DNA of 64,000 bases from Fimbriimonadia bacterium (lineage in GTDB: Bacteria; Armatimonadota; Fimbriimonadia; Fimbriimonadales; JABRVX01). Numbering within the stretch: position 1 is the stretch's first letter; each line of letters starts with the position of its first letter. The DNA is taken from the NCBI GenBank assembly GCA_041483895.1, contig JBGPGO010000010.1, positions 1 to 64,000 on the forward strand, written 5' to 3'. Below are positions 1 through 64,000 of this stretch, in pieces. The notes beneath the pieces were generated by a model. It saw only the letters and a list, made by a program, of their open reading frames with translations, made no database searches and had not been told where the DNA came from. The position numbers and the translations under genes were made by a program.

Positions 1-172
1 TGTATGCTTCCGGAGGTTCTACAACGAGGAGCGTCCGCATTCGTCGCTTGGCTATCTGGAGCCCGCGACGTATGCGGCCGGGTTACAATCACGAGGAAAA
101 GACTAATCTTTGAATTGGATCAAAAAATCGGGGCAGGCCAGCGGCTTTCCGGCGGTTCCGTAGGTAAGCTCC

Positions 173-706
173 ATGGCGCTGGCACATACCATCAAACAGG
201 ATGGGCCGGACCGAACGATCTATGTCACCGGCCTCGCGTCGCACGCGACCTACCCCAATACGCCCGACAGCAGCTTTAGTACCGAAGCGATGCTGGACTG
301 CGATGGCGTAGATGAGGTGCGCATCAACATCATCAGCACCTTCACGCTCAACATGCGGTTCTATTGGTACACCCCTCCCGGCGTGGCATTCACAACCGCT
401 CCAGTATCCGAAACCGAGTACCCGACGCTTGACTACACAAAATGGTATAGCTCGGACACGGGCGGCAACACCGGTCCCCAGGTCCAGTACGGCACCGTCG
501 CACGTACTGAGGTGCTGTCGCTCTGGCCGTTCGGCGCGCAGGTCCTGTTCAACCGCAGATTCGCCTCTCTGCCCGCTCCCCCCGCACATACCTTCACCGC
601 ACCCATCCTCGGTCGGTTCCTCTATCCGGTCGTAACCAATCCGGGGATCAACGACCTCAAGTACATCCTCACCATCCAACGCATCTATGTCATCGGTGGG
701 AGCTAG
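173..706 (+). CDS. hypothetical protein
   Basis: 177-aa ORF with protein-like composition, convergent with the S8 protease; no motif recognised. Confidence 0.55.
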   Translation: MALAHTIKQDGPDRTIYVTGLASHATYPNTPDSSFSTEAMLDCDGVDEVRINIISTFTLNMRFYWYTPPGVAFTTAPVSETEYPTLDYTKWYSSDTGGNTGPQVQYGTVARTEVLSLWPFGAQVLFNRRFASLPAPPAHTFTAPILGRFLYPVVTNPGINDLKYILTIQRIYVIGGS

Positions 707-707
707 A

Positions 708-3602
708 TTACGGATCCCCCACCATCCCGAAGTTGATGAACACGATGTTGATGTCGGGCAGGCCCACGATGCCGTCCCAATCCAGATCGGAACCGGGGTC
801 CGCGTCGTTTCGGCTCAGCGCAAAGTTGACGAAAATCTGATTGAGGTCCGGCAGGTTCACGCCGTTGTCGTTCGTCGCGTCGCCGTTGATCAGGCTGAAG
901 TCGAGCGCGGTCGGCGCGGCGGTCACCGCTACACCGTGGATCGTCTGCCGCAGCCAGTTATCGAACTTCACAGAAACATCGTACTGCCCTTGCGCGACCG
1001 GAAGGGTGGAATAATTGCCGTTCTCATCGAGGGTGATGGGTTGCGTCGCTAGGGCCACCGTCGTGCCCGGTTCGCGAAATTCGATCTCACCGACGATGTC
1101 CCCAGAGCCGTTGTATTGATCGAGATCAATATGTCCGCCCATCGTGCCGGTGTTGGTATTCCCGCCGCCAGGGACGTTGTAGCCAAGGACTCGATTCACG
1201 GTGCCATTACCAAAGTCGCCGGCTTGAGTCAAAACGACGGTTCCGTCGGCCAATATGGCGAAGAGCTCACCTCGGCTACCATTATCGAGGTCGCCGGCCT
1301 GAAACCGCCCGGACCATTCGAGGACCCCGTCCGGCCGGAACTTTATCAGGATGCTGTCCCATAGCCCGATGGTTGTGGCAACGAACACAGCAACATAGAT
1401 ATTCCCGTTTGAGTCCCGCTTCGGCGCTGTGCAGAACCAGTCCCATGCATCAATGTCTGGTAATAGAACTCTGGATTTCCAAAGCAGCGATCCACTGGAT
1501 GTCAACGATCGGAGGACCAAATCATTCAGGTTGCCGATCCCTGATTGCTCTTCGAGTACGCTGACAAAGCATGTTCCGTCACTCGCGACATCTATACCCC
1601 CCGATCGATACTTTTCGGCCGAGGAAGAGCTGTATTCATCGGAAAACTGCTGATTGCCAGACAGATCAAACAATCGAGCGCCGGTCGAAGCGCCTTCCGG
1701 GAATTGCACTAGCCCAGTGGTCGAGAGAAGCCCAGACATCCCAACGTAATTCCCGCCAACTCCTAGTCCCATCGCAAGATCGTCGAGGACGTCGGGACCC
1801 GCCCAACTCTTCGCCCACTGAAAGACGCCGGAAGACGAATACTTGACCAGCAAGAATTCGTACCTACCACCGGTCTTCCTTGAACGAGCTAATGCGTAAA
1901 CATTGTCGCTCGAATCAATCTTCACACTTAGCGCTTTGACCGAATTGAAGCCGTTCGCATACGACTGGGACCATAGTGGATTTCCCAAATTGTCAATCTT
2001 GTAAACGACCAGCGCTGGGGCGAGGGATGTGCTTACAACAACGATGTTGCCCATGGAATCCGCGACTCCGTCAACCGGTCCACTGTCCATGCCGGTTGCA
2101 ACCGTCGGATTGAGGTCCGCGCTTCCGTCTACGAGGGAATGGCGGTGCAGATGATGGTCCGTGGCGCTTTGAGTCAGCACGTAGACATAGGCGCCTGAAT
2201 TCGGCATAACCAGACAACTTGATCCAGAGGTCCGTTCCGTTCGAACACCCCATTGAAGGTCACCTGACCCATCAAATTTGGCGATCTGTTGGGAAGCGCC
2301 CCCGGAGGTTCTAACAAGAAAGAGACTCACGGCGCTTAGGCCGTCCGGTGTCGTCATGATCTCATTCGGGTACGGCGCCGACCAATCTAGGTCACCATGG
2401 GATGTCTGCCAAATGGGCAATACCGTCGTTCGCTGCAGGACGGCCTGGTAGGCATTGAGCCGTCCGCCGCCGATTTCGCTTGTGAATGGGATAGATGTTT
2501 CGAGAAGCGCCCCTCGAACCTGCGCGGCGTTGTCAACTGAGCGGATGCCACCAAGCGCCGAATACACGAGCGCGGCTGTACCCGCAGCGATCGGACAGGC
2601 CATGGATGAACCACTTTTGTACGAATACCCGCCATTCATGTCCGTGGAATAGATGCCCGTCCCTGGCGCGCCCAAGTCCACCCACGAGCCGCGGTTGGCG
2701 AAACTAGCGAGATTGTTGTCTGACCCCGTCGCGGCGACGGCGATGCATTGGTTGTACGCGGCCGGATAAAACTGCTGGGTTGTGGAATCGTTCCCCGCTG
2801 CGGCGCACACGACGACCCCTTGCGCGGCGGCGTTGGCAATAGCGAGGCTGAGCCCAGAAGAGTCCCCGTAGCTGCCGAGACTCAGGTTGATGACCTGAGC
2901 ACCGTTGATAATTGCGTAGTTGATGCCGGCGACGATCAGCGATTCCGGGTAGGCGTTGGCGGTGCCGACGCGAAGAGCCATGAATCGGCAGTTGAAACCG
3001 ACGCCGGCGATCCCGATGCTGTTGTCGGCGACGGCGGCGGTAATGCCCGCGACGTGGGTTCCATGGCCGTCCACATCCATCGGATCATTATCACCATCTA
3101 CATAATCAAATCCGCCGGCGTAGTGGCCGGCCAGATCGAGGTGATTGTAATTGACGCCCGAATCGATGATGGCGATGACGACCGACGAGCTGCCTTGGCC
3201 CAAGTCCCATGCCTTCGGACAATCAATCCGGTCGGCGCCCCACTGGAACTGCCAATCCGGATCGTTGGGGATATGGTCTGCGCCGCGATAGATTCGATCG
3301 GGTTCCGCGTATCGGACCTGCGCTTGGATGCGGCTGGCAACCGCAAGAATGTTCGTCTTCGAACCGTAATCAAGGAGAACGGAGCGTATCTCCGGATAGC
3401 TTCGCAGGACGATCCCGCCAAACAGCCGTTGCCCTACCGTCACCGGGCCGTCATAACCGACAAGCAGGTGGCCCTTCACGTATCGCGTTCCGTCGGGCAA
3501 GACCCCCACTTGAGACGGAGTAAATCGCTGACCGAAAGCGCCAACCGCAACTATCGCAAGAAAAAGGGTGAAACCTCTCATTGCACGTCCTCTGTGCGCC
3601 AT
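708..3602 (-). CDS. secreted S8 (subtilisin/thermitase-like) serine peptidase with beta-propeller-like region and C-terminal Ig + dockerin-like module
   Basis: Triad motifs IAIIDSG, HGTHVAG, SGSSMACP; signal peptide (true start may be MRGFTLF, 7 codons later); C-terminal GDATNDNGVNLPDLN...DLDWDGIVGLPDIN. Confidence 0.9.
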   Translation of the reverse strand: MAHRGRAMRGFTLFLAIVAVGAFGQRFTPSQVGVLPDGTRYVKGHLLVGYDGPVTVGQRLFGGIVLRSYPEIRSVLLDYGSKTNILAVASRIQAQVRYAEPDRIYRGADHIPNDPDWQFQWGADRIDCPKAWDLGQGSSSVVIAIIDSGVNYNHLDLAGHYAGGFDYVDGDNDPMDVDGHGTHVAGITAAVADNSIGIAGVGFNCRFMALRVGTANAYPESLIVAGINYAIINGAQVINLSLGSYGDSSGLSLAIANAAAQGVVVCAAAGNDSTTQQFYPAAYNQCIAVAATGSDNNLASFANRGSWVDLGAPGTGIYSTDMNGGYSYKSGSSMACPIAAGTAALVYSALGGIRSVDNAAQVRGALLETSIPFTSEIGGGRLNAYQAVLQRTTVLPIWQTSHGDLDWSAPYPNEIMTTPDGLSAVSLFLVRTSGGASQQIAKFDGSGDLQWGVRTERTSGSSCLVMPNSGAYVYVLTQSATDHHLHRHSLVDGSADLNPTVATGMDSGPVDGVADSMGNIVVVSTSLAPALVVYKIDNLGNPLWSQSYANGFNSVKALSVKIDSSDNVYALARSRKTGGRYEFLLVKYSSSGVFQWAKSWAGPDVLDDLAMGLGVGGNYVGMSGLLSTTGLVQFPEGASTGARLFDLSGNQQFSDEYSSSSAEKYRSGGIDVASDGTCFVSVLEEQSGIGNLNDLVLRSLTSSGSLLWKSRVLLPDIDAWDWFCTAPKRDSNGNIYVAVFVATTIGLWDSILIKFRPDGVLEWSGRFQAGDLDNGSRGELFAILADGTVVLTQAGDFGNGTVNRVLGYNVPGGGNTNTGTMGGHIDLDQYNGSGDIVGEIEFREPGTTVALATQPITLDENGNYSTLPVAQGQYDVSVKFDNWLRQTIHGVAVTAAPTALDFSLINGDATNDNGVNLPDLNQIFVNFALSRNDADPGSDLDWDGIVGLPDINIVFINFGMVGDP

Positions 3603-3667
3603 TATACAAAGCTTTTCTGGCTATCAGAGGTGTGAATACCATTAATTTGTTACAAGGGGCCTGGGAC

Positions 3668-4828
3668 TTAGTCCTTTGGCTTCCAGCTGAAGGCGTAATC
3701 GGGGTCTTCGAACTTCAGGCCCGCCTCGGTTAGGTAGAGCGGGCGGAAGGTGTCGAACATGACCGCCAATTCTTCCGTGCGCGTTGCGCCGAGCGATGCC
3801 TCGACCGCGCCGGGCTGCGGTCCATGGGGAATGCCCTGGGGATGCAAGGTAACGCTGCCTTCCTCGATTCCCCGGCGACTCCCAAACTTGGAGTTGACGT
3901 AATACAGCACCTCGTCGCTCTCCAAATTGCTATGGTTATAGGGAATCGGAACCGAGTCCGGATGGTAGTCGAGCATGCGAGGACAGAAGGAACAGATGAC
4001 ATAGCTTGGCGTCTCGAAGGTCTGGTGGATCGGGGGCGGCATGTGGACCATTCCCGTGATCGGCTGAAAGTCGTGTATGTTAAAGGTCCAAGGGTAGAGA
4101 TAGCCGTCCCATCCCGCGACATCCAACGGGTGATAATCGAAGAAATAGGCGGTCATCCGATCGCGCGCTTTTACAATCACTTTGTGGCGGCCGGTTTCGG
4201 TGTGCGATTCCATCCAGGATGGCCCATGCATGTCGCGCTCCGTGTATGGCGCGTGCTCCAATATCTGCCCGTACCAATTGCGGTATCTCTTCGGCGTTTC
4301 GATCTGTTCGTGGGTCTCGAAGACAACTACTCGATTTTCTTCATTATCCGGCACATAGCGATAGATTGTGCCTCGCGGGATGACGATGTAGTCTCCTGGC
4401 CGGAAGGGGACCGTCCCAAACTGAGTATCCAACCTGCCGGTTCCGTCATGGATAAAAAACAGTTCATCCCCCTGGCCGTTTTTGTAAAAACAGTCCATCT
4501 CCTTGTTCGGCCGGACGAGCGCGAAGGAGATGTCCTGGTTCATGATCATCACGATTCGATCCGCCACGATATCGCCGCCCTTGGGCACGTTCGCGGTCTT
4601 GAGATGGCGGTGGTGGAGGGGCTCATCCTTCAGCGCAACCGGAGCTTCGTAAGGGACGGGCGACCAATCGACGACCTCGGTGGGCATGTGGTGATGGTAG
4701 AGAGTGGAAAACATTCCAGTGAACCCTTTGGACCCGAACAACTCCTCGGTGTACAGCTTTCCATCCGGGCGGCGGAACTGGATGTGCTTCTTATTCGGCA
4801 ACTCTCCCATCGCCATGTACTTGGGCAT
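3668..4828 (-). CDS. hmgA: homogentisate 1,2-dioxygenase
   Basis: Motifs EELFGSKGF, GDYIVIPRG, HMPPPIH, PYNHSNLESDEVLYY, LHPQGIPHGPQPG. Confidence 0.92.
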   Translation of the reverse strand: MPKYMAMGELPNKKHIQFRRPDGKLYTEELFGSKGFTGMFSTLYHHHMPTEVVDWSPVPYEAPVALKDEPLHHRHLKTANVPKGGDIVADRIVMIMNQDISFALVRPNKEMDCFYKNGQGDELFFIHDGTGRLDTQFGTVPFRPGDYIVIPRGTIYRYVPDNEENRVVVFETHEQIETPKRYRNWYGQILEHAPYTERDMHGPSWMESHTETGRHKVIVKARDRMTAYFFDYHPLDVAGWDGYLYPWTFNIHDFQPITGMVHMPPPIHQTFETPSYVICSFCPRMLDYHPDSVPIPYNHSNLESDEVLYYVNSKFGSRRGIEEGSVTLHPQGIPHGPQPGAVEASLGATRTEELAVMFDTFRPLYLTEAGLKFEDPDYAFSWKPKD

Positions 4829-4867
4829 CGTGAACCTCCGTTGCTTGTGGGATTGTACCGAATGAGG

Positions 4868-5200
4868 CTATGTCTCCGGCGCTTCGCCGAGTTCCAAGAT
4901 GGATGGGATATCCCTCGCCCCGTGGATGACTCGCCTAATTACAACCGATTCGTCTTGGATGTCATAGAAAACTAAGTAATTATCGAAACCTCGGACTTAC
5001 CAATATCGCATTTCGGCCGTCTCCAACCGACCGCCGGCGTATTGTTTTCCTACCCGAGGATGCTGTCCAAGGAACTCACAACTGTCTTCTAGAGCGAGCG
5101 CAAACCGATCGGCAACGGCGGGATCTTGATCTTCATAGTAGCTGAGGATTTCCGCGACATCTTGCAGGCTTCGTTCGCTCCGAATCACCCGAATGTTCAC
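4868..5200 (-). pseudogene. parE: ParE/RelE-family toxin interrupted by an in-frame TAA at 4997-4999
   Basis: After ...EMRYW* the same frame continues VRGFDNYLVFYDIQDESVVIRRVIHGARDIPSILELGEAPET*, the typical ParE C-terminus. Confidence 0.85.
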
Positions 5201-5457
5201 GCCTGTTTGCGTTGCTCGGACCGCTGCTGTCTAATCTGCTCAAGCAATTCGCGGATTTCGCCAGGTCGATAGTCGGCCACAGGCGATTGCAGGCCTTCCA
5301 TCAGCCTGTCGTCAAGCCATTCCTTGGCAATCCTGATTTGCTCCGAGCGAACCAGTGCCCGGACGTATTCGCTCACTGTTCCATACTCGCCGCTGGCGAC
5401 GCGCTCGTCTATGAACTCCTTCATGGCTTCCGGAAGAGAAAAGGTGATTGTGGTCAT
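5197..5457 (-). CDS. parD: ParD-like ribbon-helix-helix antitoxin
   Basis: TITFSLPEAMKEFIDERVASGEYGTVSEYVRALVR RHH pattern; 4-nt overlap with the toxin. Confidence 0.88.
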   Translation of the reverse strand: MTTITFSLPEAMKEFIDERVASGEYGTVSEYVRALVRSEQIRIAKEWLDDRLMEGLQSPVADYRPGEIRELLEQIRQQRSEQRKQA

Positions 5458-5459
5458 GT

Positions 5460-5495
5460 TCTTATTATATCTTATTTTTTCTTATATGTTCTTAT
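5460..5495 (-). promoter_or_regulatory. parDE promoter/operator: 4 x ATAAGA at exact 10-bp spacing overlapping a TATAAT box
   Basis: TCTTAT on + at 5460, 5470, 5480, 5490; TATAAT on - at 5464-5469, 6 nt before the ATG. Confidence 0.65.
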
Positions 5496-5534
5496 TGAGG
5501 AGCCCAGTCAATCAACCGGTATTGAACGGACCTG

Positions 5535-5623
5535 GTAGCCGCACGCTGCAGCTTGCGCACAGGGAACGCAGGCTAAAGCCTGCGGCTACCTAGCAATTCT
5601 CGCAGGCTATAACCTGCGGCTAC
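5535..5623. repeat. GTAG-type REP cluster, family A (3 copies)
   Basis: gtagccgcacgctgcagcttgcg (5535-5557) and inverted copies cgcaggctaaagcctgcggctac (5567-5589) and cgcaggctataacctgcggctac (5601-5623). Confidence 0.8.
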
Positions 5624-5628
5624 CGGAA

Positions 5629-6957
5629 CTAGCGGAGGACGGAGCGAATCGGCTCGCCGGGGGATAGGCGAATGGGACGGCCGGATGGCGTCTCGTAATA
5701 CTTCGTGTAATCGATATCCATCGCCGCAAGGATGGTGGCCGACAGGTTCTCCGGCGTCACCGGGTCCTGAACTACCTTCTCGCCCCGATCATCGGTCCGG
5801 CCATGGACGAGCCCGCCCTTTACGCCGCCGCCGGCCATCAGGACAGACCAAGCGTCCGCCCAGTGATCCCGGCCACTGGCAGCGTTGATCCGCGGGGTAC
5901 GCCCAAATTCTCCCATCACGACGACAAGCGTGGAATCCAACATGTCGCGGTCATGAATATCCGTCAGTAGCTGCGACAAGGACCGATCGAGGGACGGCAG
6001 AAGGTTGTTCTGCATCAAATTGAAGTTGTTGCTGTGCGTATCCCAACCGGGTTGAGTGACCGTGACGAACGGCACCCCCGCCTCTACTAACCGCCGGGCA
6101 AGCAGGCAGCTCTGGCCTAGGCTGTCTCGTCCGTACCCGTCGCGCAGGGCCGAAGGCTCCTTGCTGATCTCGAACGCCTCCCGGGCCTCCGGCGACTCCA
6201 TGAGTCCCATTGCCCGCCGATAGTATTCGTCCATCGTCTTCACGCGCTCTTGATCGCGATCCAACGTGTCGATTGCCTGCAGGAGGGCCTTCCGGCGGGT
6301 CTGCCGCTCAAAATCCGTGTCCATGGACTGGCCGTCCGGCAACCGGTAATCGGGCCGCCCCGGCTCGCCGGCAAAGAACGGCGCAAGCTGCTCGCCAAGA
6401 TATCCGGGTCCTTGACCGTCGATGCGCTGATTGATCAGGATGTACGGCGGCAGAACCGCGTTCCCGCCGCGCTCTTTCCCGACCACCGCCCCGATCGAGG
6501 GGAATTCCATCGTCGGCAACGGCTCGTACCCCGTCTGGAGATAGTGCTGGCCCCGCTCGTGGCTGTTTTCGCCGCTCCGGACCGAACGAATCAGGGAATA
6601 CCTGTCCGCCATCGTCGCGAGCCGCGGAAGATGCTCGCAGACCTGAATTCCGTCCACGTTTGTGGGGATCGGCTTGAATGGACCTGTGTAATCCAGACCC
6701 GCCGACGGTTTCGGGTCCCATGTGTCCAGATGGCTGGGACCGCCGGCCATGAACAGCAGGATGCACGAGGTCGGGCCGTTCTTCCGCTTCCGGACCGGCG
6801 AACCGAACGCGCGAAGCTGCAGCATGTCCAGCATGCTGAGGCCAAGCAGGGCGGTCAGGCCGGTCTTGAGGAAGGTCCTCCGTGTCCAGCCTTCACAGTC
6901 CTGAGCCCATTGCGGCTCCGTCAGATATTTCGCCAGGCTCTTATCTTCGCTGTTCAT
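5629..6957 (-). CDS. DUF1501 domain protein with Tat-type signal
   Basis: TRRTFLK; CILLFMAGGPSHLDTWDPKP; WDTHSNNF; GEFGRTPRIN...GRDHW. Confidence 0.88.
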   Translation of the reverse strand: MNSEDKSLAKYLTEPQWAQDCEGWTRRTFLKTGLTALLGLSMLDMLQLRAFGSPVRKRKNGPTSCILLFMAGGPSHLDTWDPKPSAGLDYTGPFKPIPTNVDGIQVCEHLPRLATMADRYSLIRSVRSGENSHERGQHYLQTGYEPLPTMEFPSIGAVVGKERGGNAVLPPYILINQRIDGQGPGYLGEQLAPFFAGEPGRPDYRLPDGQSMDTDFERQTRRKALLQAIDTLDRDQERVKTMDEYYRRAMGLMESPEAREAFEISKEPSALRDGYGRDSLGQSCLLARRLVEAGVPFVTVTQPGWDTHSNNFNLMQNNLLPSLDRSLSQLLTDIHDRDMLDSTLVVVMGEFGRTPRINAASGRDHWADAWSVLMAGGGVKGGLVHGRTDDRGEKVVQDPVTPENLSATILAAMDIDYTKYYETPSGRPIRLSPGEPIRSVLR

Positions 6958-6966
6958 AATGCTCGC

Positions 6967-9120
6967 TTACCTCCGAAACTGGAATTCGCGGGAATTGAAA
7001 ACTGCCCACATGACATCTTCCAGCGCCTGCTTCCGATCCTTCGCGCTCTCCACCAGCGGAAGGATGCGGCTCATCTCCTCCTTGGTTGGCTTGCGACACA
7101 AGGAAGAAAGGTACACCCATTCTATCACCCCTGTTGGGCTTTCGCCCGTTAGAATCCTCTTAGCCAAATTGCCGGAATCAGAGGCGATCTTGTTCTGAAT
7201 CGCTCCGTTATTCATCAAAAACAGGGCTTCCGTAAGCGTCGGTTCATTCTCTCGCGTGCAGACGACCTGCTGCCGTTTCGGCCGCCCGAAGATGTCGAGA
7301 AAGCGCGAATAGGCCGCTGTATCCGGCAATTGCATGGCCCGCGTTCCAATCGGAGCGTCGCCATACTGCTCCGGAATCCCGGTAATTTGGCAGACGGCGT
7401 CCGCCATCTCTTCCGCGCCCAATCGCCTCGGAGGGGCATGGGAGAAGGTGCGCAGGTCGTTCTTGTTGGCGCCATTCGTTTTGGTTGTGAGCTGGTACGC
7501 TGCCGAACTGACGACAGTCTTGATGAATGCCTTGAAATCATAGCCGGACTTAATCAGTGATTGTGCCAAAGCATCCAGCAGGTCTGCATCGACCGGCGGA
7601 TTCGAGAACCGATAATCGTCCACCGGATCGAAGATGCCTCTCCCCATCAACTGGGCCCAGATTCGATTGGCGAAATTGCGGTCGAAATATCCCGAACCCG
7701 CGCCTTTGTCTCCAACGATCCAGTCTGCCAATTGCGCTCGAAGGTCCGCGTTCAGGTTGACCGATTTGCCGTCAAGCAGCCCCGGCTGCATCAGGGGATT
7801 GTCGGATCGCTTCGCGATGTGCAGGGGAGAGAGATCCGGCACATCTTTGACGACCTTCTCGTCTTTCTCCGCTCCCTGAACGGTTCTCGTCTTTCCGAAC
7901 ATGGAAGCGAACCGATAGAAGTCCTCCTGGCTCCAATTCTCGTACGGATGGTTGTGACATTGCGCGCAATCCAGGCGAATTCCTAGAAATACTCGGCTGG
8001 TCGAGGTCGCCCCCTGCTCCAGCCCCTCCAAAGGCATGTAGAAGTTGACAGGCCCGTCCTCGAAATTCTGTCCGTTCGCTGTCAGGATCTCGCGGGCGAT
8101 GACGGAAAGAGGTTTGTTCGACGAGACCGAATCGCGCAGGTATTTGTGGATGGCTTCCACGCCGCGCCGCTGCATGAAAAGCCGGTTGACGCGCAGCATG
8201 TCTCCCCACCACTGCGACCAACGGTCGGCGAACTCTTCGCTCGCCAAAAGCCGGTCCAGAAGCTTGGCACGCTTTCCCGCGCCTGGCTCTTGCAAGAAGG
8301 CCAACGTCGCATCCGCCGTCGGGAGCATTCCGGTCAGATCAAGGCTTGCCCTTCGGAGAAACTCGCTGTCGGAGCATGTCTCGCTCGGCGCGATGCCAAG
8401 CCGCTTCCATCGCTTCTGCAAATATTCATCGATGAAATTCTTTGGCGAAAATTTCGAACGGACCGCCGGCGCTTTGGCCAGGGTGATGTCTGAGACAATC
8501 GCAGAGGCCGCCACTTTGCCGGCATATCGGACGACGAGAAACGCATCCCCACGACCTTTCCCCGTCACAACCGGCCCGTCGGCGGTTGCCACTAGGTCAT
8601 CCGTCGTCGAGAATCGGCATAGGTCCGTCACATCGGCCTGCGAACCATCGGAGTAGCTCGCCGTCGCCTTCACAGTGATCATTTCGCCGGTCCTGGCAAA
8701 GTGCACCGGGGCAACGTGAAGGGATACGAATCGAGCATCGTCTGCCGACGGTCCGGGCGCTCCCACCTTGATCCAGGCCAGCAGCGATCGATATTCTGCG
8801 TTGCCAACAGGGAAACGCAGGCCGCCGCCGTGAATCACGGAAAGTGTCGGCTTCTTGAGAAGAAGGCTGTTTTCAGGATCGGCCGGGTCGACGCGGGCCG
8901 CCATCATTTTGGCGTCGGCAAGCGGATCGAAGTTGAAAAGCGATAGTTTGAAGCCGTGCTGGCCTCCTTCCGCGGCGTGGCACGATCGGGCGGCGCACCC
9001 CGCCTTTGTCAGAACAGGGAGAACGTTGCGTGCGAAGGTCGGCTTACTTTCGTACGCGGAAGCAAGAAATGAAGCCGAAACCGCGAGCGTGGCAGAAATG
9101 CTGAGTATCGTACGATTCAA
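6967..9120 (-). CDS. DUF1549/DUF1553 (PSD1-type) protein with Ig-like domain and CxxCH motif
   Basis: GCAARSCH; NFIDEYL...EFLRRASLDLTG; LGIRLDCAQCHNHPYE; NRIWAQLMGRGI; terminal NSREFQF. Confidence 0.88.
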   Translation of the reverse strand: MNRTILSISATLAVSASFLASAYESKPTFARNVLPVLTKAGCAARSCHAAEGGQHGFKLSLFNFDPLADAKMMAARVDPADPENSLLLKKPTLSVIHGGGLRFPVGNAEYRSLLAWIKVGAPGPSADDARFVSLHVAPVHFARTGEMITVKATASYSDGSQADVTDLCRFSTTDDLVATADGPVVTGKGRGDAFLVVRYAGKVAASAIVSDITLAKAPAVRSKFSPKNFIDEYLQKRWKRLGIAPSETCSDSEFLRRASLDLTGMLPTADATLAFLQEPGAGKRAKLLDRLLASEEFADRWSQWWGDMLRVNRLFMQRRGVEAIHKYLRDSVSSNKPLSVIAREILTANGQNFEDGPVNFYMPLEGLEQGATSTSRVFLGIRLDCAQCHNHPYENWSQEDFYRFASMFGKTRTVQGAEKDEKVVKDVPDLSPLHIAKRSDNPLMQPGLLDGKSVNLNADLRAQLADWIVGDKGAGSGYFDRNFANRIWAQLMGRGIFDPVDDYRFSNPPVDADLLDALAQSLIKSGYDFKAFIKTVVSSAAYQLTTKTNGANKNDLRTFSHAPPRRLGAEEMADAVCQITGIPEQYGDAPIGTRAMQLPDTAAYSRFLDIFGRPKRQQVVCTRENEPTLTEALFLMNNGAIQNKIASDSGNLAKRILTGESPTGVIEWVYLSSLCRKPTKEEMSRILPLVESAKDRKQALEDVMWAVFNSREFQFRR

Positions 9121-9329
9121 ATCTCTTGGCTATCTCCTCGAATGATGGAGCTACGAACCGGGTATACCATCGGTTGCGGAATTGGGGCCTTGGTTGGCAT
9201 CGCTGTGGGTATATAGGATTCGTTGTGCGAGGGGTGATTGCCACCCGAACCCACAGCCACAGGGATTGCAGGCGGTCGACGAGCCCCCTGCCGAAAATAG
9301 CAAAGGTCGGTGCTTTCGCTGGAGGAGCA

Positions 9330-10283
9330 ATGGAATATCGGAAACTTGGCAAATGGGGGATTCGGGTCAGCGAAGTTGGTTTGGGAAGTTGGCTTACGTT
9401 CGGCGGTTCGGTTCAGGACGAAAGTTCCAAAAATCTGATTCAACTTGCCTACGAGAATGGAATCAATTTCTTCGATACCGCAAACGTCTATTACAAGGGA
9501 CAGGCGGAGATCGCGGTGGCGAAGGCTATCAAGAATATTCGCCGCGACGGCATCGTCCTGGCGACCAAAGCCTACTTCCCCATGGATTCCGGTCCGAACG
9601 ACCGCGGCCTGTCCCGCAAGCATCTGTTCGAGCAGTGCAACGCCAGCCTCAAGCGGCTGCAAACGGACTACATCGATCTCTATCAGTGCCACCGGCCGGA
9701 TCCGGACACGCCCGTCGAAGAGACCGCTATGGCCATGGACGATCTATGCCGCCAAGGGAAGATTTTGTATTGGGGCGTGAGCGAATGGCCCGCCGCCGCG
9801 ATTACGGAGGCGTGCGACATCGCCCGGCGCAACCATAGCCATCCGCCGGTCAGCAACCAGCCGATTTATAATATCCTGAACCGTTACATCGAGAAGGAGG
9901 TGTTGCCGGCATGCGAGCAGGAAGGGCTCGGCCAGGTGGTCTTTTCTCCGCTTGCCCAAGGAGTGCTGACCGGCAAATACCTGCCAGGGCAGGCGCCGCC
10001 GCCGGAAAGCCGCGCGGCTGACGATAAATCCAACATCTTTATGGGCGATATCATGAAGGACGAGGTCCTGGAGAAGGTCCAGCGATTGCGCCCCATCGCG
10101 GAGGGAATCGGGCTGACAATGGCGGAAATGGCGCTGGCCTGGTGTCTTCGACAGCCGGGTGTGTCAAGCGTCATCATCGGCGCCACAAAGCAGTCGCAGC
10201 TTGATGACAATATCAAGGCTGCGGGAGTCAAGCTGTCGGAAGAGACGCTGCGCCAAATCGATGAAGTGATGCAGGTACGGTAG
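9330..10283 (+). CDS. aldo/keto reductase (Kv-beta-like subfamily)
   Basis: MEYRKLGKWGIRVSEVGLGSWLTFG; FFDTANVY; GLSRKH; LYWGVSEW; GGAGG RBS before ATG 9330. Confidence 0.92.
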   Translation: MEYRKLGKWGIRVSEVGLGSWLTFGGSVQDESSKNLIQLAYENGINFFDTANVYYKGQAEIAVAKAIKNIRRDGIVLATKAYFPMDSGPNDRGLSRKHLFEQCNASLKRLQTDYIDLYQCHRPDPDTPVEETAMAMDDLCRQGKILYWGVSEWPAAAITEACDIARRNHSHPPVSNQPIYNILNRYIEKEVLPACEQEGLGQVVFSPLAQGVLTGKYLPGQAPPPESRAADDKSNIFMGDIMKDEVLEKVQRLRPIAEGIGLTMAEMALAWCLRQPGVSSVIIGATKQSQLDDNIKAAGVKLSEETLRQIDEVMQVR

Positions 10284-10432
10284 ATCGCGAACGAACAGCC
10301 ACGCATGACTGACCCCTCAACAGCGATCTGTGAACTCGCGGAAACGAGTGCTTCGCCATTAGATTAGCCCGACAGGCGCTCCTAACGTTCGTTTGGCAAC
10401 AGGGCGGCAAGCTGTCCGAGCTGCTGCTCACC

Positions 10433-11905
10433 ATGATCCTCAATGTTGCCGCTTCCCACTTTTTGGGCCCCGGTCCGATGGGAGTGTATGCCGCCGTGGG
10501 AGCGCTGCAGGGCACGCTCGTTGTTTTCATCTCGCTCGGCTTCGAGGACAGCCTGACCAACTATCTCGGCCGCCATGCCGAGCGCCCGGGAATTGTCTCC
10601 TTCATCCTACGGGAGCTGCTGAAGCGCCGCATTGCTTTGGCTTTGGTCTCCATGGGCCTCCTCGCCGCCCTAGCGGGCCCATTGGCCGCAGCCCAGCACA
10701 TTTCCGGATACGAGTGGGCCATTTGGCTGATGGCCGCCGCAGGGGCGATGACCTCGGTCGCCTCCCTCATCAGCTTCTCGCTGATCGCCATGTTCGACGT
10801 CAAGGCCAGTACGATCGTCCGGACCGTCGCGCTTGTTGTCAATGTGGCGCTGATGTTCGCCTTGGTCCGCCATTACCAACTGCTTGGCGTGATCTGGGCG
10901 TTTGTCATCGGGAGCGCCATCTTCTTGTTCGGCCTCATCCCCGCGGTGTACAAGCGATTGACCGCGCCGCCGGAGCCGACTGAACTGAAGCCCGTGATCC
11001 GATTTGGCCTGGGGATATACGTCAACACGGTAATGAATCTCACGCTCGGCAAGCAGCTTGGCGTGCTGCTGCTGGGGCTATTCGCGATCGGTGGCGTGCG
11101 GCAGACGGAGTACGTCGGCTACTTCAACAACGCCTTCAACGCCAAGGTTCTCGTGGACACGCTGCTCATAGCGGGTTTGGGAGGTACCGCGCTGGCGGCG
11201 GCGTCCCGACTCGCGGAAAGGCGCGGGAAAGAGGGGCTGGCGGTCGCTTGGCGCCTCAACGTCAAGCTGACAACCATGCTCAGCGTCCCGACGATGATCT
11301 TCTTCCTGTTCCATGCCCGCGAGACGATCGTGTTGCTCTACGGGCACAAATTCGAACCGGCGACCACCCCATTCGTCTGGTTGACCGCGTGGGGAATTCT
11401 GGTGCGAATCTATGGCGGAGGGGCAAGCAGCACGGTAATGAGCGCCGGCGGCATGGTGCGGCTGGTGGTGCAGCAATACATCATCGGCGGCTTCGTCAGT
11501 CTGATTCTCTGCTACCTGGCGGTGCTCACGACCCGCAACGACGACCCGATGATCACGCTCATTGCGATCAGCGTGGCGCTCAGCATTGGGCTTCTCTTGG
11601 TCTCCGCGCTGGGCTTTCGGGTGGTCAAAAAGACCTACCACGTCGCATTCCCGCTCGTTTTCACGCTCAAAGTCATCCTCGGCGGCTGCATCGCCGGCGC
11701 CTCTACCCTCTGGCTTCATTCCAGCCATAGCTGGGTGATTCTGCCCCTTTCTGTTCAATACGCCGTCGTTTTCTACCTGGCGATGCGGGTTCTCAAGCCG
11801 CTGACCGCGGAAGACTTCGAAGTGGCTTCCATGGCCTCGCGGCGCATCACCCGGATTGCCCGTCCGCTGGTCGGCGAGCCTCTGCCCGAAACCGAAGTGC
11901 TATAA
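10433..11905 (+). CDS. Wzx-like polysaccharide flippase (MOP superfamily); true N-terminus probably further upstream
   Basis: Many hydrophobic segments; frame is open back to 10334 with flippase-like RLARQALLTFVWQQGGKL; adjacent to an rmlC-like gene. Confidence 0.75.
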   Translation: MILNVAASHFLGPGPMGVYAAVGALQGTLVVFISLGFEDSLTNYLGRHAERPGIVSFILRELLKRRIALALVSMGLLAALAGPLAAAQHISGYEWAIWLMAAAGAMTSVASLISFSLIAMFDVKASTIVRTVALVVNVALMFALVRHYQLLGVIWAFVIGSAIFLFGLIPAVYKRLTAPPEPTELKPVIRFGLGIYVNTVMNLTLGKQLGVLLLGLFAIGGVRQTEYVGYFNNAFNAKVLVDTLLIAGLGGTALAAASRLAERRGKEGLAVAWRLNVKLTTMLSVPTMIFFLFHARETIVLLYGHKFEPATTPFVWLTAWGILVRIYGGGASSTVMSAGGMVRLVVQQYIIGGFVSLILCYLAVLTTRNDDPMITLIAISVALSIGLLLVSALGFRVVKKTYHVAFPLVFTLKVILGGCIAGASTLWLHSSHSWVILPLSVQYAVVFYLAMRVLKPLTAEDFEVASMASRRITRIARPLVGEPLPETEVL

Positions 11906-11914
11906 TTCGGACAC

Positions 11915-12370
11915 ATGATTGAGGGCTTAAAGACCGTCCCGTTGCGACCCCACGCGGACGAACGGGGCTTCCTGATGGAGTTGCTGCGCTCCGATGATGA
12001 GCACTTCCAACGATTTGGACAGGCCTACGCCTCGCTCAACTATCCGGGCGTGGTTCGGGCTTGGCATTGGCATGAAAAGCAGACGGACTTTTGGGTTGTG
12101 CTCTCCGGAATGATCAAAGCGGCCTGCTATGACCGCCGTTCCGACGCGCCGACATTCGGTGAGGTCAATGAGTTTTTTCTCGGCGATAACAATAGAACGA
12201 TGCTGATTATTCCGCCAGGGGTTGCGCACGGGTACAAAACCATCGGCGACAATCCCTCCCTTCTTGTGAATTTCACGACGGAGCCGTATGACCGCAATCA
12301 GCCGGACGAACAGCGAATTCCTTACGATTCGCCGGACATCCCCTACTCGTGGGACATAAAGATCCACTAA
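11915..12370 (+). CDS. dTDP-4-dehydrorhamnose 3,5-epimerase family cupin
   Basis: DERGFLMELLR, PGVVRAWHWH, IPPGVAHGY. Confidence 0.85.
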   Translation: MIEGLKTVPLRPHADERGFLMELLRSDDEHFQRFGQAYASLNYPGVVRAWHWHEKQTDFWVVLSGMIKAACYDRRSDAPTFGEVNEFFLGDNNRTMLIIPPGVAHGYKTIGDNPSLLVNFTTEPYDRNQPDEQRIPYDSPDIPYSWDIKIH

Positions 12371-14019
12371 TGAAGCAAATCGAGCTAATCGCATTGGGCG
12401 GGTGCGGAGAGATCGGAAAAAACTGCACCGTTCTGCGGCAAAATCAGGACCTGATCCTGATCGATTGCGGCCTTTCCTTCCCGACGGACGAGATGTACGG
12501 AGTGGATATCGTCATCCCGGATTTCAGCTATTTGGAGGATCATCGCGACGAAATTCGTGGCGTCGTCATCACGCACGGCCATGAGGACCACGTCGGTTCA
12601 TTGCCATACCTTCTTCGGCAGTTTCCGGTGCCGGTCTGGATGAGCGATTTCACCCGCGCGATCGTCGAGCCGAAGCTTGGGGAACGGCTCCGGGGGAAGA
12701 AGGCCGAATTCCACTCGTTCATGCCCGGTGATGTGTTCGAAGTCGGACCATTTGAGGTCGAGACAATCCGGGTCACGCACAGCATTCCCGAAGCCTGCTG
12801 TCTGAGCATCAAGACGGAATTGGGAAGAGTGTTCCATACCGGCGACTTCAAGTTCGACAATACGCCGGTTGATGGCCACCTGACGGACTTGGGGCGCATG
12901 GGCGAGATCGGGAACGAGGGCGTATTGCTGATGCTGAGCGATTCCACCGGAGCGGAAACGCCGGGCTGGGGTCCGTCCGAATCGGTGGTGAGCAAGACGC
13001 TGGAAGAGATTTTCGCGGAGGCGCCCGGCAGAATCATCGTCACGACGTTTGCCTCCAACATTCATCGCGTGCAGCAAGTGGTGGATTGCGCCGCGCTCTA
13101 CGATCGCAAATTCGCCGTGGTCGGCCGGCGGATGGAGCAAAACGTCGAGATCAGCAACGCAAAAGGATATCTAAAATACAGCCAGGACAGCCGAATCAGA
13201 ATCGGCGATGTCGAGCGGCATCCCGACGATCGCGTCGTCATCATCACGACCGGCGCGCAGGGGGAGCCGCTGTCCGCTCTCACGCTCATGGCGCAAGAGG
13301 AATATCCCAAGGCTCGGATTGTCCCCGGCGACACGGTGATCATTTCGGCCTCGCCAATTCCCGGCAACGAAGCGCTGATCTGGCGCACAGTAAACCGTCT
13401 GTTTTCTTTAGGCGCACGGGTTATTTATAGCCGCATCTCGCCGATCCACGTATCCGGTCACGCATCGCAAGAAGAGCTGAAAATGATGATGGCCCTGATC
13501 CGGCCGCGGTATGTCGCGCCGGTGCATGGAGAGCCGAGACACGTGGTCCACTACAAGGACCTTGCGCGATCGATGGGATACCATAATGATGATATCCTGA
13601 CCATGGATCTTGGCGTGCCGTTGGTCATCGATGAAGAAGGCCCCTATCTTGCAGACCCGGTTCCTTGCGGGCGCGTGCTGGTGGATTCGAGCGGCGGAAG
13701 CGAGCTTTCGGAAGAGGTCGCGCGCGACCGAAAGCATCTCGCCAACGACGGGATTGTGTTCGTTACCGTCGGGATCGATTTCGAAACGGGTGACATCATC
13801 ACCGCCCCCGACTTTATCGCCAAAGGGTTCGCCAACGGTGACGAAGGCCTGTTTGAGCACGTCGGTGAAGTCCTGGTCGATGCCATCGGGTCGCTGAATA
13901 TCGTGGAGACCCGGGACGTCGAAGCGGTCCAGGCGGAAATCCGGGATCTCACGCGCAAGGTGATCCGAAAGCGCACGCAGCTCCGGCCCATCGTCGTGGC
14001 AGTTGTGCTGGAACTATAG
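12370..14019 (+). CDS. rnj: ribonuclease J
   Basis: LGGCGEIGKN, THGHEDHVG, HTGDFKFD, FASNIHR, HVSGHAS, PVHGE; ATG overlaps the upstream TAA. Confidence 0.95.
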   Translation: MKQIELIALGGCGEIGKNCTVLRQNQDLILIDCGLSFPTDEMYGVDIVIPDFSYLEDHRDEIRGVVITHGHEDHVGSLPYLLRQFPVPVWMSDFTRAIVEPKLGERLRGKKAEFHSFMPGDVFEVGPFEVETIRVTHSIPEACCLSIKTELGRVFHTGDFKFDNTPVDGHLTDLGRMGEIGNEGVLLMLSDSTGAETPGWGPSESVVSKTLEEIFAEAPGRIIVTTFASNIHRVQQVVDCAALYDRKFAVVGRRMEQNVEISNAKGYLKYSQDSRIRIGDVERHPDDRVVIITTGAQGEPLSALTLMAQEEYPKARIVPGDTVIISASPIPGNEALIWRTVNRLFSLGARVIYSRISPIHVSGHASQEELKMMMALIRPRYVAPVHGEPRHVVHYKDLARSMGYHNDDILTMDLGVPLVIDEEGPYLADPVPCGRVLVDSSGGSELSEEVARDRKHLANDGIVFVTVGIDFETGDIITAPDFIAKGFANGDEGLFEHVGEVLVDAIGSLNIVETRDVEAVQAEIRDLTRKVIRKRTQLRPIVVAVVLEL

Positions 14020-14020
14020 A

Positions 14021-16144
14021 CTAGCTGCCAAATCCCGCCGGTACCGTCACATTGAGATTCTTCACGAGAAATGCATACGCATCGGCCGTTTCATCCAACG
14101 CCTTCGACAACGATGCGGTCCCATGACCCGACTGCGTTTCGATGCGAATGAGAACCGGCGCGGAACCGGCCTGCGCAGCCTGCAGCGCCGAGATAAACTT
14201 GAAGGAGTGCGCCGGGACCACCCGGTCGTCGTGGTCCGCCGTGGTCACCAGCGTCGGCGGGTAGCTCGTGCCGGGCCGAATGTTGTGATAGGGCGATATC
14301 TTGATGAGCGAATCGAATTCCTTTTCGTTATCAGAAGTGCCGTAATCGGAAGCCCAAGCCCAGCCGATTGTGAATTTCTGGTATCGCAGCAAGTCCATCA
14401 CGCCAACCGCGGGCAGGCAGGCGCCAAACAGCTCCGGCCGCTGAGTCATGCACGCGCCGACGAGCAGCCCGCCGTTGCTGCCGCCCTCGATGGCCAGCTT
14501 CGGCGTTGACGTGTACTGATTGGCGATCAGGTATTCCGCAGCCGCGATGAAGTCGTCGTAGGCCTTCTGCCGATGGGTTTTGCGCGCCGCGTCGTGCCAT
14601 GACTTGCCGTATTCTCCGCCGCCCCGGATATTGGCGACGCACCACACCCCTCCCATCTCCAGCCACGTGGCAGTGATGGTTGAGAAGTATGGAGTCTGCG
14701 AGATGCCGAAGCCGCCGTAGCCATAGAGAATGGTCGGGTTGGCGCCGTCCAGCTTCATCCCCTTCTTGTGGGTGATGAACATCGGTACGCGCGTTCCATC
14801 CTCGCTGCGATAGAACACCTGCTCGGTCGTGAATTTGCTGACGTCGATCGGCACCTTCGGCTTGCGGAACACCGTGCTTTTTCCCGTGGCGACATCGTAG
14901 CGATACACCGTCGTCGGCGACGTGTAGCTGGTGTAGGTGTAAAAGGTTTCGTTGTCGTTCTTCTTTCCGCCAAAGCCGCTTGCTGTTCCCAGCCCCAGCA
15001 GCTTCACTACCCGAGTCAACTTTCCGGCAAGGGAGTGAACCTCGATTTGAGTGTGCGCATCGTGCAGATATTCCGCGATGAAGTGATTGCCGGTCACGTT
15101 GATGCCCTGCAGCGCATCCTTCGACTCAGGGATCACCGTCTTCCAATTCACCTGTTGCGGCTTGCGGATATCGATGGCGATGATCTTTTTGTTGGGCGCC
15201 ATTTTATCGGTCTGGAACCAAAAAATGGGGCCGTTGTTGGCGATGAAGTCGTAGGCCGCGTCGTCCTTATCCAGCAGCTTGACGATCTTGTTACCCTTCG
15301 CCTTCAGGTCTTTGTAATAGACCCGGTTCGTCTCTTTCCCATACCAAATCCCAATGATCAGGTACCGGCCGTCTTCCGTCACATCTCCGCCGAAGTTCCA
15401 TTCTTTCTGATCCGGCTTCTGGAAGATGATCTTGTCTTCGGATTTCTTGGTTCCCAAACGATGATAGTACAGCTTGTGATAGTAGTTCGCGCTTTGCAGC
15501 TCGTGGCCCGCCTTTGGCTCGTCGTAGGTGCTGTAATAGAAGCCCTTGCCGTCCTTGCTCCAGGACGCGCCGCTGAACTTGACCCACTTAATCACGTCCG
15601 GCAGATCTTTGCCCGTCTTCACGTCGCGAACGTGGAATTCGTTCCAATCGGATCCGTGGAGGGATTTTGAGTAAACGATGTGCTTGCCGTCTTCGCTGAC
15701 GGAATAGCCGCCGATCGGGTCAACTCCGCCCTTGGACATCACGTTCGGATCGATCAGCCTTCGCGGCGTGCCCTTCAGAGAGTTGGAAACGAACAGCACG
15801 GACTGATTCTGCAGACCATCGTTGCGCGTGAAGAAGTACTTCCCACCCTTCTTGAAGGGCATGCCAAATCGCTCGTAGTTCAGCACCTGGCCAAAACGCT
15901 TGCGGATTTGGGCGCGCTCCGGGATATCGTTTAGATACGCGAAAGTGACCTTGTTTTCGGCCTGCACCCAGTTCTTGGTCTCGGCGGAGTTGGCGTCTTC
16001 CAGCCAGCGGTATGGATCCGGGACCTTGGTCCCAAAGTAGTTGTCGACCGTATCGCCTTTGGGGGTGTCGGGATAGGCCAATTGGGAGTAAGCTGACGCC
16101 GTCAAGGCGAGAATCGCCATCGGGATGGGGAATTTGCTGTACAT
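14021..16144 (-). CDS. secreted prolyl oligopeptidase (S9A)
   Basis: VPDPYRWLED, GGSNGGLL, DHDDRVVPAHS, SGHG; signal peptide. Confidence 0.95.
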   Translation of the reverse strand: MYSKFPIPMAILALTASAYSQLAYPDTPKGDTVDNYFGTKVPDPYRWLEDANSAETKNWVQAENKVTFAYLNDIPERAQIRKRFGQVLNYERFGMPFKKGGKYFFTRNDGLQNQSVLFVSNSLKGTPRRLIDPNVMSKGGVDPIGGYSVSEDGKHIVYSKSLHGSDWNEFHVRDVKTGKDLPDVIKWVKFSGASWSKDGKGFYYSTYDEPKAGHELQSANYYHKLYYHRLGTKKSEDKIIFQKPDQKEWNFGGDVTEDGRYLIIGIWYGKETNRVYYKDLKAKGNKIVKLLDKDDAAYDFIANNGPIFWFQTDKMAPNKKIIAIDIRKPQQVNWKTVIPESKDALQGINVTGNHFIAEYLHDAHTQIEVHSLAGKLTRVVKLLGLGTASGFGGKKNDNETFYTYTSYTSPTTVYRYDVATGKSTVFRKPKVPIDVSKFTTEQVFYRSEDGTRVPMFITHKKGMKLDGANPTILYGYGGFGISQTPYFSTITATWLEMGGVWCVANIRGGGEYGKSWHDAARKTHRQKAYDDFIAAAEYLIANQYTSTPKLAIEGGSNGGLLVGACMTQRPELFGACLPAVGVMDLLRYQKFTIGWAWASDYGTSDNEKEFDSLIKISPYHNIRPGTSYPPTLVTTADHDDRVVPAHSFKFISALQAAQAGSAPVLIRIETQSGHGTASLSKALDETADAYAFLVKNLNVTVPAGFGS

Positions 16145-16173
16145 CGTTTCACCTCTTCCGACAGATATACCCG

Positions 16174-16271
16174 GTAGCCGCATGCTTTAGCTTGCGCCAT
16201 GAACTGCCCTCCTGTAGGCGCACGCTTTAGCTTGCTCTAATCGGGCTTCGCAGGCTAAAGCGTGCGCCTAC
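16174..16271. repeat. GTAG-type REP cluster, family A (3 copies)
   Basis: gtagccgcatgctttagcttgcg, gtaggcgcacgctttagcttgc and inverted cgcaggctaaagcgtgcgcctac; same family as 5535-5623. Confidence 0.8.
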
Positions 16272-16308
16272 AGGGGTATGTGCCTGGATTTGGCAGTCGG
16301 CGCTTGGT

Positions 16309-16324
16309 TGGCATGCCGGATGCA
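16309..16324 (+). promoter_or_regulatory. candidate sigma-54 (-24/-12) promoter
   Basis: TGGCATGCCGGATGCA, GG-N10-GC spacing, close to the TGGCACG-N4-TTGC consensus. Confidence 0.4.
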
Positions 16325-16420
16325 TGATGTCAATCGAGCAACAATCATGGATAGCCCCCAGGTACGGGGCATGCGGCCTGATACAGCACATCACCAAACC
16401 GCAAACAGCACCTTCCCACC

Positions 16421-16449
16421 GAGGAGCCCGCCAGGGCTCCTTCTCCTTT
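16421..16449 (+). terminator. hairpin/terminator
   Basis: ggagccc-gcca-gggctcc followed by ttctccttt. Confidence 0.5.
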
Positions 16450-16467
16450 AAGCAGGTACCCCACAGC

Positions 16468-16708
16468 GTAGCCGCGGTTCCTCGTTCTGACTACTGATCG
16501 AATTGCTGCGCCGAAGAACCGCGCAATCCCGTCCCAAAGCCTGCGACCTTTGGTTATTGGCAATTACAGCCGTAATTCGCGGTTCTTGTGGTTGGCAATC
16601 GATCGGGTATCGGTGCGAGGAACCGCGGCTACCTTGGAATCCAGGACGATAAGTTCGCGGTTCTTGTGGTTGGCAATCGTAGGCATCGGTGCGAGGAACC
16701 GCGGCTAC
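16468..16708. repeat. long-loop GTAG REP-like cluster, family B (3 copies)
   Basis: gtagccgcggttcctcg...aagaaccgcg at 16468-16523; inverted copies at 16578-16632 and 16656-16708. Confidence 0.8.
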
Positions 16709-17382
16709 TGAAATCCGCATTTCAACAAGTGCTGTGCAAGTGCGCCGCGAAAGACATTTGGTTCCGGGAAGGGCACTTTTTTCCGATCCGGGGCAATTCG
16801 GTCCAGATAGATCTCCTCCGGCGGCACGGGATATTGTCCGGCGGGAATGCTGGCCTGCATCAAGGCGGCATGCCTCGTTACCCGAAGCGCCGTCCCCGCC
16901 ACCTTCGCGCCGGTCAAGACTTCCACAATATCGTGGGGACTTGTGGTGAGGAAGCAGTCCGCGGGAATTGGGTTGCCGGCGGCCACAGGGGAACCTGCCC
17001 CGAACCCCGCCATGACTCCGCAGGCCCGCAACGCCTCCACAATCGAGGTCGCCAATTCCCGGTATATCTGGTGCAGGGAGTCGCCGGCTTCGGATCGCGG
17101 AGCGGCAACGGAGAGCGTGATATCCGTCCCATGCAGCACCGCCCATCCGCCTGTCGGACGCGAAACCCACCGCACCCCATATCGCTCGCAGGCCGCAAAG
17201 TCCAGCGCGCTCTCCGGTTTCTGATATCGGCCCAAAGAGACCCATGGGCCGTCCCATTCATAGATGCGCGCGGTCGAAATCCCACGGGTGGCGGCATCGA
17301 GCGCGGAGGAATCCAGCGCCATGTTTTCCAGGCCGTCGAGCCGGCCGTCTAGTCGCAGGATGCGGGTTGCGGTTGCTTCCAT
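16705..17382 (-). CDS. lipoate-protein ligase A / LipM-like family protein
   Basis: NMALD, VSLGRYQ, VSRPTGGWAVLH, KVAGTA; follows the gcvP genes. Confidence 0.85.
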   Translation of the reverse strand: MEATATRILRLDGRLDGLENMALDSSALDAATRGISTARIYEWDGPWVSLGRYQKPESALDFAACERYGVRWVSRPTGGWAVLHGTDITLSVAAPRSEAGDSLHQIYRELATSIVEALRACGVMAGFGAGSPVAAGNPIPADCFLTTSPHDIVEVLTGAKVAGTALRVTRHAALMQASIPAGQYPVPPEEIYLDRIAPDRKKVPFPEPNVFRGALAQHLLKCGFQ

Positions 17383-18821
17383 CGCAAATTGAGAGATCGG
17401 GCGGCGGTGGCCTCATCCATCCGCCGCACCACTGCCGTGTAAGGAGCGCCCTTCACCATTTCCGGCTCCGTTTCTGCCTCCTTCGCGATGGCGAGAAGCG
17501 CATCGCAGAGCCGATCGATCCATTCCTTGTTCTCCGTCTCCGTCGGCTCGATCATCATCGCTTCATGCACGATGAGCGGGAAATAGTTGGTCATCGGGTG
17601 ACAGCCGTAATCGATCAGGCGCTTGCTCACATCCAAGACGCGAACGCCGGTCTTCTGCTTGAGCGGTTCGCCGGTCAGCACGCACTCGTGCATGCAGTAT
17701 CGATCGAACGCAGGCGGAAAAACGTCGTGTAGCCGCGCCTGGACATAGTTGGCATTGAGCACAGCATATCGCGCGACGTCCGGCAACAGATCGTGTCCGT
17801 ACGCCAGCACATACGTGAGCGCGCGGACCGCCAGCAGGAAGTTTCCATGGAAGGAATGCACTCGACCCACCGATTTGGGCCGGTCCGCGTTCAAGAAGTA
17901 ATGGCCGTCCTTCTCGGTCGCCAGGGGCGTCGGCATGTATGGCGCCAGATTGTCGTGGCAGCCGATCATGCCGCATCCCGGCCCTCCCCCTCCATGGGGT
18001 GTGGAGAAGGTCTTGTGCAAATTAAGGTGCATGCAGTCGAAGCCCATGTCCCCGGGCCGGGCGATGCCGACGAGCGCGTTCATGTTCGCCCCGTCGCAAA
18101 ACGTCATCCCGCCCGCCTTGTGGACCATATCTGTTATCTGCCGGATATTGCGCTCGAACAGGCCGAGCGTATTCGGATTGGTCAACATCATTCCCGCCAC
18201 GTCCGGGCCGAGCTGCTCCGAGAGCGCGTTGAGGTCGGTGTTGCCATGCGCGTCCGTGGCCACCGACCGCACCGAATAGCCGCAGCGCGCCGCGGAGGCC
18301 GGGTTGGTGCCGTGCGCGGAGTCGGGAACGAGAATCACGGTTCTGCCGATGTCGCCACGCTCGGTGTGATATGCCTTGATCATCATCAGGCACAGGTGCT
18401 CGCCCGCCGCGCCGGCAGAAGGTTGCGCGCTGGCGTGCGAAAAGCCGGATATCTCCGCCATGATGTTTTGCAGCTCGACCAGAAGCCGAATGGCGCCTTG
18501 CGCCGTCTCTTCCGGCTGCATGGGGTGCACGCCCGCAAATCCGGGCAACGCGGCGGTCTTTTCGTTGATCCGGGGATTATATTTCATGGTGCAACTGCCG
18601 AGCGGATAGATGCCCACGTCGATTCCGTAGGTCCGACGGCTGAGGTTCGTGAAGTGGCGAATGGTTTCCAGTTCATCCACTTCGGGCAGCGCGGCCGGTT
18701 CCCGAACATTCTCCGCCGCGATCAGGTCAGCGATCGGGGAATCCGGCACGTCGGTCCGTGGGATCATGGCCCCGATTCGCCCGGCGCGGCCTTTTTCGAA
18801 GATCAGCGGGAAGTCGCTCAT
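17349..18821 (-). CDS. gcvPB: glycine dehydrogenase subunit 2
   Basis: YPLGSCTMKYNP, DSAHGTNPASA, HLNLHKTFSTPHGGGGPG, MIEPTETE. Confidence 0.96.
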   Translation of the reverse strand: MSDFPLIFEKGRAGRIGAMIPRTDVPDSPIADLIAAENVREPAALPEVDELETIRHFTNLSRRTYGIDVGIYPLGSCTMKYNPRINEKTAALPGFAGVHPMQPEETAQGAIRLLVELQNIMAEISGFSHASAQPSAGAAGEHLCLMMIKAYHTERGDIGRTVILVPDSAHGTNPASAARCGYSVRSVATDAHGNTDLNALSEQLGPDVAGMMLTNPNTLGLFERNIRQITDMVHKAGGMTFCDGANMNALVGIARPGDMGFDCMHLNLHKTFSTPHGGGGPGCGMIGCHDNLAPYMPTPLATEKDGHYFLNADRPKSVGRVHSFHGNFLLAVRALTYVLAYGHDLLPDVARYAVLNANYVQARLHDVFPPAFDRYCMHECVLTGEPLKQKTGVRVLDVSKRLIDYGCHPMTNYFPLIVHEAMMIEPTETENKEWIDRLCDALLAIAKEAETEPEMVKGAPYTAVVRRMDEATAARSLNLRWKQPQPASCD

Positions 18822-20137
18822 GCCGACACCTCCCGCAGGGCCTCGGCATACCTATCCATCTCCTCTTTCGTCCTCACCTCGGTCGCGCAGACCAAGAGGC
18901 AGTTGTCCATGCCCGAATAGTGCTCATCGAGCGGCAGTCCGGCCAGGATCCCTTTTTGCATCAACACATCCCGTATCGCGGCGGCAGGTTTCGGCAACTC
19001 GAGAACAAACTCAAACGCAAATTTCTCATCCGGATATTTCAATCGAAGGCCGGGGATATGAGTAAGACGATCCGCCAAGTAATGTGCGTTCCGGATACAG
19101 CCCTCGCTTACCTGCCGCAGGCCGGTCTTGCCGACGGCGGTCATGTACACCGTGGCCGCGAGGGCGATCAGCGCCTGGTTGGTGCAGATGTTGCTGGTGG
19201 CCTTTTCCCGCCGGATATCTTGCTCGCGCGTCCGAAGTGTCATCACAAATCCGCGCTTGCCGTCCATATCTTTGGTGATTCCCACAACGCGGCCCGGGAT
19301 TCGCCGCACGAATTTCTCTTTCACCGTGAACAGCCCGAGGCACGGCCCGCCAAATCCCATCGGGCTGCCGAGCGGCTGTCCCTCCCCAACCACAATGTCG
19401 ACACCATATTCGCCCGGCGGCTTCAACGCTCCCATGGCGATCGGGTCCGAACAGCTGATCGCCAGCGCTCCGGCATCGTGCGCGGCTTTCGTCCAGGCGC
19501 GCGCGTCCCGGATGATGCCGAAGAAATCGGGGTACTGGAACAGGAAGCACGCGGCGCCATCGAGCGACGGCGCCTCATCGGGACCGACCTCGACATAATC
19601 CAATCCGCCCGCCCAGCACATCGTCCTTACCACTTGGCGATAATGCGGATGGATGCCTTTGCTGGCGACCACCTTTTTCCGGTCCGTCGCCGCGTGCGCC
19701 AGAAACGCGGCCTCCGCCAGTGCCGTTGCCGCGTCGTACATGGAGGCGTTCGCCACATCCATCCCATAAATCGCGCAGATCATGGACTGGAATTCATAGA
19801 TCGTCTGCAGATAGCCCTGCGACAGCTCCGGTTGATAGGGGGTGTATGAGGTCAGGAATTCGCCCCGGCTGAGCGCCGTCCCGACGCTGGCGGGGATGTA
19901 ATGGTCGTAGGAACCCGCGCCCAAAAAGCAGGTGAGCTTCCCCGAATCCTCATTCAACGCTGCCAGCGAACCCAAATACCGATACAGCCCATATTCGTCC
20001 AGCGAATGCGGGATGTTGAGCGGCCGATCTAATTGGAATTCTGATGGAATATCCTGAAACAGTGTCTCTATCGAATCTGCGCCGATTGTGGCGAGCATCT
20101 CCGCACGGTCTTGCTCCGTGTGCGGGACGTAACCCAT
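18818..20137 (-). CDS. gcvPA: glycine dehydrogenase subunit 1
   Basis: MGYVPHT; YTPYQPELSQG; ANASMYD; TREQDIRREKATSNICTNQAL. Confidence 0.96.
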   Translation of the reverse strand: MGYVPHTEQDRAEMLATIGADSIETLFQDIPSEFQLDRPLNIPHSLDEYGLYRYLGSLAALNEDSGKLTCFLGAGSYDHYIPASVGTALSRGEFLTSYTPYQPELSQGYLQTIYEFQSMICAIYGMDVANASMYDAATALAEAAFLAHAATDRKKVVASKGIHPHYRQVVRTMCWAGGLDYVEVGPDEAPSLDGAACFLFQYPDFFGIIRDARAWTKAAHDAGALAISCSDPIAMGALKPPGEYGVDIVVGEGQPLGSPMGFGGPCLGLFTVKEKFVRRIPGRVVGITKDMDGKRGFVMTLRTREQDIRREKATSNICTNQALIALAATVYMTAVGKTGLRQVSEGCIRNAHYLADRLTHIPGLRLKYPDEKFAFEFVLELPKPAAAIRDVLMQKGILAGLPLDEHYSGMDNCLLVCATEVRTKEEMDRYAEALREVSA

Positions 20138-20141
20138 AAAC

Positions 20142-20525
20142 TTAGTGCTCCTGAGCTTGCTTTTCGTATGTCGCGGCGTCGAGCAGCGTCCCGGCCTCGT
20201 CCGGCTTGGACATCCGGATTTTGACCATCCACGCCTCGCCGTAGGGATCGCTGTTGACCACTTCGGCACGGGCGGAGAGGCTGTCGTTGGCGGCGATCAC
20301 CTCGCCAGAAATCGGGGCGTACAGGTCGCTGACGGTCTTGACCGACTCGACGGTGCCGAAGGTCTCTTCCTGTTGTAGGACGCGGCCTGCTTCCGGCAGC
20401 TCCACGTACACGATGTCGCCTAGCTCCGACTGGGCAAAATCGGTGATGCCGACAGTGGCCTCATCGCCGCTGATTCGCACCCACTCGTGGCTTTTCGTGT
20501 ATCGCAGTTCGCTCGGAACGTTCAT
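20142..20525 (-). CDS. gcvH: glycine cleavage system H protein
   Basis: YTKSHEWV, GITDFAQSELGDIVYVELP, lipoyl motif VESVKTVSD; GGAGG RBS. Confidence 0.96.
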   Translation of the reverse strand: MNVPSELRYTKSHEWVRISGDEATVGITDFAQSELGDIVYVELPEAGRVLQQEETFGTVESVKTVSDLYAPISGEVIAANDSLSARAEVVNSDPYGEAWMVKIRMSKPDEAGTLLDAATYEKQAQEH

Positions 20526-20675
20526 TGCGGCCCCTCCCAGGGATCGAAACCTTCGGTTACGATTATACCGTTGCGAACCCCCTTTAGCGGCGGGTCCGAA
20601 CGCCGGCCACCCTCCGATCGCCAATTCCTGGACACCCGCAGAAGAGAATTGCGACAACCTGGGTATAAATCGACC

Positions 20676-21818
20676 ATGGTTGCACTGATCCTCGCACTTG
20701 TCATAAGCTCCGCCGCGCCGCCGGAGGTCACTGTCGTCTTTCAGAAGCACTTTGCCGACCGGCCGCCAGAGATATACGTCCAGGACCAGCCGGACGGGAT
20801 TCCTCGACTCGTTCGAGCGATCCTGGGATATCATGTGGAATTCGGCGGGTTCTCCCCGGACACAAAACGCCTTATCGTCTTCGCAAGTCGGCCAACAGGC
20901 AAACCCCCTCGCCAGGATGTGATGAACCCGCCAAACAGATGGCGCGACCTCAGGTTGCTGGACTTGGATACCGGGAAGCTGTCGCGATTTGATGCGGAGG
21001 AGAGGAGCTACGGTACTGCCATATGGTCGCCGGACGGACGCTACCTTGCGACAAAGAGCGTCCCTTCGCCTGAAGATTGGGTCAATGAAGGGGCAGAGCC
21101 TCGAGTCGATGTCTGGGACCTGCGCACACATGCGCGTGTCGAGATCGTTCCCGGAGAACTCGATCCAGCCCAGATCAAGGCGGTTCGCGAATCTTGGATC
21201 ATGTGGTCGCCGAACAGCCGCTCCGTGTTCATTGGCGATCAGTTCAAACGATTTGCGGTTCCGGTCAACGGCGGCCGCCTCAAGCGCCTGTCGCTGGAAG
21301 GACCGCCCTACGTCAGCTTTGACAGCATGTATCCGCAAGCATTCACGCTATCGCCAGATGGCAAATATGTGGCGCTGAACCCTTCATGGTACCAGGCCTC
21401 GGGCGCCTTGCATGTCAAGAAGGTAGGTGGCAAAGAATTCACTATCAAACTCAACGAGTATCAGACTGACAACGTCATTTGGTCTGATGATTCACGAAAG
21501 GCTGCGCTGATCGCCTACACGACGACGGGCCTTTCGGACGAAGCTCCAATATATGATGAGGACGTTCGGCTCTACTCCGTTGATGTGGTAAAGCGCGCCC
21601 CGAAGACGCTGGCGAAGTACGTATTTGCGGCCGGAAATAACTCCAACGGATCCGTTCGCGTAGTCGGCTGGTCGCCTAACAGCGATTGGATCTATGTCGT
21701 GGAAGATGATGGCAAGGGCCGGCAAGATGTGGTTGCCTACCAGTGGGCGGGGAACGGGAAGAGAATGCTTGGGCAGTTTGAGACCGAGGACCCTCTGCAT
21801 GCGATCGCGCGGAGATAG
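20676..21818 (+). CDS. secreted TolB/WD40-like beta-propeller protein
   Basis: Hydrophobic N-terminus; repeated FSPD/WSPDG/WSPNS/LSPDG blade motifs. Confidence 0.75.
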   Translation: MVALILALVISSAAPPEVTVVFQKHFADRPPEIYVQDQPDGIPRLVRAILGYHVEFGGFSPDTKRLIVFASRPTGKPPRQDVMNPPNRWRDLRLLDLDTGKLSRFDAEERSYGTAIWSPDGRYLATKSVPSPEDWVNEGAEPRVDVWDLRTHARVEIVPGELDPAQIKAVRESWIMWSPNSRSVFIGDQFKRFAVPVNGGRLKRLSLEGPPYVSFDSMYPQAFTLSPDGKYVALNPSWYQASGALHVKKVGGKEFTIKLNEYQTDNVIWSDDSRKAALIAYTTTGLSDEAPIYDEDVRLYSVDVVKRAPKTLAKYVFAAGNNSNGSVRVVGWSPNSDWIYVVEDDGKGRQDVVAYQWAGNGKRMLGQFETEDPLHAIARR

Positions 21819-21854
21819 AGGTTTCCGGCAGAGTTTGCCGGATCGGAATTCAAG

Positions 21855-22080
21855 GTAGCCGCGGTTCCTCGTTCCAATATCGAATCGATCATTGACCCCA
21901 AGAACCGCGCTCGAGGGATGGAATTGGCAGTATCCCATTGTCGTGCCGATACCGCCGGGCTTGCGCAATTCTTGTGGTCGGCAATCGAAGGGGAGCCGGA
22001 TCGAGGAATTGCGGCTACAGGAATTACGCAATTCTTGTGGTCGGCAATCGAAGGGGAGCCGGACCGAGGAATTGCGGCTA
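21855..22080. repeat. long-loop GTAG REP-like cluster, family B (3 copies)
   Basis: gtagccgcggttcctcg...caagaaccgcg (21855-21909); two near-identical inverted tandem copies at 21964-22018 and 22027-22080; lies between convergent genes. Confidence 0.8.
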
Positions 22081-23316
22081 TTTTTGAAAATCATCCAATG
22101 AATAAAAGGTGTCCCGCCACCGCACGCCTCCCACGCGGGTGATGACCCATGCCGAGCGGAGGATGGTGAGGACGAGGAGGAACGCTCCGATGGGGTGCAG
22201 AAACACGGCGGGCCAGGTGACCTTGTACCTGCCCATCGACGAGGCGAACGGGAACAGCCAATAGGTGGCGATGGTGACCCCGGCGAGGAGCGGATGGACG
22301 GGCAGGAGCAGGTAGGGCGGGAAGGAGGCGAGGGCGATAACGCCGGCGGTGATCAGGGAAAGCGGCCAGGAAAATCGCATGGTGGCAAACGCGCTTTTTT
22401 CCAGCCCGCGCACAACCCCCATCGCGCTTTCCTGCCATCGGACCGTGACGAGGCCGTCCGGCGATGCTGCGCCGCGCGTGCCGCCCACCATTACAATCGC
22501 GCGACCCAACTTCACGTCGTCGGCCAACTCCATCCGGATCGCCTCGTGCCCGCCTGCTCTCTCATAGGCCGAGCGCTGGACCAGGTTGAACGCTCCAACT
22601 CCCGCGTCGTAAGGCTTGTTTAGGTCCTTTTGGCTATAGATGTGGGTGCCGATAAGAAAGAGCGTGGAGAAAAAGCTGACCAAGGCCTGCTCGGCGGGGG
22701 AGCCGGGGATCATGTCGGGCAGGATCAGCAGATGGTCGAGCCTTCGCTCTTCCGCCATCCTCACCGCCCTCCGCAGCGCATCCGGACCAAACTTCACATC
22801 AGCGTCGGTGAACAGGATCCACTCGCTCTCGCTCGCGTCCGCCCCCACCTGCATCGCATGGGTCTTTCCTAGCCAGCCGGTTGGCAACGATTCGTTATGA
22901 ATGATCAGCAGTCGCGACTCGGTCAGGAGACCGGTCGCATCGGCGGGGACCCCCTCCCCCGCTTGCCGGGGAGGGGTGGGGTGGGGGCGCTTAACGTTTG
23001 ATTGCGACTCGGTCGGGAGACCGGTCGCATCATTTGCAATCGTATCGAGAATCTCTCCCGTCCTGTCGGTGGAGCGGTCGTTGACGACGATGATCTGGAG
23101 GCCAGGGTAGTCCTGGACCATTAGGGAGCGCACAGAGGCCTCGATCTCGCGCTCCTCATCCCGCGCTGCGATGACGACCGCAAGCGACGGCCAATCTCCC
23201 GACGAGGTATCCACATCCCGCAGCCGCGGCATCCGCCGCATGCCGCTCCCGACGCGGACAACGACATAAAGATTCCACAAGAGAATGACAATGAGCAGGA
23301 CAACGCTAAGACTCAT
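22078..23316 (-). CDS. membrane glycosyltransferase family 2, with an in-frame repeat insertion
   Basis: VIAARDEE, VNDRSTDRT, WLGKTHAM, LFTDAD, ADDVKLG; TM segments at both ends. Confidence 0.88.
   Translation of the reverse strand: MSLSVVLLIVILLWNLYVVVRVGSGMRRMPRLRDVDTSSGDWPSLAVVIAARDEEREIEASVRSLMVQDYPGLQIIVVNDRSTDRTGEILDTIANDATGLPTESQSNVKRPHPTPPRQAGEGVPADATGLLTESRLLIIHNESLPTGWLGKTHAMQVGADASESEWILFTDADVKFGPDALRRAVRMAEERRLDHLLILPDMIPGSPAEQALVSFFSTLFLIGTHIYSQKDLNKPYDAGVGAFNLVQRSAYERAGGHEAIRMELADDVKLGRAIVMVGGTRGAASPDGLVTVRWQESAMGVVRGLEKSAFATMRFSWPLSLITAGVIALASFPPYLLLPVHPLLAGVTIATYWLFPFASSMGRYKVTWPAVFLHPIGAFLLVLTILRSAWVITRVGGVRWRDTFYSLDDFQK
22914..23031. repeat. REP-like composite inside the GT2 coding sequence
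   Basis: Palindrome gcgactcggtc(a/g)ggagaccggtcgcatc at 22914-22941 and 23004-23031 (90-bp period) flanking a family C ccctccccc...gggagggg element. Confidence 0.75.
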
Positions 23317-23347
23317 GCGTTAACTTTATTGGCACCGGGCAGAACGA

Positions 23348-24796
23348 TTATTCATCTGGGCAGCCAAACCCGATGCCGAGAAGCAGGCCACCGGCGGGAG
23401 GGCTGGTCGATTCCGATGGTTTGACTTTGGCGTCTTCCAACATCTTGTCCAACGCGGCGCGGTTGTAAACCTTGCCGCCCTGGATCACCGCCGCGATCTT
23501 GGTCGTGTTATGGATGTCCTTCAATGGGTCGGCATCCAGCAGTATCATGTCGGCCAGCTTGCCCTTTTCAATCGTCCCGATCTCCTTCTCCCGCCGCATG
23601 CACATGGCCGCGTTGTTGGTCGCCGCTTGCAGGGCCTCCATCGGCGTCAGGCCGCCTTCCACCAGCAGCGCCAATTCATCGTGCAGACTGAAGCCGGGAT
23701 AGACATAGGGATTGCCGACATCGGTCCCGGCGATAAACTGGTTTCCGGCGCGATGCATCTTCCCGACCATGCTCTTCTTGAATTCATATTGCGTCTTGGC
23801 CAATTTATTGCCGGCTTCCGTGCGATTCTTGAAACGGAAATCTTTCTTCGGGTCCCACATCGCAATCATCCACTTTGGCATATATGCAAGGCGCGGATCG
23901 GTCTTGAGAACCGGGTCCAAGAGATCGCATGTGGCTCGCAGCACGATCAGCGTCGGGCACTCGTAGGTGCCATGCTTGGCGAGGTCTGCGATCAGTACTT
24001 GGGCCTTTTTCTCATCATACGAATTGCTCTTCAGCGCGCTTGTGTCGACCGTCGGAATCTTCCCCGTCCGCATCACATCCACGTATGCAGACATCGCCTT
24101 CAAAATCTCTTGCTCTTGCGACGAGCATCCGGGAATGATCCCTTCCATGTGCTCGATGGAGCGCTGGCCGGCATTTGTCGCCTCTTCCGCCGTTACGCTA
24201 TAGGGTACGTGGCCGAACACGGGGAGGTCCAGCTTCTTCGCCTCTTCTGCCAAGGCGAAATAGGCGTCGCGGGGGAGCAGGGAATAGGGCTTCATGAACT
24301 CCGCCCCCTGCTTCGCCGCTTTGTCTACGGCGGCCCTCGCTTCTTCCGCATTGCCGACCGCCATCGAGCCGGGCCAGATCGGTTTCGGGCCGTCTATAAT
24401 GGGGCTGCCGATGCACATGTGCGGCCCGATGAGCTTGCCCGCGTCAATCTTCTTTTGCATCGTGTGGAACAGAGGGCCGCCGGACATGATGCGCACGCCG
24501 GTCACGCCGTTTGCAGTGAATAATGAAAGGCGATCCTCGCCATACCAGTGCACGTGCATGTCCCACAGTCCGGGGATCAGAAACTTGCCTTTGCCATCGA
24601 TTACTTCAGTGCCGATGGGGAGCTTGATCGAAGAGCCGATGGCGGCAATTCGATCGTGCTCGATCAGAACCGTCTGGTCCGCCTTCGGCTTCGAGCCGGT
24701 ACAGTCGATCACTGTGACGTGAGTGATTGCGACAGGTGGCTGTGCCGGCATCGCGGCGGCCCAGAACGAAAGAAGAACGAACAGCAAGGTTCCCAT
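23348..24796 (-). CDS. secreted amidohydrolase family protein
   Basis: PGLWDMHVH, GHVP, SIEH, AGTD, GTIEKGKLADMILLDADPL; signal peptide. Confidence 0.9.
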   Translation of the reverse strand: MGTLLFVLLSFWAAAMPAQPPVAITHVTVIDCTGSKPKADQTVLIEHDRIAAIGSSIKLPIGTEVIDGKGKFLIPGLWDMHVHWYGEDRLSLFTANGVTGVRIMSGGPLFHTMQKKIDAGKLIGPHMCIGSPIIDGPKPIWPGSMAVGNAEEARAAVDKAAKQGAEFMKPYSLLPRDAYFALAEEAKKLDLPVFGHVPYSVTAEEATNAGQRSIEHMEGIIPGCSSQEQEILKAMSAYVDVMRTGKIPTVDTSALKSNSYDEKKAQVLIADLAKHGTYECPTLIVLRATCDLLDPVLKTDPRLAYMPKWMIAMWDPKKDFRFKNRTEAGNKLAKTQYEFKKSMVGKMHRAGNQFIAGTDVGNPYVYPGFSLHDELALLVEGGLTPMEALQAATNNAAMCMRREKEIGTIEKGKLADMILLDADPLKDIHNTTKIAAVIQGGKVYNRAALDKMLEDAKVKPSESTSPPAGGLLLGIGFGCPDE

Positions 24797-24850
24797 GATT
24801 TGGCAGTTTGGCACAAATCTTCCGCTTCGGCTGTGAGATACTTCGGGTTG

Positions 24851-25690
24851 ATGAATGTTGTATTGGCGCACCAACAGGCGAAATCGCTGCTCGCCGCTCG
24901 AGCAGAAGGCCGATCCCTCGCCGAGGTTTCCCCCGACCTCGGTCTTTCAATCGCCGAGTGGCATGTCGGTCCAGATGGATTCGCGATCGGCGATTTGACA
25001 CTGTCATTGGCCGAAGCGCAGGAGATTGCTGAATCGGAACGCAAATGTTTCTCATTAGGGCGCGATGGGCTCCGGGAGATTCGTGTCCTATCCCAGCTGA
25101 CTGGTTGGTTGCGGAGCTTGGCGCCAACGGACGGCGCGCCGACGATGCTCGTCTCGGGCATCCCCATGCACCGCATCAAAGACATCGAACCGCATGCCGA
25201 CACGCTGTCCAAAATTCGAACCTTGCAGCCGGTTCGCGGGCGGGTATTGGATACCGCCACCGGTCTGGGCTACACGGCGATTGAACTGGCGAAAACGGCG
25301 ACGGAAGTTGTCACGATCGAATTGGACCCGGCTGCCATCGAAATCGCGCGCCAGAATCCGTGGTCGGATGGCTTGTTTGACAATCCGAAAATCAAACAGA
25401 TGATCGGAGATGCTTCGGAGATTGTTGCGGATTTTCCCGACAATCACTTTTCCGCCATATTGCACGATCCGCCGACGATCTCCCTCGGCGGCGAACTCTA
25501 CTCCGGCGCTTTCTACAAGCAGCTTTCTCGAATCTTGAAAAAAGGCGGCAAGCTGTTCCACTACGTCGGCGATCCGTCCAGCGGTCTTGGCGCTCGGACG
25601 ACGCAAGGGGTGATCAGGCGGCTCATGGAATCCGGTTTTCGCAAAACGATCCGGCATCCGGAAGCCTATGGCATTCTGGCGGTCAAGTAG
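24851..25690 (+). CDS. class I SAM-dependent methyltransferase (resembles the COG2521 archaeal-type family)
   Basis: SGIPMHRIK, VLDTATGLGYTAI, ILHDPP, GELYSGAFY, HYVGDP. Confidence 0.8.
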   Translation: MNVVLAHQQAKSLLAARAEGRSLAEVSPDLGLSIAEWHVGPDGFAIGDLTLSLAEAQEIAESERKCFSLGRDGLREIRVLSQLTGWLRSLAPTDGAPTMLVSGIPMHRIKDIEPHADTLSKIRTLQPVRGRVLDTATGLGYTAIELAKTATEVVTIELDPAAIEIARQNPWSDGLFDNPKIKQMIGDASEIVADFPDNHFSAILHDPPTISLGGELYSGAFYKQLSRILKKGGKLFHYVGDPSSGLGARTTQGVIRRLMESGFRKTIRHPEAYGILAVK

Positions 25691-25708
25691 TTGCGCGCCT
25701 ACTGCTTG

Positions 25709-26608
25709 TCATTGCATGTTAGATTCCTCGTCATTGGGTGCAATGCGAAGCAGCTCGTTGGGATCTTGCGCCGGCTCGGCAGCGCGCCGAAGCAGCTGCC
25801 TGTCTGAATCGGATTCACGAAGATTCTGGCTAAGATGCTCCAGAGCGGCCCGGGCGGCGTCTCGGACCTCCGCCGTGGTCAGCAATGAATTCACGCTGCC
25901 ATTGAAAATCGATGTAAGTACTTGCCTTGCCGGCTGGTACGACGTCATTCCGACCGCTCGGATAAGATTGAAGACGATCGGCGTCGGTTTCAATCGACCT
26001 AGAGCAAGCGCATAGTGGCTGAGTCCTGCCGCTAGGCCTCGCTGCTCCATCTCCGTGAATTTGCGGACCATTTCCGGGGTCGTTCTCGGCAACAATTCAT
26101 TTAACTTTTGCTCTGCGATTGCCCAAGTGTCCGGAAACCGCAGACAGTAAGTGATTAGGCCGACTAGCTCCGGGTCGTCGGATCGTTTCAATAGATCGAG
26201 AATTTTTGGTCGGACATGTTTCTCCCAAGTGCCGAATCGGCGAAGAAGAACAAGATGGCCCAGAAGCGCAGGTTGCGAAATGCTGTCAATCGCCTTGATA
26301 AGAGATTCATGATCGAATCGATAGGTTGCCCTTTGGAAAACGATCTTTCCTACCGCCGACCCGGTAATTGCCAGAAGCAGCAATGATACAGGAAACCATA
26401 GAGGGTTCCATAGAATTGCGAGAGCAGTTCCGGCAATCAGCGCGACAATAACGACGGGCCACTGTGACGAACTTTGCCTCCGCGTCCAAGCGTACCCCGT
26501 TTGGCTTGCAACCATTACCTTCCCCGCAAGCTCCGCCTCGTCGTCCAAGGGTAGGTGCGTCACAGGTTCGCGAATGGGTGGCCAAAAGATATTGTTGGAG
26601 CTAATCAC
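25709..26608 (-). CDS. hypothetical membrane protein with helical (HEAT-like) C-terminal part
   Basis: Two TM segments then helical repeats ending LLRRA...ELLR; start uncertain. Confidence 0.6.
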   Translation of the reverse strand: MISSNNIFWPPIREPVTHLPLDDEAELAGKVMVASQTGYAWTRRQSSSQWPVVIVALIAGTALAILWNPLWFPVSLLLLAITGSAVGKIVFQRATYRFDHESLIKAIDSISQPALLGHLVLLRRFGTWEKHVRPKILDLLKRSDDPELVGLITYCLRFPDTWAIAEQKLNELLPRTTPEMVRKFTEMEQRGLAAGLSHYALALGRLKPTPIVFNLIRAVGMTSYQPARQVLTSIFNGSVNSLLTTAEVRDAARAALEHLSQNLRESDSDRQLLRRAAEPAQDPNELLRIAPNDEESNMQ

Positions 26609-26635
26609 GCCATCCCGCTCGCCGACAGGACCACT

Positions 26636-27598
26636 CTACAGCTCCTTACCGCCCGACGCGACATTCTCTTTCGTGTAAATCCGCGTCCCCAGCACCAGCT
26701 TCTTCGGCGGCATCTCTTTCTTTTCCAAAATCTTCATCACCCAATCCACGCCCTCTTTCGCGCCGGTCGGGTACTCAAACGTCGCGTCCAGAATGCCGTC
26801 CTTCACATATTGAATCCCCTCGTTCGGATTCGCGTCGATGCCGATGAACTTCATCTCTTTTTCGCGGTTCTTCTGCTTGGCAGCCATGTAGGCGCCATGC
26901 GCGGCCGGGTCGTTGTGGCCATAGACGGCGTCGATATGATCGAAGCGTGAAAGCGCCGAGTTCATCTCCGTCTGCGCGCGGTTCTCCAGCCAGTCGCAGG
27001 CTGGGTCAAAAATAATCTCGATCTGCGAACCCTTGATGCCTTGCATGAACCCATCGTGCCGGTCGTGAGCTGGAACACTGGATAACAGTCCCTTCAGCTC
27101 GACGATCTTTCCTTTGCCCCCCAGCAGCTTGACCATCTCCTCGCCCGCCGCCTTGCCGATTTTCACGTTGTCGCCACCGATGAACATCGTAAACTGATCG
27201 CCATTGACGGCACGATCCAAAACGATGACCGGGATACCCTTCTTGAACGCCTCCGCGACCGGCTTGGTGAGCGGCTCGGTCTCTTTGGGACTGATGATGA
27301 TCGCGTCCACACCCATCTGCATGAATTCATGCATCTGGTTTTGTTGCGTCGTGCTGCTGTTCGCCGCGTCCTTGTAGACGATCTCCAAATTCGGATACTT
27401 CTTGGCGGCCTCTGCCATTTCGGCGTTCATCCGCTGCCGCCACGGTTCGCCGAGATTGCATTGGGACATGCCTACGACGATCTTCTTTCCGGCGCCTTCC
27501 CCCTTTGGCGTCTCGCCCTCCGTGGTTTTCTTCTCTCCACCGCCGCAGCCCGCCAACAGGGCCAGGATCGCAACATAAAGTACTGCTCGAAGCTTCAT
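26636..27598 (-). CDS. sugar ABC transporter substrate-binding lipoprotein (RbsB-like)
   Basis: Lipobox LLAGC; GIPVIVLDR, GGDNVKIG, VYGHND, IGIDA. Confidence 0.92.
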   Translation of the reverse strand: MKLRAVLYVAILALLAGCGGGEKKTTEGETPKGEGAGKKIVVGMSQCNLGEPWRQRMNAEMAEAAKKYPNLEIVYKDAANSSTTQQNQMHEFMQMGVDAIIISPKETEPLTKPVAEAFKKGIPVIVLDRAVNGDQFTMFIGGDNVKIGKAAGEEMVKLLGGKGKIVELKGLLSSVPAHDRHDGFMQGIKGSQIEIIFDPACDWLENRAQTEMNSALSRFDHIDAVYGHNDPAAHGAYMAAKQKNREKEMKFIGIDANPNEGIQYVKDGILDATFEYPTGAKEGVDWVMKILEKKEMPPKKLVLGTRIYTKENVASGGKEL

Positions 27599-27601
27599 TC
27601 G

Positions 27602-28621
27602 TTAATTCCCTCGTTTCCTCGATTGCTGGATGAGCACTGCCACCACAATGATTGCGCCTTTCGCCAACAGCCGGTAGGCATCCTGCACATTGTTTAGGCT
27701 CAGGATTTTATTGATGTAGGCGATGATCAGCACCCCCAAAAACGTGAAGATCATACCGCCCCGGCCGCCCATGAGCGAGGTTCCGCCGATCACCACCGCG
27801 GCGATGGCGTCCAATTCCGCCGTGAAGCCGGATTCGGCCGGGTCGCCGAGCCCAAGGCGGGCGGCGTTCGCGATCCCGGCCAGCCCGGCCGTCACGCCAC
27901 ACAAAAGGTAGGCGACGGTCTTGGTCAGCGACACATTGATGCCGGACAGCCGCGATGCCTGCTCGTTTCCGCCGACCGCGTAGAGCGTCCTGCCGTAGAC
28001 GGAGTACTTGACAAGCAAATAAAAGACGGCGACCGTGATTAGAAAAGCGAGCGTGATCGGCTGAAGGCCCACGATAAGCGGTTGGGTCATCCAGTCGAAA
28101 ATTGGCGGCTGCCCGGACTGGAGGTGATACCAAGGCTGCCCCGCCGCCTGAACCTTGATGCCGCCGGATATGACTTTCGCCAATCCCCGCGCGGCCACCA
28201 TCATGCTGAGAGTCGCCACAAACGGCTGCATGCGCAAGGTGGTGATCAGGATGGCGTTGACGAGGCCCGCCGCTGCCGCCGCTCCGATGGTCGCCAGGAT
28301 GGCCGCCCCGGCGCCCCATCCGTATCCGATAGTGAGAAGCGAGAACAGGGTGGCGGAAAAGCCAAGGACGGAGCCGACCGACAGGTCGATACCGGCGGTC
28401 AAGATCACCAGGGTCATGCCGCACGCCAGCAGGCCGATTTCGGCATATTCGAACAGGATGTCGAGCTGAGTCTCCGGTTGCAGGAAGATGGAATGGCCAG
28501 TCTGCAGGGATTTTGGGCTGAAGATGATGCCGATGAGGATGACGAACAGCAGGGCGATGACGCCGCGGGAGCTATTCAAAAACTCCCTGAGCCATTTACG
28601 CCTGTCTGAACCTTCTCCCAC
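27602..28621 (-). CDS. sugar ABC transporter permease (RbsC-like)
   Basis: GIDLSVGS, PFVATL, GRTLYAVGGNEQASRLSGI, ELDAIAAVVIGGTSLMGG. Confidence 0.92.
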   Translation of the reverse strand: MGEGSDRRKWLREFLNSSRGVIALLFVILIGIIFSPKSLQTGHSIFLQPETQLDILFEYAEIGLLACGMTLVILTAGIDLSVGSVLGFSATLFSLLTIGYGWGAGAAILATIGAAAAAGLVNAILITTLRMQPFVATLSMMVAARGLAKVISGGIKVQAAGQPWYHLQSGQPPIFDWMTQPLIVGLQPITLAFLITVAVFYLLVKYSVYGRTLYAVGGNEQASRLSGINVSLTKTVAYLLCGVTAGLAGIANAARLGLGDPAESGFTAELDAIAAVVIGGTSLMGGRGGMIFTFLGVLIIAYINKILSLNNVQDAYRLLAKGAIIVVAVLIQQSRKRGN

Positions 28622-28666
28622 GAAGAAGATTGGTTCGGGGTGAGGGCCCGCCGGTCCTGCACATTC

Positions 28667-28888
28667 CTACCGCTCGAATACTTCCCGTGACAGGCCAGAC
28701 TGTCGTATGATTGACCGGAGCGTGCCCAAGCGTAGCTCCTTATGATCTGGTACTGGGACCGTTATCGTTGTCGAAGCCGTCCGCTTTTGCATGATGACAT
28801 GGCTTCCTCTTTGTCGTACCTTCTGGAACCCGTGCCGTTTGAGAATTGCGCAAACCTCTTTCCCAGAGACAACCTGCAGTTCACCCAA
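28667..28888 (-). CDS. hicA: HicA-family toxin
   Basis: SGKEVCAILKRHGF..VRQRGSHVIM...VPDHKEL..GTLRSIIRQSG. Confidence 0.9.
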   Translation of the reverse strand: MGELQVVSGKEVCAILKRHGFQKVRQRGSHVIMQKRTASTTITVPVPDHKELRLGTLRSIIRQSGLSREVFER

Positions 28889-29108
28889 CCCCGACCTCGA
28901 TCTGAATGAAAAACACCTCTGAAGCCAAGCGTGAAGCGATTTCCGCCGGATCCGCGGACTCGTAGAAAAGCTCTATTGCTTCAACGAGATTGCTGCGCGC
29001 CTCCTCCACGGTCTCCCCCTGGCTCGCGATGTCCAATTCTGGACACAGCGACACATAGCCGGTTCCTTCCCGTTCGATGATGGCGGTTAGTTGACGCTTC
29101 TGTTTCAT
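28881..29108 (-). CDS. hicB: short HicB-family antitoxin (no DNA-binding domain)
   Basis: LTAIIEREGTGYVSLCPELDIASQGETVEEARSNLVEAIELF. Confidence 0.88.
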   Translation of the reverse strand: MKQKRQLTAIIEREGTGYVSLCPELDIASQGETVEEARSNLVEAIELFYESADPAEIASRLASEVFFIQIEVGVG

Positions 29109-29158
29109 GCTGGAAAGCATTGTACACCTTCTGCCAGTTACTCCTGAGCAGGATTCTC

Positions 29159-29659
29159 TTATCCCTTCACAGTCGCGCTGTGAAGGGATAGAAGCTGGGA
29201 CTGCAAATGGCATAGCGCCAGCGCCAGCGCGTCGGCGGCGTCGTCGGGTTTTGGAGTTTCCGTCAATCGCAGAAGCTGCCGCACCATGTACTGCACCTGC
29301 ACCTTTTCCGCCCGGCCCTCGCCCGTCACGCTCAACTTCACCTGCGGCGGGGAATACTCCGTCACCGGGCAGCCGCATTCGGAGAGGGCAAGCAGGATCA
29401 CCCCCGATGCCCGCGCCACATCCATGACGGTCTTTTGATTATTGGAAAACAGCAGCCGCTCTATGGCGGCGGCATCCGGCTGATGTTCCGACACCAAGCG
29501 CTTGACTTCGGTTCGCAGCGTCTGCAATCGCAGGCCCAGATCGATGCCTGCCGGCGTGCGGATGGTCCCGTATTCGACCAAAGAAACGCGACTGCCCTCC
29601 TTGCGCACCACTCCAAATCCCGTCGTCGCGACCCCCGGATCGATGCCGATGACCGTCAT
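29159..29659 (-). CDS. ruvC: Holliday junction resolvase
   Basis: IGIDPG, AIERLLF, VTGEGRAEKVQVQ, PDDAADALALALCH. Confidence 0.95.
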   Translation of the reverse strand: MTVIGIDPGVATTGFGVVRKEGSRVSLVEYGTIRTPAGIDLGLRLQTLRTEVKRLVSEHQPDAAAIERLLFSNNQKTVMDVARASGVILLALSECGCPVTEYSPPQVKLSVTGEGRAEKVQVQYMVRQLLRLTETPKPDDAADALALALCHLQSQLLSLHSATVKG

Positions 29660-31395
29660 ATCCGCTTGAACTTTCGCAGCAATTCGTCTGTTCCAAGGGT
29701 GATCGTAATCGGCCTGCCATGGGGGCACAGATACGGGTTCTCCGTATCCGCCAGATCGTGCAAAAGCTTTAGCATCTCGGCGTGAGAGAGTGGGTCGCCG
29801 GCCTTCACAGCCATCTTGCAGGACGTCGTAATCCAGACCGCCTCGCGCGGCGAACTGTTGGCGCGCGACGGCAATCCCTCCGCCAATTCATCAATCACAT
29901 CTTGCAACACTCTTCGATAGTCCTTGCCGCTCAGCACCGCCGGAACCGAGCGCAGCAGAAACGCCCCGTTCCCAAACGCCTCCAGCTCGAAGCCGACACC
30001 GTGAATATCCTCCAACCGATCCGCAACCACAAGTGTCGCCCGCTGGTCCAGGTTGATGGTTTCCGGCGACAGCAGATTCTGCCGCTCCACCGCCGCCTTT
30101 CCCTTGATGCCGCACAGCCGCTCGTAGATCACCCGCTCGTGCGCGACATGTTGATCGATAATCGCGATCCCGGACCGGGTTTCGGCGATGATAAACGTAT
30201 TCATCGCCTGGCCGATCACGCGCAGACCATCTAACAAATGAGAGAAAGGAAATCGGGATCGTTCCATCGGCAAATCTTCAAATGTGGTCTGCGGCGCCAT
30301 CGCCGCAACCGCCTCCACAACCGCAGTCCCCCGCGGCTGCGTCGGATAAGGAACAAACGAGCGCGTCGGTTGGTATCCCGATGTGAACGCCTCCGGCATC
30401 ATCCCCTCGCGCAGTAGCGCATGCTTCACCGCCGACCGCACCGCCTCGAACACCGCGCCCTCCTTCTGGAACTTCACCTCGGTCTTGTTGGGATGCACGT
30501 TGCAGTCCACCAGCGCCGGATCCACCTCCAGCCCCAGCACCGCGATGGGAAACCGCCGCTCGGGGGTCAGGGAGCGGAACGCCTCGTTGAGCGCCGCGCC
30601 GATGGTGTTGGAGCGCACGGGCCGCCGGTTGACGAAAAAGTGCTGGTAGGCGCGGCTGTGACGGGTGATGTGCGGCGGCGAGATGTAGCCGGTCACCAGT
30701 ATCTCGTTTTTCTCCTGCTCCACCGGCACCAACGCCTCCGCGACATCCCGGCCCCATACGGCGGAGATTCCTTTTAACATGCCCACGCCGCCGGGGCTGC
30801 GCAATAGGTCTTGCCCATCATGACGGAGGAGGAATGTGGTTTGGGGGAAGATGATCGCGTAGCGGGCGATCAGTTCCACGATTTGGGACAGCTCGGTGGT
30901 ATCGGACTTGAGGAATTTGAGGCGGGCGGGAGTGTTGTAAAACAGGTCTTCGACATCGATTGTCGTCCCGACCGGGGTGGCTGTGGGTTTTGGCGGATGC
31001 CGGTCCCCGCCGTCCACCACAATCTTCACGCCGGCCTCTTCTTCCGCGTTGCGGGTCACGAGGGTCATGCGCGCGACGGACGCGATGCTGGGGATGGCCT
31101 CTCCGCGAAAGCCGAGCGTCTGGATGGAAAGGAGTCCGTCGGCGTCGGTCAGCTTGCTGGTGGCGTGCCGCTCGAAGGCCAAGATCGCCTCCTCCTCGCT
31201 CATGCCGTAGCCGTCATCGCTCACTCTTATGAGGCGCTTGCCGACCTCTTCCAACTCAACCGTTACGCTCGTTGCGCCGGCGTCCAGGCTGTTTTCCACC
31301 AGCTCCTTGACCACCGACGCGGGTCGCTCGACTACCTCACCGGCCGCGATTCGGTTGATGGTGTTTGGGTCGAGGAGCCGTATCCGACAGGCCAT
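29656..31395 (-). CDS. mutL: DNA mismatch repair endonuclease
   Basis: IAAGEVVERPASVVKELVENSLDAGA, GFRGEAI, DQHVAHERVIYE, CPHGRP. Confidence 0.97.
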   Translation of the reverse strand: MACRIRLLDPNTINRIAAGEVVERPASVVKELVENSLDAGATSVTVELEEVGKRLIRVSDDGYGMSEEEAILAFERHATSKLTDADGLLSIQTLGFRGEAIPSIASVARMTLVTRNAEEEAGVKIVVDGGDRHPPKPTATPVGTTIDVEDLFYNTPARLKFLKSDTTELSQIVELIARYAIIFPQTTFLLRHDGQDLLRSPGGVGMLKGISAVWGRDVAEALVPVEQEKNEILVTGYISPPHITRHSRAYQHFFVNRRPVRSNTIGAALNEAFRSLTPERRFPIAVLGLEVDPALVDCNVHPNKTEVKFQKEGAVFEAVRSAVKHALLREGMMPEAFTSGYQPTRSFVPYPTQPRGTAVVEAVAAMAPQTTFEDLPMERSRFPFSHLLDGLRVIGQAMNTFIIAETRSGIAIIDQHVAHERVIYERLCGIKGKAAVERQNLLSPETINLDQRATLVVADRLEDIHGVGFELEAFGNGAFLLRSVPAVLSGKDYRRVLQDVIDELAEGLPSRANSSPREAVWITTSCKMAVKAGDPLSHAEMLKLLHDLADTENPYLCPHGRPITITLGTDELLRKFKRI

Positions 31396-31426
31396 TCTTG
31401 GAGTGTACCAGCGGCAGAAAAAGAAG

Positions 31427-31480
31427 CCCTCCCCCTTTTCCAGGCGGCCGCCTGGAAAAGGGGGAGGGTTAGGGTGGGGG
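31427..31480. repeat. palindromic repeat, family C
   Basis: ccctcccccttttccaggcg/cgcctggaaaagggggaggg plus ttagggtggggg; recurs at 46696-46815. Confidence 0.75.
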
Positions 31481-31508
31481 TTTTCCGCGTTCGTCCACCG
31501 ACCGCGCT

Positions 31509-31713
31509 GTAGCCGTGGGTCCGATTGCTGATACGCCACCAAATACCATCCACCCCAAACCCACGGAATCCGATTGGCAGTGGGCGCGGGCCAATTTGCC
31601 GATGCCTCTCGCCCGAAGACCACGAAGGCCCGCGTAACGCCCGCCGACCACCCCTGTGGCCGTGGGTCCGAATGCCGATATCGAGCCTACGTTGGGCCAC
31701 CCCACGCCCACGG
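31509..31713 (+). repeat. tandem long-loop GT(A/G)G REP-like units, family D
   Basis: gtagccgtggg...cccacgg (31509-31566), gtgggcgcgggcc...ggcccgcg (31580-31634), gtggccgtggg...cccacgg (31656-31713). Confidence 0.6.
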
Positions 31714-31782
31714 AATCCAACCACTTCCCGACACGAGGATCGCTTACAAAAGTTGCAATTCCCTGTCATTCACACGCACAAA

Positions 31783-31957
31783 TACTTGTTTTTTGGCGAA
31801 ATTCCTAAAGTTGATTCTTAGGCACGCCGAGTAAACAAGTACACAGGTCGCTCAAGAGCTCATCAGCGCCGCCGGATCCCGGTCACGACGACAAGATTTC
31901 CAGTGGGCGAGGGTGGGCAAGGGAAGCCGGATGAGTATCCCCGCTCATCCGGTTTTT
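31783..31957 (+). ncRNA. candidate structured non-coding RNA ending in an intrinsic terminator
   Basis: Long stem tacttgttttttggcg/cgccgagtaaacaagta with G-U pairs; terminator gccggatgag/ctcatccggt + T run; no credible + strand CDS upstream. Confidence 0.35.
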
Positions 31958-32124
31958 CATTTAAGGACAAAGGGCCCTTCTCCCTTCACAATCCCCATTG
32001 TGAAGGACCTTCTCTTATGCCACGTCCACCATGGCAACGCGCTGATTCTCTTGTTGGAAAAAGGAAGGAATCCCAATGCGAACTTGCGGCTGCTTCGGCT
32101 GGCTCCCCGCTCGCTGCAAAAGAC

Positions 32125-32781
32125 TCAATCTGCTCGCCAGTGAACAAAGTTGCTGAAAAACGTCTCGTGATGTACTGAACTATTTCGTTGTACGACCGCC
32201 GCCACAACCATGAGTGCGCATATCAGAACGATCAGCCATCCGACAGCCTTGTACATTCCGCTGCACCTGATTGCAAGAAAGAGCGCGCAACCCAATGCTC
32301 CAAGGTAAAGGGCAAATCCGATGCAGGATATCAACCACAATGCAGCCTTCACCGCAGCGACCTCAGCCCAATTCTCTGATCGCTTCGCCCTGATATCGTT
32401 CCCTCTATCCATGTCATTCAGAAACTGCGGAACTTCATCATAGGCATGCGGGCTGAAACTTAGAACTGTTACGCCAACCGGTCCTTGTGACAAGTAAACC
32501 GAACCCATAAGGGTGGCTATCGCAATGACAACGATCAGGAGCGGGGACCGTGGACGCTTGTCAGCGTAGGCTCGGCTTGGATCCAAACTAGGCGTCTCAA
32601 TTCTTTGAGAATCCGATCGCCGGTACCAGTCAACAATCGGCGAACCATTCTGGTCCACGATCACATCTGTGGGTCGCAGAAATCCGCTGCGGCGCAACTC
32701 GATTACCCGGTCCCATGTGATCGGCCCGATTTTCTCGTGCCCCGCCCGTACGATCCAAAATGACTTGTTCTCCATCGACAT
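32125..32781 (-). CDS. GYF_2 (DUF4339)-like domain membrane protein
   Basis: FWIVRAGHEKIGPITWDRVIELRRSGFLRPTDVI then 3 TM segments. Confidence 0.7.
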   Translation of the reverse strand: MSMENKSFWIVRAGHEKIGPITWDRVIELRRSGFLRPTDVIVDQNGSPIVDWYRRSDSQRIETPSLDPSRAYADKRPRSPLLIVVIAIATLMGSVYLSQGPVGVTVLSFSPHAYDEVPQFLNDMDRGNDIRAKRSENWAEVAAVKAALWLISCIGFALYLGALGCALFLAIRCSGMYKAVGWLIVLICALMVVAAVVQRNSSVHHETFFSNFVHWRAD

Positions 32782-32814
32782 TTCTCTTTCCCCAGAGCTG
32801 GCTGGAAGCCAGCG

Positions 32815-33968
32815 TTAAGCGTTTTGCAGCGCGGCGACGCCGGGGAGGGTTTTGCCTTCAAAGAATTCTAGGGATGCGCCGCCGCCGGTGCTGACGTGGG
32901 TCACTATGTCGGCGAAGCCGAACTGTTCGATAGCTGCCGCAGAATCGCCGCCGCCGACGATGGTGGTGCCGGGGCAGGCCGCCATCGATTCGCATAGAGA
33001 ACGGGTGCCGGCGGCGTAGGCGGCATTCTCGAACACACCCATCGGGCCGTTCCACACCACGGTCCCGGCGGCCCGGATGTGAGTGCCGAAGATGGACGCC
33101 GATTGCGGACCGATGTCGCCGCCAATTTGGTCCGCGGGCATCTTGTCGCTATCGTACGTGGTGGTCGCGACGCCGAGATCGAGAGACGGGCCGCAGACGA
33201 TGTCGCACGGCAGCACAATCTTATCCGTCCGCGCCAAAACGTCGGCGGCAAACGAAACATGCTCCGCGTCCAACAACGATTTTCCGATCTCATGTCCCTG
33301 CGCCTTGAGAAACGTGAACGCCATCCCGCCGCCGATCAGCAGCCGATCTACTTTTGGCAAGAGGTTCTCGATGACCGCGATCTTGTCCGCCACCTTCGCC
33401 CCGCCCAAAATCGCCACAAACGGCCGCTTGGGATTCGTCAAAGCGTCACCAAGAAACTTGAGCTCCTTTTCCATCAGCAACCCAGCCACCCCGGGCAAAA
33501 TGTGCGCGACCCCCTCCGTGCTGGCATGCGCGCGATGCGCCGACCCAAACGCGTCGTTTACATACAGATCGCCGAGTCGCGCCAATTGTGCGGCAAACGC
33601 CGGGTCGTTCGCCTCTTCTTCTTTATGGAAACGCAAATTCTCCAACATCAAAATGCTTGATTCGGCAGCGAGAGTCTCCACTGCAGGTCCAACGCAGTCC
33701 GGCGCGAGCGGCACGGGAACACCCAACAGCTGCGATAAACGCGCGGCAACGGGAGCGAGAGAAAACGTGGGATCGGGGGCGCCTTTCGGCCTGCCCAAAT
33801 GAGACATCAGCACAACCGACGCCCCGCCAGAGAGCAATAGCTTAATAGTAGGTATCGCTTCGCGGATGCGTCTATCATCTGTTATCACGCCGTCTTTGAG
33901 CGGCACATTGAAATCCACACGCACCAACACACGCTTACCGGTAACCGAAACATCGCGAACCGTCTTTT

Positions 33969-33972
<4 letters not shown>
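32815..33972 (-). CDS. pgk: phosphoglycerate kinase
   Basis: [47 protein letters not shown]. Confidence 0.98.
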
Positions 33973-34982
<1,010 letters not shown>

Positions 34983-35538
34983 TCCGCCTCCCGATTTCAA
35001 GTCGATCTGAACGCCCGGATTCTACCTCGCGAGCCCCGTTGCCCTTCGGTCATAGAGCCGGAACATTTGCCGGCGTCAAGCAATAATACTATGTTTTTAA
35101 GTTAACCAATGGCCATTGCAGGAAACCCTTTCGGAGGAACGAACTCTCTCTATGTCCTACAGCATTGCCGTGCGAGGCAGGTCGGAACAGGGATTGGTGA
35201 CCGCAGGCACATCGAAACGGCGCAGGCTGGGTACCTCGATTCGCTGCCGTCCCCACTCAACCGTGTTCGCTTAGCTTAATTTTTTGTTGGGGAGAGGTGA
35301 AGGTGTGGGCGGCTTGATTCGATATTCCTGGACTGTATGTTCCAGGCGCGATCATCGCTGGGTTGATGACGCGTTCCCACTCCCACGCAGATCCCCGCGA
35401 CATATTCATAACGGAAGCGATGGCGGATTTCACCACCGATGGCCATTTGTGCGGCAAAGGACAGATTCAGCGCTACCCGTCTTATGGACGGGTTCCGCTA
35501 GAGAAATCAGAAAACATATCAAGAAAGGTGACCAGCAA

Positions 35539-38500
35539 ATGAAACGCATCATGTTAAGCGGCATTCTCTTGGCCGTCTGTGTTGCGGCGCCCGCCGCAAC
35601 AATCACCGTGCCAGGAGACTGGCCCGATGTGCAGGCAGCTGTTATTGCGGCCAACGGGAACGGCGATCCGAGCAATACAATCGTCGTTGCGGCTGGGACT
35701 TGGCCCGCAACATACCAAGTCCACAGCACGAAAAACCTAACAATCATCGGAGCCGGTGCGGCGCTCACGACGATTGTGCCGACCGCAGACACGGGCTCGA
35801 GCGGCGACGCTCGCGGTTGGTTCCTCGCGGACGCCGGGACTTCGCTGACGATATTGAACCTTACGCTGGATGGTTTGGCCGGCACATACCGCGTCAACAT
35901 CGCGGTTCTCTCCTACGCCAACACCCTCGTACGTGGATGCGTGATTAAGAACATCCACACCCTCTACGTCGCCACCCATGATTACGCGGGCCGGGGCGTG
36001 CAAGTCCGGGACAACAATGGAATCATAAACGACTGCACGTTCATGAACATTGGTCGGATCAGCACCTATGTATTTGGCGAGAACGCCACCGTGCTGATAA
36101 CCGGCAACACATTTCTCTGCAAGGGTCAGGGCGACTGGTTGGACTACGCGGTGGAGGTCGAAGGCGATGCCAACGTAAAAGTCAGTCATAACAAAATCTC
36201 GAACTGCCTCGGCGTCGCGGTTTCCGACGGTTCCACGTCGGCGGGCATCCTGGCGACGACCTTCTTTGATGACGTCGGACCCAATGTCACAACCATTGCC
36301 GCGGAGTACAACACGTTCTCCTGCAACTCATATGGAGTCGTTGCTGGATATCCCGGCGGCGACGCCACCATCGCGTCGGTCCATTACAACAACTTCGTAG
36401 GCGGTCAGTACGATGCCGTTTATGCGGATCCGTTGATACCGATGGTCAATGCGGAGAATAATTGGTACGGAGCGGCGGATGGCCCCGGGCCTGTCGGGTC
36501 CGGCAGTGGGGACGGCGTCAGTTTGAACGTCGATTTCACCCCCTGGCAGGTCGCTTCCGTCTCCGAGTGCGGCCTTCAGGTTGACCTCAACGGCACGTAT
36601 ATGATGCCCCACAAGGACTTCGCCGAAGCTGCCACGTCAGTCCCGCTGGTGGCGGAAACAAGCAATGCGGTGTCCGCGGTCGATGCCACGTTCACGCCGT
36701 TTTCGAACGTCGTCAAGCCACCGCGGCTTCTCGCCGCGTCTCTTCTCGGGCGCTCATACGAGTGTGACATTGATCTCAGTGGGAACTGGTTCCCGCTGGA
36801 CAGCGCCAGCATCGGCGCGACCGTCGGAGTAGGAATAACCGGTTCGTACGTGTCGATCAAGAAGAGCGGTGGGAATTTCAATTTCACCCTCCGCAGCACG
36901 GACGGTTCTCTTTCTACGGCGACGTATAGCGACACGACGGGCGCCACGCGCTGGCGTGTTGAAGTGGACGTGGATGGGTCGGGCGCCTCCTCGGCATCCG
37001 TCATACCATTGAATGGCAGCGCGCCTTGGTCGATGAATTCCCTCGGCGGCATCGCCACCACTGTCACTGGTTCGGCATCCTTCTTCGTGACGATGTCTGG
37101 CAACGGCGACGCATCAGCGAAGTCGACTGCCAAGATGAAGGTCTCCGACTTCCTGACCTCGGCGGAGGACAACGTCATGTCGCTCTTCGCCGATGATCCG
37201 TACGTGAAAACGACCGAATCGATCCAGTATCGCTTCGGAATGGCGAACCTATTGCAGAACGTGTTCGGGTTCCAAGCGTTCTTAGATAACCCTTCATTCG
37301 CCGTTCAGGGGGCCCTGGACTCGAGGTCATATAGCTCATCGCCATTCCCTTCCCACATACTTCCGCCCGGGCTGGACATCGATGGCAACGTCGGATTCGG
37401 TATGCCGGCGTTCCTGCTGAGCGGAACACTGACTCATCTCAACTTCAATTCACCGGCAGTTGCCGTTGAAGGATCGGCGAAGCTCACGATCGATGTGGAC
37501 AGTGGCTCTCCATCGTTTGCCCCAACTCGATTCTCGGATGAGTTCGGCGGCAACGTCACACCTACCCGCGAGGCATCAAACACGGTTGTCGTGGACTCCA
37601 CGCTTCCCGTCCTTAGCGGTTTGACGGCGACGGAGGGCGTCACCAATGTTCTAAATGGCGTCAACCCGACGATTCAGGGCACCGTTCACATCTGTGTCAA
37701 CGCTGAGGACCTCGGGGTTGCTCCATCCGGTCTGGCCTGCCAGCCCACGATCAGCATCAACTTCCCGAGCGGTCCGGACGTGCTGAATCAGCCGATGTAT
37801 GCTGATACGGGCAACACCTTCTGCTACGACGCGACGGTCACCGCGGCCTCCGGTTGCGGGACGGCGACCATCACGATCGATGTCTCCGATGACGCGGGCA
37901 ACGCCGCCGCTCCGGCAGCCGGAACCCTCAACCTGAACACTACGCAGGTCGCGGTCACGGTTGAACTCTTCACCTTGACGACCTCCATGACTCGTGGAAT
38001 CCAGTTCGTGCTTGGTGGCACGCTTCTCTCAGGAAATTCACCCGTCACCATCAACAAGGATGTCGTGTTTACGAGTGGCACGGGCACCGTGACGCTGACG
38101 GCCCTCGACGTCCCAATTCCGTGCGGCGCCGCGTTTACGCGCATCAGCGCGAAAGACGTCAAGCACACGCTTCGCCAGAACATCGCTCTGGCAGGAGGCC
38201 CGAGCTTCACCGCTTCGTTCACCGGCTCGGATTCGCTCCTAGGTGGTGACGCGAACGGTGACAACCTAATCGACATTCTCGACTTTGGTGTCTTCGCATC
38301 GCAGTTCGGCTTCGTGCTCGGCGCGAATACACTAGTCGGGTACGTGGGCAACCATGCCGACTTCAGTGGGAACGGAACCGTGTTTACCGAGGACTACACG
38401 TTCATCGCGACGCAGTTCCTAGCCACCGGTGATTTGCCGCCGGACTTCTACGGTCCGCAGGGCACACCGAAGACGACCGCGACGATCGCGGAGCTGGTGA

Positions 38501-38625
38501 AAGCCGGCGTTCCGCTCCTCATGGCTCGGATGATGGACGCCAACCATGACGGCATTGTCACGATGCAGGAGATCTCCAACTTCATCGCCAACGGCGGAGC
38601 CAGCCGAAACGCGATTGGCAAATGA
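35539..38625 (+). CDS. large secreted protein: right-handed beta-helix head, cohesin-like and Ig-like domains, dockerin-like and EF-hand tail
   Basis: Signal peptide MKRIMLSGILLAVCVAAPAA; ITVPGDWPDVQAAV and AENNWYG beta-helix hallmarks; GDANGDNLIDILDFG...DFSGNGTVFTEDY; DANHDGIVTMQE. Confidence 0.8.
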   Translation: MKRIMLSGILLAVCVAAPAATITVPGDWPDVQAAVIAANGNGDPSNTIVVAAGTWPATYQVHSTKNLTIIGAGAALTTIVPTADTGSSGDARGWFLADAGTSLTILNLTLDGLAGTYRVNIAVLSYANTLVRGCVIKNIHTLYVATHDYAGRGVQVRDNNGIINDCTFMNIGRISTYVFGENATVLITGNTFLCKGQGDWLDYAVEVEGDANVKVSHNKISNCLGVAVSDGSTSAGILATTFFDDVGPNVTTIAAEYNTFSCNSYGVVAGYPGGDATIASVHYNNFVGGQYDAVYADPLIPMVNAENNWYGAADGPGPVGSGSGDGVSLNVDFTPWQVASVSECGLQVDLNGTYMMPHKDFAEAATSVPLVAETSNAVSAVDATFTPFSNVVKPPRLLAASLLGRSYECDIDLSGNWFPLDSASIGATVGVGITGSYVSIKKSGGNFNFTLRSTDGSLSTATYSDTTGATRWRVEVDVDGSGASSASVIPLNGSAPWSMNSLGGIATTVTGSASFFVTMSGNGDASAKSTAKMKVSDFLTSAEDNVMSLFADDPYVKTTESIQYRFGMANLLQNVFGFQAFLDNPSFAVQGALDSRSYSSSPFPSHILPPGLDIDGNVGFGMPAFLLSGTLTHLNFNSPAVAVEGSAKLTIDVDSGSPSFAPTRFSDEFGGNVTPTREASNTVVVDSTLPVLSGLTATEGVTNVLNGVNPTIQGTVHICVNAEDLGVAPSGLACQPTISINFPSGPDVLNQPMYADTGNTFCYDATVTAASGCGTATITIDVSDDAGNAAAPAAGTLNLNTTQVAVTVELFTLTTSMTRGIQFVLGGTLLSGNSPVTINKDVVFTSGTGTVTLTALDVPIPCGAAFTRISAKDVKHTLRQNIALAGGPSFTASFTGSDSLLGGDANGDNLIDILDFGVFASQFGFVLGANTLVGYVGNHADFSGNGTVFTEDYTFIATQFLATGDLPPDFYGPQGTPKTTATIAELVKAGVPLLMARMMDANHDGIVTMQEISNFIANGGASRNAIGK

Positions 38626-38635
38626 GATCACCCAA

Positions 38636-38662
38636 AGGCGGCGGGCACTCCGCCCGCCGCCT
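38636..38662 (+). terminator. GC-rich hairpin after the first cassette gene
   Basis: aggcggcgggc-actcc-gcccgccgcct. Confidence 0.55.
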
Positions 38663-38694
38663 AAGGGATAAATTCTAAGGGAGGTAACAGCACA

Positions 38695-41600
38695 ATGCGT
38701 AGTTTTGCGACGATCATCTTAGCCGCGGTGTGCGTCATGGCTTTGGCACAGAAACCCGCGCCCGGGATCGGCAGAGTTCCGGGTGGGCCTGCCAAGCGCC
38801 TGACAATCGCGCTTTCCACCAATCAACCGCGCACACCCGGTCCGATCACCCTCTACGATAACAACAATATTTCAACGGGATTTTATTACTACGATCCGCC
38901 GAATTATGCCGCGGATGATTTGCATATGACAGCGGGTGGAATAATCAATGGGTTCTCATTCGGTTATTACGATCCGCCGACAGACGGTGCCGTGACATCG
39001 GCCGTGATAAGCTTTTGGAACAACGACCCAGCGGACGACCCGCCCACCGGGCCAATCCGAACCTTTACCGTCGGCGTTCCCGCGAACGGAGCATACATCG
39101 TCACAGTAGATCTGTCCGGCGGGTTCGAGTTCACCGCGCCGAAGGACATCTGGATGTCCGTCCAATGGCCGGGCTCCGACGCGGGCTGGCTCATCTTCGG
39201 CCCTCCATCCGTCGGCGCAACCCACGATCTCTTCTATCGGTTTCCGGGCGGCGGGTACTTTTTCTTCGGCGGTAGCCCAAAGGCCAACTTCTGCGCCGCG
39301 ATCTTTGGGGCTCCCTTTGGTCCGTGCCCCCCGTGTGACTACAACAGCACGTTCAACCAGTTGGGAGATCATGAGACGGATGCCTTTGGGTGGTATTACG
39401 CCGTCGTAGGCGGGGTATTTCCGCCGGGCCATACGCTCAATGGAGACAATGCCTCAGGCGGCACGATGCGGTATCTCCTCGATGATTCAATATGGGGAGC
39501 GTATCCGCTCGACACATGGAACAAGGACGACTGGTTCTCCGACAACAGCAGCCTGGCGCTAACCCTAAAGAACGGCCCTTCAATTGTCTACGACAACAAC
39601 GGGCTGGAAACCGCAACATATCCGCCCGGATTCTACACGGCGCCCAATCACGGAGCATACATCGGTTACTCGATGTCCAACAATTTCGACTGGATCTACT
39701 CCGGGTGGTTGATACTGACAGCTCCAACGACCTTTGACCAGTTGAACGGATACTTCGACGAGCGCGGCATCGGTCCGGCGTTCGGGGTACCCGCCTTCAA
39801 TCCCTATTCGCCAAACATTCGGTATCGAATGAACATCTGGTCGAAAGTGACAGGCGACCTGCTGCCATTCAACACGGGCAGCTTTGTGGGCGATGTGTTG
39901 ACGAGCGACATGGGTTATGCTTCCTCCCGAACCGGCGCATTTTCATGGTCGGACACGGGCGTCGATCGCGTCGGCTCATCGCTGACAAGCAACATATTCC
40001 GGCTTAAATACAAGCTGGACTCGCCCGTCACGTTACCGGCAGGTCAATACTACTTCAGCCACGATGCGGTCATCGTCGAATGCGACATGCCCGTGGACTT
40101 GAGCGGGACATACTGCTCCCCTTCCGGCGTCAGTGCCGTCGGCCGGTGCGATGCGACGACCGATCCGGCGGGGGTGACGTACGCGCCGGGGCAGAAGGTG
40201 TACGAAGAAAGCGGCAGCCTACTCGCGCAGGATGCGACGTATACTCCGTTCTCCGATGGCCTCAAGCCCCCTGTTTCGCTCACAGCGGACATGGACGAGC
40301 AGTGCTATGATTACGACGTGGACCTCCACGAACTAAGCAAGTGGAATACGGGGCTGACGACCAACTACTTCACGGGTGAGTATTTCACCGTCGGTCTCGG
40401 CCGAAACGTGCGGTGGACCACGGCGCAAGGTCCCGAGGTGTGGACGACCTTCTGGCGGCCGCAAGGGCAGCCGGGGTTCCGGATTGAGCTGATGAGCGCG
40501 GTTCCGACCGCCCCACCGGCCTCCTATCTTTACTACCAGGCGCCCGCGGACGAGTCCCGATTCCGGATCTGTGTCTGCATCAATGGCGGCCTCATCGCCG
40601 CACAGATCACCGCGCTCAATGGAGCGGGCGCAGGCCTGTCACACATCATCGGACCGATGCCACTCGATGGCGCGGATGACGTTTCGAACACCGGGTTCTT
40701 TGCGGGCTTCCGCAGCTACAGTCTGGAGAACAAAGCGCTGGCTACGATTAGCGGATTATCCACGTGGGCAAAGCCGAATGCTCTCTACCTGTATTGCGAT
40801 GACCCGTATGTGAAACCGGGCGAAACCGCTTACTATCGCATGGGGATGGCCGCACTCGATCAGCCGACGTGGGGATATCAGGCGTTCCTGTCCAATAGCA
40901 ACCCCGCGCTGCAGACGCTGAGTTTCCGCGCTTATACGGGGTGGCCGTTCCCGACGAAAAACATTCCCACCATCACGGACCCGCCGCTTGCCATGTCCGC
41001 GGGAGTTTTTGGCTCGCTGGCATCACCCGTGCAACGCAACACTACCCTTGTGACGCTCGACTATACGACGATCGGCCAAGGCATCGGGTCGCTGGACTTC
41101 CGATCCAACAACCCGCCGACCCGGTTCTCCGATGCGAATGGCAACCCCATCAACCCCTACACACAGAACTCGAACCTGGTGTTGAGCGATGGAGTCGCGC
41201 CGAGTCTCAGCATCGTTTCTGCCAAGCAGGGCGTGACGAACATCATCGGCGGCACGGCCATTCAAGGGCAAGTTGACATTACGGTAAGCGCCGCCGACCT
41301 GGGCGTTGGGATCCCTAACATCGGCTCTGGTCTCGCCTGTCGGCCGGTAATCAAGATTGATTTCTCGCCGCCGGGGCCCGGACCGGAAGACGTGACTTTG
41401 GACACTTTCTCCGGTCCCGACAATCAGTTCATGGCAAAGTACACCATCGTGCCAACGACTCCATGCGGGCCCGCCACAATCACGGCGACGGCGACGGACA
41501 ACGCGGGAAATTCCGCGTCCCAATCCGCCAGCTTCAACGTCAATACCGCCCAGATCACTGTCAACTTATCGCTGACTCTTGTCGGGGCGACGATTCAACG

Positions 41601-42219
41601 AGGCATCGAGTTCACGGTTGGCGGAACATCTGGATTGAATCCCCCGATCACCTTCTGCAAGAATGTGAACTTCGTATCCGGCGCGGCTATGGTTGTGCTC
41701 AATGCCTTCGACGGCATTTTGTGCGGCGCGGCGTTCACGAGAATCGGCGCCAAGGACACCTTGCACACGCTTAACCGCACGGTGGCGTTGGTTCCTCTCG
41801 GCAACAGCCAGTTCACCGCGGCAATGGCGCTCGCCGGTGGGGACGCGAACAACGACAACCTGATCGACATTCTTGATTACGGCGTCTTCGCGTTCAAGTA
41901 CGGTACCAACTACGGGACGGGAGATACGCCTTGTGGAACGCTCCCGCCGCATCCGGACTTCAGCGGCAACGGCATCGTCGGTACGGAGGACTATACGTTC
42001 ATCGCGACGCAGTTCCTTGCTATAGGAGATGCCTCGCCGGGGAACTATGGTCCTATCGGCACACCGAAGACGACGGCGACGATTGCGGAGATCGTCAAAG
42101 CGGGCGTTCCCCGTATGATTGCTCTGCAATTCGACGCAAACAAGGATGGTATCGTTACCATGCGGGAGATCGCGGATTGGCTGGCTCACCAGCCGAAACC
42201 GCGCGAGATACAGCACTGA
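38695..42219 (+). CDS. large secreted protein, paralogous to 35539-38625 over its C-terminal ~700 aa but with a different head
   Basis: Signal peptide; shared VDL.GTY, DAT.TPFS..KPP, DDPYVK, G.QAFL, PTRFSD, SGLAC.P, GDAN.DNLIDILD.G, EDYTFIATQFLA; GGGAGG RBS. Confidence 0.8.
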   Translation: MRSFATIILAAVCVMALAQKPAPGIGRVPGGPAKRLTIALSTNQPRTPGPITLYDNNNISTGFYYYDPPNYAADDLHMTAGGIINGFSFGYYDPPTDGAVTSAVISFWNNDPADDPPTGPIRTFTVGVPANGAYIVTVDLSGGFEFTAPKDIWMSVQWPGSDAGWLIFGPPSVGATHDLFYRFPGGGYFFFGGSPKANFCAAIFGAPFGPCPPCDYNSTFNQLGDHETDAFGWYYAVVGGVFPPGHTLNGDNASGGTMRYLLDDSIWGAYPLDTWNKDDWFSDNSSLALTLKNGPSIVYDNNGLETATYPPGFYTAPNHGAYIGYSMSNNFDWIYSGWLILTAPTTFDQLNGYFDERGIGPAFGVPAFNPYSPNIRYRMNIWSKVTGDLLPFNTGSFVGDVLTSDMGYASSRTGAFSWSDTGVDRVGSSLTSNIFRLKYKLDSPVTLPAGQYYFSHDAVIVECDMPVDLSGTYCSPSGVSAVGRCDATTDPAGVTYAPGQKVYEESGSLLAQDATYTPFSDGLKPPVSLTADMDEQCYDYDVDLHELSKWNTGLTTNYFTGEYFTVGLGRNVRWTTAQGPEVWTTFWRPQGQPGFRIELMSAVPTAPPASYLYYQAPADESRFRICVCINGGLIAAQITALNGAGAGLSHIIGPMPLDGADDVSNTGFFAGFRSYSLENKALATISGLSTWAKPNALYLYCDDPYVKPGETAYYRMGMAALDQPTWGYQAFLSNSNPALQTLSFRAYTGWPFPTKNIPTITDPPLAMSAGVFGSLASPVQRNTTLVTLDYTTIGQGIGSLDFRSNNPPTRFSDANGNPINPYTQNSNLVLSDGVAPSLSIVSAKQGVTNIIGGTAIQGQVDITVSAADLGVGIPNIGSGLACRPVIKIDFSPPGPGPEDVTLDTFSGPDNQFMAKYTIVPTTPCGPATITATATDNAGNSASQSASFNVNTAQITVNLSLTLVGATIQRGIEFTVGGTSGLNPPITFCKNVNFVSGAAMVVLNAFDGILCGAAFTRIGAKDTLHTLNRTVALVPLGNSQFTAAMALAGGDANNDNLIDILDYGVFAFKYGTNYGTGDTPCGTLPPHPDFSGNGIVGTEDYTFIATQFLAIGDASPGNYGPIGTPKTTATIAEIVKAGVPRMIALQFDANKDGIVTMREIADWLAHQPKPREIQH

Positions 42220-42237
42220 TAAGAAACTCGGGAAGGT

Positions 42238-42261
42238 ACCGGGAGCGCTTGCGCTCCCGGT
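42238..42261 (+). terminator. hairpin between cassette genes 2 and 3
   Basis: accgggagcgc-tt-gcgctcccggt. Confidence 0.5.
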
Positions 42262-42289
42262 CACCCTCCAATTTGTGAGGGAGTGACAT

Positions 42290-43255
42290 ATGATGCGAAT
42301 TAGATTTGCCACAATTGCCGGAGGGTTGCTGGCATTGGCCCCATGCTTTGCCAATATCAATCTTGAGCTGCGACCGATCACGCAGACGGCATTTGTTGGG
42401 AACACGGTCAGCGTTGGCCTATACGCCGTTTCCGATAACGGCTCGAATCAACTCACGGCTGCCATGGACGTGGTTGTTATATGGGACCCCACGAAGCTGA
42501 ACCCAATCAGTTTTTCGAACTCCGGGGCCGGATATTCCTGGTTTCAAAGCGGATTCCTTTACCCAGGCGGCGCCAATGCGAGCCTGAACGACGGGGATGC
42601 CGTTTGGACGGCCTTTGCCGCACCGGGAAGCCCCGCGGCCGCTACGCCCGCCGGCTTATTGGTGACGACGTTCAAGTTTCAAGCGATTGCGGCGACCCCC
42701 ACTACAACTGTACAGCTTCGCCGAAGCTACTCCCCCTATATGACAGTCGTCTATGACGGCACGACGCCCAACACCGACGTGACCGGTACGCTGACAAATG
42801 CCGACGTGACCATACTGCAAACTGCCACCGTAAAGGGCCACGTGGATTTGGAGGTATATGAGGGGCCGCCGGGAATCGGCGCGTCGTTGGAATTCCGCCA
42901 ACCCTCAACGATTACGGTCCTTCAGTCGGTACCAATCACCCTTGACGGTGCGGGCAACTATACGGCGCCAGGCGTGATCGTCGGAACGTATGATGTCGCG
43001 GTCAAGTTTTCCAACTGGTTGCGGCAGGTGAGACCAGGGGTCGTGGTCACCAATCCAACGACGTCCGGAGTCGATTTCGCCCTGACCAACGGCGATGCGG
43101 ACGATAGCAATAGGGTCGATCTCCCCGATCTTAATGAAACGTTCGTCAACTTTGCGAGCCCGGGCGGTCCCGGTGATGTCACCCACAACAATTCGGTGGA
43201 CCTAGGGGATCTGAATTTGGAGCTTATCAACTTCGCGATGACCGGCGATTCCTAG
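42290..43255 (+). CDS. secreted cohesin-like + Ig + dockerin-like protein
   Basis: N-domain VGNTVSVGLY...MDVVVIWDPTKL...LLVTTFKFQAI resembles cohesin; C-terminal GDADDSNRVDLPDLN...GDVTHNNSVDLGDLN. Confidence 0.78.
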   Translation: MMRIRFATIAGGLLALAPCFANINLELRPITQTAFVGNTVSVGLYAVSDNGSNQLTAAMDVVVIWDPTKLNPISFSNSGAGYSWFQSGFLYPGGANASLNDGDAVWTAFAAPGSPAAATPAGLLVTTFKFQAIAATPTTTVQLRRSYSPYMTVVYDGTTPNTDVTGTLTNADVTILQTATVKGHVDLEVYEGPPGIGASLEFRQPSTITVLQSVPITLDGAGNYTAPGVIVGTYDVAVKFSNWLRQVRPGVVVTNPTTSGVDFALTNGDADDSNRVDLPDLNETFVNFASPGGPGDVTHNNSVDLGDLNLELINFAMTGDS

Positions 43256-43271
43256 GAGTGGAGTCCCTACA

Positions 43272-43297
43272 AGGGGACCGCGGCGATGCGGTCCCCT
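43272..43297 (+). terminator. hairpin at the end of the cassette
   Basis: aggggaccgc-ggcgat-gcggtcccct. Confidence 0.55.
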
Positions 43298-43330
43298 ATG
43301 ATTTCTAGCTGCGGATCGCCGGGGTATGAA

Positions 43331-43498
43331 GCGTTGGCGCCGGGGTCTGTCAGGTCGTTGACCGCGACCACGTTTAGGTCGAGTACTGAAGGATGGTGCG
43401 CAGGGAGAGCCTCCCGATGCGCCCGAACCCGTTGATGCCGATTTTTGTAGCCATTCCGCCTCCCGATTTTCAGGTGAAATTGTGGCTGGATTCTACCT
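43331..43498 (-). pseudogene. gap: remnant of the gap 5' end and leader (direct repeat of 34852-35027)
   Basis: From ATG 43454 reads MATKIGINGFGRIGRLSLRTILQYST*; after a net 7-nt deletion VVAVNDLTDPGANA continues in another frame; shares the leader and ggattctacct. Confidence 0.9.
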
Positions 43499-43563
43499 GA
43501 CACGCGAAGGAACGAACTCGTCCATTGCAGCTGGACACTTGGGCCCGGTCGTGGTCAACAACT

Positions 43564-43591
43564 TTGCAATCCGTTGCTGGCGTGTCATAAT
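43564..43591 (+). promoter_or_regulatory. sigma70-type promoter of the two-gene island operon (leaderless-type)
   Basis: TTGCAA-16 nt-CATAAT with TGn extension, 7 nt before ATG 43599. Confidence 0.5.
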
Positions 43592-43598
43592 TTGGCAA

Positions 43599-44897
43599 AT
43601 GGAAGAACTCCGGACAGGTACATGGCTATTGCATATGGCGAAGCATTTGGGTGCTGTCGACACGGCGTCCGACGAATTGTCTTACTTTGATTGTGCTTAT
43701 GAAGCAGGAAAAGCAGGCAGCCTCCGGGGCCGGATGGCTGCCGATACAGCCGAAATCATTAATTGCGGGCAGTTGAAGGTATTTGCAAGGGCGGCTGGGG
43801 TGCGGAAACCAGAAATCAGTACTTGCCTTCGCCTCCTAAAGAATCAAGGAAGGATTGATTTCACGACCAACTCAGAGGGAGAGCCGGTTGAAGTCGAGGT
43901 ATATATCTTCTCAAGCAAGGACGCGATTGAAACAACCGCCCGCATATTTGGAGTGTCTGATGCTACTGATGAGGAAAGGGGCTCCATCGTTACACTTGAG
44001 GAGACTTTTCACCTACCCCTTACTAAACAGGAGATGTTGAGCAATCTTCATCGTGCTGGTTGTGATGATGAATCTGCGGAATTCTCTGTGGAACTCCAGG
44101 TAGCACTAAGGTTGGTAAAGTCGTCAGATGTTGGAGGGAAGACCCTCTACTTCAATGAATACGCATTTGCAGATGATCCGATGAAGGTAGTAAGGGCTTT
44201 CGCTTCTATGAATCCAGAACTCTTGCGAAATATTCGGGACGTGCAAGATATGCTAAAAGCGCAACCTGGCTATCCGCTGGAATCCTTGAAGAGGAGCTTC
44301 CCGCATCACGCATTGGAAGCGATGGAGGGAATCGGACTGATCGATGTTATGCCAGTTCGCTCACCAAATGGGATTGCAATGTACGTAACGATTCCGCAGT
44401 TAAGGGGCGTGGCTATTGGCGAGCCGTTCCTGTCGGCGGATGTCTTTCACAAAGCCAAGACGTTATTGAACTGTCTGCGATATGGTCAATTCAATTCGAG
44501 ACCGGGGCGAGGCAAAATTGTGGACGATGCGATGCTGCGCGCAATTGTCGCAAAGCTCGTTCGGGGAGAGGAACTTGCTCCTTCGACGGCCGCAGCCGAA
44601 GACTACCGCGTCCTTGAAAAAGATGGGGTCATTGAGACGCGAGAGGATGCTGGGACGATGCGCATTATGAAGTTGAGACAGCTCGAGGTAGGACGGATCG
44701 TTCTTCAAATGCTTGATCATAATGCCGCTCTTCCAGAAGCTGATTACGGACCCTTGACAGACCTGGGTGTTGCGTCGTTCGACAGGGACATTCCAGAAGT
44801 CAGCCGGTCTGCCATTCTGGCTCACAAGAGCAAGGAAGTGATTGAAGCCCACAATCTCATGCTCCAGGCTGTTCGAACAGGAGGTAGATCGCAATGA
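43599..44897 (+). CDS. uncharacterised cytoplasmic protein, possibly tandem winged-helix; candidate defence component A
   Basis: 432-aa ORF in visibly lower-GC DNA; no signal or TM segment; repeated L...G.I/V helix-wing-like patterns. Confidence 0.75.
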   Translation: MEELRTGTWLLHMAKHLGAVDTASDELSYFDCAYEAGKAGSLRGRMAADTAEIINCGQLKVFARAAGVRKPEISTCLRLLKNQGRIDFTTNSEGEPVEVEVYIFSSKDAIETTARIFGVSDATDEERGSIVTLEETFHLPLTKQEMLSNLHRAGCDDESAEFSVELQVALRLVKSSDVGGKTLYFNEYAFADDPMKVVRAFASMNPELLRNIRDVQDMLKAQPGYPLESLKRSFPHHALEAMEGIGLIDVMPVRSPNGIAMYVTIPQLRGVAIGEPFLSADVFHKAKTLLNCLRYGQFNSRPGRGKIVDDAMLRAIVAKLVRGEELAPSTAAAEDYRVLEKDGVIETREDAGTMRIMKLRQLEVGRIVLQMLDHNAALPEADYGPLTDLGVASFDRDIPEVSRSAILAHKSKEVIEAHNLMLQAVRTGGRSQ

Positions 44898-46093
44898 GCC
44901 CAAAAAAGGAAATGCTTGAGAAACGCGGCGATGCAATTGAGTTCGCTGCTGCATCCCTTTTTCAATCACAGGGCTTTCTAGTAAGAAGATCGCTGCCACT
45001 ACGACTTGCTGCAAACCTTGATGCAACAGACGTGGACGTGTTCGGCGTCAAGTTCGTTTATCCATTCCAGCCGGTTCGATTGATCTGTGACTGTAAAGAT
45101 CGTATGAAGTCCCAGGCCATGGAGAGGGTGTTTTGGGCCAAAGGACTCAGTTCATGCATCCAAGCCAGCGAAGTTTATGTCGCTGCGCGGAGCGCTCGGT
45201 CGGAGGTCGTCCAGTATGCGAGTCAACACGGCGTCCGGGTACTGACCGAAGAAGTGCTCAAAGAATTCATTGATTCTGGAGCGATACAGCAGGGACTTGA
45301 ATACAGTCACGCCGATGCCAACGCAATGGGGAGTTTCGTGCCAACGATTAAAGATGGCATAGCGAGAGATCCGCGAGCTAAGAAACTCATCGATGAATCG
45401 GTTCTCATGTTTCATGGGGCAAATCCTTTTGAAGATCTCAACGTATCTATCGATAAAATAGCGCTTTGCGCTGATAGCTTGCTCTCAGTCGGAGCCACTG
45501 ATCCGACGGTGCGATTTGCTTATGCATATGCGATGTGCAACTACATTGTTGTGGTGTCGTTGCAACTACTCTTAATTGCATCTGAAACTCTTTCGATGAC
45601 TCGGCAGGCTCGAAAGAGTTACATGCTTCAGCGATTAACGTATGGGGCAATGAACCGTTCACAGGTCCATGCCATTCTTGATGCAGCAATGAAATTTGCC
45701 CGTCGATCAACGGAGCCGATTAGCAGAAAGACAGATCAAGTTGCATTGCCTTTAGCGGAAAAGCTTTTCCAGCCGCCACCGTACGCTGACGATGTCGTGG
45801 GGCTGGTTGAACGCGCCATCGCCAATCCGAAGATGTACCATTCTCTACCTGCGGCCTTGGACTTTGTTTTGTTTGACGGAGGGCTATTCAAAGGGGGATT
45901 TGACGGTCAGATGTTTGCCAGAGTGTTTACAACGAGCCCAGGATCTGACGTAATAAAGGCCACTAAGAATGTATTCGCGTTTCTCAAACAACATACGCCT
46001 TTTACACAGAGCATGGTGATGCCGACGGTCGATTTGCCCAATGAAGCGGTCTCGAAAGATCCGGTGGCCCCATTACCCGGGCTGGGAATCTAG
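44894..46093 (+). CDS. PD-(D/E)xK restriction-endonuclease-like protein; candidate defence component B
   Basis: GDAIEFAAASLFQSQGFLV...TDVDVFGVKF...LICDCKD fits E...D...(D/E)xK; ATGA overlap with the upstream gene. Confidence 0.7.
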   Translation: MSPKKEMLEKRGDAIEFAAASLFQSQGFLVRRSLPLRLAANLDATDVDVFGVKFVYPFQPVRLICDCKDRMKSQAMERVFWAKGLSSCIQASEVYVAARSARSEVVQYASQHGVRVLTEEVLKEFIDSGAIQQGLEYSHADANAMGSFVPTIKDGIARDPRAKKLIDESVLMFHGANPFEDLNVSIDKIALCADSLLSVGATDPTVRFAYAYAMCNYIVVVSLQLLLIASETLSMTRQARKSYMLQRLTYGAMNRSQVHAILDAAMKFARRSTEPISRKTDQVALPLAEKLFQPPPYADDVVGLVERAIANPKMYHSLPAALDFVLFDGGLFKGGFDGQMFARVFTTSPGSDVIKATKNVFAFLKQHTPFTQSMVMPTVDLPNEAVSKDPVAPLPGLGI

Positions 46094-46201
46094 GCAATCA
46101 ACCTGACTTTGCAGTTCGGCTGCAGTCGAATTCAAGTTCTGAGGTTAGCCGGTCGGTCAATATCGATATCTCGACACTAATAGACGTCATCCTTAACCAC
46201 G

Positions 46202-46243
46202 GTAGGCTTCTCATGAATCTGCAACAATTCATGAGAAGCCTAC
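46202..46243. terminator. perfect 17-bp inverted repeat downstream of both the nuclease gene and the tRNA-like element
   Basis: gtaggcttctcatgaat-ctgcaaca-attcatgagaagcctac. Confidence 0.65.
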
Positions 46244-46245
46244 TG

Positions 46246-46330
46246 AGGAAGCGGCGGGATTCGAACCCGCGAGGCCTTTCGACCTAGACGATTTTCAGTC
46301 GCCCGCCATAAACCACTCGGCCACGCTTGG
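46246..46330 (-). tRNA. tRNA-like element: Ser-type long-variable-arm body, anticodon GAA, mismatched acceptor end (probable pseudo-tRNA)
   Basis: CCAAGCG TG GCC-GAGTGGTTTAT-GGC G GGCGA-CTGAAAA-TCGTC T AGGTC-GAAA-GGCCT C GCGGG-TTCGAAT-CCCGC CGCTTCC T. Confidence 0.75.
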
Positions 46331-46508
46331 GATAACCTCTGGACATCCCGAGATTGACCTCGATGGCAACCGTATTATACCTAATTCGTCATTCCATTTT
46401 GGGGCATCCATCCGGCGTGAACGGATGAGCCCATTACTCGCCCTATGCAAGGAAACCTGCAACGTCATCGTTGGCGGTTTCCGAAGAAGTGTGGAACCAG
46501 TTAACCTG

Positions 46509-46682
46509 ATGTCTCTGAAAGCCTATATCTGGTTCGGGATGGCGGTGGGTTCGACCGTTGGGTCCTACGTGCCGGTAGTTCTGGGGGCCGACATGTTCTC
46601 CGCTTGGTCGGTCATTGGCAGCGCCGTCGGTGGCATCGCCGGCATTTGGGCTGGGTTCCGCATCGGCAACAGTTACTGCTGA
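46509..46682 (+). CDS. small Gly-rich membrane protein
   Basis: 57 aa with two hydrophobic Gly-rich helices (GMAVGSTVGSYVP...GSAVGGIAGIWAG). Confidence 0.65.
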   Translation: MSLKAYIWFGMAVGSTVGSYVPVVLGADMFSAWSVIGSAVGGIAGIWAGFRIGNSYC

Positions 46683-46695
46683 TCGAGAAGAAGAA

Positions 46696-46815
46696 CCCCC
46701 ACCCAACCCTCCCCCTTTCCCAGGCTAACGCCTGAAAAAAGGGGAGGGCTTCTTCCAGACCCACTACCCAAACCCCTCCGCCTTTTCCAGGCTGACGCCT
46801 GAAAAAAGGGGAGGG
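46696..46815. repeat. palindromic repeat family C (2 tandem copies)
   Basis: ccctccccctttcccaggctaacgcctgaaaaaaggggaggg and ccctccgccttttccaggctgacgcctgaaaaaagggggaggg-like copy; matches 31427-31480. Confidence 0.75.
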
Positions 46816-46900
46816 CTTTTTCCTTTTCCCCAGCCCTTCGGCAATCTAACGGCAGGCTGGAGCACGAACATCTTCGCGCCTCAGATATAATCCGCGCAGT

Positions 46901-47755
46901 ATGGCCATTGGCAAGCAAATTCGTCTCAACAGGCTCTTCGCTCACCCATCCGGTCGGTTCTGTTCGGTCGCCGTTGACCATTTCGTGGGCTATGCGCATG
47001 GCATGCCCGAGGGTCTGATCGACCTCCGCAAGGCGTTGTCCGCCATTGTCGCAGCACGTCCGTGCGCCGTGACGATGCAAAAGGGCACGGCGCTCACCTG
47101 CTGGGCGCCCCACGCGGGCAAAGTTCCGATGATCATCCAATCCGGCTGTTTCACCCCCGACGATGGCATCATCGAGACACTGAGCAACCCGGAAGAGTGC
47201 GTTCGATTGGGTGCGGATGCGATCGCGATTGCCATCGGCGTGCGGGGCCCTAACGAGGGCCGATTTATCAAGATTCTTTCCGACGGGGTGGATGCCGCAT
47301 CGCGATTCGATCTGCCTGTCATCGCGCACATCTATCCGCGTGAGTTCAGCCGGCAAGATGCCAGCGTTACCAGGGACGCGGAAGGCCGGCAAGATGCCAG
47401 CGTTACGTTAGGCGGCAAGATTGTGCACGATCCGGACAACATCGCCTGGGCCGTGCGCGTCGGCATCGAGTGCGGCGCGGACGTGATCAAGGTGGCCTAC
47501 ACGGGCGACGTGGCCTCATTCTCTCAAATAGTGGCCTGTTCCCCCGTGCCGGTCGTCGCCGCCGGCGGGCCGCAGACCGACACGTTGGAACAAGCCTTGC
47601 AAGCCATGTCGGAGGTTGTGGAGAGCGGCGCGAAGGGCGCGACGATCGGCCGCAATGTCTGGGGACATGGAGACATCGGCAAGGCGCTGCGAGCCTTCAA
47701 AGCTGTGATTCTTGATCGAATTTCGCCCGCCGAGGCGATCTCGCATGCCGGATAA
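46901..47755 (+). CDS. class I aldolase (DhnA/LsrF family) with an in-frame repeat insertion
   Basis: GKQIRLNRLF, VAVDH, GADVIKVAYTGD, VVAAGGP, GATIGRNVW. Confidence 0.88.
   Translation: MAIGKQIRLNRLFAHPSGRFCSVAVDHFVGYAHGMPEGLIDLRKALSAIVAARPCAVTMQKGTALTCWAPHAGKVPMIIQSGCFTPDDGIIETLSNPEECVRLGADAIAIAIGVRGPNEGRFIKILSDGVDAASRFDLPVIAHIYPREFSRQDASVTRDAEGRQDASVTLGGKIVHDPDNIAWAVRVGIECGADVIKVAYTGDVASFSQIVACSPVPVVAAGGPQTDTLEQALQAMSEVVESGAKGATIGRNVWGHGDIGKALRAFKAVILDRISPAEAISHAG
47349..47406. repeat. two identical 22-bp REP-like palindromes inside the aldolase gene
   Basis: gccggcaagatgccagcgttac at 47349-47370 and 47385-47406 (36-bp period), encoding RQDASVT twice. Confidence 0.8.
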
Positions 47756-48626
47756 GTTCGATATTCTCGGCATTGGCTGCATCGCGGTCGACGACATCTT
47801 CTATGTGGATCAGTATCCGGCGGCGGATTCCAAAGTGCGCGCCAAGAGAATGGAGCGCCGATTTGGCGGATTGACGGGGGTTGCGCTCGTCACGGCGGCC
47901 AAAATGGGTGCCCGCTGCGCTTTCGGTGGGTTGCTCGGGTGCGACGAACTTTCGACATTTGTCGAGCGGCAATTTCATGACAATGGAATTGATACGACGC
48001 CGGCAACAAGAATTTCCGGCGCGAGCCCAATTCGATCCGTAGTAATTGTTGACGCATCAACTCGGACGATCGTTTACGATGCCTCCGGGGCTACCAATTC
48101 CGAGTTCAGCGGCCCAAGCGAAGATACGATTTCGGATTGCCGCGTGCTTTTTCTGGACAGTTTCGATGTCCCCCAATCGCTGCGCGCGGCCAAGATCGCA
48201 AAGCGACATGGAGTTCCCATCGTGGCGGACTTTGAGAGCGATGTCGGGATGCTGCTGTGGCTTGCAGACCACTTGATCGTCGGCGAGTCGTATGGTCGGC
48301 AAATCATGGATGATGACGGTCTCCGTTCGCTCTGGTGCGTCGGTCGGAATGCCGTCGTCGTGACGCGGGGCGAGCGCGGCGCCACCTATCTCTCCATCGA
48401 GCGGCCCGGCGAGGAAATTCAGGCGCCGGCCTTTGCCGTAAACGCCGTGGACACAACCGGATGCGGCGATGTCTTTCATGGCGCATACGCGGCCGCACTA
48501 GCCCAAAATCGCGCCATGGAAGATCGTATTCGGATTGCAAGCGCCGCCGCGGCATCTAAGGCGCAGACCGGCGAAATCCCCACGCGGCAGGAATTGGACT
48601 TGTTCTTGTCAAAACATCTGCCATGA
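47745..48626 (+). CDS. PfkB-family carbohydrate kinase
   Basis: GIGCIAVDD, VVTRGERGA, VDTTGCGDVFHGAY. Confidence 0.9.
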   Translation: MPDKFDILGIGCIAVDDIFYVDQYPAADSKVRAKRMERRFGGLTGVALVTAAKMGARCAFGGLLGCDELSTFVERQFHDNGIDTTPATRISGASPIRSVVIVDASTRTIVYDASGATNSEFSGPSEDTISDCRVLFLDSFDVPQSLRAAKIAKRHGVPIVADFESDVGMLLWLADHLIVGESYGRQIMDDDGLRSLWCVGRNAVVVTRGERGATYLSIERPGEEIQAPAFAVNAVDTTGCGDVFHGAYAAALAQNRAMEDRIRIASAAAASKAQTGEIPTRQELDLFLSKHLP

Positions 48627-49948
48627 TCCACCAGCTTCTCAACGGCCTTGCTGAAATCCCAACTCTCGACGTTCACAGCCACCTCGCCGGCGGCCGCCTC
48701 GGCGCGCGCGGATTGCATGACATCCTGCTCTATCACATGGTGGTGAGCGACCTTTACGCCGCGGGCTGTCCCAGTGGCAAGCGCCTCACAGAATTCCCCG
48801 GCTGGCCAGATAAAGCGGAGGCCCACGCCCGCATCCAAGAGGCATTGCCGTACCTGGACAAAATTCGTGGTACAAGCTGCATGTGGGGCGTACGCATTAT
48901 TCTGCGCGACCTATATGGTTGGGACGAGCCGATCACCGAATCGAACTGGCGTCGATTGGATGATATGATCCGGGAGCGAGCCGACGATCGCGCATGGCAT
49001 CACTCGATTTTCGATCGCATCAACGTCAAGAGAACCTGCGCGGAGTATGCCCGGCGCGGCGAAGGCATAGATGATGATCGCCTTCAATATCAGTTGGAAT
49101 GGGGCATGTTCACTCGCACGCAATGGGGCGAGTTCGATACCGCCATCTATGATCTGGAACGAACCTGGGGCCGCCAACCCGAGAGCCCGGTGGCCATCGG
49201 CGGCAAACGCGCTCCGACAGACCGGACGATCCACACGCTGGACGATGTGCACGCCGCAATCCGCCATTATGTTTCTGTCATTCCCCATGACAAATGCATC
49301 TCCACCGCCACCAGCATGTCAACGGACATAGACTATACGCTGCCATCCGATTCGGAGATGGAATCGGCGCTGGCCAATCGCGCGAATGCCGGCAAAAAGG
49401 AACGCGACATCTACGCCGCCTACATCTTGGAGCACTTCCTAACAGAACTAGAAAAGAACGGCAAAGGGATTGTGTTTCAGTTCAGCATCGGCGCGGAACC
49501 TCTGCCTTTCGAGACCGCAAGCCGCCTGAGTCAGCACACGATGGGACAGCTCGCCGAAATTATTGGGCGCCATCTCAACCTGCGGTTCCAGGCATTTCTC
49601 GGCAGCAAGCATGCGAATCAAACGTTCTGCACGATGTGCCGGGAGCTTCCCAATTTCAGCCTGGCCGGATATTGGTGGCACAACTTCTTCCCGCAGACCA
49701 TCCGCCACGTAATGAACGAGCGATTCGACATGGTCCCGACGAACAAGCAGATGGGCTTCTTCTCCGACGCTTACGTCGTGGAATGGGCATACGCAAAGAT
49801 GATCATGGTGCGGAAACAGATGGCGCGAGTTTTCGCGGAGAAGATAGCCCAGGGACAGTACGGAATCGACGACGCCCTCAGTTTCGCGCGTTCAATTCTG
49901 TACGAGAGTCCACAGGAATTTGGGATGATCCCTCGGGTCGTCGTCTAG
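48623..49948 (+). CDS. uronate-isomerase-like amidohydrolase-fold protein
   Basis: LDVHSHL metal motif; GYWWHNFFP; FSDAYVVEWAYAK. Confidence 0.7.
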   Translation: MIHQLLNGLAEIPTLDVHSHLAGGRLGARGLHDILLYHMVVSDLYAAGCPSGKRLTEFPGWPDKAEAHARIQEALPYLDKIRGTSCMWGVRIILRDLYGWDEPITESNWRRLDDMIRERADDRAWHHSIFDRINVKRTCAEYARRGEGIDDDRLQYQLEWGMFTRTQWGEFDTAIYDLERTWGRQPESPVAIGGKRAPTDRTIHTLDDVHAAIRHYVSVIPHDKCISTATSMSTDIDYTLPSDSEMESALANRANAGKKERDIYAAYILEHFLTELEKNGKGIVFQFSIGAEPLPFETASRLSQHTMGQLAEIIGRHLNLRFQAFLGSKHANQTFCTMCRELPNFSLAGYWWHNFFPQTIRHVMNERFDMVPTNKQMGFFSDAYVVEWAYAKMIMVRKQMARVFAEKIAQGQYGIDDALSFARSILYESPQEFGMIPRVVV

Positions 49949-51257
49949 GCCGCCAAGCAACGGAAAGCAGCAAGGTGATGGCGCCGATCCCGATGGCAGG
50001 TTCCGGTACCGGTGTAGATAGGTACACCGAATAAGAACCGCTCGTCGAGGAGTACCATAGAACTTGACCGCTTGCACCAACCGCCATAGGAATGGCGCCA
50101 AGGTAATCTGAGTCACCGAGCGCATCGCGACTGAGACTGAAGTTGTCGACAAAAACCTCCTGCCGCCCATCGGTCTTCGATCCGGCTCCGCCCCACACGG
50201 CACGCCCTTGTGGGTCAAAGCCAATCATCAGTCCGATCACCCGCGAATCCCCCAATACATCTGAAGCAATGTCCGTTGTGTTCCTGTAAACGTAATACGC
50301 TTTTGCGTCCTTGTCATATGCTGACCACAGGACATTTCCAACTCCCCCAAGGACTCCCCCAGGGCGCAAAGTATAAGCTCGATTTCCAAACACAGCCATC
50401 GTTAAATCGGTTGAGTCCATTATCAGGTGTTCGTTGCTATCCGACCAATTCCAGAGAATGTGACCATCATCGCCAATGGCGTCCGGATGAATCGATGCAT
50501 TCACCGGTCCGGAGCCGAGTAAATTGGAGTCAATGTACATTTGGTCATACGAGCCCGTTGCGGAGCCGTGGCCAGCCCAAAAAACATGGCCGAGTGAATT
50601 GATTACTGCGCCTCGCAACAAGCGATTGTTTCCTAACTGGGAGCCGGATAGGATGGTTTGATTTTTGTAGACATCTTCGTTGTAAACTCCGCTCGTCACA
50701 GTTTCTCCCATCCAGATCGCATCCCCAGCGGAGCTAATCGACCAAGCGAATCCGTCGTATAAATTCTTGCCATCGCTCAGGTTCTGTGTGCCTCGATAGA
50801 TTCGCAAATCGGAACCCAGTTTCCTCGCCCAAAGTGGCCGGCCCGTGTCATCTACGCCTTTCACATCGATCTGGAGGTTCGGATCGTTGGATGGAGGTGA
50901 AATATCGGCGGCAAAATCGTGTCCATCGACCATAACCCTCTTGTTGCCCTGCGAATCCGTCGCATAGTAGGCGGTCTGATTGAGGGAATTGATACCCTTG
51001 ACCCACCCATGACTTCCAGAACCGAGGTATTGCTGCGTGAGATTCGTCAAGCCCGCAAAAGCCTGCAAACCCACTCCACTGCGCAATGTCGCGGAAAATG
51101 CTGCTAAGCCCGTTTTGCTGATTCCAGGCTTAACCTGATTTTGATCGCCTGGCATGGAAAGGACATTGCTGAGTAGCAGATCGTGCCGCCATCCCTGAGC
51201 CATCGTTGATAGAACTGTTGCCGTCACAACCAACGTAACGGCGAATAGGTTTCGCAC
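49878..51257 (-). CDS. secreted repeat protein with PEP-CTERM sorting signal
   Basis: GTG start after GGGAGG; signal peptide; C-terminal VPEP + hydrophobic stretch + RPRRR. Confidence 0.85.
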   Translation of the reverse strand: MRNLFAVTLVVTATVLSTMAQGWRHDLLLSNVLSMPGDQNQVKPGISKTGLAAFSATLRSGVGLQAFAGLTNLTQQYLGSGSHGWVKGINSLNQTAYYATDSQGNKRVMVDGHDFAADISPPSNDPNLQIDVKGVDDTGRPLWARKLGSDLRIYRGTQNLSDGKNLYDGFAWSISSAGDAIWMGETVTSGVYNEDVYKNQTILSGSQLGNNRLLRGAVINSLGHVFWAGHGSATGSYDQMYIDSNLLGSGPVNASIHPDAIGDDGHILWNWSDSNEHLIMDSTDLTMAVFGNRAYTLRPGGVLGGVGNVLWSAYDKDAKAYYVYRNTTDIASDVLGDSRVIGLMIGFDPQGRAVWGGAGSKTDGRQEVFVDNFSLSRDALGDSDYLGAIPMAVGASGQVLWYSSTSGSYSVYLSTPVPEPAIGIGAITLLLSVAWRPRRRPEGSSQIPVDSRTELNARN

Positions 51258-51382
51258 GCCGCCCTCCCGGCAAAACAAAATCAAACGAACAACTACATTA
51301 TACAGCAGTTTTAATGGCACGGCAACATCGGTCTCGGCATCGGTCTGAAGGATTTATTGACTTACCCGTCAAAATCCATCCC

Positions 51383-53119
51383 ATGCGAACAAGCCTCGTC
51401 GTCGCCTTCCTAGCAATCGTCGCCCACGTCCTCGCACTCGGTCCCGAAAATACCATCATCGTTGTCAATGATGACAGCCCCGATTCCGTCGCAATTGCAG
51501 CCGAGTATGTCAAGCTCCGCCACATCCCGTCTGGCAACATCATTCGGCTGAGCGCCCTGCCAAAGGACCCTGTCATCAAAGCCGACGATTTTCGAAACCT
51601 AATTCTAAAGCCAATTCTCGACACAATCCGCAGTCGCGGCCTTCAGGATCAGATCGACCTCGTGGCATACTCGGCCGGGTTCCCGTATGGCGTCGATGTG
51701 AGTGCAGACATGGGAGGGAAGTCCTTCCCAATGTACATAACCCAGCCGGCTTCGCTCACTGGATTGACCTATCTATATGAGTTGACGCTCGCCAAAGACA
51801 TCACATATCTTTCGCTTGACGTCAACGGCTATTACCGGGCTCCAAAATCCGCCTCCAAAGATACCCCCTGGAGTGCTGAAGACCTTCAGCGACAGAAGGA
51901 CGTAGAAACGCTCTTCGCCAAATTCCACGAAGCCCAAAAGGCAAATCCGACGCCGAATGATGACATGAAGGTTTGGATGATCGGAGCCGGCGATGGCTTG
52001 CGAAAGTTAGAAGGCGCTCATCCAAATAGCCCGGATGTCTATTACAACATCGCTTGCGCGTATGCATTGCAAGGGAAGACTAAGGAAGCCATATCTGCGC
52101 TGACCGTTTCGTGCCGCCTCGGATGGTGGAGCGCGGCCCAGAGCGAATCCGATCCCGATCTGGCTTCCCTCCGGGATCGCCCGGATTTCAAGGCGTTGAT
52201 GGACCGAGTCCGAAGCGTGGTAATCGAAACCGATCCTCCCGTTCCTTTCCACGCCGCCGAGCCGATTGGCGGACGTCGATACCTTCTCAGCGCCATGCTC
52301 GCGTACACGGGAGGCATTGCCAACACCATGCCGGAAGCGCTCGCGTCGCTCCGAGCCTCCGCACTCGCGGACGGGACAATTCCAAAGGGGACTGTATATT
52401 TCATGCGGTCCGACGACGCCGCGCGGACGAGTCCGCGTATTTGGGCTTTCAATTCAGCGGCGGCAGCCCTCAAGAAGTTGGGTGTCAACGCGGAGGTCAT
52501 CCATGGGGTACTCCCGCCCAACAAACAGGATGTTGCAGGCGCGGTTGTCGGCATCGCGACCTTTTCTTGGAAAGACAGCGGCAGCCACATCCTGCCGGGC
52601 GCATTCTGCGATCATTTGACAAGCTGCGCGGGCATCATGACCGGGGGAGGTCAAACTCTGTTGAGCGAATGGCTCCGCTCAGGCGCCGCGGGCTCATCGG
52701 GAACCGTCACCGAGCCCTACGCCTTGCAGCAAAAGTCTCCGACTCCATTCCTCCAAGTATTCTATGCGTCCGGCTGCACGCTTGCCGAAGCGTTTTATCA
52801 GTCGGTTTCCGGCCCCTACCAACAACTTCTTGTCGGCGATCCGCTTTGCCGCCCGTGGGGCAAAATGCCAACGCTGACTGTGAAGGGTCTGAAGTCCGGA
52901 GACACGTTGCGCGAATCGGTCGCCTTGCTAGTAACAGCAAGCGGAGCAAGCCGACTCGAATTGTACGTCGACGGGGTGCTGAAGAAGACTGTAAAGCCTG
53001 GGTCAGCGCTCACGATCGCGAGGGCATGGCTGAAACCTGGTTCGCATGAAGCAAGAGTCGTGGCGGTAGGTCCAATGGATGTCTCTGCTCGGCAAATAAT
53101 GAACTTCTATGTGAAGTAA
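51383..53119 (+). CDS. TIGR03790-family secreted protein with TPR-like insert and C-terminal Ig-like domain
   Basis: LGPENTIIVVNDDSPDSVAIAAEY..LRHIP; PGAFCDHLTS; GTVTEPY; TLAEAFY; VGDPLCRP; YYNIACAYALQG. Confidence 0.8.
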   Translation: MRTSLVVAFLAIVAHVLALGPENTIIVVNDDSPDSVAIAAEYVKLRHIPSGNIIRLSALPKDPVIKADDFRNLILKPILDTIRSRGLQDQIDLVAYSAGFPYGVDVSADMGGKSFPMYITQPASLTGLTYLYELTLAKDITYLSLDVNGYYRAPKSASKDTPWSAEDLQRQKDVETLFAKFHEAQKANPTPNDDMKVWMIGAGDGLRKLEGAHPNSPDVYYNIACAYALQGKTKEAISALTVSCRLGWWSAAQSESDPDLASLRDRPDFKALMDRVRSVVIETDPPVPFHAAEPIGGRRYLLSAMLAYTGGIANTMPEALASLRASALADGTIPKGTVYFMRSDDAARTSPRIWAFNSAAAALKKLGVNAEVIHGVLPPNKQDVAGAVVGIATFSWKDSGSHILPGAFCDHLTSCAGIMTGGGQTLLSEWLRSGAAGSSGTVTEPYALQQKSPTPFLQVFYASGCTLAEAFYQSVSGPYQQLLVGDPLCRPWGKMPTLTVKGLKSGDTLRESVALLVTASGASRLELYVDGVLKKTVKPGSALTIARAWLKPGSHEARVVAVGPMDVSARQIMNFYVK

Positions 53120-53132
53120 GTCCGAACCAAAC

Positions 53133-55688
53133 CTATCGCCGAATCGCTAACGCGACCGGGCCGCCCAGCCCGGCCTGCGGAGGCTCTTTGAAAAGTGACT
53201 TCTCCTCCGGCGCGGGGAATCGGTTGCCGTAAACTTTTCGCATCGCCCCAAGGTCTTGATCCGGCAGGCCCAAGAATCGATTCAGTGGTAGGTTGCCGAC
53301 CGTAATCTCAATCGTGTTGGGTCCATGCCGGAGCAGGGACGTGATATCCACCTCGAAGGGAGGGCACCAGGCCGCCCCGGCCGCCTTGCCGTTCATCCGC
53401 ACCTCCGCCACCTCTCGCACGTCGCTTAAACGCAAAATGGCCCTATTCGGCAACGGCCCTTCCCATTGGACCGTCGTTGCATACGTCCCCTGACCGGAGA
53501 AATATTTGTCCTTCCAATACGCCGGCGATGGCGGATCGTATGGCGCCGGCGCATCGGGGCCGGTGAAGGAAAGATGCCACGGACCGGAGAGCGGAATCGC
53601 TTCATTGGGAGGTTCTTTAGCTTGCGTCTTTGTCCGAACTCCAAACACAACAAATATGGAACCGCGGGCGGGAAGCTGAATCGCGATGGACGGTCCATGC
53701 GCAGCCACAATGTCTCCGGCAATCGGATCCCAGATCGATGCCTCTGATTTCTTCGTTGCAAACGTCGCGTGAAAGGCCGTTGGTTTGTCCGAAGCGTTGA
53801 CGAGAAAATAGATGTCGCGATCCCCCGCACGCCGATGCACAAATTCCACCTCAGGCTGATAGGGTTCCATCCGCACATCGGGCGTCAAGGTCGCGAGAGC
53901 TTTTATCAGGGATTCGCCGTCATCAGGCACCAAAATCGCCCGACCTTTTCCATATCGCTCCTGCGAGAACATGCGCTTAACCAACTCTTGCAGTTTTCTG
54001 CTATCCGAGCCACGCCCGAATCCGTACACCCGATCGGGGAATCGCTTAACGGCAATCACCGTCCCCCCGCTATGGCAAAATCGTTCCAACTTCTCCATCG
54101 CTGCCAGGTCCATGCCTGTCAAGTTGAATAGTATGATCGTCGAATAATGTCCATCTCCCGCAACCAATTTGCCACCGTGCACCTTGGCGATCCGATTCAT
54201 CGCCCAAAAATCGATACCATCGAAATCAAAGCCTTGTGTGATCAGGTTGTGGATCAGATTCGAATGATGCCGCAAGGCATTTCCCAACCCAAATTCGCTT
54301 GTCGGCTTGCCTGTCACTAAACTGTCCCGAAGCGCAAAATCCAGGAGCATCCCATCCATCGGCCCCTTCGCCAAGCAGTCCTCCACGGGAAGATACACCG
54401 CAACCGTGGCCGTCGGTTTGCCCTGCCGCAGCATCCATTGACAGCGGTTGATATAGTCCACAAAATAGTGAAAAACCGGCCACTGCGGGTTATTCTGGTT
54501 CATCGTCGGACCATAGTATGGCTGCCAACCCGGTGCGCCGGCGGAACGGGGCGAATAGGGAAAATCGACGCCGGTCAGATCGTTCACTCCACCCAAAAAG
54601 TGAAAATCGCTGAGCAGTTTAAGATCGCTGAGAGTATCACCCAATCGGTTGGGGATTCCTGACCAGGTCCATGCCTCCGCACCGATAATTCGCTTGCCGC
54701 AAAGGTGCGCCGCCGATGCCATATAACGAGATGGGTGATAGCCCTTCCACTCATAGTGTTCGCCAGTCGGCTCGTCGATATATCGCGCTGCGGTCATTGG
54801 GTTGGGCGGCATGCCATACGCCTCCATCTCCAACTTCACATGATGCTTTTTGGACCACTCACCGACTGTTTTGGTGAACTGCTCTTCCGTCATCTCCGCA
54901 AGCGTGCGCCAAAAGTCGAATCGCAGGTCCTTATCACCATCGAACAGACCTGCCAGATGCGAGGTGATATCAGATCCCCGGCTCTGGCGAAAATATGACG
55001 GAAACGCATCTGTCCAATTGGAAGCATATACTTCTAAACTGTCGCACCCAATCGCTTCCACCAGACCCGGCGCCGCATCCACCAACGGCTTTACCGCCTT
55101 ATCCAAATACATGATCGCCGCATCTCGGCTGTAGTGATCGAGCACCGGACCTTCGCTGCCGTACGCCGGGCGCTTGACACCCATCCGCGTCGGACCAGTG
55201 ATGAACTGCGAATCCCCATCCCTCGCAATCAGCTTCTCCCCCTCGCCCAACTTCTCCCCGATCTTCCCGACCCGGATCCGTTGCGCCGCGTCATCGCCAG
55301 AAACCCAAGGCCCACCAAACGGCCATCCTGTGCCGCCATTCACCCCGAAACGAAGTCCAAGCTCCTTCGCCTTTCCCGCCGCATACCGAAACGTGTTCAG
55401 GAACTCCTCGGACAGGTACTTCTGGTTGTGGATACCCAGCGCGGGATCGTCGAGCGCCACCGGGTACATAAAGTAGGCCGTCACTCCACCAACCCCGGCC
55501 TCTTTCAAGAGCCCCAACTGATAGTCGATCTCGCTCGGTGTCCAAGCCGGCCCAAAAATCCGCCAATACATCCGCATCCGCGCCTCGTTCGGAACGGTCT
55601 TGAATCCTACCGCCATGGGATCAGACGACTGAGCGGCAGCGGTAAGGAAGGCGAAGGATACTGCGGCCAGTGAAAGGATTGGCGTCAT
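53133..55688 (-). CDS. secreted glycoside hydrolase, GH106 (alpha-L-rhamnosidase)-like
   Basis: RMYWRIFG, GWPFGGPW, DSLEVY, ASAAHLCGK..GAEAWTW, C-terminal jelly-roll (AEVRMNG...WCPPFEVDIT). Confidence 0.8.
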   Translation of the reverse strand: MTPILSLAAVSFAFLTAAAQSSDPMAVGFKTVPNEARMRMYWRIFGPAWTPSEIDYQLGLLKEAGVGGVTAYFMYPVALDDPALGIHNQKYLSEEFLNTFRYAAGKAKELGLRFGVNGGTGWPFGGPWVSGDDAAQRIRVGKIGEKLGEGEKLIARDGDSQFITGPTRMGVKRPAYGSEGPVLDHYSRDAAIMYLDKAVKPLVDAAPGLVEAIGCDSLEVYASNWTDAFPSYFRQSRGSDITSHLAGLFDGDKDLRFDFWRTLAEMTEEQFTKTVGEWSKKHHVKLEMEAYGMPPNPMTAARYIDEPTGEHYEWKGYHPSRYMASAAHLCGKRIIGAEAWTWSGIPNRLGDTLSDLKLLSDFHFLGGVNDLTGVDFPYSPRSAGAPGWQPYYGPTMNQNNPQWPVFHYFVDYINRCQWMLRQGKPTATVAVYLPVEDCLAKGPMDGMLLDFALRDSLVTGKPTSEFGLGNALRHHSNLIHNLITQGFDFDGIDFWAMNRIAKVHGGKLVAGDGHYSTIILFNLTGMDLAAMEKLERFCHSGGTVIAVKRFPDRVYGFGRGSDSRKLQELVKRMFSQERYGKGRAILVPDDGESLIKALATLTPDVRMEPYQPEVEFVHRRAGDRDIYFLVNASDKPTAFHATFATKKSEASIWDPIAGDIVAAHGPSIAIQLPARGSIFVVFGVRTKTQAKEPPNEAIPLSGPWHLSFTGPDAPAPYDPPSPAYWKDKYFSGQGTYATTVQWEGPLPNRAILRLSDVREVAEVRMNGKAAGAAWCPPFEVDITSLLRHGPNTIEITVGNLPLNRFLGLPDQDLGAMRKVYGNRFPAPEEKSLFKEPPQAGLGGPVALAIRR

Positions 55689-55778
55689 GAATCCCAATTT
55701 CGACCAGACGCGAGAGGCAACCTTTTCGCCCGGCAGGAAAACCTAGCAACCGTCGAAACCTGATGGCGGAACCAGATA

Positions 55779-56789
55779 ATGATCGCCGCCCTTCTTCTCT
55801 GCGCACTTGCAGCAACCGGCCAGGACGCCGTCTGCCGAACGTTCGTCAATACACTTGACCTCGATCCATCCAAGAGAGAAGCTTGGCAACGTTCTTGGCG
55901 GTCATTTGCGGCGGCGATTCCCGAAACCTACGATCTTAGCTTCCTCACGAGTCTCTCCCCAAAGGTAGCCACAAATCATTTTGAACAGCTATTCGAAGGC
56001 TCCTTGGGTAAGTTGGACGGTGCGTTCGCGTCGCCGGAACTCATCGAACCGGTGGTCGGCAGCCGCGGGATGTACGTCCTTTGGATCAGTTCGTACCCAA
56101 CTAGAAATCAGAAGTGGGAATGGGCCGAACAATTGATCTTGTTTTCGAAAGTCGGAAAGACATGGCGGTCGTATCTGCTTCAGTCGGCCAACGACCGTAT
56201 TCCGTTCCTGAGCGCCACCCCGCATCTCGTTGGGTCCAACTTAATTCTTGCAGGAGCATTCGAGGATGGCAGCAACTTCAGCAAGGTTGGGGCCGGTGTG
56301 TGGAGGCGCACGAAATCCGGTTGGAAAAGCATGGGGCAAGTGTATCTTTGGAATCGCGAAAGCGCCAGCTCCACCGAATACCCCATGCGCCGCGGAATGC
56401 CGATCCAGGTGTACGCGAGGGTAGAGCCACCTGATCTCCCTGTCCCCCACGCTGGCCCTTATTTGCAGTATAAATCGATCCTCACGCTCCGCAACGGACA
56501 TCCCCATTTCGGTCCCTTCCAACGGGTTGAAAATGCGCTCGCAGCTCTGAACGACCTGTTTCGTAATTGGGGTACGCGCCGGGCCCGGAGGATGGTTGGC
56601 TCAAAGATTATCGCGAGTATGCTGGACATGCTGTTTTACAAGTTCCCAATGTATATCGGCGGCGATCCGGGTGGCACGGAGTTCGAGTTCCCCGAATGGC
56701 AAGAGATTCTTCACTTCGACCGAATCCATGGGCGCTGGATCCTGACCTCTATCCGATCGTACACTCCGAGATGGAGTCCGAGTTGGTAG
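55779..56789 (+). CDS. secreted hypothetical protein (paralogue 1)
   Basis: Hydrophobic N-terminus; shares DG.N, W+..WK, H.GP...Y and A.A.L motifs with the next gene. Confidence 0.65.
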   Translation: MIAALLLCALAATGQDAVCRTFVNTLDLDPSKREAWQRSWRSFAAAIPETYDLSFLTSLSPKVATNHFEQLFEGSLGKLDGAFASPELIEPVVGSRGMYVLWISSYPTRNQKWEWAEQLILFSKVGKTWRSYLLQSANDRIPFLSATPHLVGSNLILAGAFEDGSNFSKVGAGVWRRTKSGWKSMGQVYLWNRESASSTEYPMRRGMPIQVYARVEPPDLPVPHAGPYLQYKSILTLRNGHPHFGPFQRVENALAALNDLFRNWGTRRARRMVGSKIIASMLDMLFYKFPMYIGGDPGGTEFEFPEWQEILHFDRIHGRWILTSIRSYTPRWSPSW

Positions 56790-57802
56790 CGCTGATCATT
56801 CTTATCCTCCAATTTGGAGCAAACCCGCTATTGACCGCGTGGCCCACGTTGCTACATGGGATCGAAGCCAAACATCCGGCGGCCGGCTGGCAAAGCGTGG
56901 CGACGGCCCTGCCAAGAGCGATGGACTTTGACGACCTTACAAAGTTGGGAGAAAAAGCTGCCGGTAAGAGACTCGATGCAATGTTCAAGAATCTGATCCA
57001 TTCAGAGGATCGGTTGGTGTTGGCTGACTACGAGGGCGGTATCAGATGGGCGGATCGAGAACGCAACACCGCCGTTATTTGGTTGTTCGCGTCCAGCAAG
57101 AAGGTGATGAGTCTGGCATCCATCGTGGTATGGAGGAAGGGTGACATGTGGTTTGGACAACGGCTGAATTCAACCTTGTATTCAGAACCGATGCTCATCG
57201 GCAATGCGGCCCGCGAAGGGCAATATCTGTCGTTAGCGGGCCAATACTACGACGGAGGCAATTCTCCATCCGCCGGCCTCGAGCTGTGGAAACTTCAAGG
57301 GAATCATTGGAAGCAAATGCAAATGATGGCGACGAAGATGGAATGTTGGGAGCGCCCCGATTTTCCCGTGGTGGATGGCAGGAAATCGATCAGCCCCGTG
57401 CGGGTCGAGACGCGCACCGACGGTCAACTGATTGGTATGGCTCACATCGGCCCGCGGATCACTTATGAATCTATGTGGACTTTTCGCCATGGAAAATATC
57501 ATCAGGGTTCTTACAGGCGGCGCAAAACCGCGGTAGCGACCTTGGATAACATCGCCAAAGCAACGCTGCACGGGAACTACAATGAGGTCCGGCGGAGATG
57601 CGCGAATTCGAAGCTTTCGAAGCGAATCTACGATTTCTTCGTGGATGCACAGTCTAACATGGGGAATCCGCACGATGTGCTGGTTCGGTCGCCGAATAGT
57701 ACCGTGTCAGACGATTGTAGGGAACTTTGCCTCGACGATGATGAGCGGGTTCTAACGTTCCGAAAACGCAACGGACGTTTGATGCTGGTATCATGGCGAT
57801 AG
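56771..57802 (+). CDS. secreted hypothetical protein (paralogue 2); start at 56771 or 56783
   Basis: Hydrophobic LVALIILILQ; motifs shared with 55779-56789. Confidence 0.65.
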   Translation: MESELVALIILILQFGANPLLTAWPTLLHGIEAKHPAAGWQSVATALPRAMDFDDLTKLGEKAAGKRLDAMFKNLIHSEDRLVLADYEGGIRWADRERNTAVIWLFASSKKVMSLASIVVWRKGDMWFGQRLNSTLYSEPMLIGNAAREGQYLSLAGQYYDGGNSPSAGLELWKLQGNHWKQMQMMATKMECWERPDFPVVDGRKSISPVRVETRTDGQLIGMAHIGPRITYESMWTFRHGKYHQGSYRRRKTAVATLDNIAKATLHGNYNEVRRRCANSKLSKRIYDFFVDAQSNMGNPHDVLVRSPNSTVSDDCRELCLDDDERVLTFRKRNGRLMLVSWR

Positions 57803-57812
57803 GATGATCAAC

Positions 57813-59132
57813 CTAGACATAGTGGGCATCATGACGCCACGAAATAGTCCACTTTCCATTCTTCCGCACGAATAGATAGGTCGCCGATGCGCCGTGCTCC
57901 GTGGGCCCAAAGTTAACCCTCAGCACCGCATTGTCACCGCTGGCGGAAAAGCCGGGAAGATACACCCAAACCCATGGCGCGCGGTCCTTGCCTAAGAAGC
58001 TGCCGATCGGCTTTTGGGTCCGCAGCGACACGTAGCTTGCATTCAATTTGAGGCTGGAAAGTGACATCGCCCCGGGATTCCGCCGCATTAAATCTCGGCG
58101 CATTTCCAGCGTCACATCCTTCGCCTGCTCGGCTTTCAGGTCCGAGTTCATTTGATCATCCTGAATGCCGGAGTATTCTCCCAGCGTTTCATTGACCAGC
58201 ATGACGATGTCGCCCTTTCCGGCCTGTTTCCAGCCCGGCATATCCTCCTTCGATCGCTTCAGTTGGTCAAGGGCTGCCACCTCTATGATAATTCGATCCG
58301 TGTCAGACAGTTTTGCCTGCTTCAGCCAAAGGGTCGCGTTTTCCTTTTGCCTCCTGGCTTTCATCTCTTCAAATTGCTTCCGATCGGCGGCGCGCTCCTT
58401 CTCGATCTCGTCTTGCGATCTGCCTTTGCCCCCGGCCTTGCGGATCATCTCCGCACCTTCGGAATTGTAGTTGTTCAATGCGGACTCGACCGGGGTAACC
58501 GATCCGCGATGGGTCAAATTTGGATCCGCTCCTCTGTCAAGCAGCAGCCGAACTGTCTCGTTGAATCCGTTGTAAGCCGCGTGCATCAATGGCGTATCTC
58601 CACCGCCACCATTGATATCCGCTCCCTTAGACAAGAGCAGCTTGACCAAGTTGTTCTGGCCATCGTTCGCGGCAAACACCAACGCAGTGTCGCCGTACAT
58701 GTTCCTTTGGTCTGGCTTCGCTCCACGATCAAGCAGCATTTTTGCAACTTCGAATTTGTGAGATGACACTGCACAAATCAGTGGCGTGAATCCATATGCG
58801 TCTCGTTTTTCAATGTCCGCCCCATGATCGAGCAGCAATGTCACCGTAGGCTCATCGCCGGCAGTCACGGCGAGGATCAGGGCAGTGTCCTTCGGGACGG
58901 ACTTACCGCCGCCGTCGTCGGTCGCTACGTTGGGCTTCGTGAGAACCAGTTCCCGCGCGTTCGGGTCTGCCCCCTGGCGCAGTAAAGTCTTTGCGGCAAC
59001 CGTATCATGAGCCTTCACGGCAGCAATCAACTTGGCGTTCAAGGGATCGGTGCCCGTAGTAGATTGGCCGGTTCCCAATACCAACAAAATCGCCGTACAC
59101 CCTATATATGCGTGGGCTGCTTTCATTGTCAT
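57813..59132 (-). CDS. secreted ankyrin-repeat protein
   Basis: Repeated TALILA/TPLICA/TPLMHA...LLD.GAD motifs; signal-like N-terminus; start uncertain. Confidence 0.88.
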   Translation of the reverse strand: MTMKAAHAYIGCTAILLVLGTGQSTTGTDPLNAKLIAAVKAHDTVAAKTLLRQGADPNARELVLTKPNVATDDGGGKSVPKDTALILAVTAGDEPTVTLLLDHGADIEKRDAYGFTPLICAVSSHKFEVAKMLLDRGAKPDQRNMYGDTALVFAANDGQNNLVKLLLSKGADINGGGGDTPLMHAAYNGFNETVRLLLDRGADPNLTHRGSVTPVESALNNYNSEGAEMIRKAGGKGRSQDEIEKERAADRKQFEEMKARRQKENATLWLKQAKLSDTDRIIIEVAALDQLKRSKEDMPGWKQAGKGDIVMLVNETLGEYSGIQDDQMNSDLKAEQAKDVTLEMRRDLMRRNPGAMSLSSLKLNASYVSLRTQKPIGSFLGKDRAPWVWVYLPGFSASGDNAVLRVNFGPTEHGASATYLFVRKNGKWTISWRHDAHYV

Positions 59133-59264
59133 CTCTCGCTCCAATTATACGCATTCTTCTGTCTCGTAATCTGCCTCATATTGCTGTCCCAGGTCAAGCG
59201 ACGAAGTGACTAGGCGATCGGTTCCGTGCCCAAGTGGTAGACTTTGCGGGCGGAAGGAACCAGA

Positions 59265-59714
59265 ATGCTAATCAAAACCACCTGTCCGTCCTGTGGAAAA
59301 GAGACCCCGACCAGCAATCGGGTCTGCGAGTGGTGTGGGGCGAATCTCTCGGGAGGCCCGGCGCCGGCCTCGCGCCCACCCTCCGCGCTGCCAAAGGGCA
59401 AGACGCCGGGGAACACCTACATTTGGGGCGCCTTTGCCCTTGCAATCGGCGGCCCCATCCTACTCGTTTGGCTCTGGCTGGTTGGCCTCATGCCCACTTT
59501 AGGCGTCGGCATCCTCGCAGTCGTCAGTTGGGGCGTGGCCGGCGACATGCTGCGCCGATCGCGCCGGTTCAAGTTCTGCGCAAAATGCGGCGGCAAGGTA
59601 GTGATGGACGACGTTCAGGAAATTCGCAGCCAATTCGATAACGAAGTGCAAGGATACGAATATCGCCTCCGATGCATTCGCTGCGGCGCAATAAAGCCAA
59701 TCGTCGACGCATAA
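59265..59714 (+). CDS. zinc-ribbon membrane protein
   Basis: CPSC..CEWC, two TM segments, CAKC..CIRC. Confidence 0.7.
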   Translation: MLIKTTCPSCGKETPTSNRVCEWCGANLSGGPAPASRPPSALPKGKTPGNTYIWGAFALAIGGPILLVWLWLVGLMPTLGVGILAVVSWGVAGDMLRRSRRFKFCAKCGGKVVMDDVQEIRSQFDNEVQGYEYRLRCIRCGAIKPIVDA

Positions 59715-59718
59715 AAGA

Positions 59719-59743
59719 ACCCCCGGGGACAGACCCCGGGGGT
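59719..59743. terminator. hairpin between convergent genes
   Basis: acccccgggg-acaga-ccccgggggt. Confidence 0.55.
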
Positions 59744-59771
59744 GGGAGGTAAAGCAATCGGTAGTACCATG

Positions 59772-60758
59772 CTAATTTGCTCCGGACATGCCAAAGTTGA
59801 TAAACACGATATTCATGTCCGGAAGATCTACTAATCCACTGCCATCCAAATCCGCATTCGGATCGGAAACGCCGAACGAGATAAATACCGAATTCAAGTC
59901 CTGTATATTAACCGAATTATCACCGTTGGCGTCCCCATTCATTTGTGTAAAGCTGATCAGATTGGGACCGGGCAAAATGACAGGATTCGGTAGCGTCTCC
60001 CGCAGCCAGTGAGAGAACTTAACCGACACGTCCCACGTTCCTTCGGCAACGACCCCTGCGTCATAGTTGCAGAGCACGTCTAACGTGATCGGATAGCTGT
60101 GCGCCACAGTTGTCGTCCCAGGGTACCGAAATTCCAGATTGGCGCTGTACCCCGCCGAGCCAACTTCGAGGCCATCCAAACAGATGTTGCCTGTCAGGGT
60201 TGGCGGATCGTTCGCCGCGGTCACATACATGTCGTCCGCCAGAAATATGGGACCCCAGTCGCTGCAGGTCGGCGGCTTCTTGTCGTAATGGATCACCACG
60301 CTGTTGAACCCCTGAGTGGCGCTTAGCGACAACGTAACAGTTGGCCAAACGCCCTCCGATCCGATCGCCGTGTTCGACGCGACGAATACGCCGTCCATAT
60401 ATCCCGTTACCTTCATCGTCCCGGTCGGATCGCAGTTGTATTCTTGGATCGCGCACAAGATCGAAATGTCGGTCAACCTTCTTGAAAACAGGATGACGAG
60501 ATCGGCTTGGAATACGCTGTTCGGGTAGATGCAAAAGCCGGAAAATCCGGCTGGCGTAAAACCAAGTGCGTCGGCCTGCTGAATAGAAAAGTTTTGGCCC
60601 GTCCCAGCGAAGTGGGCCGAGATGCCGTTCACGGTCAGATCGATGGGAAGCGAAGTGTGTATCGGGGCGTCATTGAAGTCGAACAAGGCGCTTTGCGCGC
60701 CGGATTGCATAGATAGCAGCCCAAGAGCTGCTACGAAGAGAAGACTCCTTGGTTTCAT
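59772..60758 (-). CDS. secreted protein with C-terminal Ig + dockerin-like module
   Basis: Signal peptide MKPRSLLF; LEFRYPGT...VKFSHWLRE...GDANGDNSVNIQDLN...DLDGSGLVDLPDMNIVFINFGM. Confidence 0.8.
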   Translation of the reverse strand: MKPRSLLFVAALGLLSMQSGAQSALFDFNDAPIHTSLPIDLTVNGISAHFAGTGQNFSIQQADALGFTPAGFSGFCIYPNSVFQADLVILFSRRLTDISILCAIQEYNCDPTGTMKVTGYMDGVFVASNTAIGSEGVWPTVTLSLSATQGFNSVVIHYDKKPPTCSDWGPIFLADDMYVTAANDPPTLTGNICLDGLEVGSAGYSANLEFRYPGTTTVAHSYPITLDVLCNYDAGVVAEGTWDVSVKFSHWLRETLPNPVILPGPNLISFTQMNGDANGDNSVNIQDLNSVFISFGVSDPNADLDGSGLVDLPDMNIVFINFGMSGAN

Positions 60759-60848
60759 GGTTTGCCAACTCCTTTGTTGGACAAGAAGTGACATCGCTGT
60801 CCAAAAGGATGTTAACATGCGATGATGGTCTGTGTCTGTCGATTAAAG

Positions 60849-61619
60849 TTATGACAGAGGCCTGCGGTCAGCCCGCTGCTGTCTCGCAGTCTGTTTCTGC
60901 CGGTTCCAGGTGTGATCCCGCGGCGTCTCCAGCTTCCGGCCCTCGCCGTAGAACCCCATGATGTAGGCACGGCGCGGCTGGTCGGTGGTGTTTGGGCCCG
61001 CGTAGTGGAGCGTGCGGCAATGATGCAGCGTCGCGCCGCCGGCTGGGATGGGGCATGCGACCGCCCCCGTCGTGTCGATCTGATCTACCTCCAGCCCATG
61101 GATTCGGGGATCGTTATCGATACAATGATGCGGCAAGACGGCCAAACGGTGGCTGCCTGGCAGGAAATGCAGGCAACCGTTTTCCACCGTCGCCTTCTGC
61201 AGCGGGATCCATACGCTCAGGGCCTCGTGGTCGAACTCTTCGGACCAATAGGCTTCGTCCTGGTGCCAGGGGGTTGGCGCGCCGTGACCGGCCGGCTTTA
61301 GGATGGCATGATCGCCGCCATAGTGAGCCGCAGGGCCGAACAAATCCTGGGCGATCTCAAGCGCCTTCCCCCGAAATGGCGCATCCAGCAGCTCCGGAGC
61401 GTATTTGCTCGGCGATAAGATCTGTGGCAGCCCAGCCACGACACCCTCCTCGTCCGCTCCGGCAAGATCGAACTGATCGCCCGCATCGCGTCCGGCCTGC
61501 TGAGAGAAGATCCGGTCGTACGCTTCCCGCATGAACGCAATTTCATCGGCTGACACGAGCAATTGGATGACGAGGTAGCCTTCCCGATGAAAGAAATCCA
61601 TTTGTTCTTGAGTTAGCAT
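60849..61619 (-). CDS. phytanoyl-CoA dioxygenase (PhyH) family Fe(II)/2OG enzyme
   Basis: FFHREGYLV, TPWHQDEAYW, NGCLHFLPGSH, TLHYAGPN..RRA. Confidence 0.9.
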   Translation of the reverse strand: MLTQEQMDFFHREGYLVIQLLVSADEIAFMREAYDRIFSQQAGRDAGDQFDLAGADEEGVVAGLPQILSPSKYAPELLDAPFRGKALEIAQDLFGPAAHYGGDHAILKPAGHGAPTPWHQDEAYWSEEFDHEALSVWIPLQKATVENGCLHFLPGSHRLAVLPHHCIDNDPRIHGLEVDQIDTTGAVACPIPAGGATLHHCRTLHYAGPNTTDQPRRAYIMGFYGEGRKLETPRDHTWNRQKQTARQQRADRRPLS

Positions 61620-61840
61620 CGTTACTCCTGATCGGTCAATTGGAACCAATTTCCGTCCGGATCGGTGAAAACCGGACAGCCGCCGTCGTCATTAATGGCT
61701 CACGAACGAAAATTTCAATATGCCGCAATTTTGCCCTTGCGAAGGGATCGTACCGAATTTGCGAGGAAAAACCGGGAAACTCTTCACACGGCTCGACCGG
61801 TTTGTTACAATGAGAGGACGACTTTGCAGGGGGTCAGGAC

Positions 61841-63889
61841 ATGAAATGGATTTGGGGAGTTGCGGCCGCAATCACGAGCATCGGCATCGCATCGGCGCAA
61901 AAGGATTATGACTTCGAGAGCGGCAAGAGGCAAATGGCCGCCGCGTTTTTCAATCATGTCCCTGGCTGGGATGACGGAGTACATCTTGCCGCGAGCAGCG
62001 ACACCGACGTGGTGCACTACGATCTAAACATTGCGATCGACCCCGCTGCGCAAACGATCGGCGGCGGCAACCTCATGACGATCAAGAGTCTGAATCCCGA
62101 TCTGCGCTGGTTCGAGTTTCAGCTCAGCAACACGTTTACGATATCCTCTCTGCGCGTCGATGGACTATCCGTGCCGTGGAGTCGCCTATCGTCAACTACT
62201 GTGCTAGTGAAGTTACCGCATTCGTACAAGTACGGCGCTAGATTTCGACTGTACGTGGCCTATTCCGGCGCGCCCGTATCCGGCGGCTTCGGCTCGATCG
62301 TTTATTCGACGCAGGGCGGTGCGCCGCTAGTCTACACTCTGAGCGAACCCTGGTATGCCTATACGTGGTGGCCCGAGAAAGAGGATAATACCGACAAAGC
62401 CACGGCGGATCTCCGATTCACGGTCCCCAACGGTCTGACCGCGGTATCGAATGGACTATTGCAATCGGTGACTCCTGTCTCCGGCAACAGGCAGCAGTTC
62501 TATTGGAAGACGAAATTCCAAACGGCACCCTATCTGTTCTTCTTTTCCGTCACAAACTATAACCATTACACTTTGAACTATGACTATGGTGGTGGAACCA
62601 TGCCGCTGGAGTTTTACATCTATCCGATTAATGACACCTCGGGCAACCGTGCCGCGTGGTTTTTGGCGAAGGATGTTCTCGGAGTATACGCCGACTACTA
62701 TGGCCTCTATCCGTTCATCGAAGAGAGATATGGCATCTATGAATTTGGATATGGCGGCGGCATGGAGCACCAGACATCAACAGGCGAAGGGACGTTTGCG
62801 GAGTGGGTTACCGCCCATGAGACCGGTCACCAGTGGTGGGGCGATAACATAACGTGCGCCACCTGGAGCGACATCTGGCTCAACGAAGGGTTTGCCACCT
62901 ACAGCGAAGCGATTTGGTATGAACACAAGCCCGGCTCCGGAAGTTTTGCGGCATACAAGAACCACATGGCAAACCGCAGGCCGGGGGACCTATCTTTTAC
63001 CGTGTACGTGTACAATCCAACGGATCCTTGGCGAATTTTCAATTATGATGGCACATACTTAAAAGGGGCATGGGTATTGCACATGTTGCGCCATATTCTG
63101 GGCGATGATCAGTTCTTTGCCGCCCTGGCAAATTATCGTCTCGTATATGCAGGAAAATCTGCCACTACCGATGATTTCAAGAACATGGTCTCCGTAACCG
63201 CGGACCTCGACATGAGCTATTACTTCAATCAATGGGTGTATCAGCCCGGTGCGCCTGCCTATCGATATGCATGGAAAAACTATGCCGCCAATGGGAAAAC
63301 CTACACGGAGTTTTACGTAGGGCAAGTCCAAAATGCCGGCTACCCCACCTACAAGATGCCAATCGACATGAGATGCACGATCGGCGCGCAAACTCCCACG
63401 TATGTGATCTGGAACAACGCCAAAGCCCAAAATTTGCTCGTTGAGACAAGTGGCGCCGTCACGAGCGTTGCTATGGATCCCGACGACTGGATTTTGAACA
63501 CGGGAAAGGCGTCGGTATTGTTCGTCGAGGGTCCTCCAAAGGTCGTTTCGGTATTTCCCCACGACGGCGACCTGAAGAAGCAGGGCGACGTCAACCAGAT
63601 TCTTGCCACGTTCCATAAAGACGTGAACATCCAGGCTTCGGATGTCTCCCTCGTTGGAGATCAGACCGGCAGCATCGCCTTTTCATTCTCCTATGACTCC
63701 GCGACGAATACGGCGACAATCACGCCACTATCGGCCCTGCCCAACCAATCATACACCTTGACGATTGCGGATACGGTGACTGACAAGGCAGCCGGCAAGA
63801 AACTGGATGGCGAATATGGTCTACCCAGCGGAGACGGCCTGCCGGGCGGCAACTTCGTGATGCATTTTGCCGTCAGCCAAGGCGGCTAA
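61841..63889 (+). CDS. secreted M1 aminopeptidase with C-terminal Ig-like domain
   Basis: GGMEHQ, AHETGHQWWGD...WLNEGFATY (HExxH-x18-E), YLKGAWVLHMLR. Confidence 0.93.
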   Translation: MKWIWGVAAAITSIGIASAQKDYDFESGKRQMAAAFFNHVPGWDDGVHLAASSDTDVVHYDLNIAIDPAAQTIGGGNLMTIKSLNPDLRWFEFQLSNTFTISSLRVDGLSVPWSRLSSTTVLVKLPHSYKYGARFRLYVAYSGAPVSGGFGSIVYSTQGGAPLVYTLSEPWYAYTWWPEKEDNTDKATADLRFTVPNGLTAVSNGLLQSVTPVSGNRQQFYWKTKFQTAPYLFFFSVTNYNHYTLNYDYGGGTMPLEFYIYPINDTSGNRAAWFLAKDVLGVYADYYGLYPFIEERYGIYEFGYGGGMEHQTSTGEGTFAEWVTAHETGHQWWGDNITCATWSDIWLNEGFATYSEAIWYEHKPGSGSFAAYKNHMANRRPGDLSFTVYVYNPTDPWRIFNYDGTYLKGAWVLHMLRHILGDDQFFAALANYRLVYAGKSATTDDFKNMVSVTADLDMSYYFNQWVYQPGAPAYRYAWKNYAANGKTYTEFYVGQVQNAGYPTYKMPIDMRCTIGAQTPTYVIWNNAKAQNLLVETSGAVTSVAMDPDDWILNTGKASVLFVEGPPKVVSVFPHDGDLKKQGDVNQILATFHKDVNIQASDVSLVGDQTGSIAFSFSYDSATNTATITPLSALPNQSYTLTIADTVTDKAAGKKLDGEYGLPSGDGLPGGNFVMHFAVSQGG

Positions 63890-64000
63890 AGCTACTTGTG
63901 CAAATTCAAATTGATCGCTGTGCATAGACCGACGAAGAAGTCCTTGTGGGTCACCCCGGCCTGAAATCGGAAAAACTCATTCAACACATAGCGGGCCGCG

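Follow-up and report, generated by a model that had tools for sequence, protein, structure and literature searches.

An unnamed two-gene unit, likely defensive, encoding a predicted tandem winged-helix protein and a PD-(D/E)xK-like nuclease in a Fimbriimonadia bacterium

The gene pair and its surroundings

The window, that is, the whole stretch of 64,000 nucleotides analyzed, contains on its forward strand two called open reading frames, gene A (43599-44897, 432 aa) and gene B (44894-46093, 399 aa), joined by an ATGA overlap at 44894-44897, as the first-pass annotation had described. A GTG start that would give a 471-aa A was considered and excluded, since the homologues begin at the methionine of the 432-aa frame. 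The remark that this DNA is visibly AT-rich was also borne out: the GC content of the A/B segment is 50.2%, versus a genome mean of 57.9%, and when the genome was cut into 1560 tiles of 2.5 kb, only one reached so low a value. The GC3 of both genes is 0.50–0.51, versus 0.67–0.73 in the two flanking genes, and A is missing in all 40 relatives. The segment is foreign-looking DNA. Contigs from public DNA runs, one of which may be the source sample, span the A/B junction and that of B with the downstream tRNA-like element with zero differences, and no empty-site allele was found. No methyltransferase or integrase was apparent among the open reading frames of the 36–54 kb interval, whose translations were read by eye, in keeping with what had been noted before. 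The pair lies in the window outside any defence island, which was counted against a defence reading.

Concerning the left side of the pair, a promoter-like site of the form TTGCAA-16-(TG)CATAAT, with TGnCATAAT as its downstream element, is present at 43564-43591 (+), with 9/12 matches. It ends 7 nt upstream of the ATG of A, and no Shine-Dalgarno sequence is seen; given this spacing, translation of A at 43599 may be leaderless. Leaderless initiation was rejected as a family trait (8/72 versus a background of 8/72). The earlier remark on a promoter-like site of the pair's own needs qualifying: the site exists, but such sites are not more frequent than chance predicts (2 overlapping calls versus 2.8 ± 1.4 in shuffled sequences). 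Further left, at 43331-43469 (−), a second, truncated copy of gap is found, comprising the 5′ end with start codon and ribosome-binding region. It is 88% identical over 146 columns to positions 34852-34997, where the intact gap gene (33969-35000) has its 5′ end. The gap remnant previously noticed is thus a partial copy of that gene; it is the left neighbour of the AT-rich segment and is outside the A/B system.

To the right of B, a tRNA-like element at 46245-46330 (−) was confirmed as a degenerate serine-type tRNA with a GAA anticodon and a long variable arm, the top three acceptor pairs broken and CCA absent; it is nearest to the genome's own tRNA-Ser(GGA) (78% over 76 nt). Its 3′ end points toward gene B, as occurs at tRNA integration sites; an att repeat was looked for and not found. 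As a component of the system this element was rejected, because only 17 of the 80 GTDB loci have a tRNA or tmRNA gene in their retrieved flanks, and the types vary. Between B and the tRNA-like element, a 22-bp inverted repeat (46197-46248, strand unassigned; 91% complementary, 8-nt loop) is likely a shared terminator hairpin.

Predicted structures of proteins A and B

In the AlphaFold2 model of B (pLDDT 90.5), the N-terminus (approximately residues 10–145) is a Mrr_cat-like PD-(D/E)xK nuclease domain, with predicted cleavage activity, and the C-terminal part is purely helical and matches no fold clearly. A fold search with B returned 12 chains at Z ≥ 8, the top rows being all of the PD-(D/E)xK fold, a Foldseek search gave E 3.6e-4, and 1Y88 matched with Z 12.9 and rmsd 2.4 over 114 aligned residues. 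Among 85 members of the B family, E16, D46, D48 and K68 are invariant, while at position 66 there is an aspartate in 78 members and a glutamate in the other 7. The restriction-like nuclease fold proposed initially from the N-terminal motif is confirmed by the 1Y88 match together with these invariant residues. The Mrr_cat profile itself was matched by 8/85 members at E ≤ 0.01, and in the ESM Atlas Mrr_cat appears in 26% of one cluster. Other matches of B were Can2/Card1, NucS and AspBHI at Z 9–11, FokI (Z 8.1) and BspD6I (Z 8.0 and 7.6).

Protein A was modelled with less confidence (AlphaFold2 pLDDT 76.8, pTM 0.75). It is predicted to consist of four tandem winged helices, wH1 (~25–105), wH2 (~120–190), wH3 (~200–268) and wH4 (~278–375), followed by a basic C-terminal helical tail. 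Residues 121–192 gave a winged-helix fold match with Z 8.4, while wH3 and wH4, which have no separate fold matches, were assigned from secondary structure. So, the model and the fold matches support the tandem winged helices that had been suggested as a possibility for A. The best Foldseek match was RPC62 (E 1.7e-4), with a TM-score of merely 0.16. Weak matches to the SpoIIID and Crp helix-turn-helix domains, and a profile match to a uniporter domain from Dictyostelium (E 0.005), were taken to reflect the winged-helix fold in general. In the ESM Atlas, A falls in unnamed clusters, with DpdG at only 0.76, and a viral fold search with A gave nothing at E ≤ 0.001. The model of A shows no NTPase or ATPase domain, and neither A nor B matched a P-loop family among the PADLOC, Pfam and NCBIfam profiles.

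The most conserved part of A is wH4 (D281, K287, G296, R304-G305, A331 and D335-Y336), and the tail has conserved residues of its own (P399-E400 and R426). The charge is unevenly distributed, wH1–3 being net acidic and wH4 plus the C-terminal tail basic; the acidic character of wH1–3 would be more in line with a protein partner than with DNA. RPC62, ESCRT-II and ScpB, whose tandem winged-helix arrays A weakly resembles, use these arrays largely as protein-interaction scaffolds. These features would suit abortive infection, in which A would sense a phage protein or a stalled replication structure and would activate B, so that non-specific DNA degradation halts the cell. The fold data fit abortive infection equally well, as the nearest folds of B include signal-activated non-specific nucleases (Can2/Card1/Cdn1 at Z 8–11, and Cap4 lower). 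Also in its favour are the defence context, which it shares with the preferred explanation set out below, and a CapH/CapP-like regulator pair that precedes the operon at one locus (L004). On the other hand, neither a signal-binding or NTPase domain nor a repeat-type sensor is recognised in the model, the basic wH4 is the most conserved part of the protein, and no effector swapping was seen, the same nuclease accompanying A at every locus inspected. On balance, abortive infection appears somewhat unlikely.

Pairing, distribution and genomic context

Of 80 GTDB loci, 79 have B after A, and the remaining one stops at a contig edge; A lies upstream of B in 10/10 metagenome loci that were found starting from B, so that the expected co-occurrence of both genes was verified in the two directions. 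The same order was observed in 3/3 viral contigs (IMG/VR), and in 8/8 plasmid loci viewed; the distant A copies of Streptomyces and Pseudarthrobacter (only these two checked) are both accompanied by B. No fused A-B chain was found, and no A homologue of 791–2255 aa occurs among 7999 candidates, which is weak evidence. Neither a conserved third gene nor a conserved methyltransferase family lies beside the pair in the 80 GTDB loci.

The family comprises 677 clusters at 50% identity (E ≤ 0.001), and the 68 loci placed in a tree cover 17 phylum-level groups, two of them archaeal, over which both proteins can be aligned end to end; within these groups its occurrence is patchy. Over 68 loci the pairwise identities of A and B correlate with r 0.96, kin not being independent. 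In this quick tree, from which no donor is claimed, the copy of the window falls in a clade near Bacillota copies and apart from the clade of the E. coli homologue (system 53, see below). Carriers are unrelated types of element with variable neighbours, including plasmids (13 records); two queries gave no match among GenBank phages. In Burkholderia glumae, two plasmids match residues 43–137 of B only.

The most informative context is that of E. coli, where 7 of 5426 genomes scanned were matched and, in the 3 inspected, a P4-like satellite carried the pair, and nothing else, between its int and psu genes. Of 19 systems cloned from this int-psu hotspot, 7 were anti-phage (PMC9122126). In another study, 6 of 8 random unknown loci from the hotspot were protective, and the two that gave no protection may or may not carry the A/B pair (PMC13586616). 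In Bacillus mycoides, a plasmid copy is flanked on one side by an ABC-three-component operon of Lamassu type and on the other by thsAB (Thoeris). Genes adjoining the pair gave PADLOC matches in 25/149 cases, including LmuA/LmuB, RM subunits, HmaC, IetS and CapP, versus 13/149 in the far flanks of the same loci, which served as control (Fisher p 0.055); when non-specific matches were left out, the counts were 20 and 11 (p 0.13). The enrichment of defence genes next to the pair is therefore borderline. The check on homologue neighbourhoods that had been proposed came out in favour of defence through hotspot residence in E. coli and Bacillus. The strict pairing over many groups, together with the occupation of an E. 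coli anti-virus hotspot, indicates that A and B very probably form an unnamed anti-phage or anti-plasmid defence system.

A role outside defence, either in the processing or repair of DNA as an accessory of mobile elements or with A as merely a transcription regulator of B, would agree with the borderline enrichment, with the fold that B shares with NucS/EndoMS, XisH and SfsA, and with a tyrosine-recombinase-like cluster, assigned by reading the sequence, in 12/80 loci. It agrees poorly with a pair that occupies the place where P4-like satellites exchange their defence genes, has varying neighbours, is carried by unrelated element types and whose A is absent from relatives; we give it the lowest probability of all the explanations considered.

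The disrupted copies bear on a third possibility, that of a toxin-antitoxin or addiction module in which A would restrain a toxic nuclease B and stabilise the satellite, plasmid or island, phage defence being secondary. The order of the genes, antitoxin first, with translational coupling, the helix-turn-helix folds of A and the frequent occurrence on plasmids and satellites are as would be expected of such a module. Nevertheless, A is broken and B whole at three of the 80 GTDB loci (L023, L066 and L078) and at a plasmid locus where A is split by ISVa2 (L112), these 4 cases standing against a single reverse one (L049); both genes are broken at L013, L014 and L061. This evidence is weak, since B may be silenced by polarity where A is broken and the breaks in MAGs may come from misassembly. 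Typical antitoxins are far smaller and less conserved than A. A toxin-antitoxin function is improbable.

Possible mode of action and relation to known systems

No named system could be assigned to the pair, as had been stated at the outset. In PADLOC-DB 2.0.0, which should include the Aditi and Dazbog models, the best match of the A family was at E 0.0078, in 1/82 members, and that of the B family at E 6.5e-4, to a generic PD_DExK profile of the 1XMX type, in 2/85 members. With NCBIfam 20.0 the result was 0/82 and 0/85 at E ≤ 0.001, and single-sequence searches of PADLOC, Pfam, NCBIfam and PDB sequences with A and B gave nothing significant.

The pair does have a counterpart in system 53 of Rousset et al. 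2022, listed in Table S1B as 'DUF1887/Mrr_cat', with 22 occurrences and the comment 'Likely a nuclease' (PMC9122126). Its proteins (WP_052249889/WP_039023249 and WP_039023248) belong to both families, in the same order and at full length, with profile matches of E 1.7e-144 for A and 1.1e-114 for B. In that paper system 53 is a catalogue row only, unnamed and with A unanalysed, and a motif search did not find it in the tables of tested systems (S2A and S2B). The copy of the window differs from it in being of another clade, chromosomal and with no surrounding satellite. The E. coli homologue is also an unnamed DefensePredictor candidate (log-odds of B, 11.5). In the literature open to searching, the pair was met only as such unnamed catalogue entries, and the units tested with DefensePredictor may use other identifiers. 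The qualification of the system as undescribed must therefore be softened: no name or description was found, but the homologue stands in two published candidate lists. With the effector fold being common too, the surprise is limited. Still, this is a cross-domain family with no Pfam, NCBIfam or PADLOC name, in a proven E. coli anti-phage slot, and the native E. coli copy opens its function to immediate testing.

The mode of action that we tentatively favour is that of a nuclease of A and B that needs no methylase, A marking invader DNA for B. The pair would spread horizontally among bacteria and archaea, the four-winged-helix A would bind B, and this complex would bring the restriction-type nuclease domain to the DNA of the invader. 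That A is the sensor and that the pair protects, as the first-pass annotation proposed, are likewise inferred. Such an enzyme would have to spare host DNA without the help of a methylase, an ATPase or a second-messenger domain; as no protective methylase travels with the pair, we infer that self and non-self could be told apart by a feature of the invader DNA, either a base modification or a structural element, for example an end or a fork. The basic, conserved wH4 and C-terminal tail may read DNA or dock B, with the acidic wH1–3 as a scaffold, as if a FokI or Mrr enzyme had been split into reader and cutter subunits acting independently of ATP. A bolder form, possible though held with less confidence, makes A a stand-alone receptor that recognises foreign DNA or some structure of phage replication, licensing a dedicated Mrr-like cutter in an immune nuclease free of ATP, methylase and signal. 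If true, this receptor-nuclease would represent a new class and a new mode of self/non-self discrimination. Knowing how host DNA is spared could add a new type of sensor, and perhaps a tool that cuts according to a modification or a structure.

Mrr and MspJI are single-chain fusions with one winged helix. Type IV or modification-dependent enzymes (DpnI and the winged-helix fusions of PMC11037411, Mrr, MspJI/AspBHI) combine a PD-(D/E)xK nuclease and a winged helix with no cognate methyltransferase, as here, but the DpnI-like fusions are one chain with one winged helix, whereas in the pair the reader would be a protein of its own, of about 430 aa and with four winged helices, and B has a helical domain in addition.

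The likeness to FokI-type (IIS) and BspD6I-type enzymes, in which a helix-turn-helix or winged-helix reader accompanies a separate PD-(D/E)xK cutter domain, brings in the alternative of a type II-like heterodimeric, sequence-specific restriction enzyme, the host being protected by its own or a neighbouring methylase or by the rarity of the site. Most type II enzymes are not known to be alignable end to end at distances like those of the present family, which is alignable in this way. FokI and BspD6I are among the fold matches of B (Z ~8), the FokI binding domain includes a winged helix (PMC11037411), and type II methyltransferases adjoin the pair at two loci (L004 and L043). Yet no methyltransferase family is conserved next to the pair, and the E. 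coli hotspot holds the two genes alone. A type II-like enzyme is very improbable, a little more so than an addiction module. The pair also differs from FokI in consisting of two genes rather than one chain; the FokI recognition domain is not listed in the top 50 fold matches of A, which speaks neither for nor against a kinship.

Card1/Can2 and Cap4 have a nuclease domain like that of B but differ from the pair, which lacks CARF/SAVED matches (none in the C-terminal half of B) and a conserved cyclase or CRISPR neighbour. Wadjet/SMC-kleisin-KITE and STAND systems rely on an SMC or P-loop ATPase, and the pair has neither partner. As to A, winged-helix arrays are also found in RPC62, the SelB C-terminus, ESCRT-II and Wadjet JetA/B (best E 1.7e-4). 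If the bolder reading is right, a design familiar from the eukaryotic proteins RPC62 and ESCRT-II would serve in immunity; the TM-scores of about 0.15 indicate that A and the RPC62-type arrays share building blocks only.

Gene pairing and distribution

Genes A and B of the window are encoded on the + strand at 43599–44897 and 44894–46093, as ORFs of 432 and 399 aa that share the ATGA overlap described in the first-pass annotation; the start methionine of the 432-aa form of A is the same as in its homologues. Public DNA-run contigs span the A/B and B/tRNA junctions with zero differences. The AT-rich character noted for this DNA was confirmed, with a GC content of 50.2% in the A/B segment versus 57.9% in the genome (a value this low is reached by 1 of 1560 genome tiles of 2.5 kb) and a GC3 of 0.50–0.51 in A and B versus 0.67–0.73 in the two flanking genes measured. 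The promoter-like site reported for the pair is present, but its frequency is not above that expected by chance. Gene A is single-copy in the genome and was not found in any of the 40 genomes searched from the same family or the same order; therefore, the pair was probably acquired horizontally.

The pair is real and widespread. The homologue search yielded 60 A proteins and 13 B proteins (the window's own counted in each), and the A profile matched 677 clusters (50% identity) at E ≤ 0.001, of which 200 at 1e-30. A pattern-based scan of GTDB genomes, which gives a lower bound, confirmed 106 A loci, and the best 80 were fetched. A B-profile match was found directly 3′ of A in 79 of these 80, mostly overlapping or abutting, and in the single exception the sequence stops 42 nt past A. 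Conversely, A was upstream of B in the ten metagenome loci found via B (one truncated by the contig end), so the co-occurrence held both ways. The same arrangement was seen in 3/3 IMG/VR contigs and in the eight plasmid loci viewed, among 13 plasmid records. Clustering of 1023 neighbouring ORFs from the 80 loci revealed no third conserved gene; the commonest neighbour cluster, read as tyrosine recombinases, occurs in 12 loci. A quick tree was built from 68 rows, namely the window and 67 loci in which neither gene is broken or cut. These rows represent 17 phylum-level groups, two of them archaeal, and the phyla are interleaved on the tree, where the A of the window groups loosely, on a long branch, with Bacillota copies.

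Predicted folds and possible modes of action

Concerning B, the AlphaFold2 model (85 sequences, pLDDT 90.5) matched Mrr-like AF1548 over residues ~10–145 (Z 12.9, rmsd 2.4, 114 aligned), with further fold matches to VC1899, Can2/Card1, NucS, AspBHI, PaqCI, FokI and BspD6I. Residues E16, D46, D48 and K68 are invariant (85/85) and every sequence has D or E at position 66, a set that corresponds to the established PD-(D/E)xK active-site pattern. Selection acts on these catalytic residues, and the protein is a predicted nuclease; the earlier proposal of this nuclease type is upheld by both the fold match and the invariant residues. Pfam Mrr_cat was matched by 8 of the 85 B proteins. Conservation is poor in the C-terminal helical half, which, searched within the whole chain, gave no match above Z 7.3. 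Six Paenibacillus/Cohnella-type loci (L003, L004, L009, L018, L099 and L100) encode a longer B, of about 530–600 aa; in the two such proteins aligned, the surplus is a ~130-aa C-terminal extension with a conserved helical segment at its end, perhaps an extra domain. The B homologue of Pseudarthrobacter plasmid pACHL02 (L114, 6037–7257) is annotated ‘response regulator transcription factor’, likely a misannotation; it matches the B profile (E 1e-26) and retains the nuclease motif.

The AlphaFold2 model of A (58 sequences, pLDDT 76.8, pTM 0.75) displays four repeats, each made of three helices and a beta hairpin, followed by a linker and two C-terminal helices. We read the modelled repeats as four winged helices, wH1 to wH4. 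The tandem winged helices suggested previously were matched directly for wH2 (Z up to 8.4) and partly for wH1, while wH3 and wH4 are putative assignments from the secondary-structure pattern of the model and from whole-chain Foldseek matches to RPC62, SelB and ESCRT-II, with low TM-scores. No nucleotide-binding family was matched by A, the Pfam scan covering the protein of the window. In an alignment of 82 sequences, conservation is highest in wH4 (column mean 0.58 versus 0.44 in wH1–3 and 0.41 in the C-terminal tail), and net charge has medians of −2, −7.5 and −3 in wH1, wH2 and wH3, +3 in wH4 and +5 in the tail.

Tentatively, A and B are best interpreted as a two-subunit, methylase-free nuclease. 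A would bind B and aim it, via the basic conserved end of A, at foreign DNA, which may be told apart by a modification or a structure; beyond gene pairing, folds and conservation, every step of this mechanism is one that we infer. The acidic wH1–3 and the Card1/Can2-like fold of B are in favour of the main rival, a less probable one, namely abortive infection, in which A would sense a phage protein or a replication intermediate and release a non-specific nuclease. It is unlikely that the pair is a toxin-antitoxin; four loci with a broken A and a whole B, versus one with the reverse, speak weakly against it, given possible polarity and assembly errors. As a two-subunit nuclease, the pair might work like a split FokI or a split type IV enzyme, but it does not belong to the FokI type, because it has no methylase, nor to type IV, because in the loci viewed A and B are separate genes, with no single-chain fusion. 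A site-specific enzyme seems quite improbable.

Genomic context and relation to catalogued systems

Among 5426 complete E. coli genomes, seven matched the pair, a lower bound because the DNA search started from a Vibrio copy. In the three E. coli loci viewed, a P4-like satellite at ssrA carries the pair as the sole cargo of its integrase–psu interval. This slot is described as an established reservoir of anti-phage systems (PMC9122126, PMC13586616), with protection reported for 7/19 cloned systems (PMC9122126) and for 6/8 random unknown loci (PMC13586616). A Bacillus mycoides plasmid carries the pair with a Lamassu-type operon on one side and Thoeris on the other, and other plasmid copies adjoin recombinases, transposases or methylases. 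The nearest gene per side had a PADLOC match (E ≤ 1e-12) in 25/149 cases versus 13/149 far genes (from the same loci but at a distance of ≥5.5 kb, 149 drawn from 157, often inside the same island as the pair; Fisher p 0.055), or 20 versus 11 without non-specific matches (p 0.13), with ORFs delimited by a mechanical procedure and truncated at 470 aa. This systematic comparison gives weaker support than the individual loci: adjacent genes were more often PADLOC-positive, as an enrichment in defence genes would have it, but neither p value is below 0.05. Around the window's own pair there are no recognisable defence neighbours. The pair is very likely defensive, when part of the toxin-antitoxin case is counted, and a non-defence role is the least probable reading.

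Upstream of the pair in L004 (8293–9251) there are an HTH gene and a gene for a CapP-like metallopeptidase (PADLOC capP, E 3e-33), and ImmA/IrrE-type genes likewise stand before the pair in L025 and L114, a hint of expression induced by DNA damage. In a Paenibacillus prophage-like contig (L100, 6012–11031) the pair follows a gene read as terminase large subunit.

No member of either family matches a named system of PADLOC 2.0.0, as proposed for checking, or an NCBIfam 20.0 model, and full-text literature searches listed no paper with a description of the pair, recent DefenseFinder models and subscription papers lying outside the comparison. The system held to be undescribed apparently lacks a name, but it is already catalogued: Table S1B of Rousset 2022 gives the E. 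coli homologue as system 53, a ‘DUF1887/Mrr_cat’ entry with 22 occurrences and the remark ‘Likely a nuclease’, and the DefensePredictor supplement (PMC13092281) has the B gene of this homologue as a ‘predicted novel defense gene’ (log-odds 11.5). Six motifs of the system 53 proteins were not found in the tested-system tables in the Rousset 2022 supplement, and that B gene is absent, by accession or locus tag, from the other nine supplement files of PMC13092281. The six named systems of PMC13586616, to which the comparison extends, are set apart from the pair by their descriptions. The pair is catalogued, but apparently without a name or a published experimental test; its new part is the predicted four-winged-helix subunit A.

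Flanks of the pair

The supposed gap remnant left of the pair proved to be a 139-nt copy of the gap 5′ end (43331–43469, − strand), with 88% identity to 34852–34997 of the intact gene. The two 5′ ends, 8.5 kb apart, flank three large secreted/surface protein genes (35284–43255) whose products have C-terminal repeats in common, which suggests that this block came by duplication or insertion at the start of gap.

On the right there are a 22-bp hairpin and the tRNA-like element already remarked upon (46245–46330, − strand), called tRNA-Phe by ARAGORN from its anticodon. It combines a serine-type long arm with the anticodon GAA (Phe), which differs by one base from that of tRNA-Ser(GGA), the tRNA of this genome that it resembles most. 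Three acceptor positions are unpaired, CCA is lacking, and a normal tRNA-Phe and four tRNA-Ser genes exist elsewhere in the genome. The element is probably a relic; if charged, it would lead to misreading of Phe codons. A TATAAT lies upstream of it at about 46373–46378 (− strand).

A REP/MITE-like palindromic repeat of ~60 nt (CCCTCCCCCTTT...AAAAGGGGAGGG) is found at 46690–46823 and 31421–31485, with at least seven more copies in the genome. Finally, a class I aldolase-like gene (46901–47755) carries an in-frame insertion at 47349–47406, made by two exact 22-nt copies spaced 36 nt.
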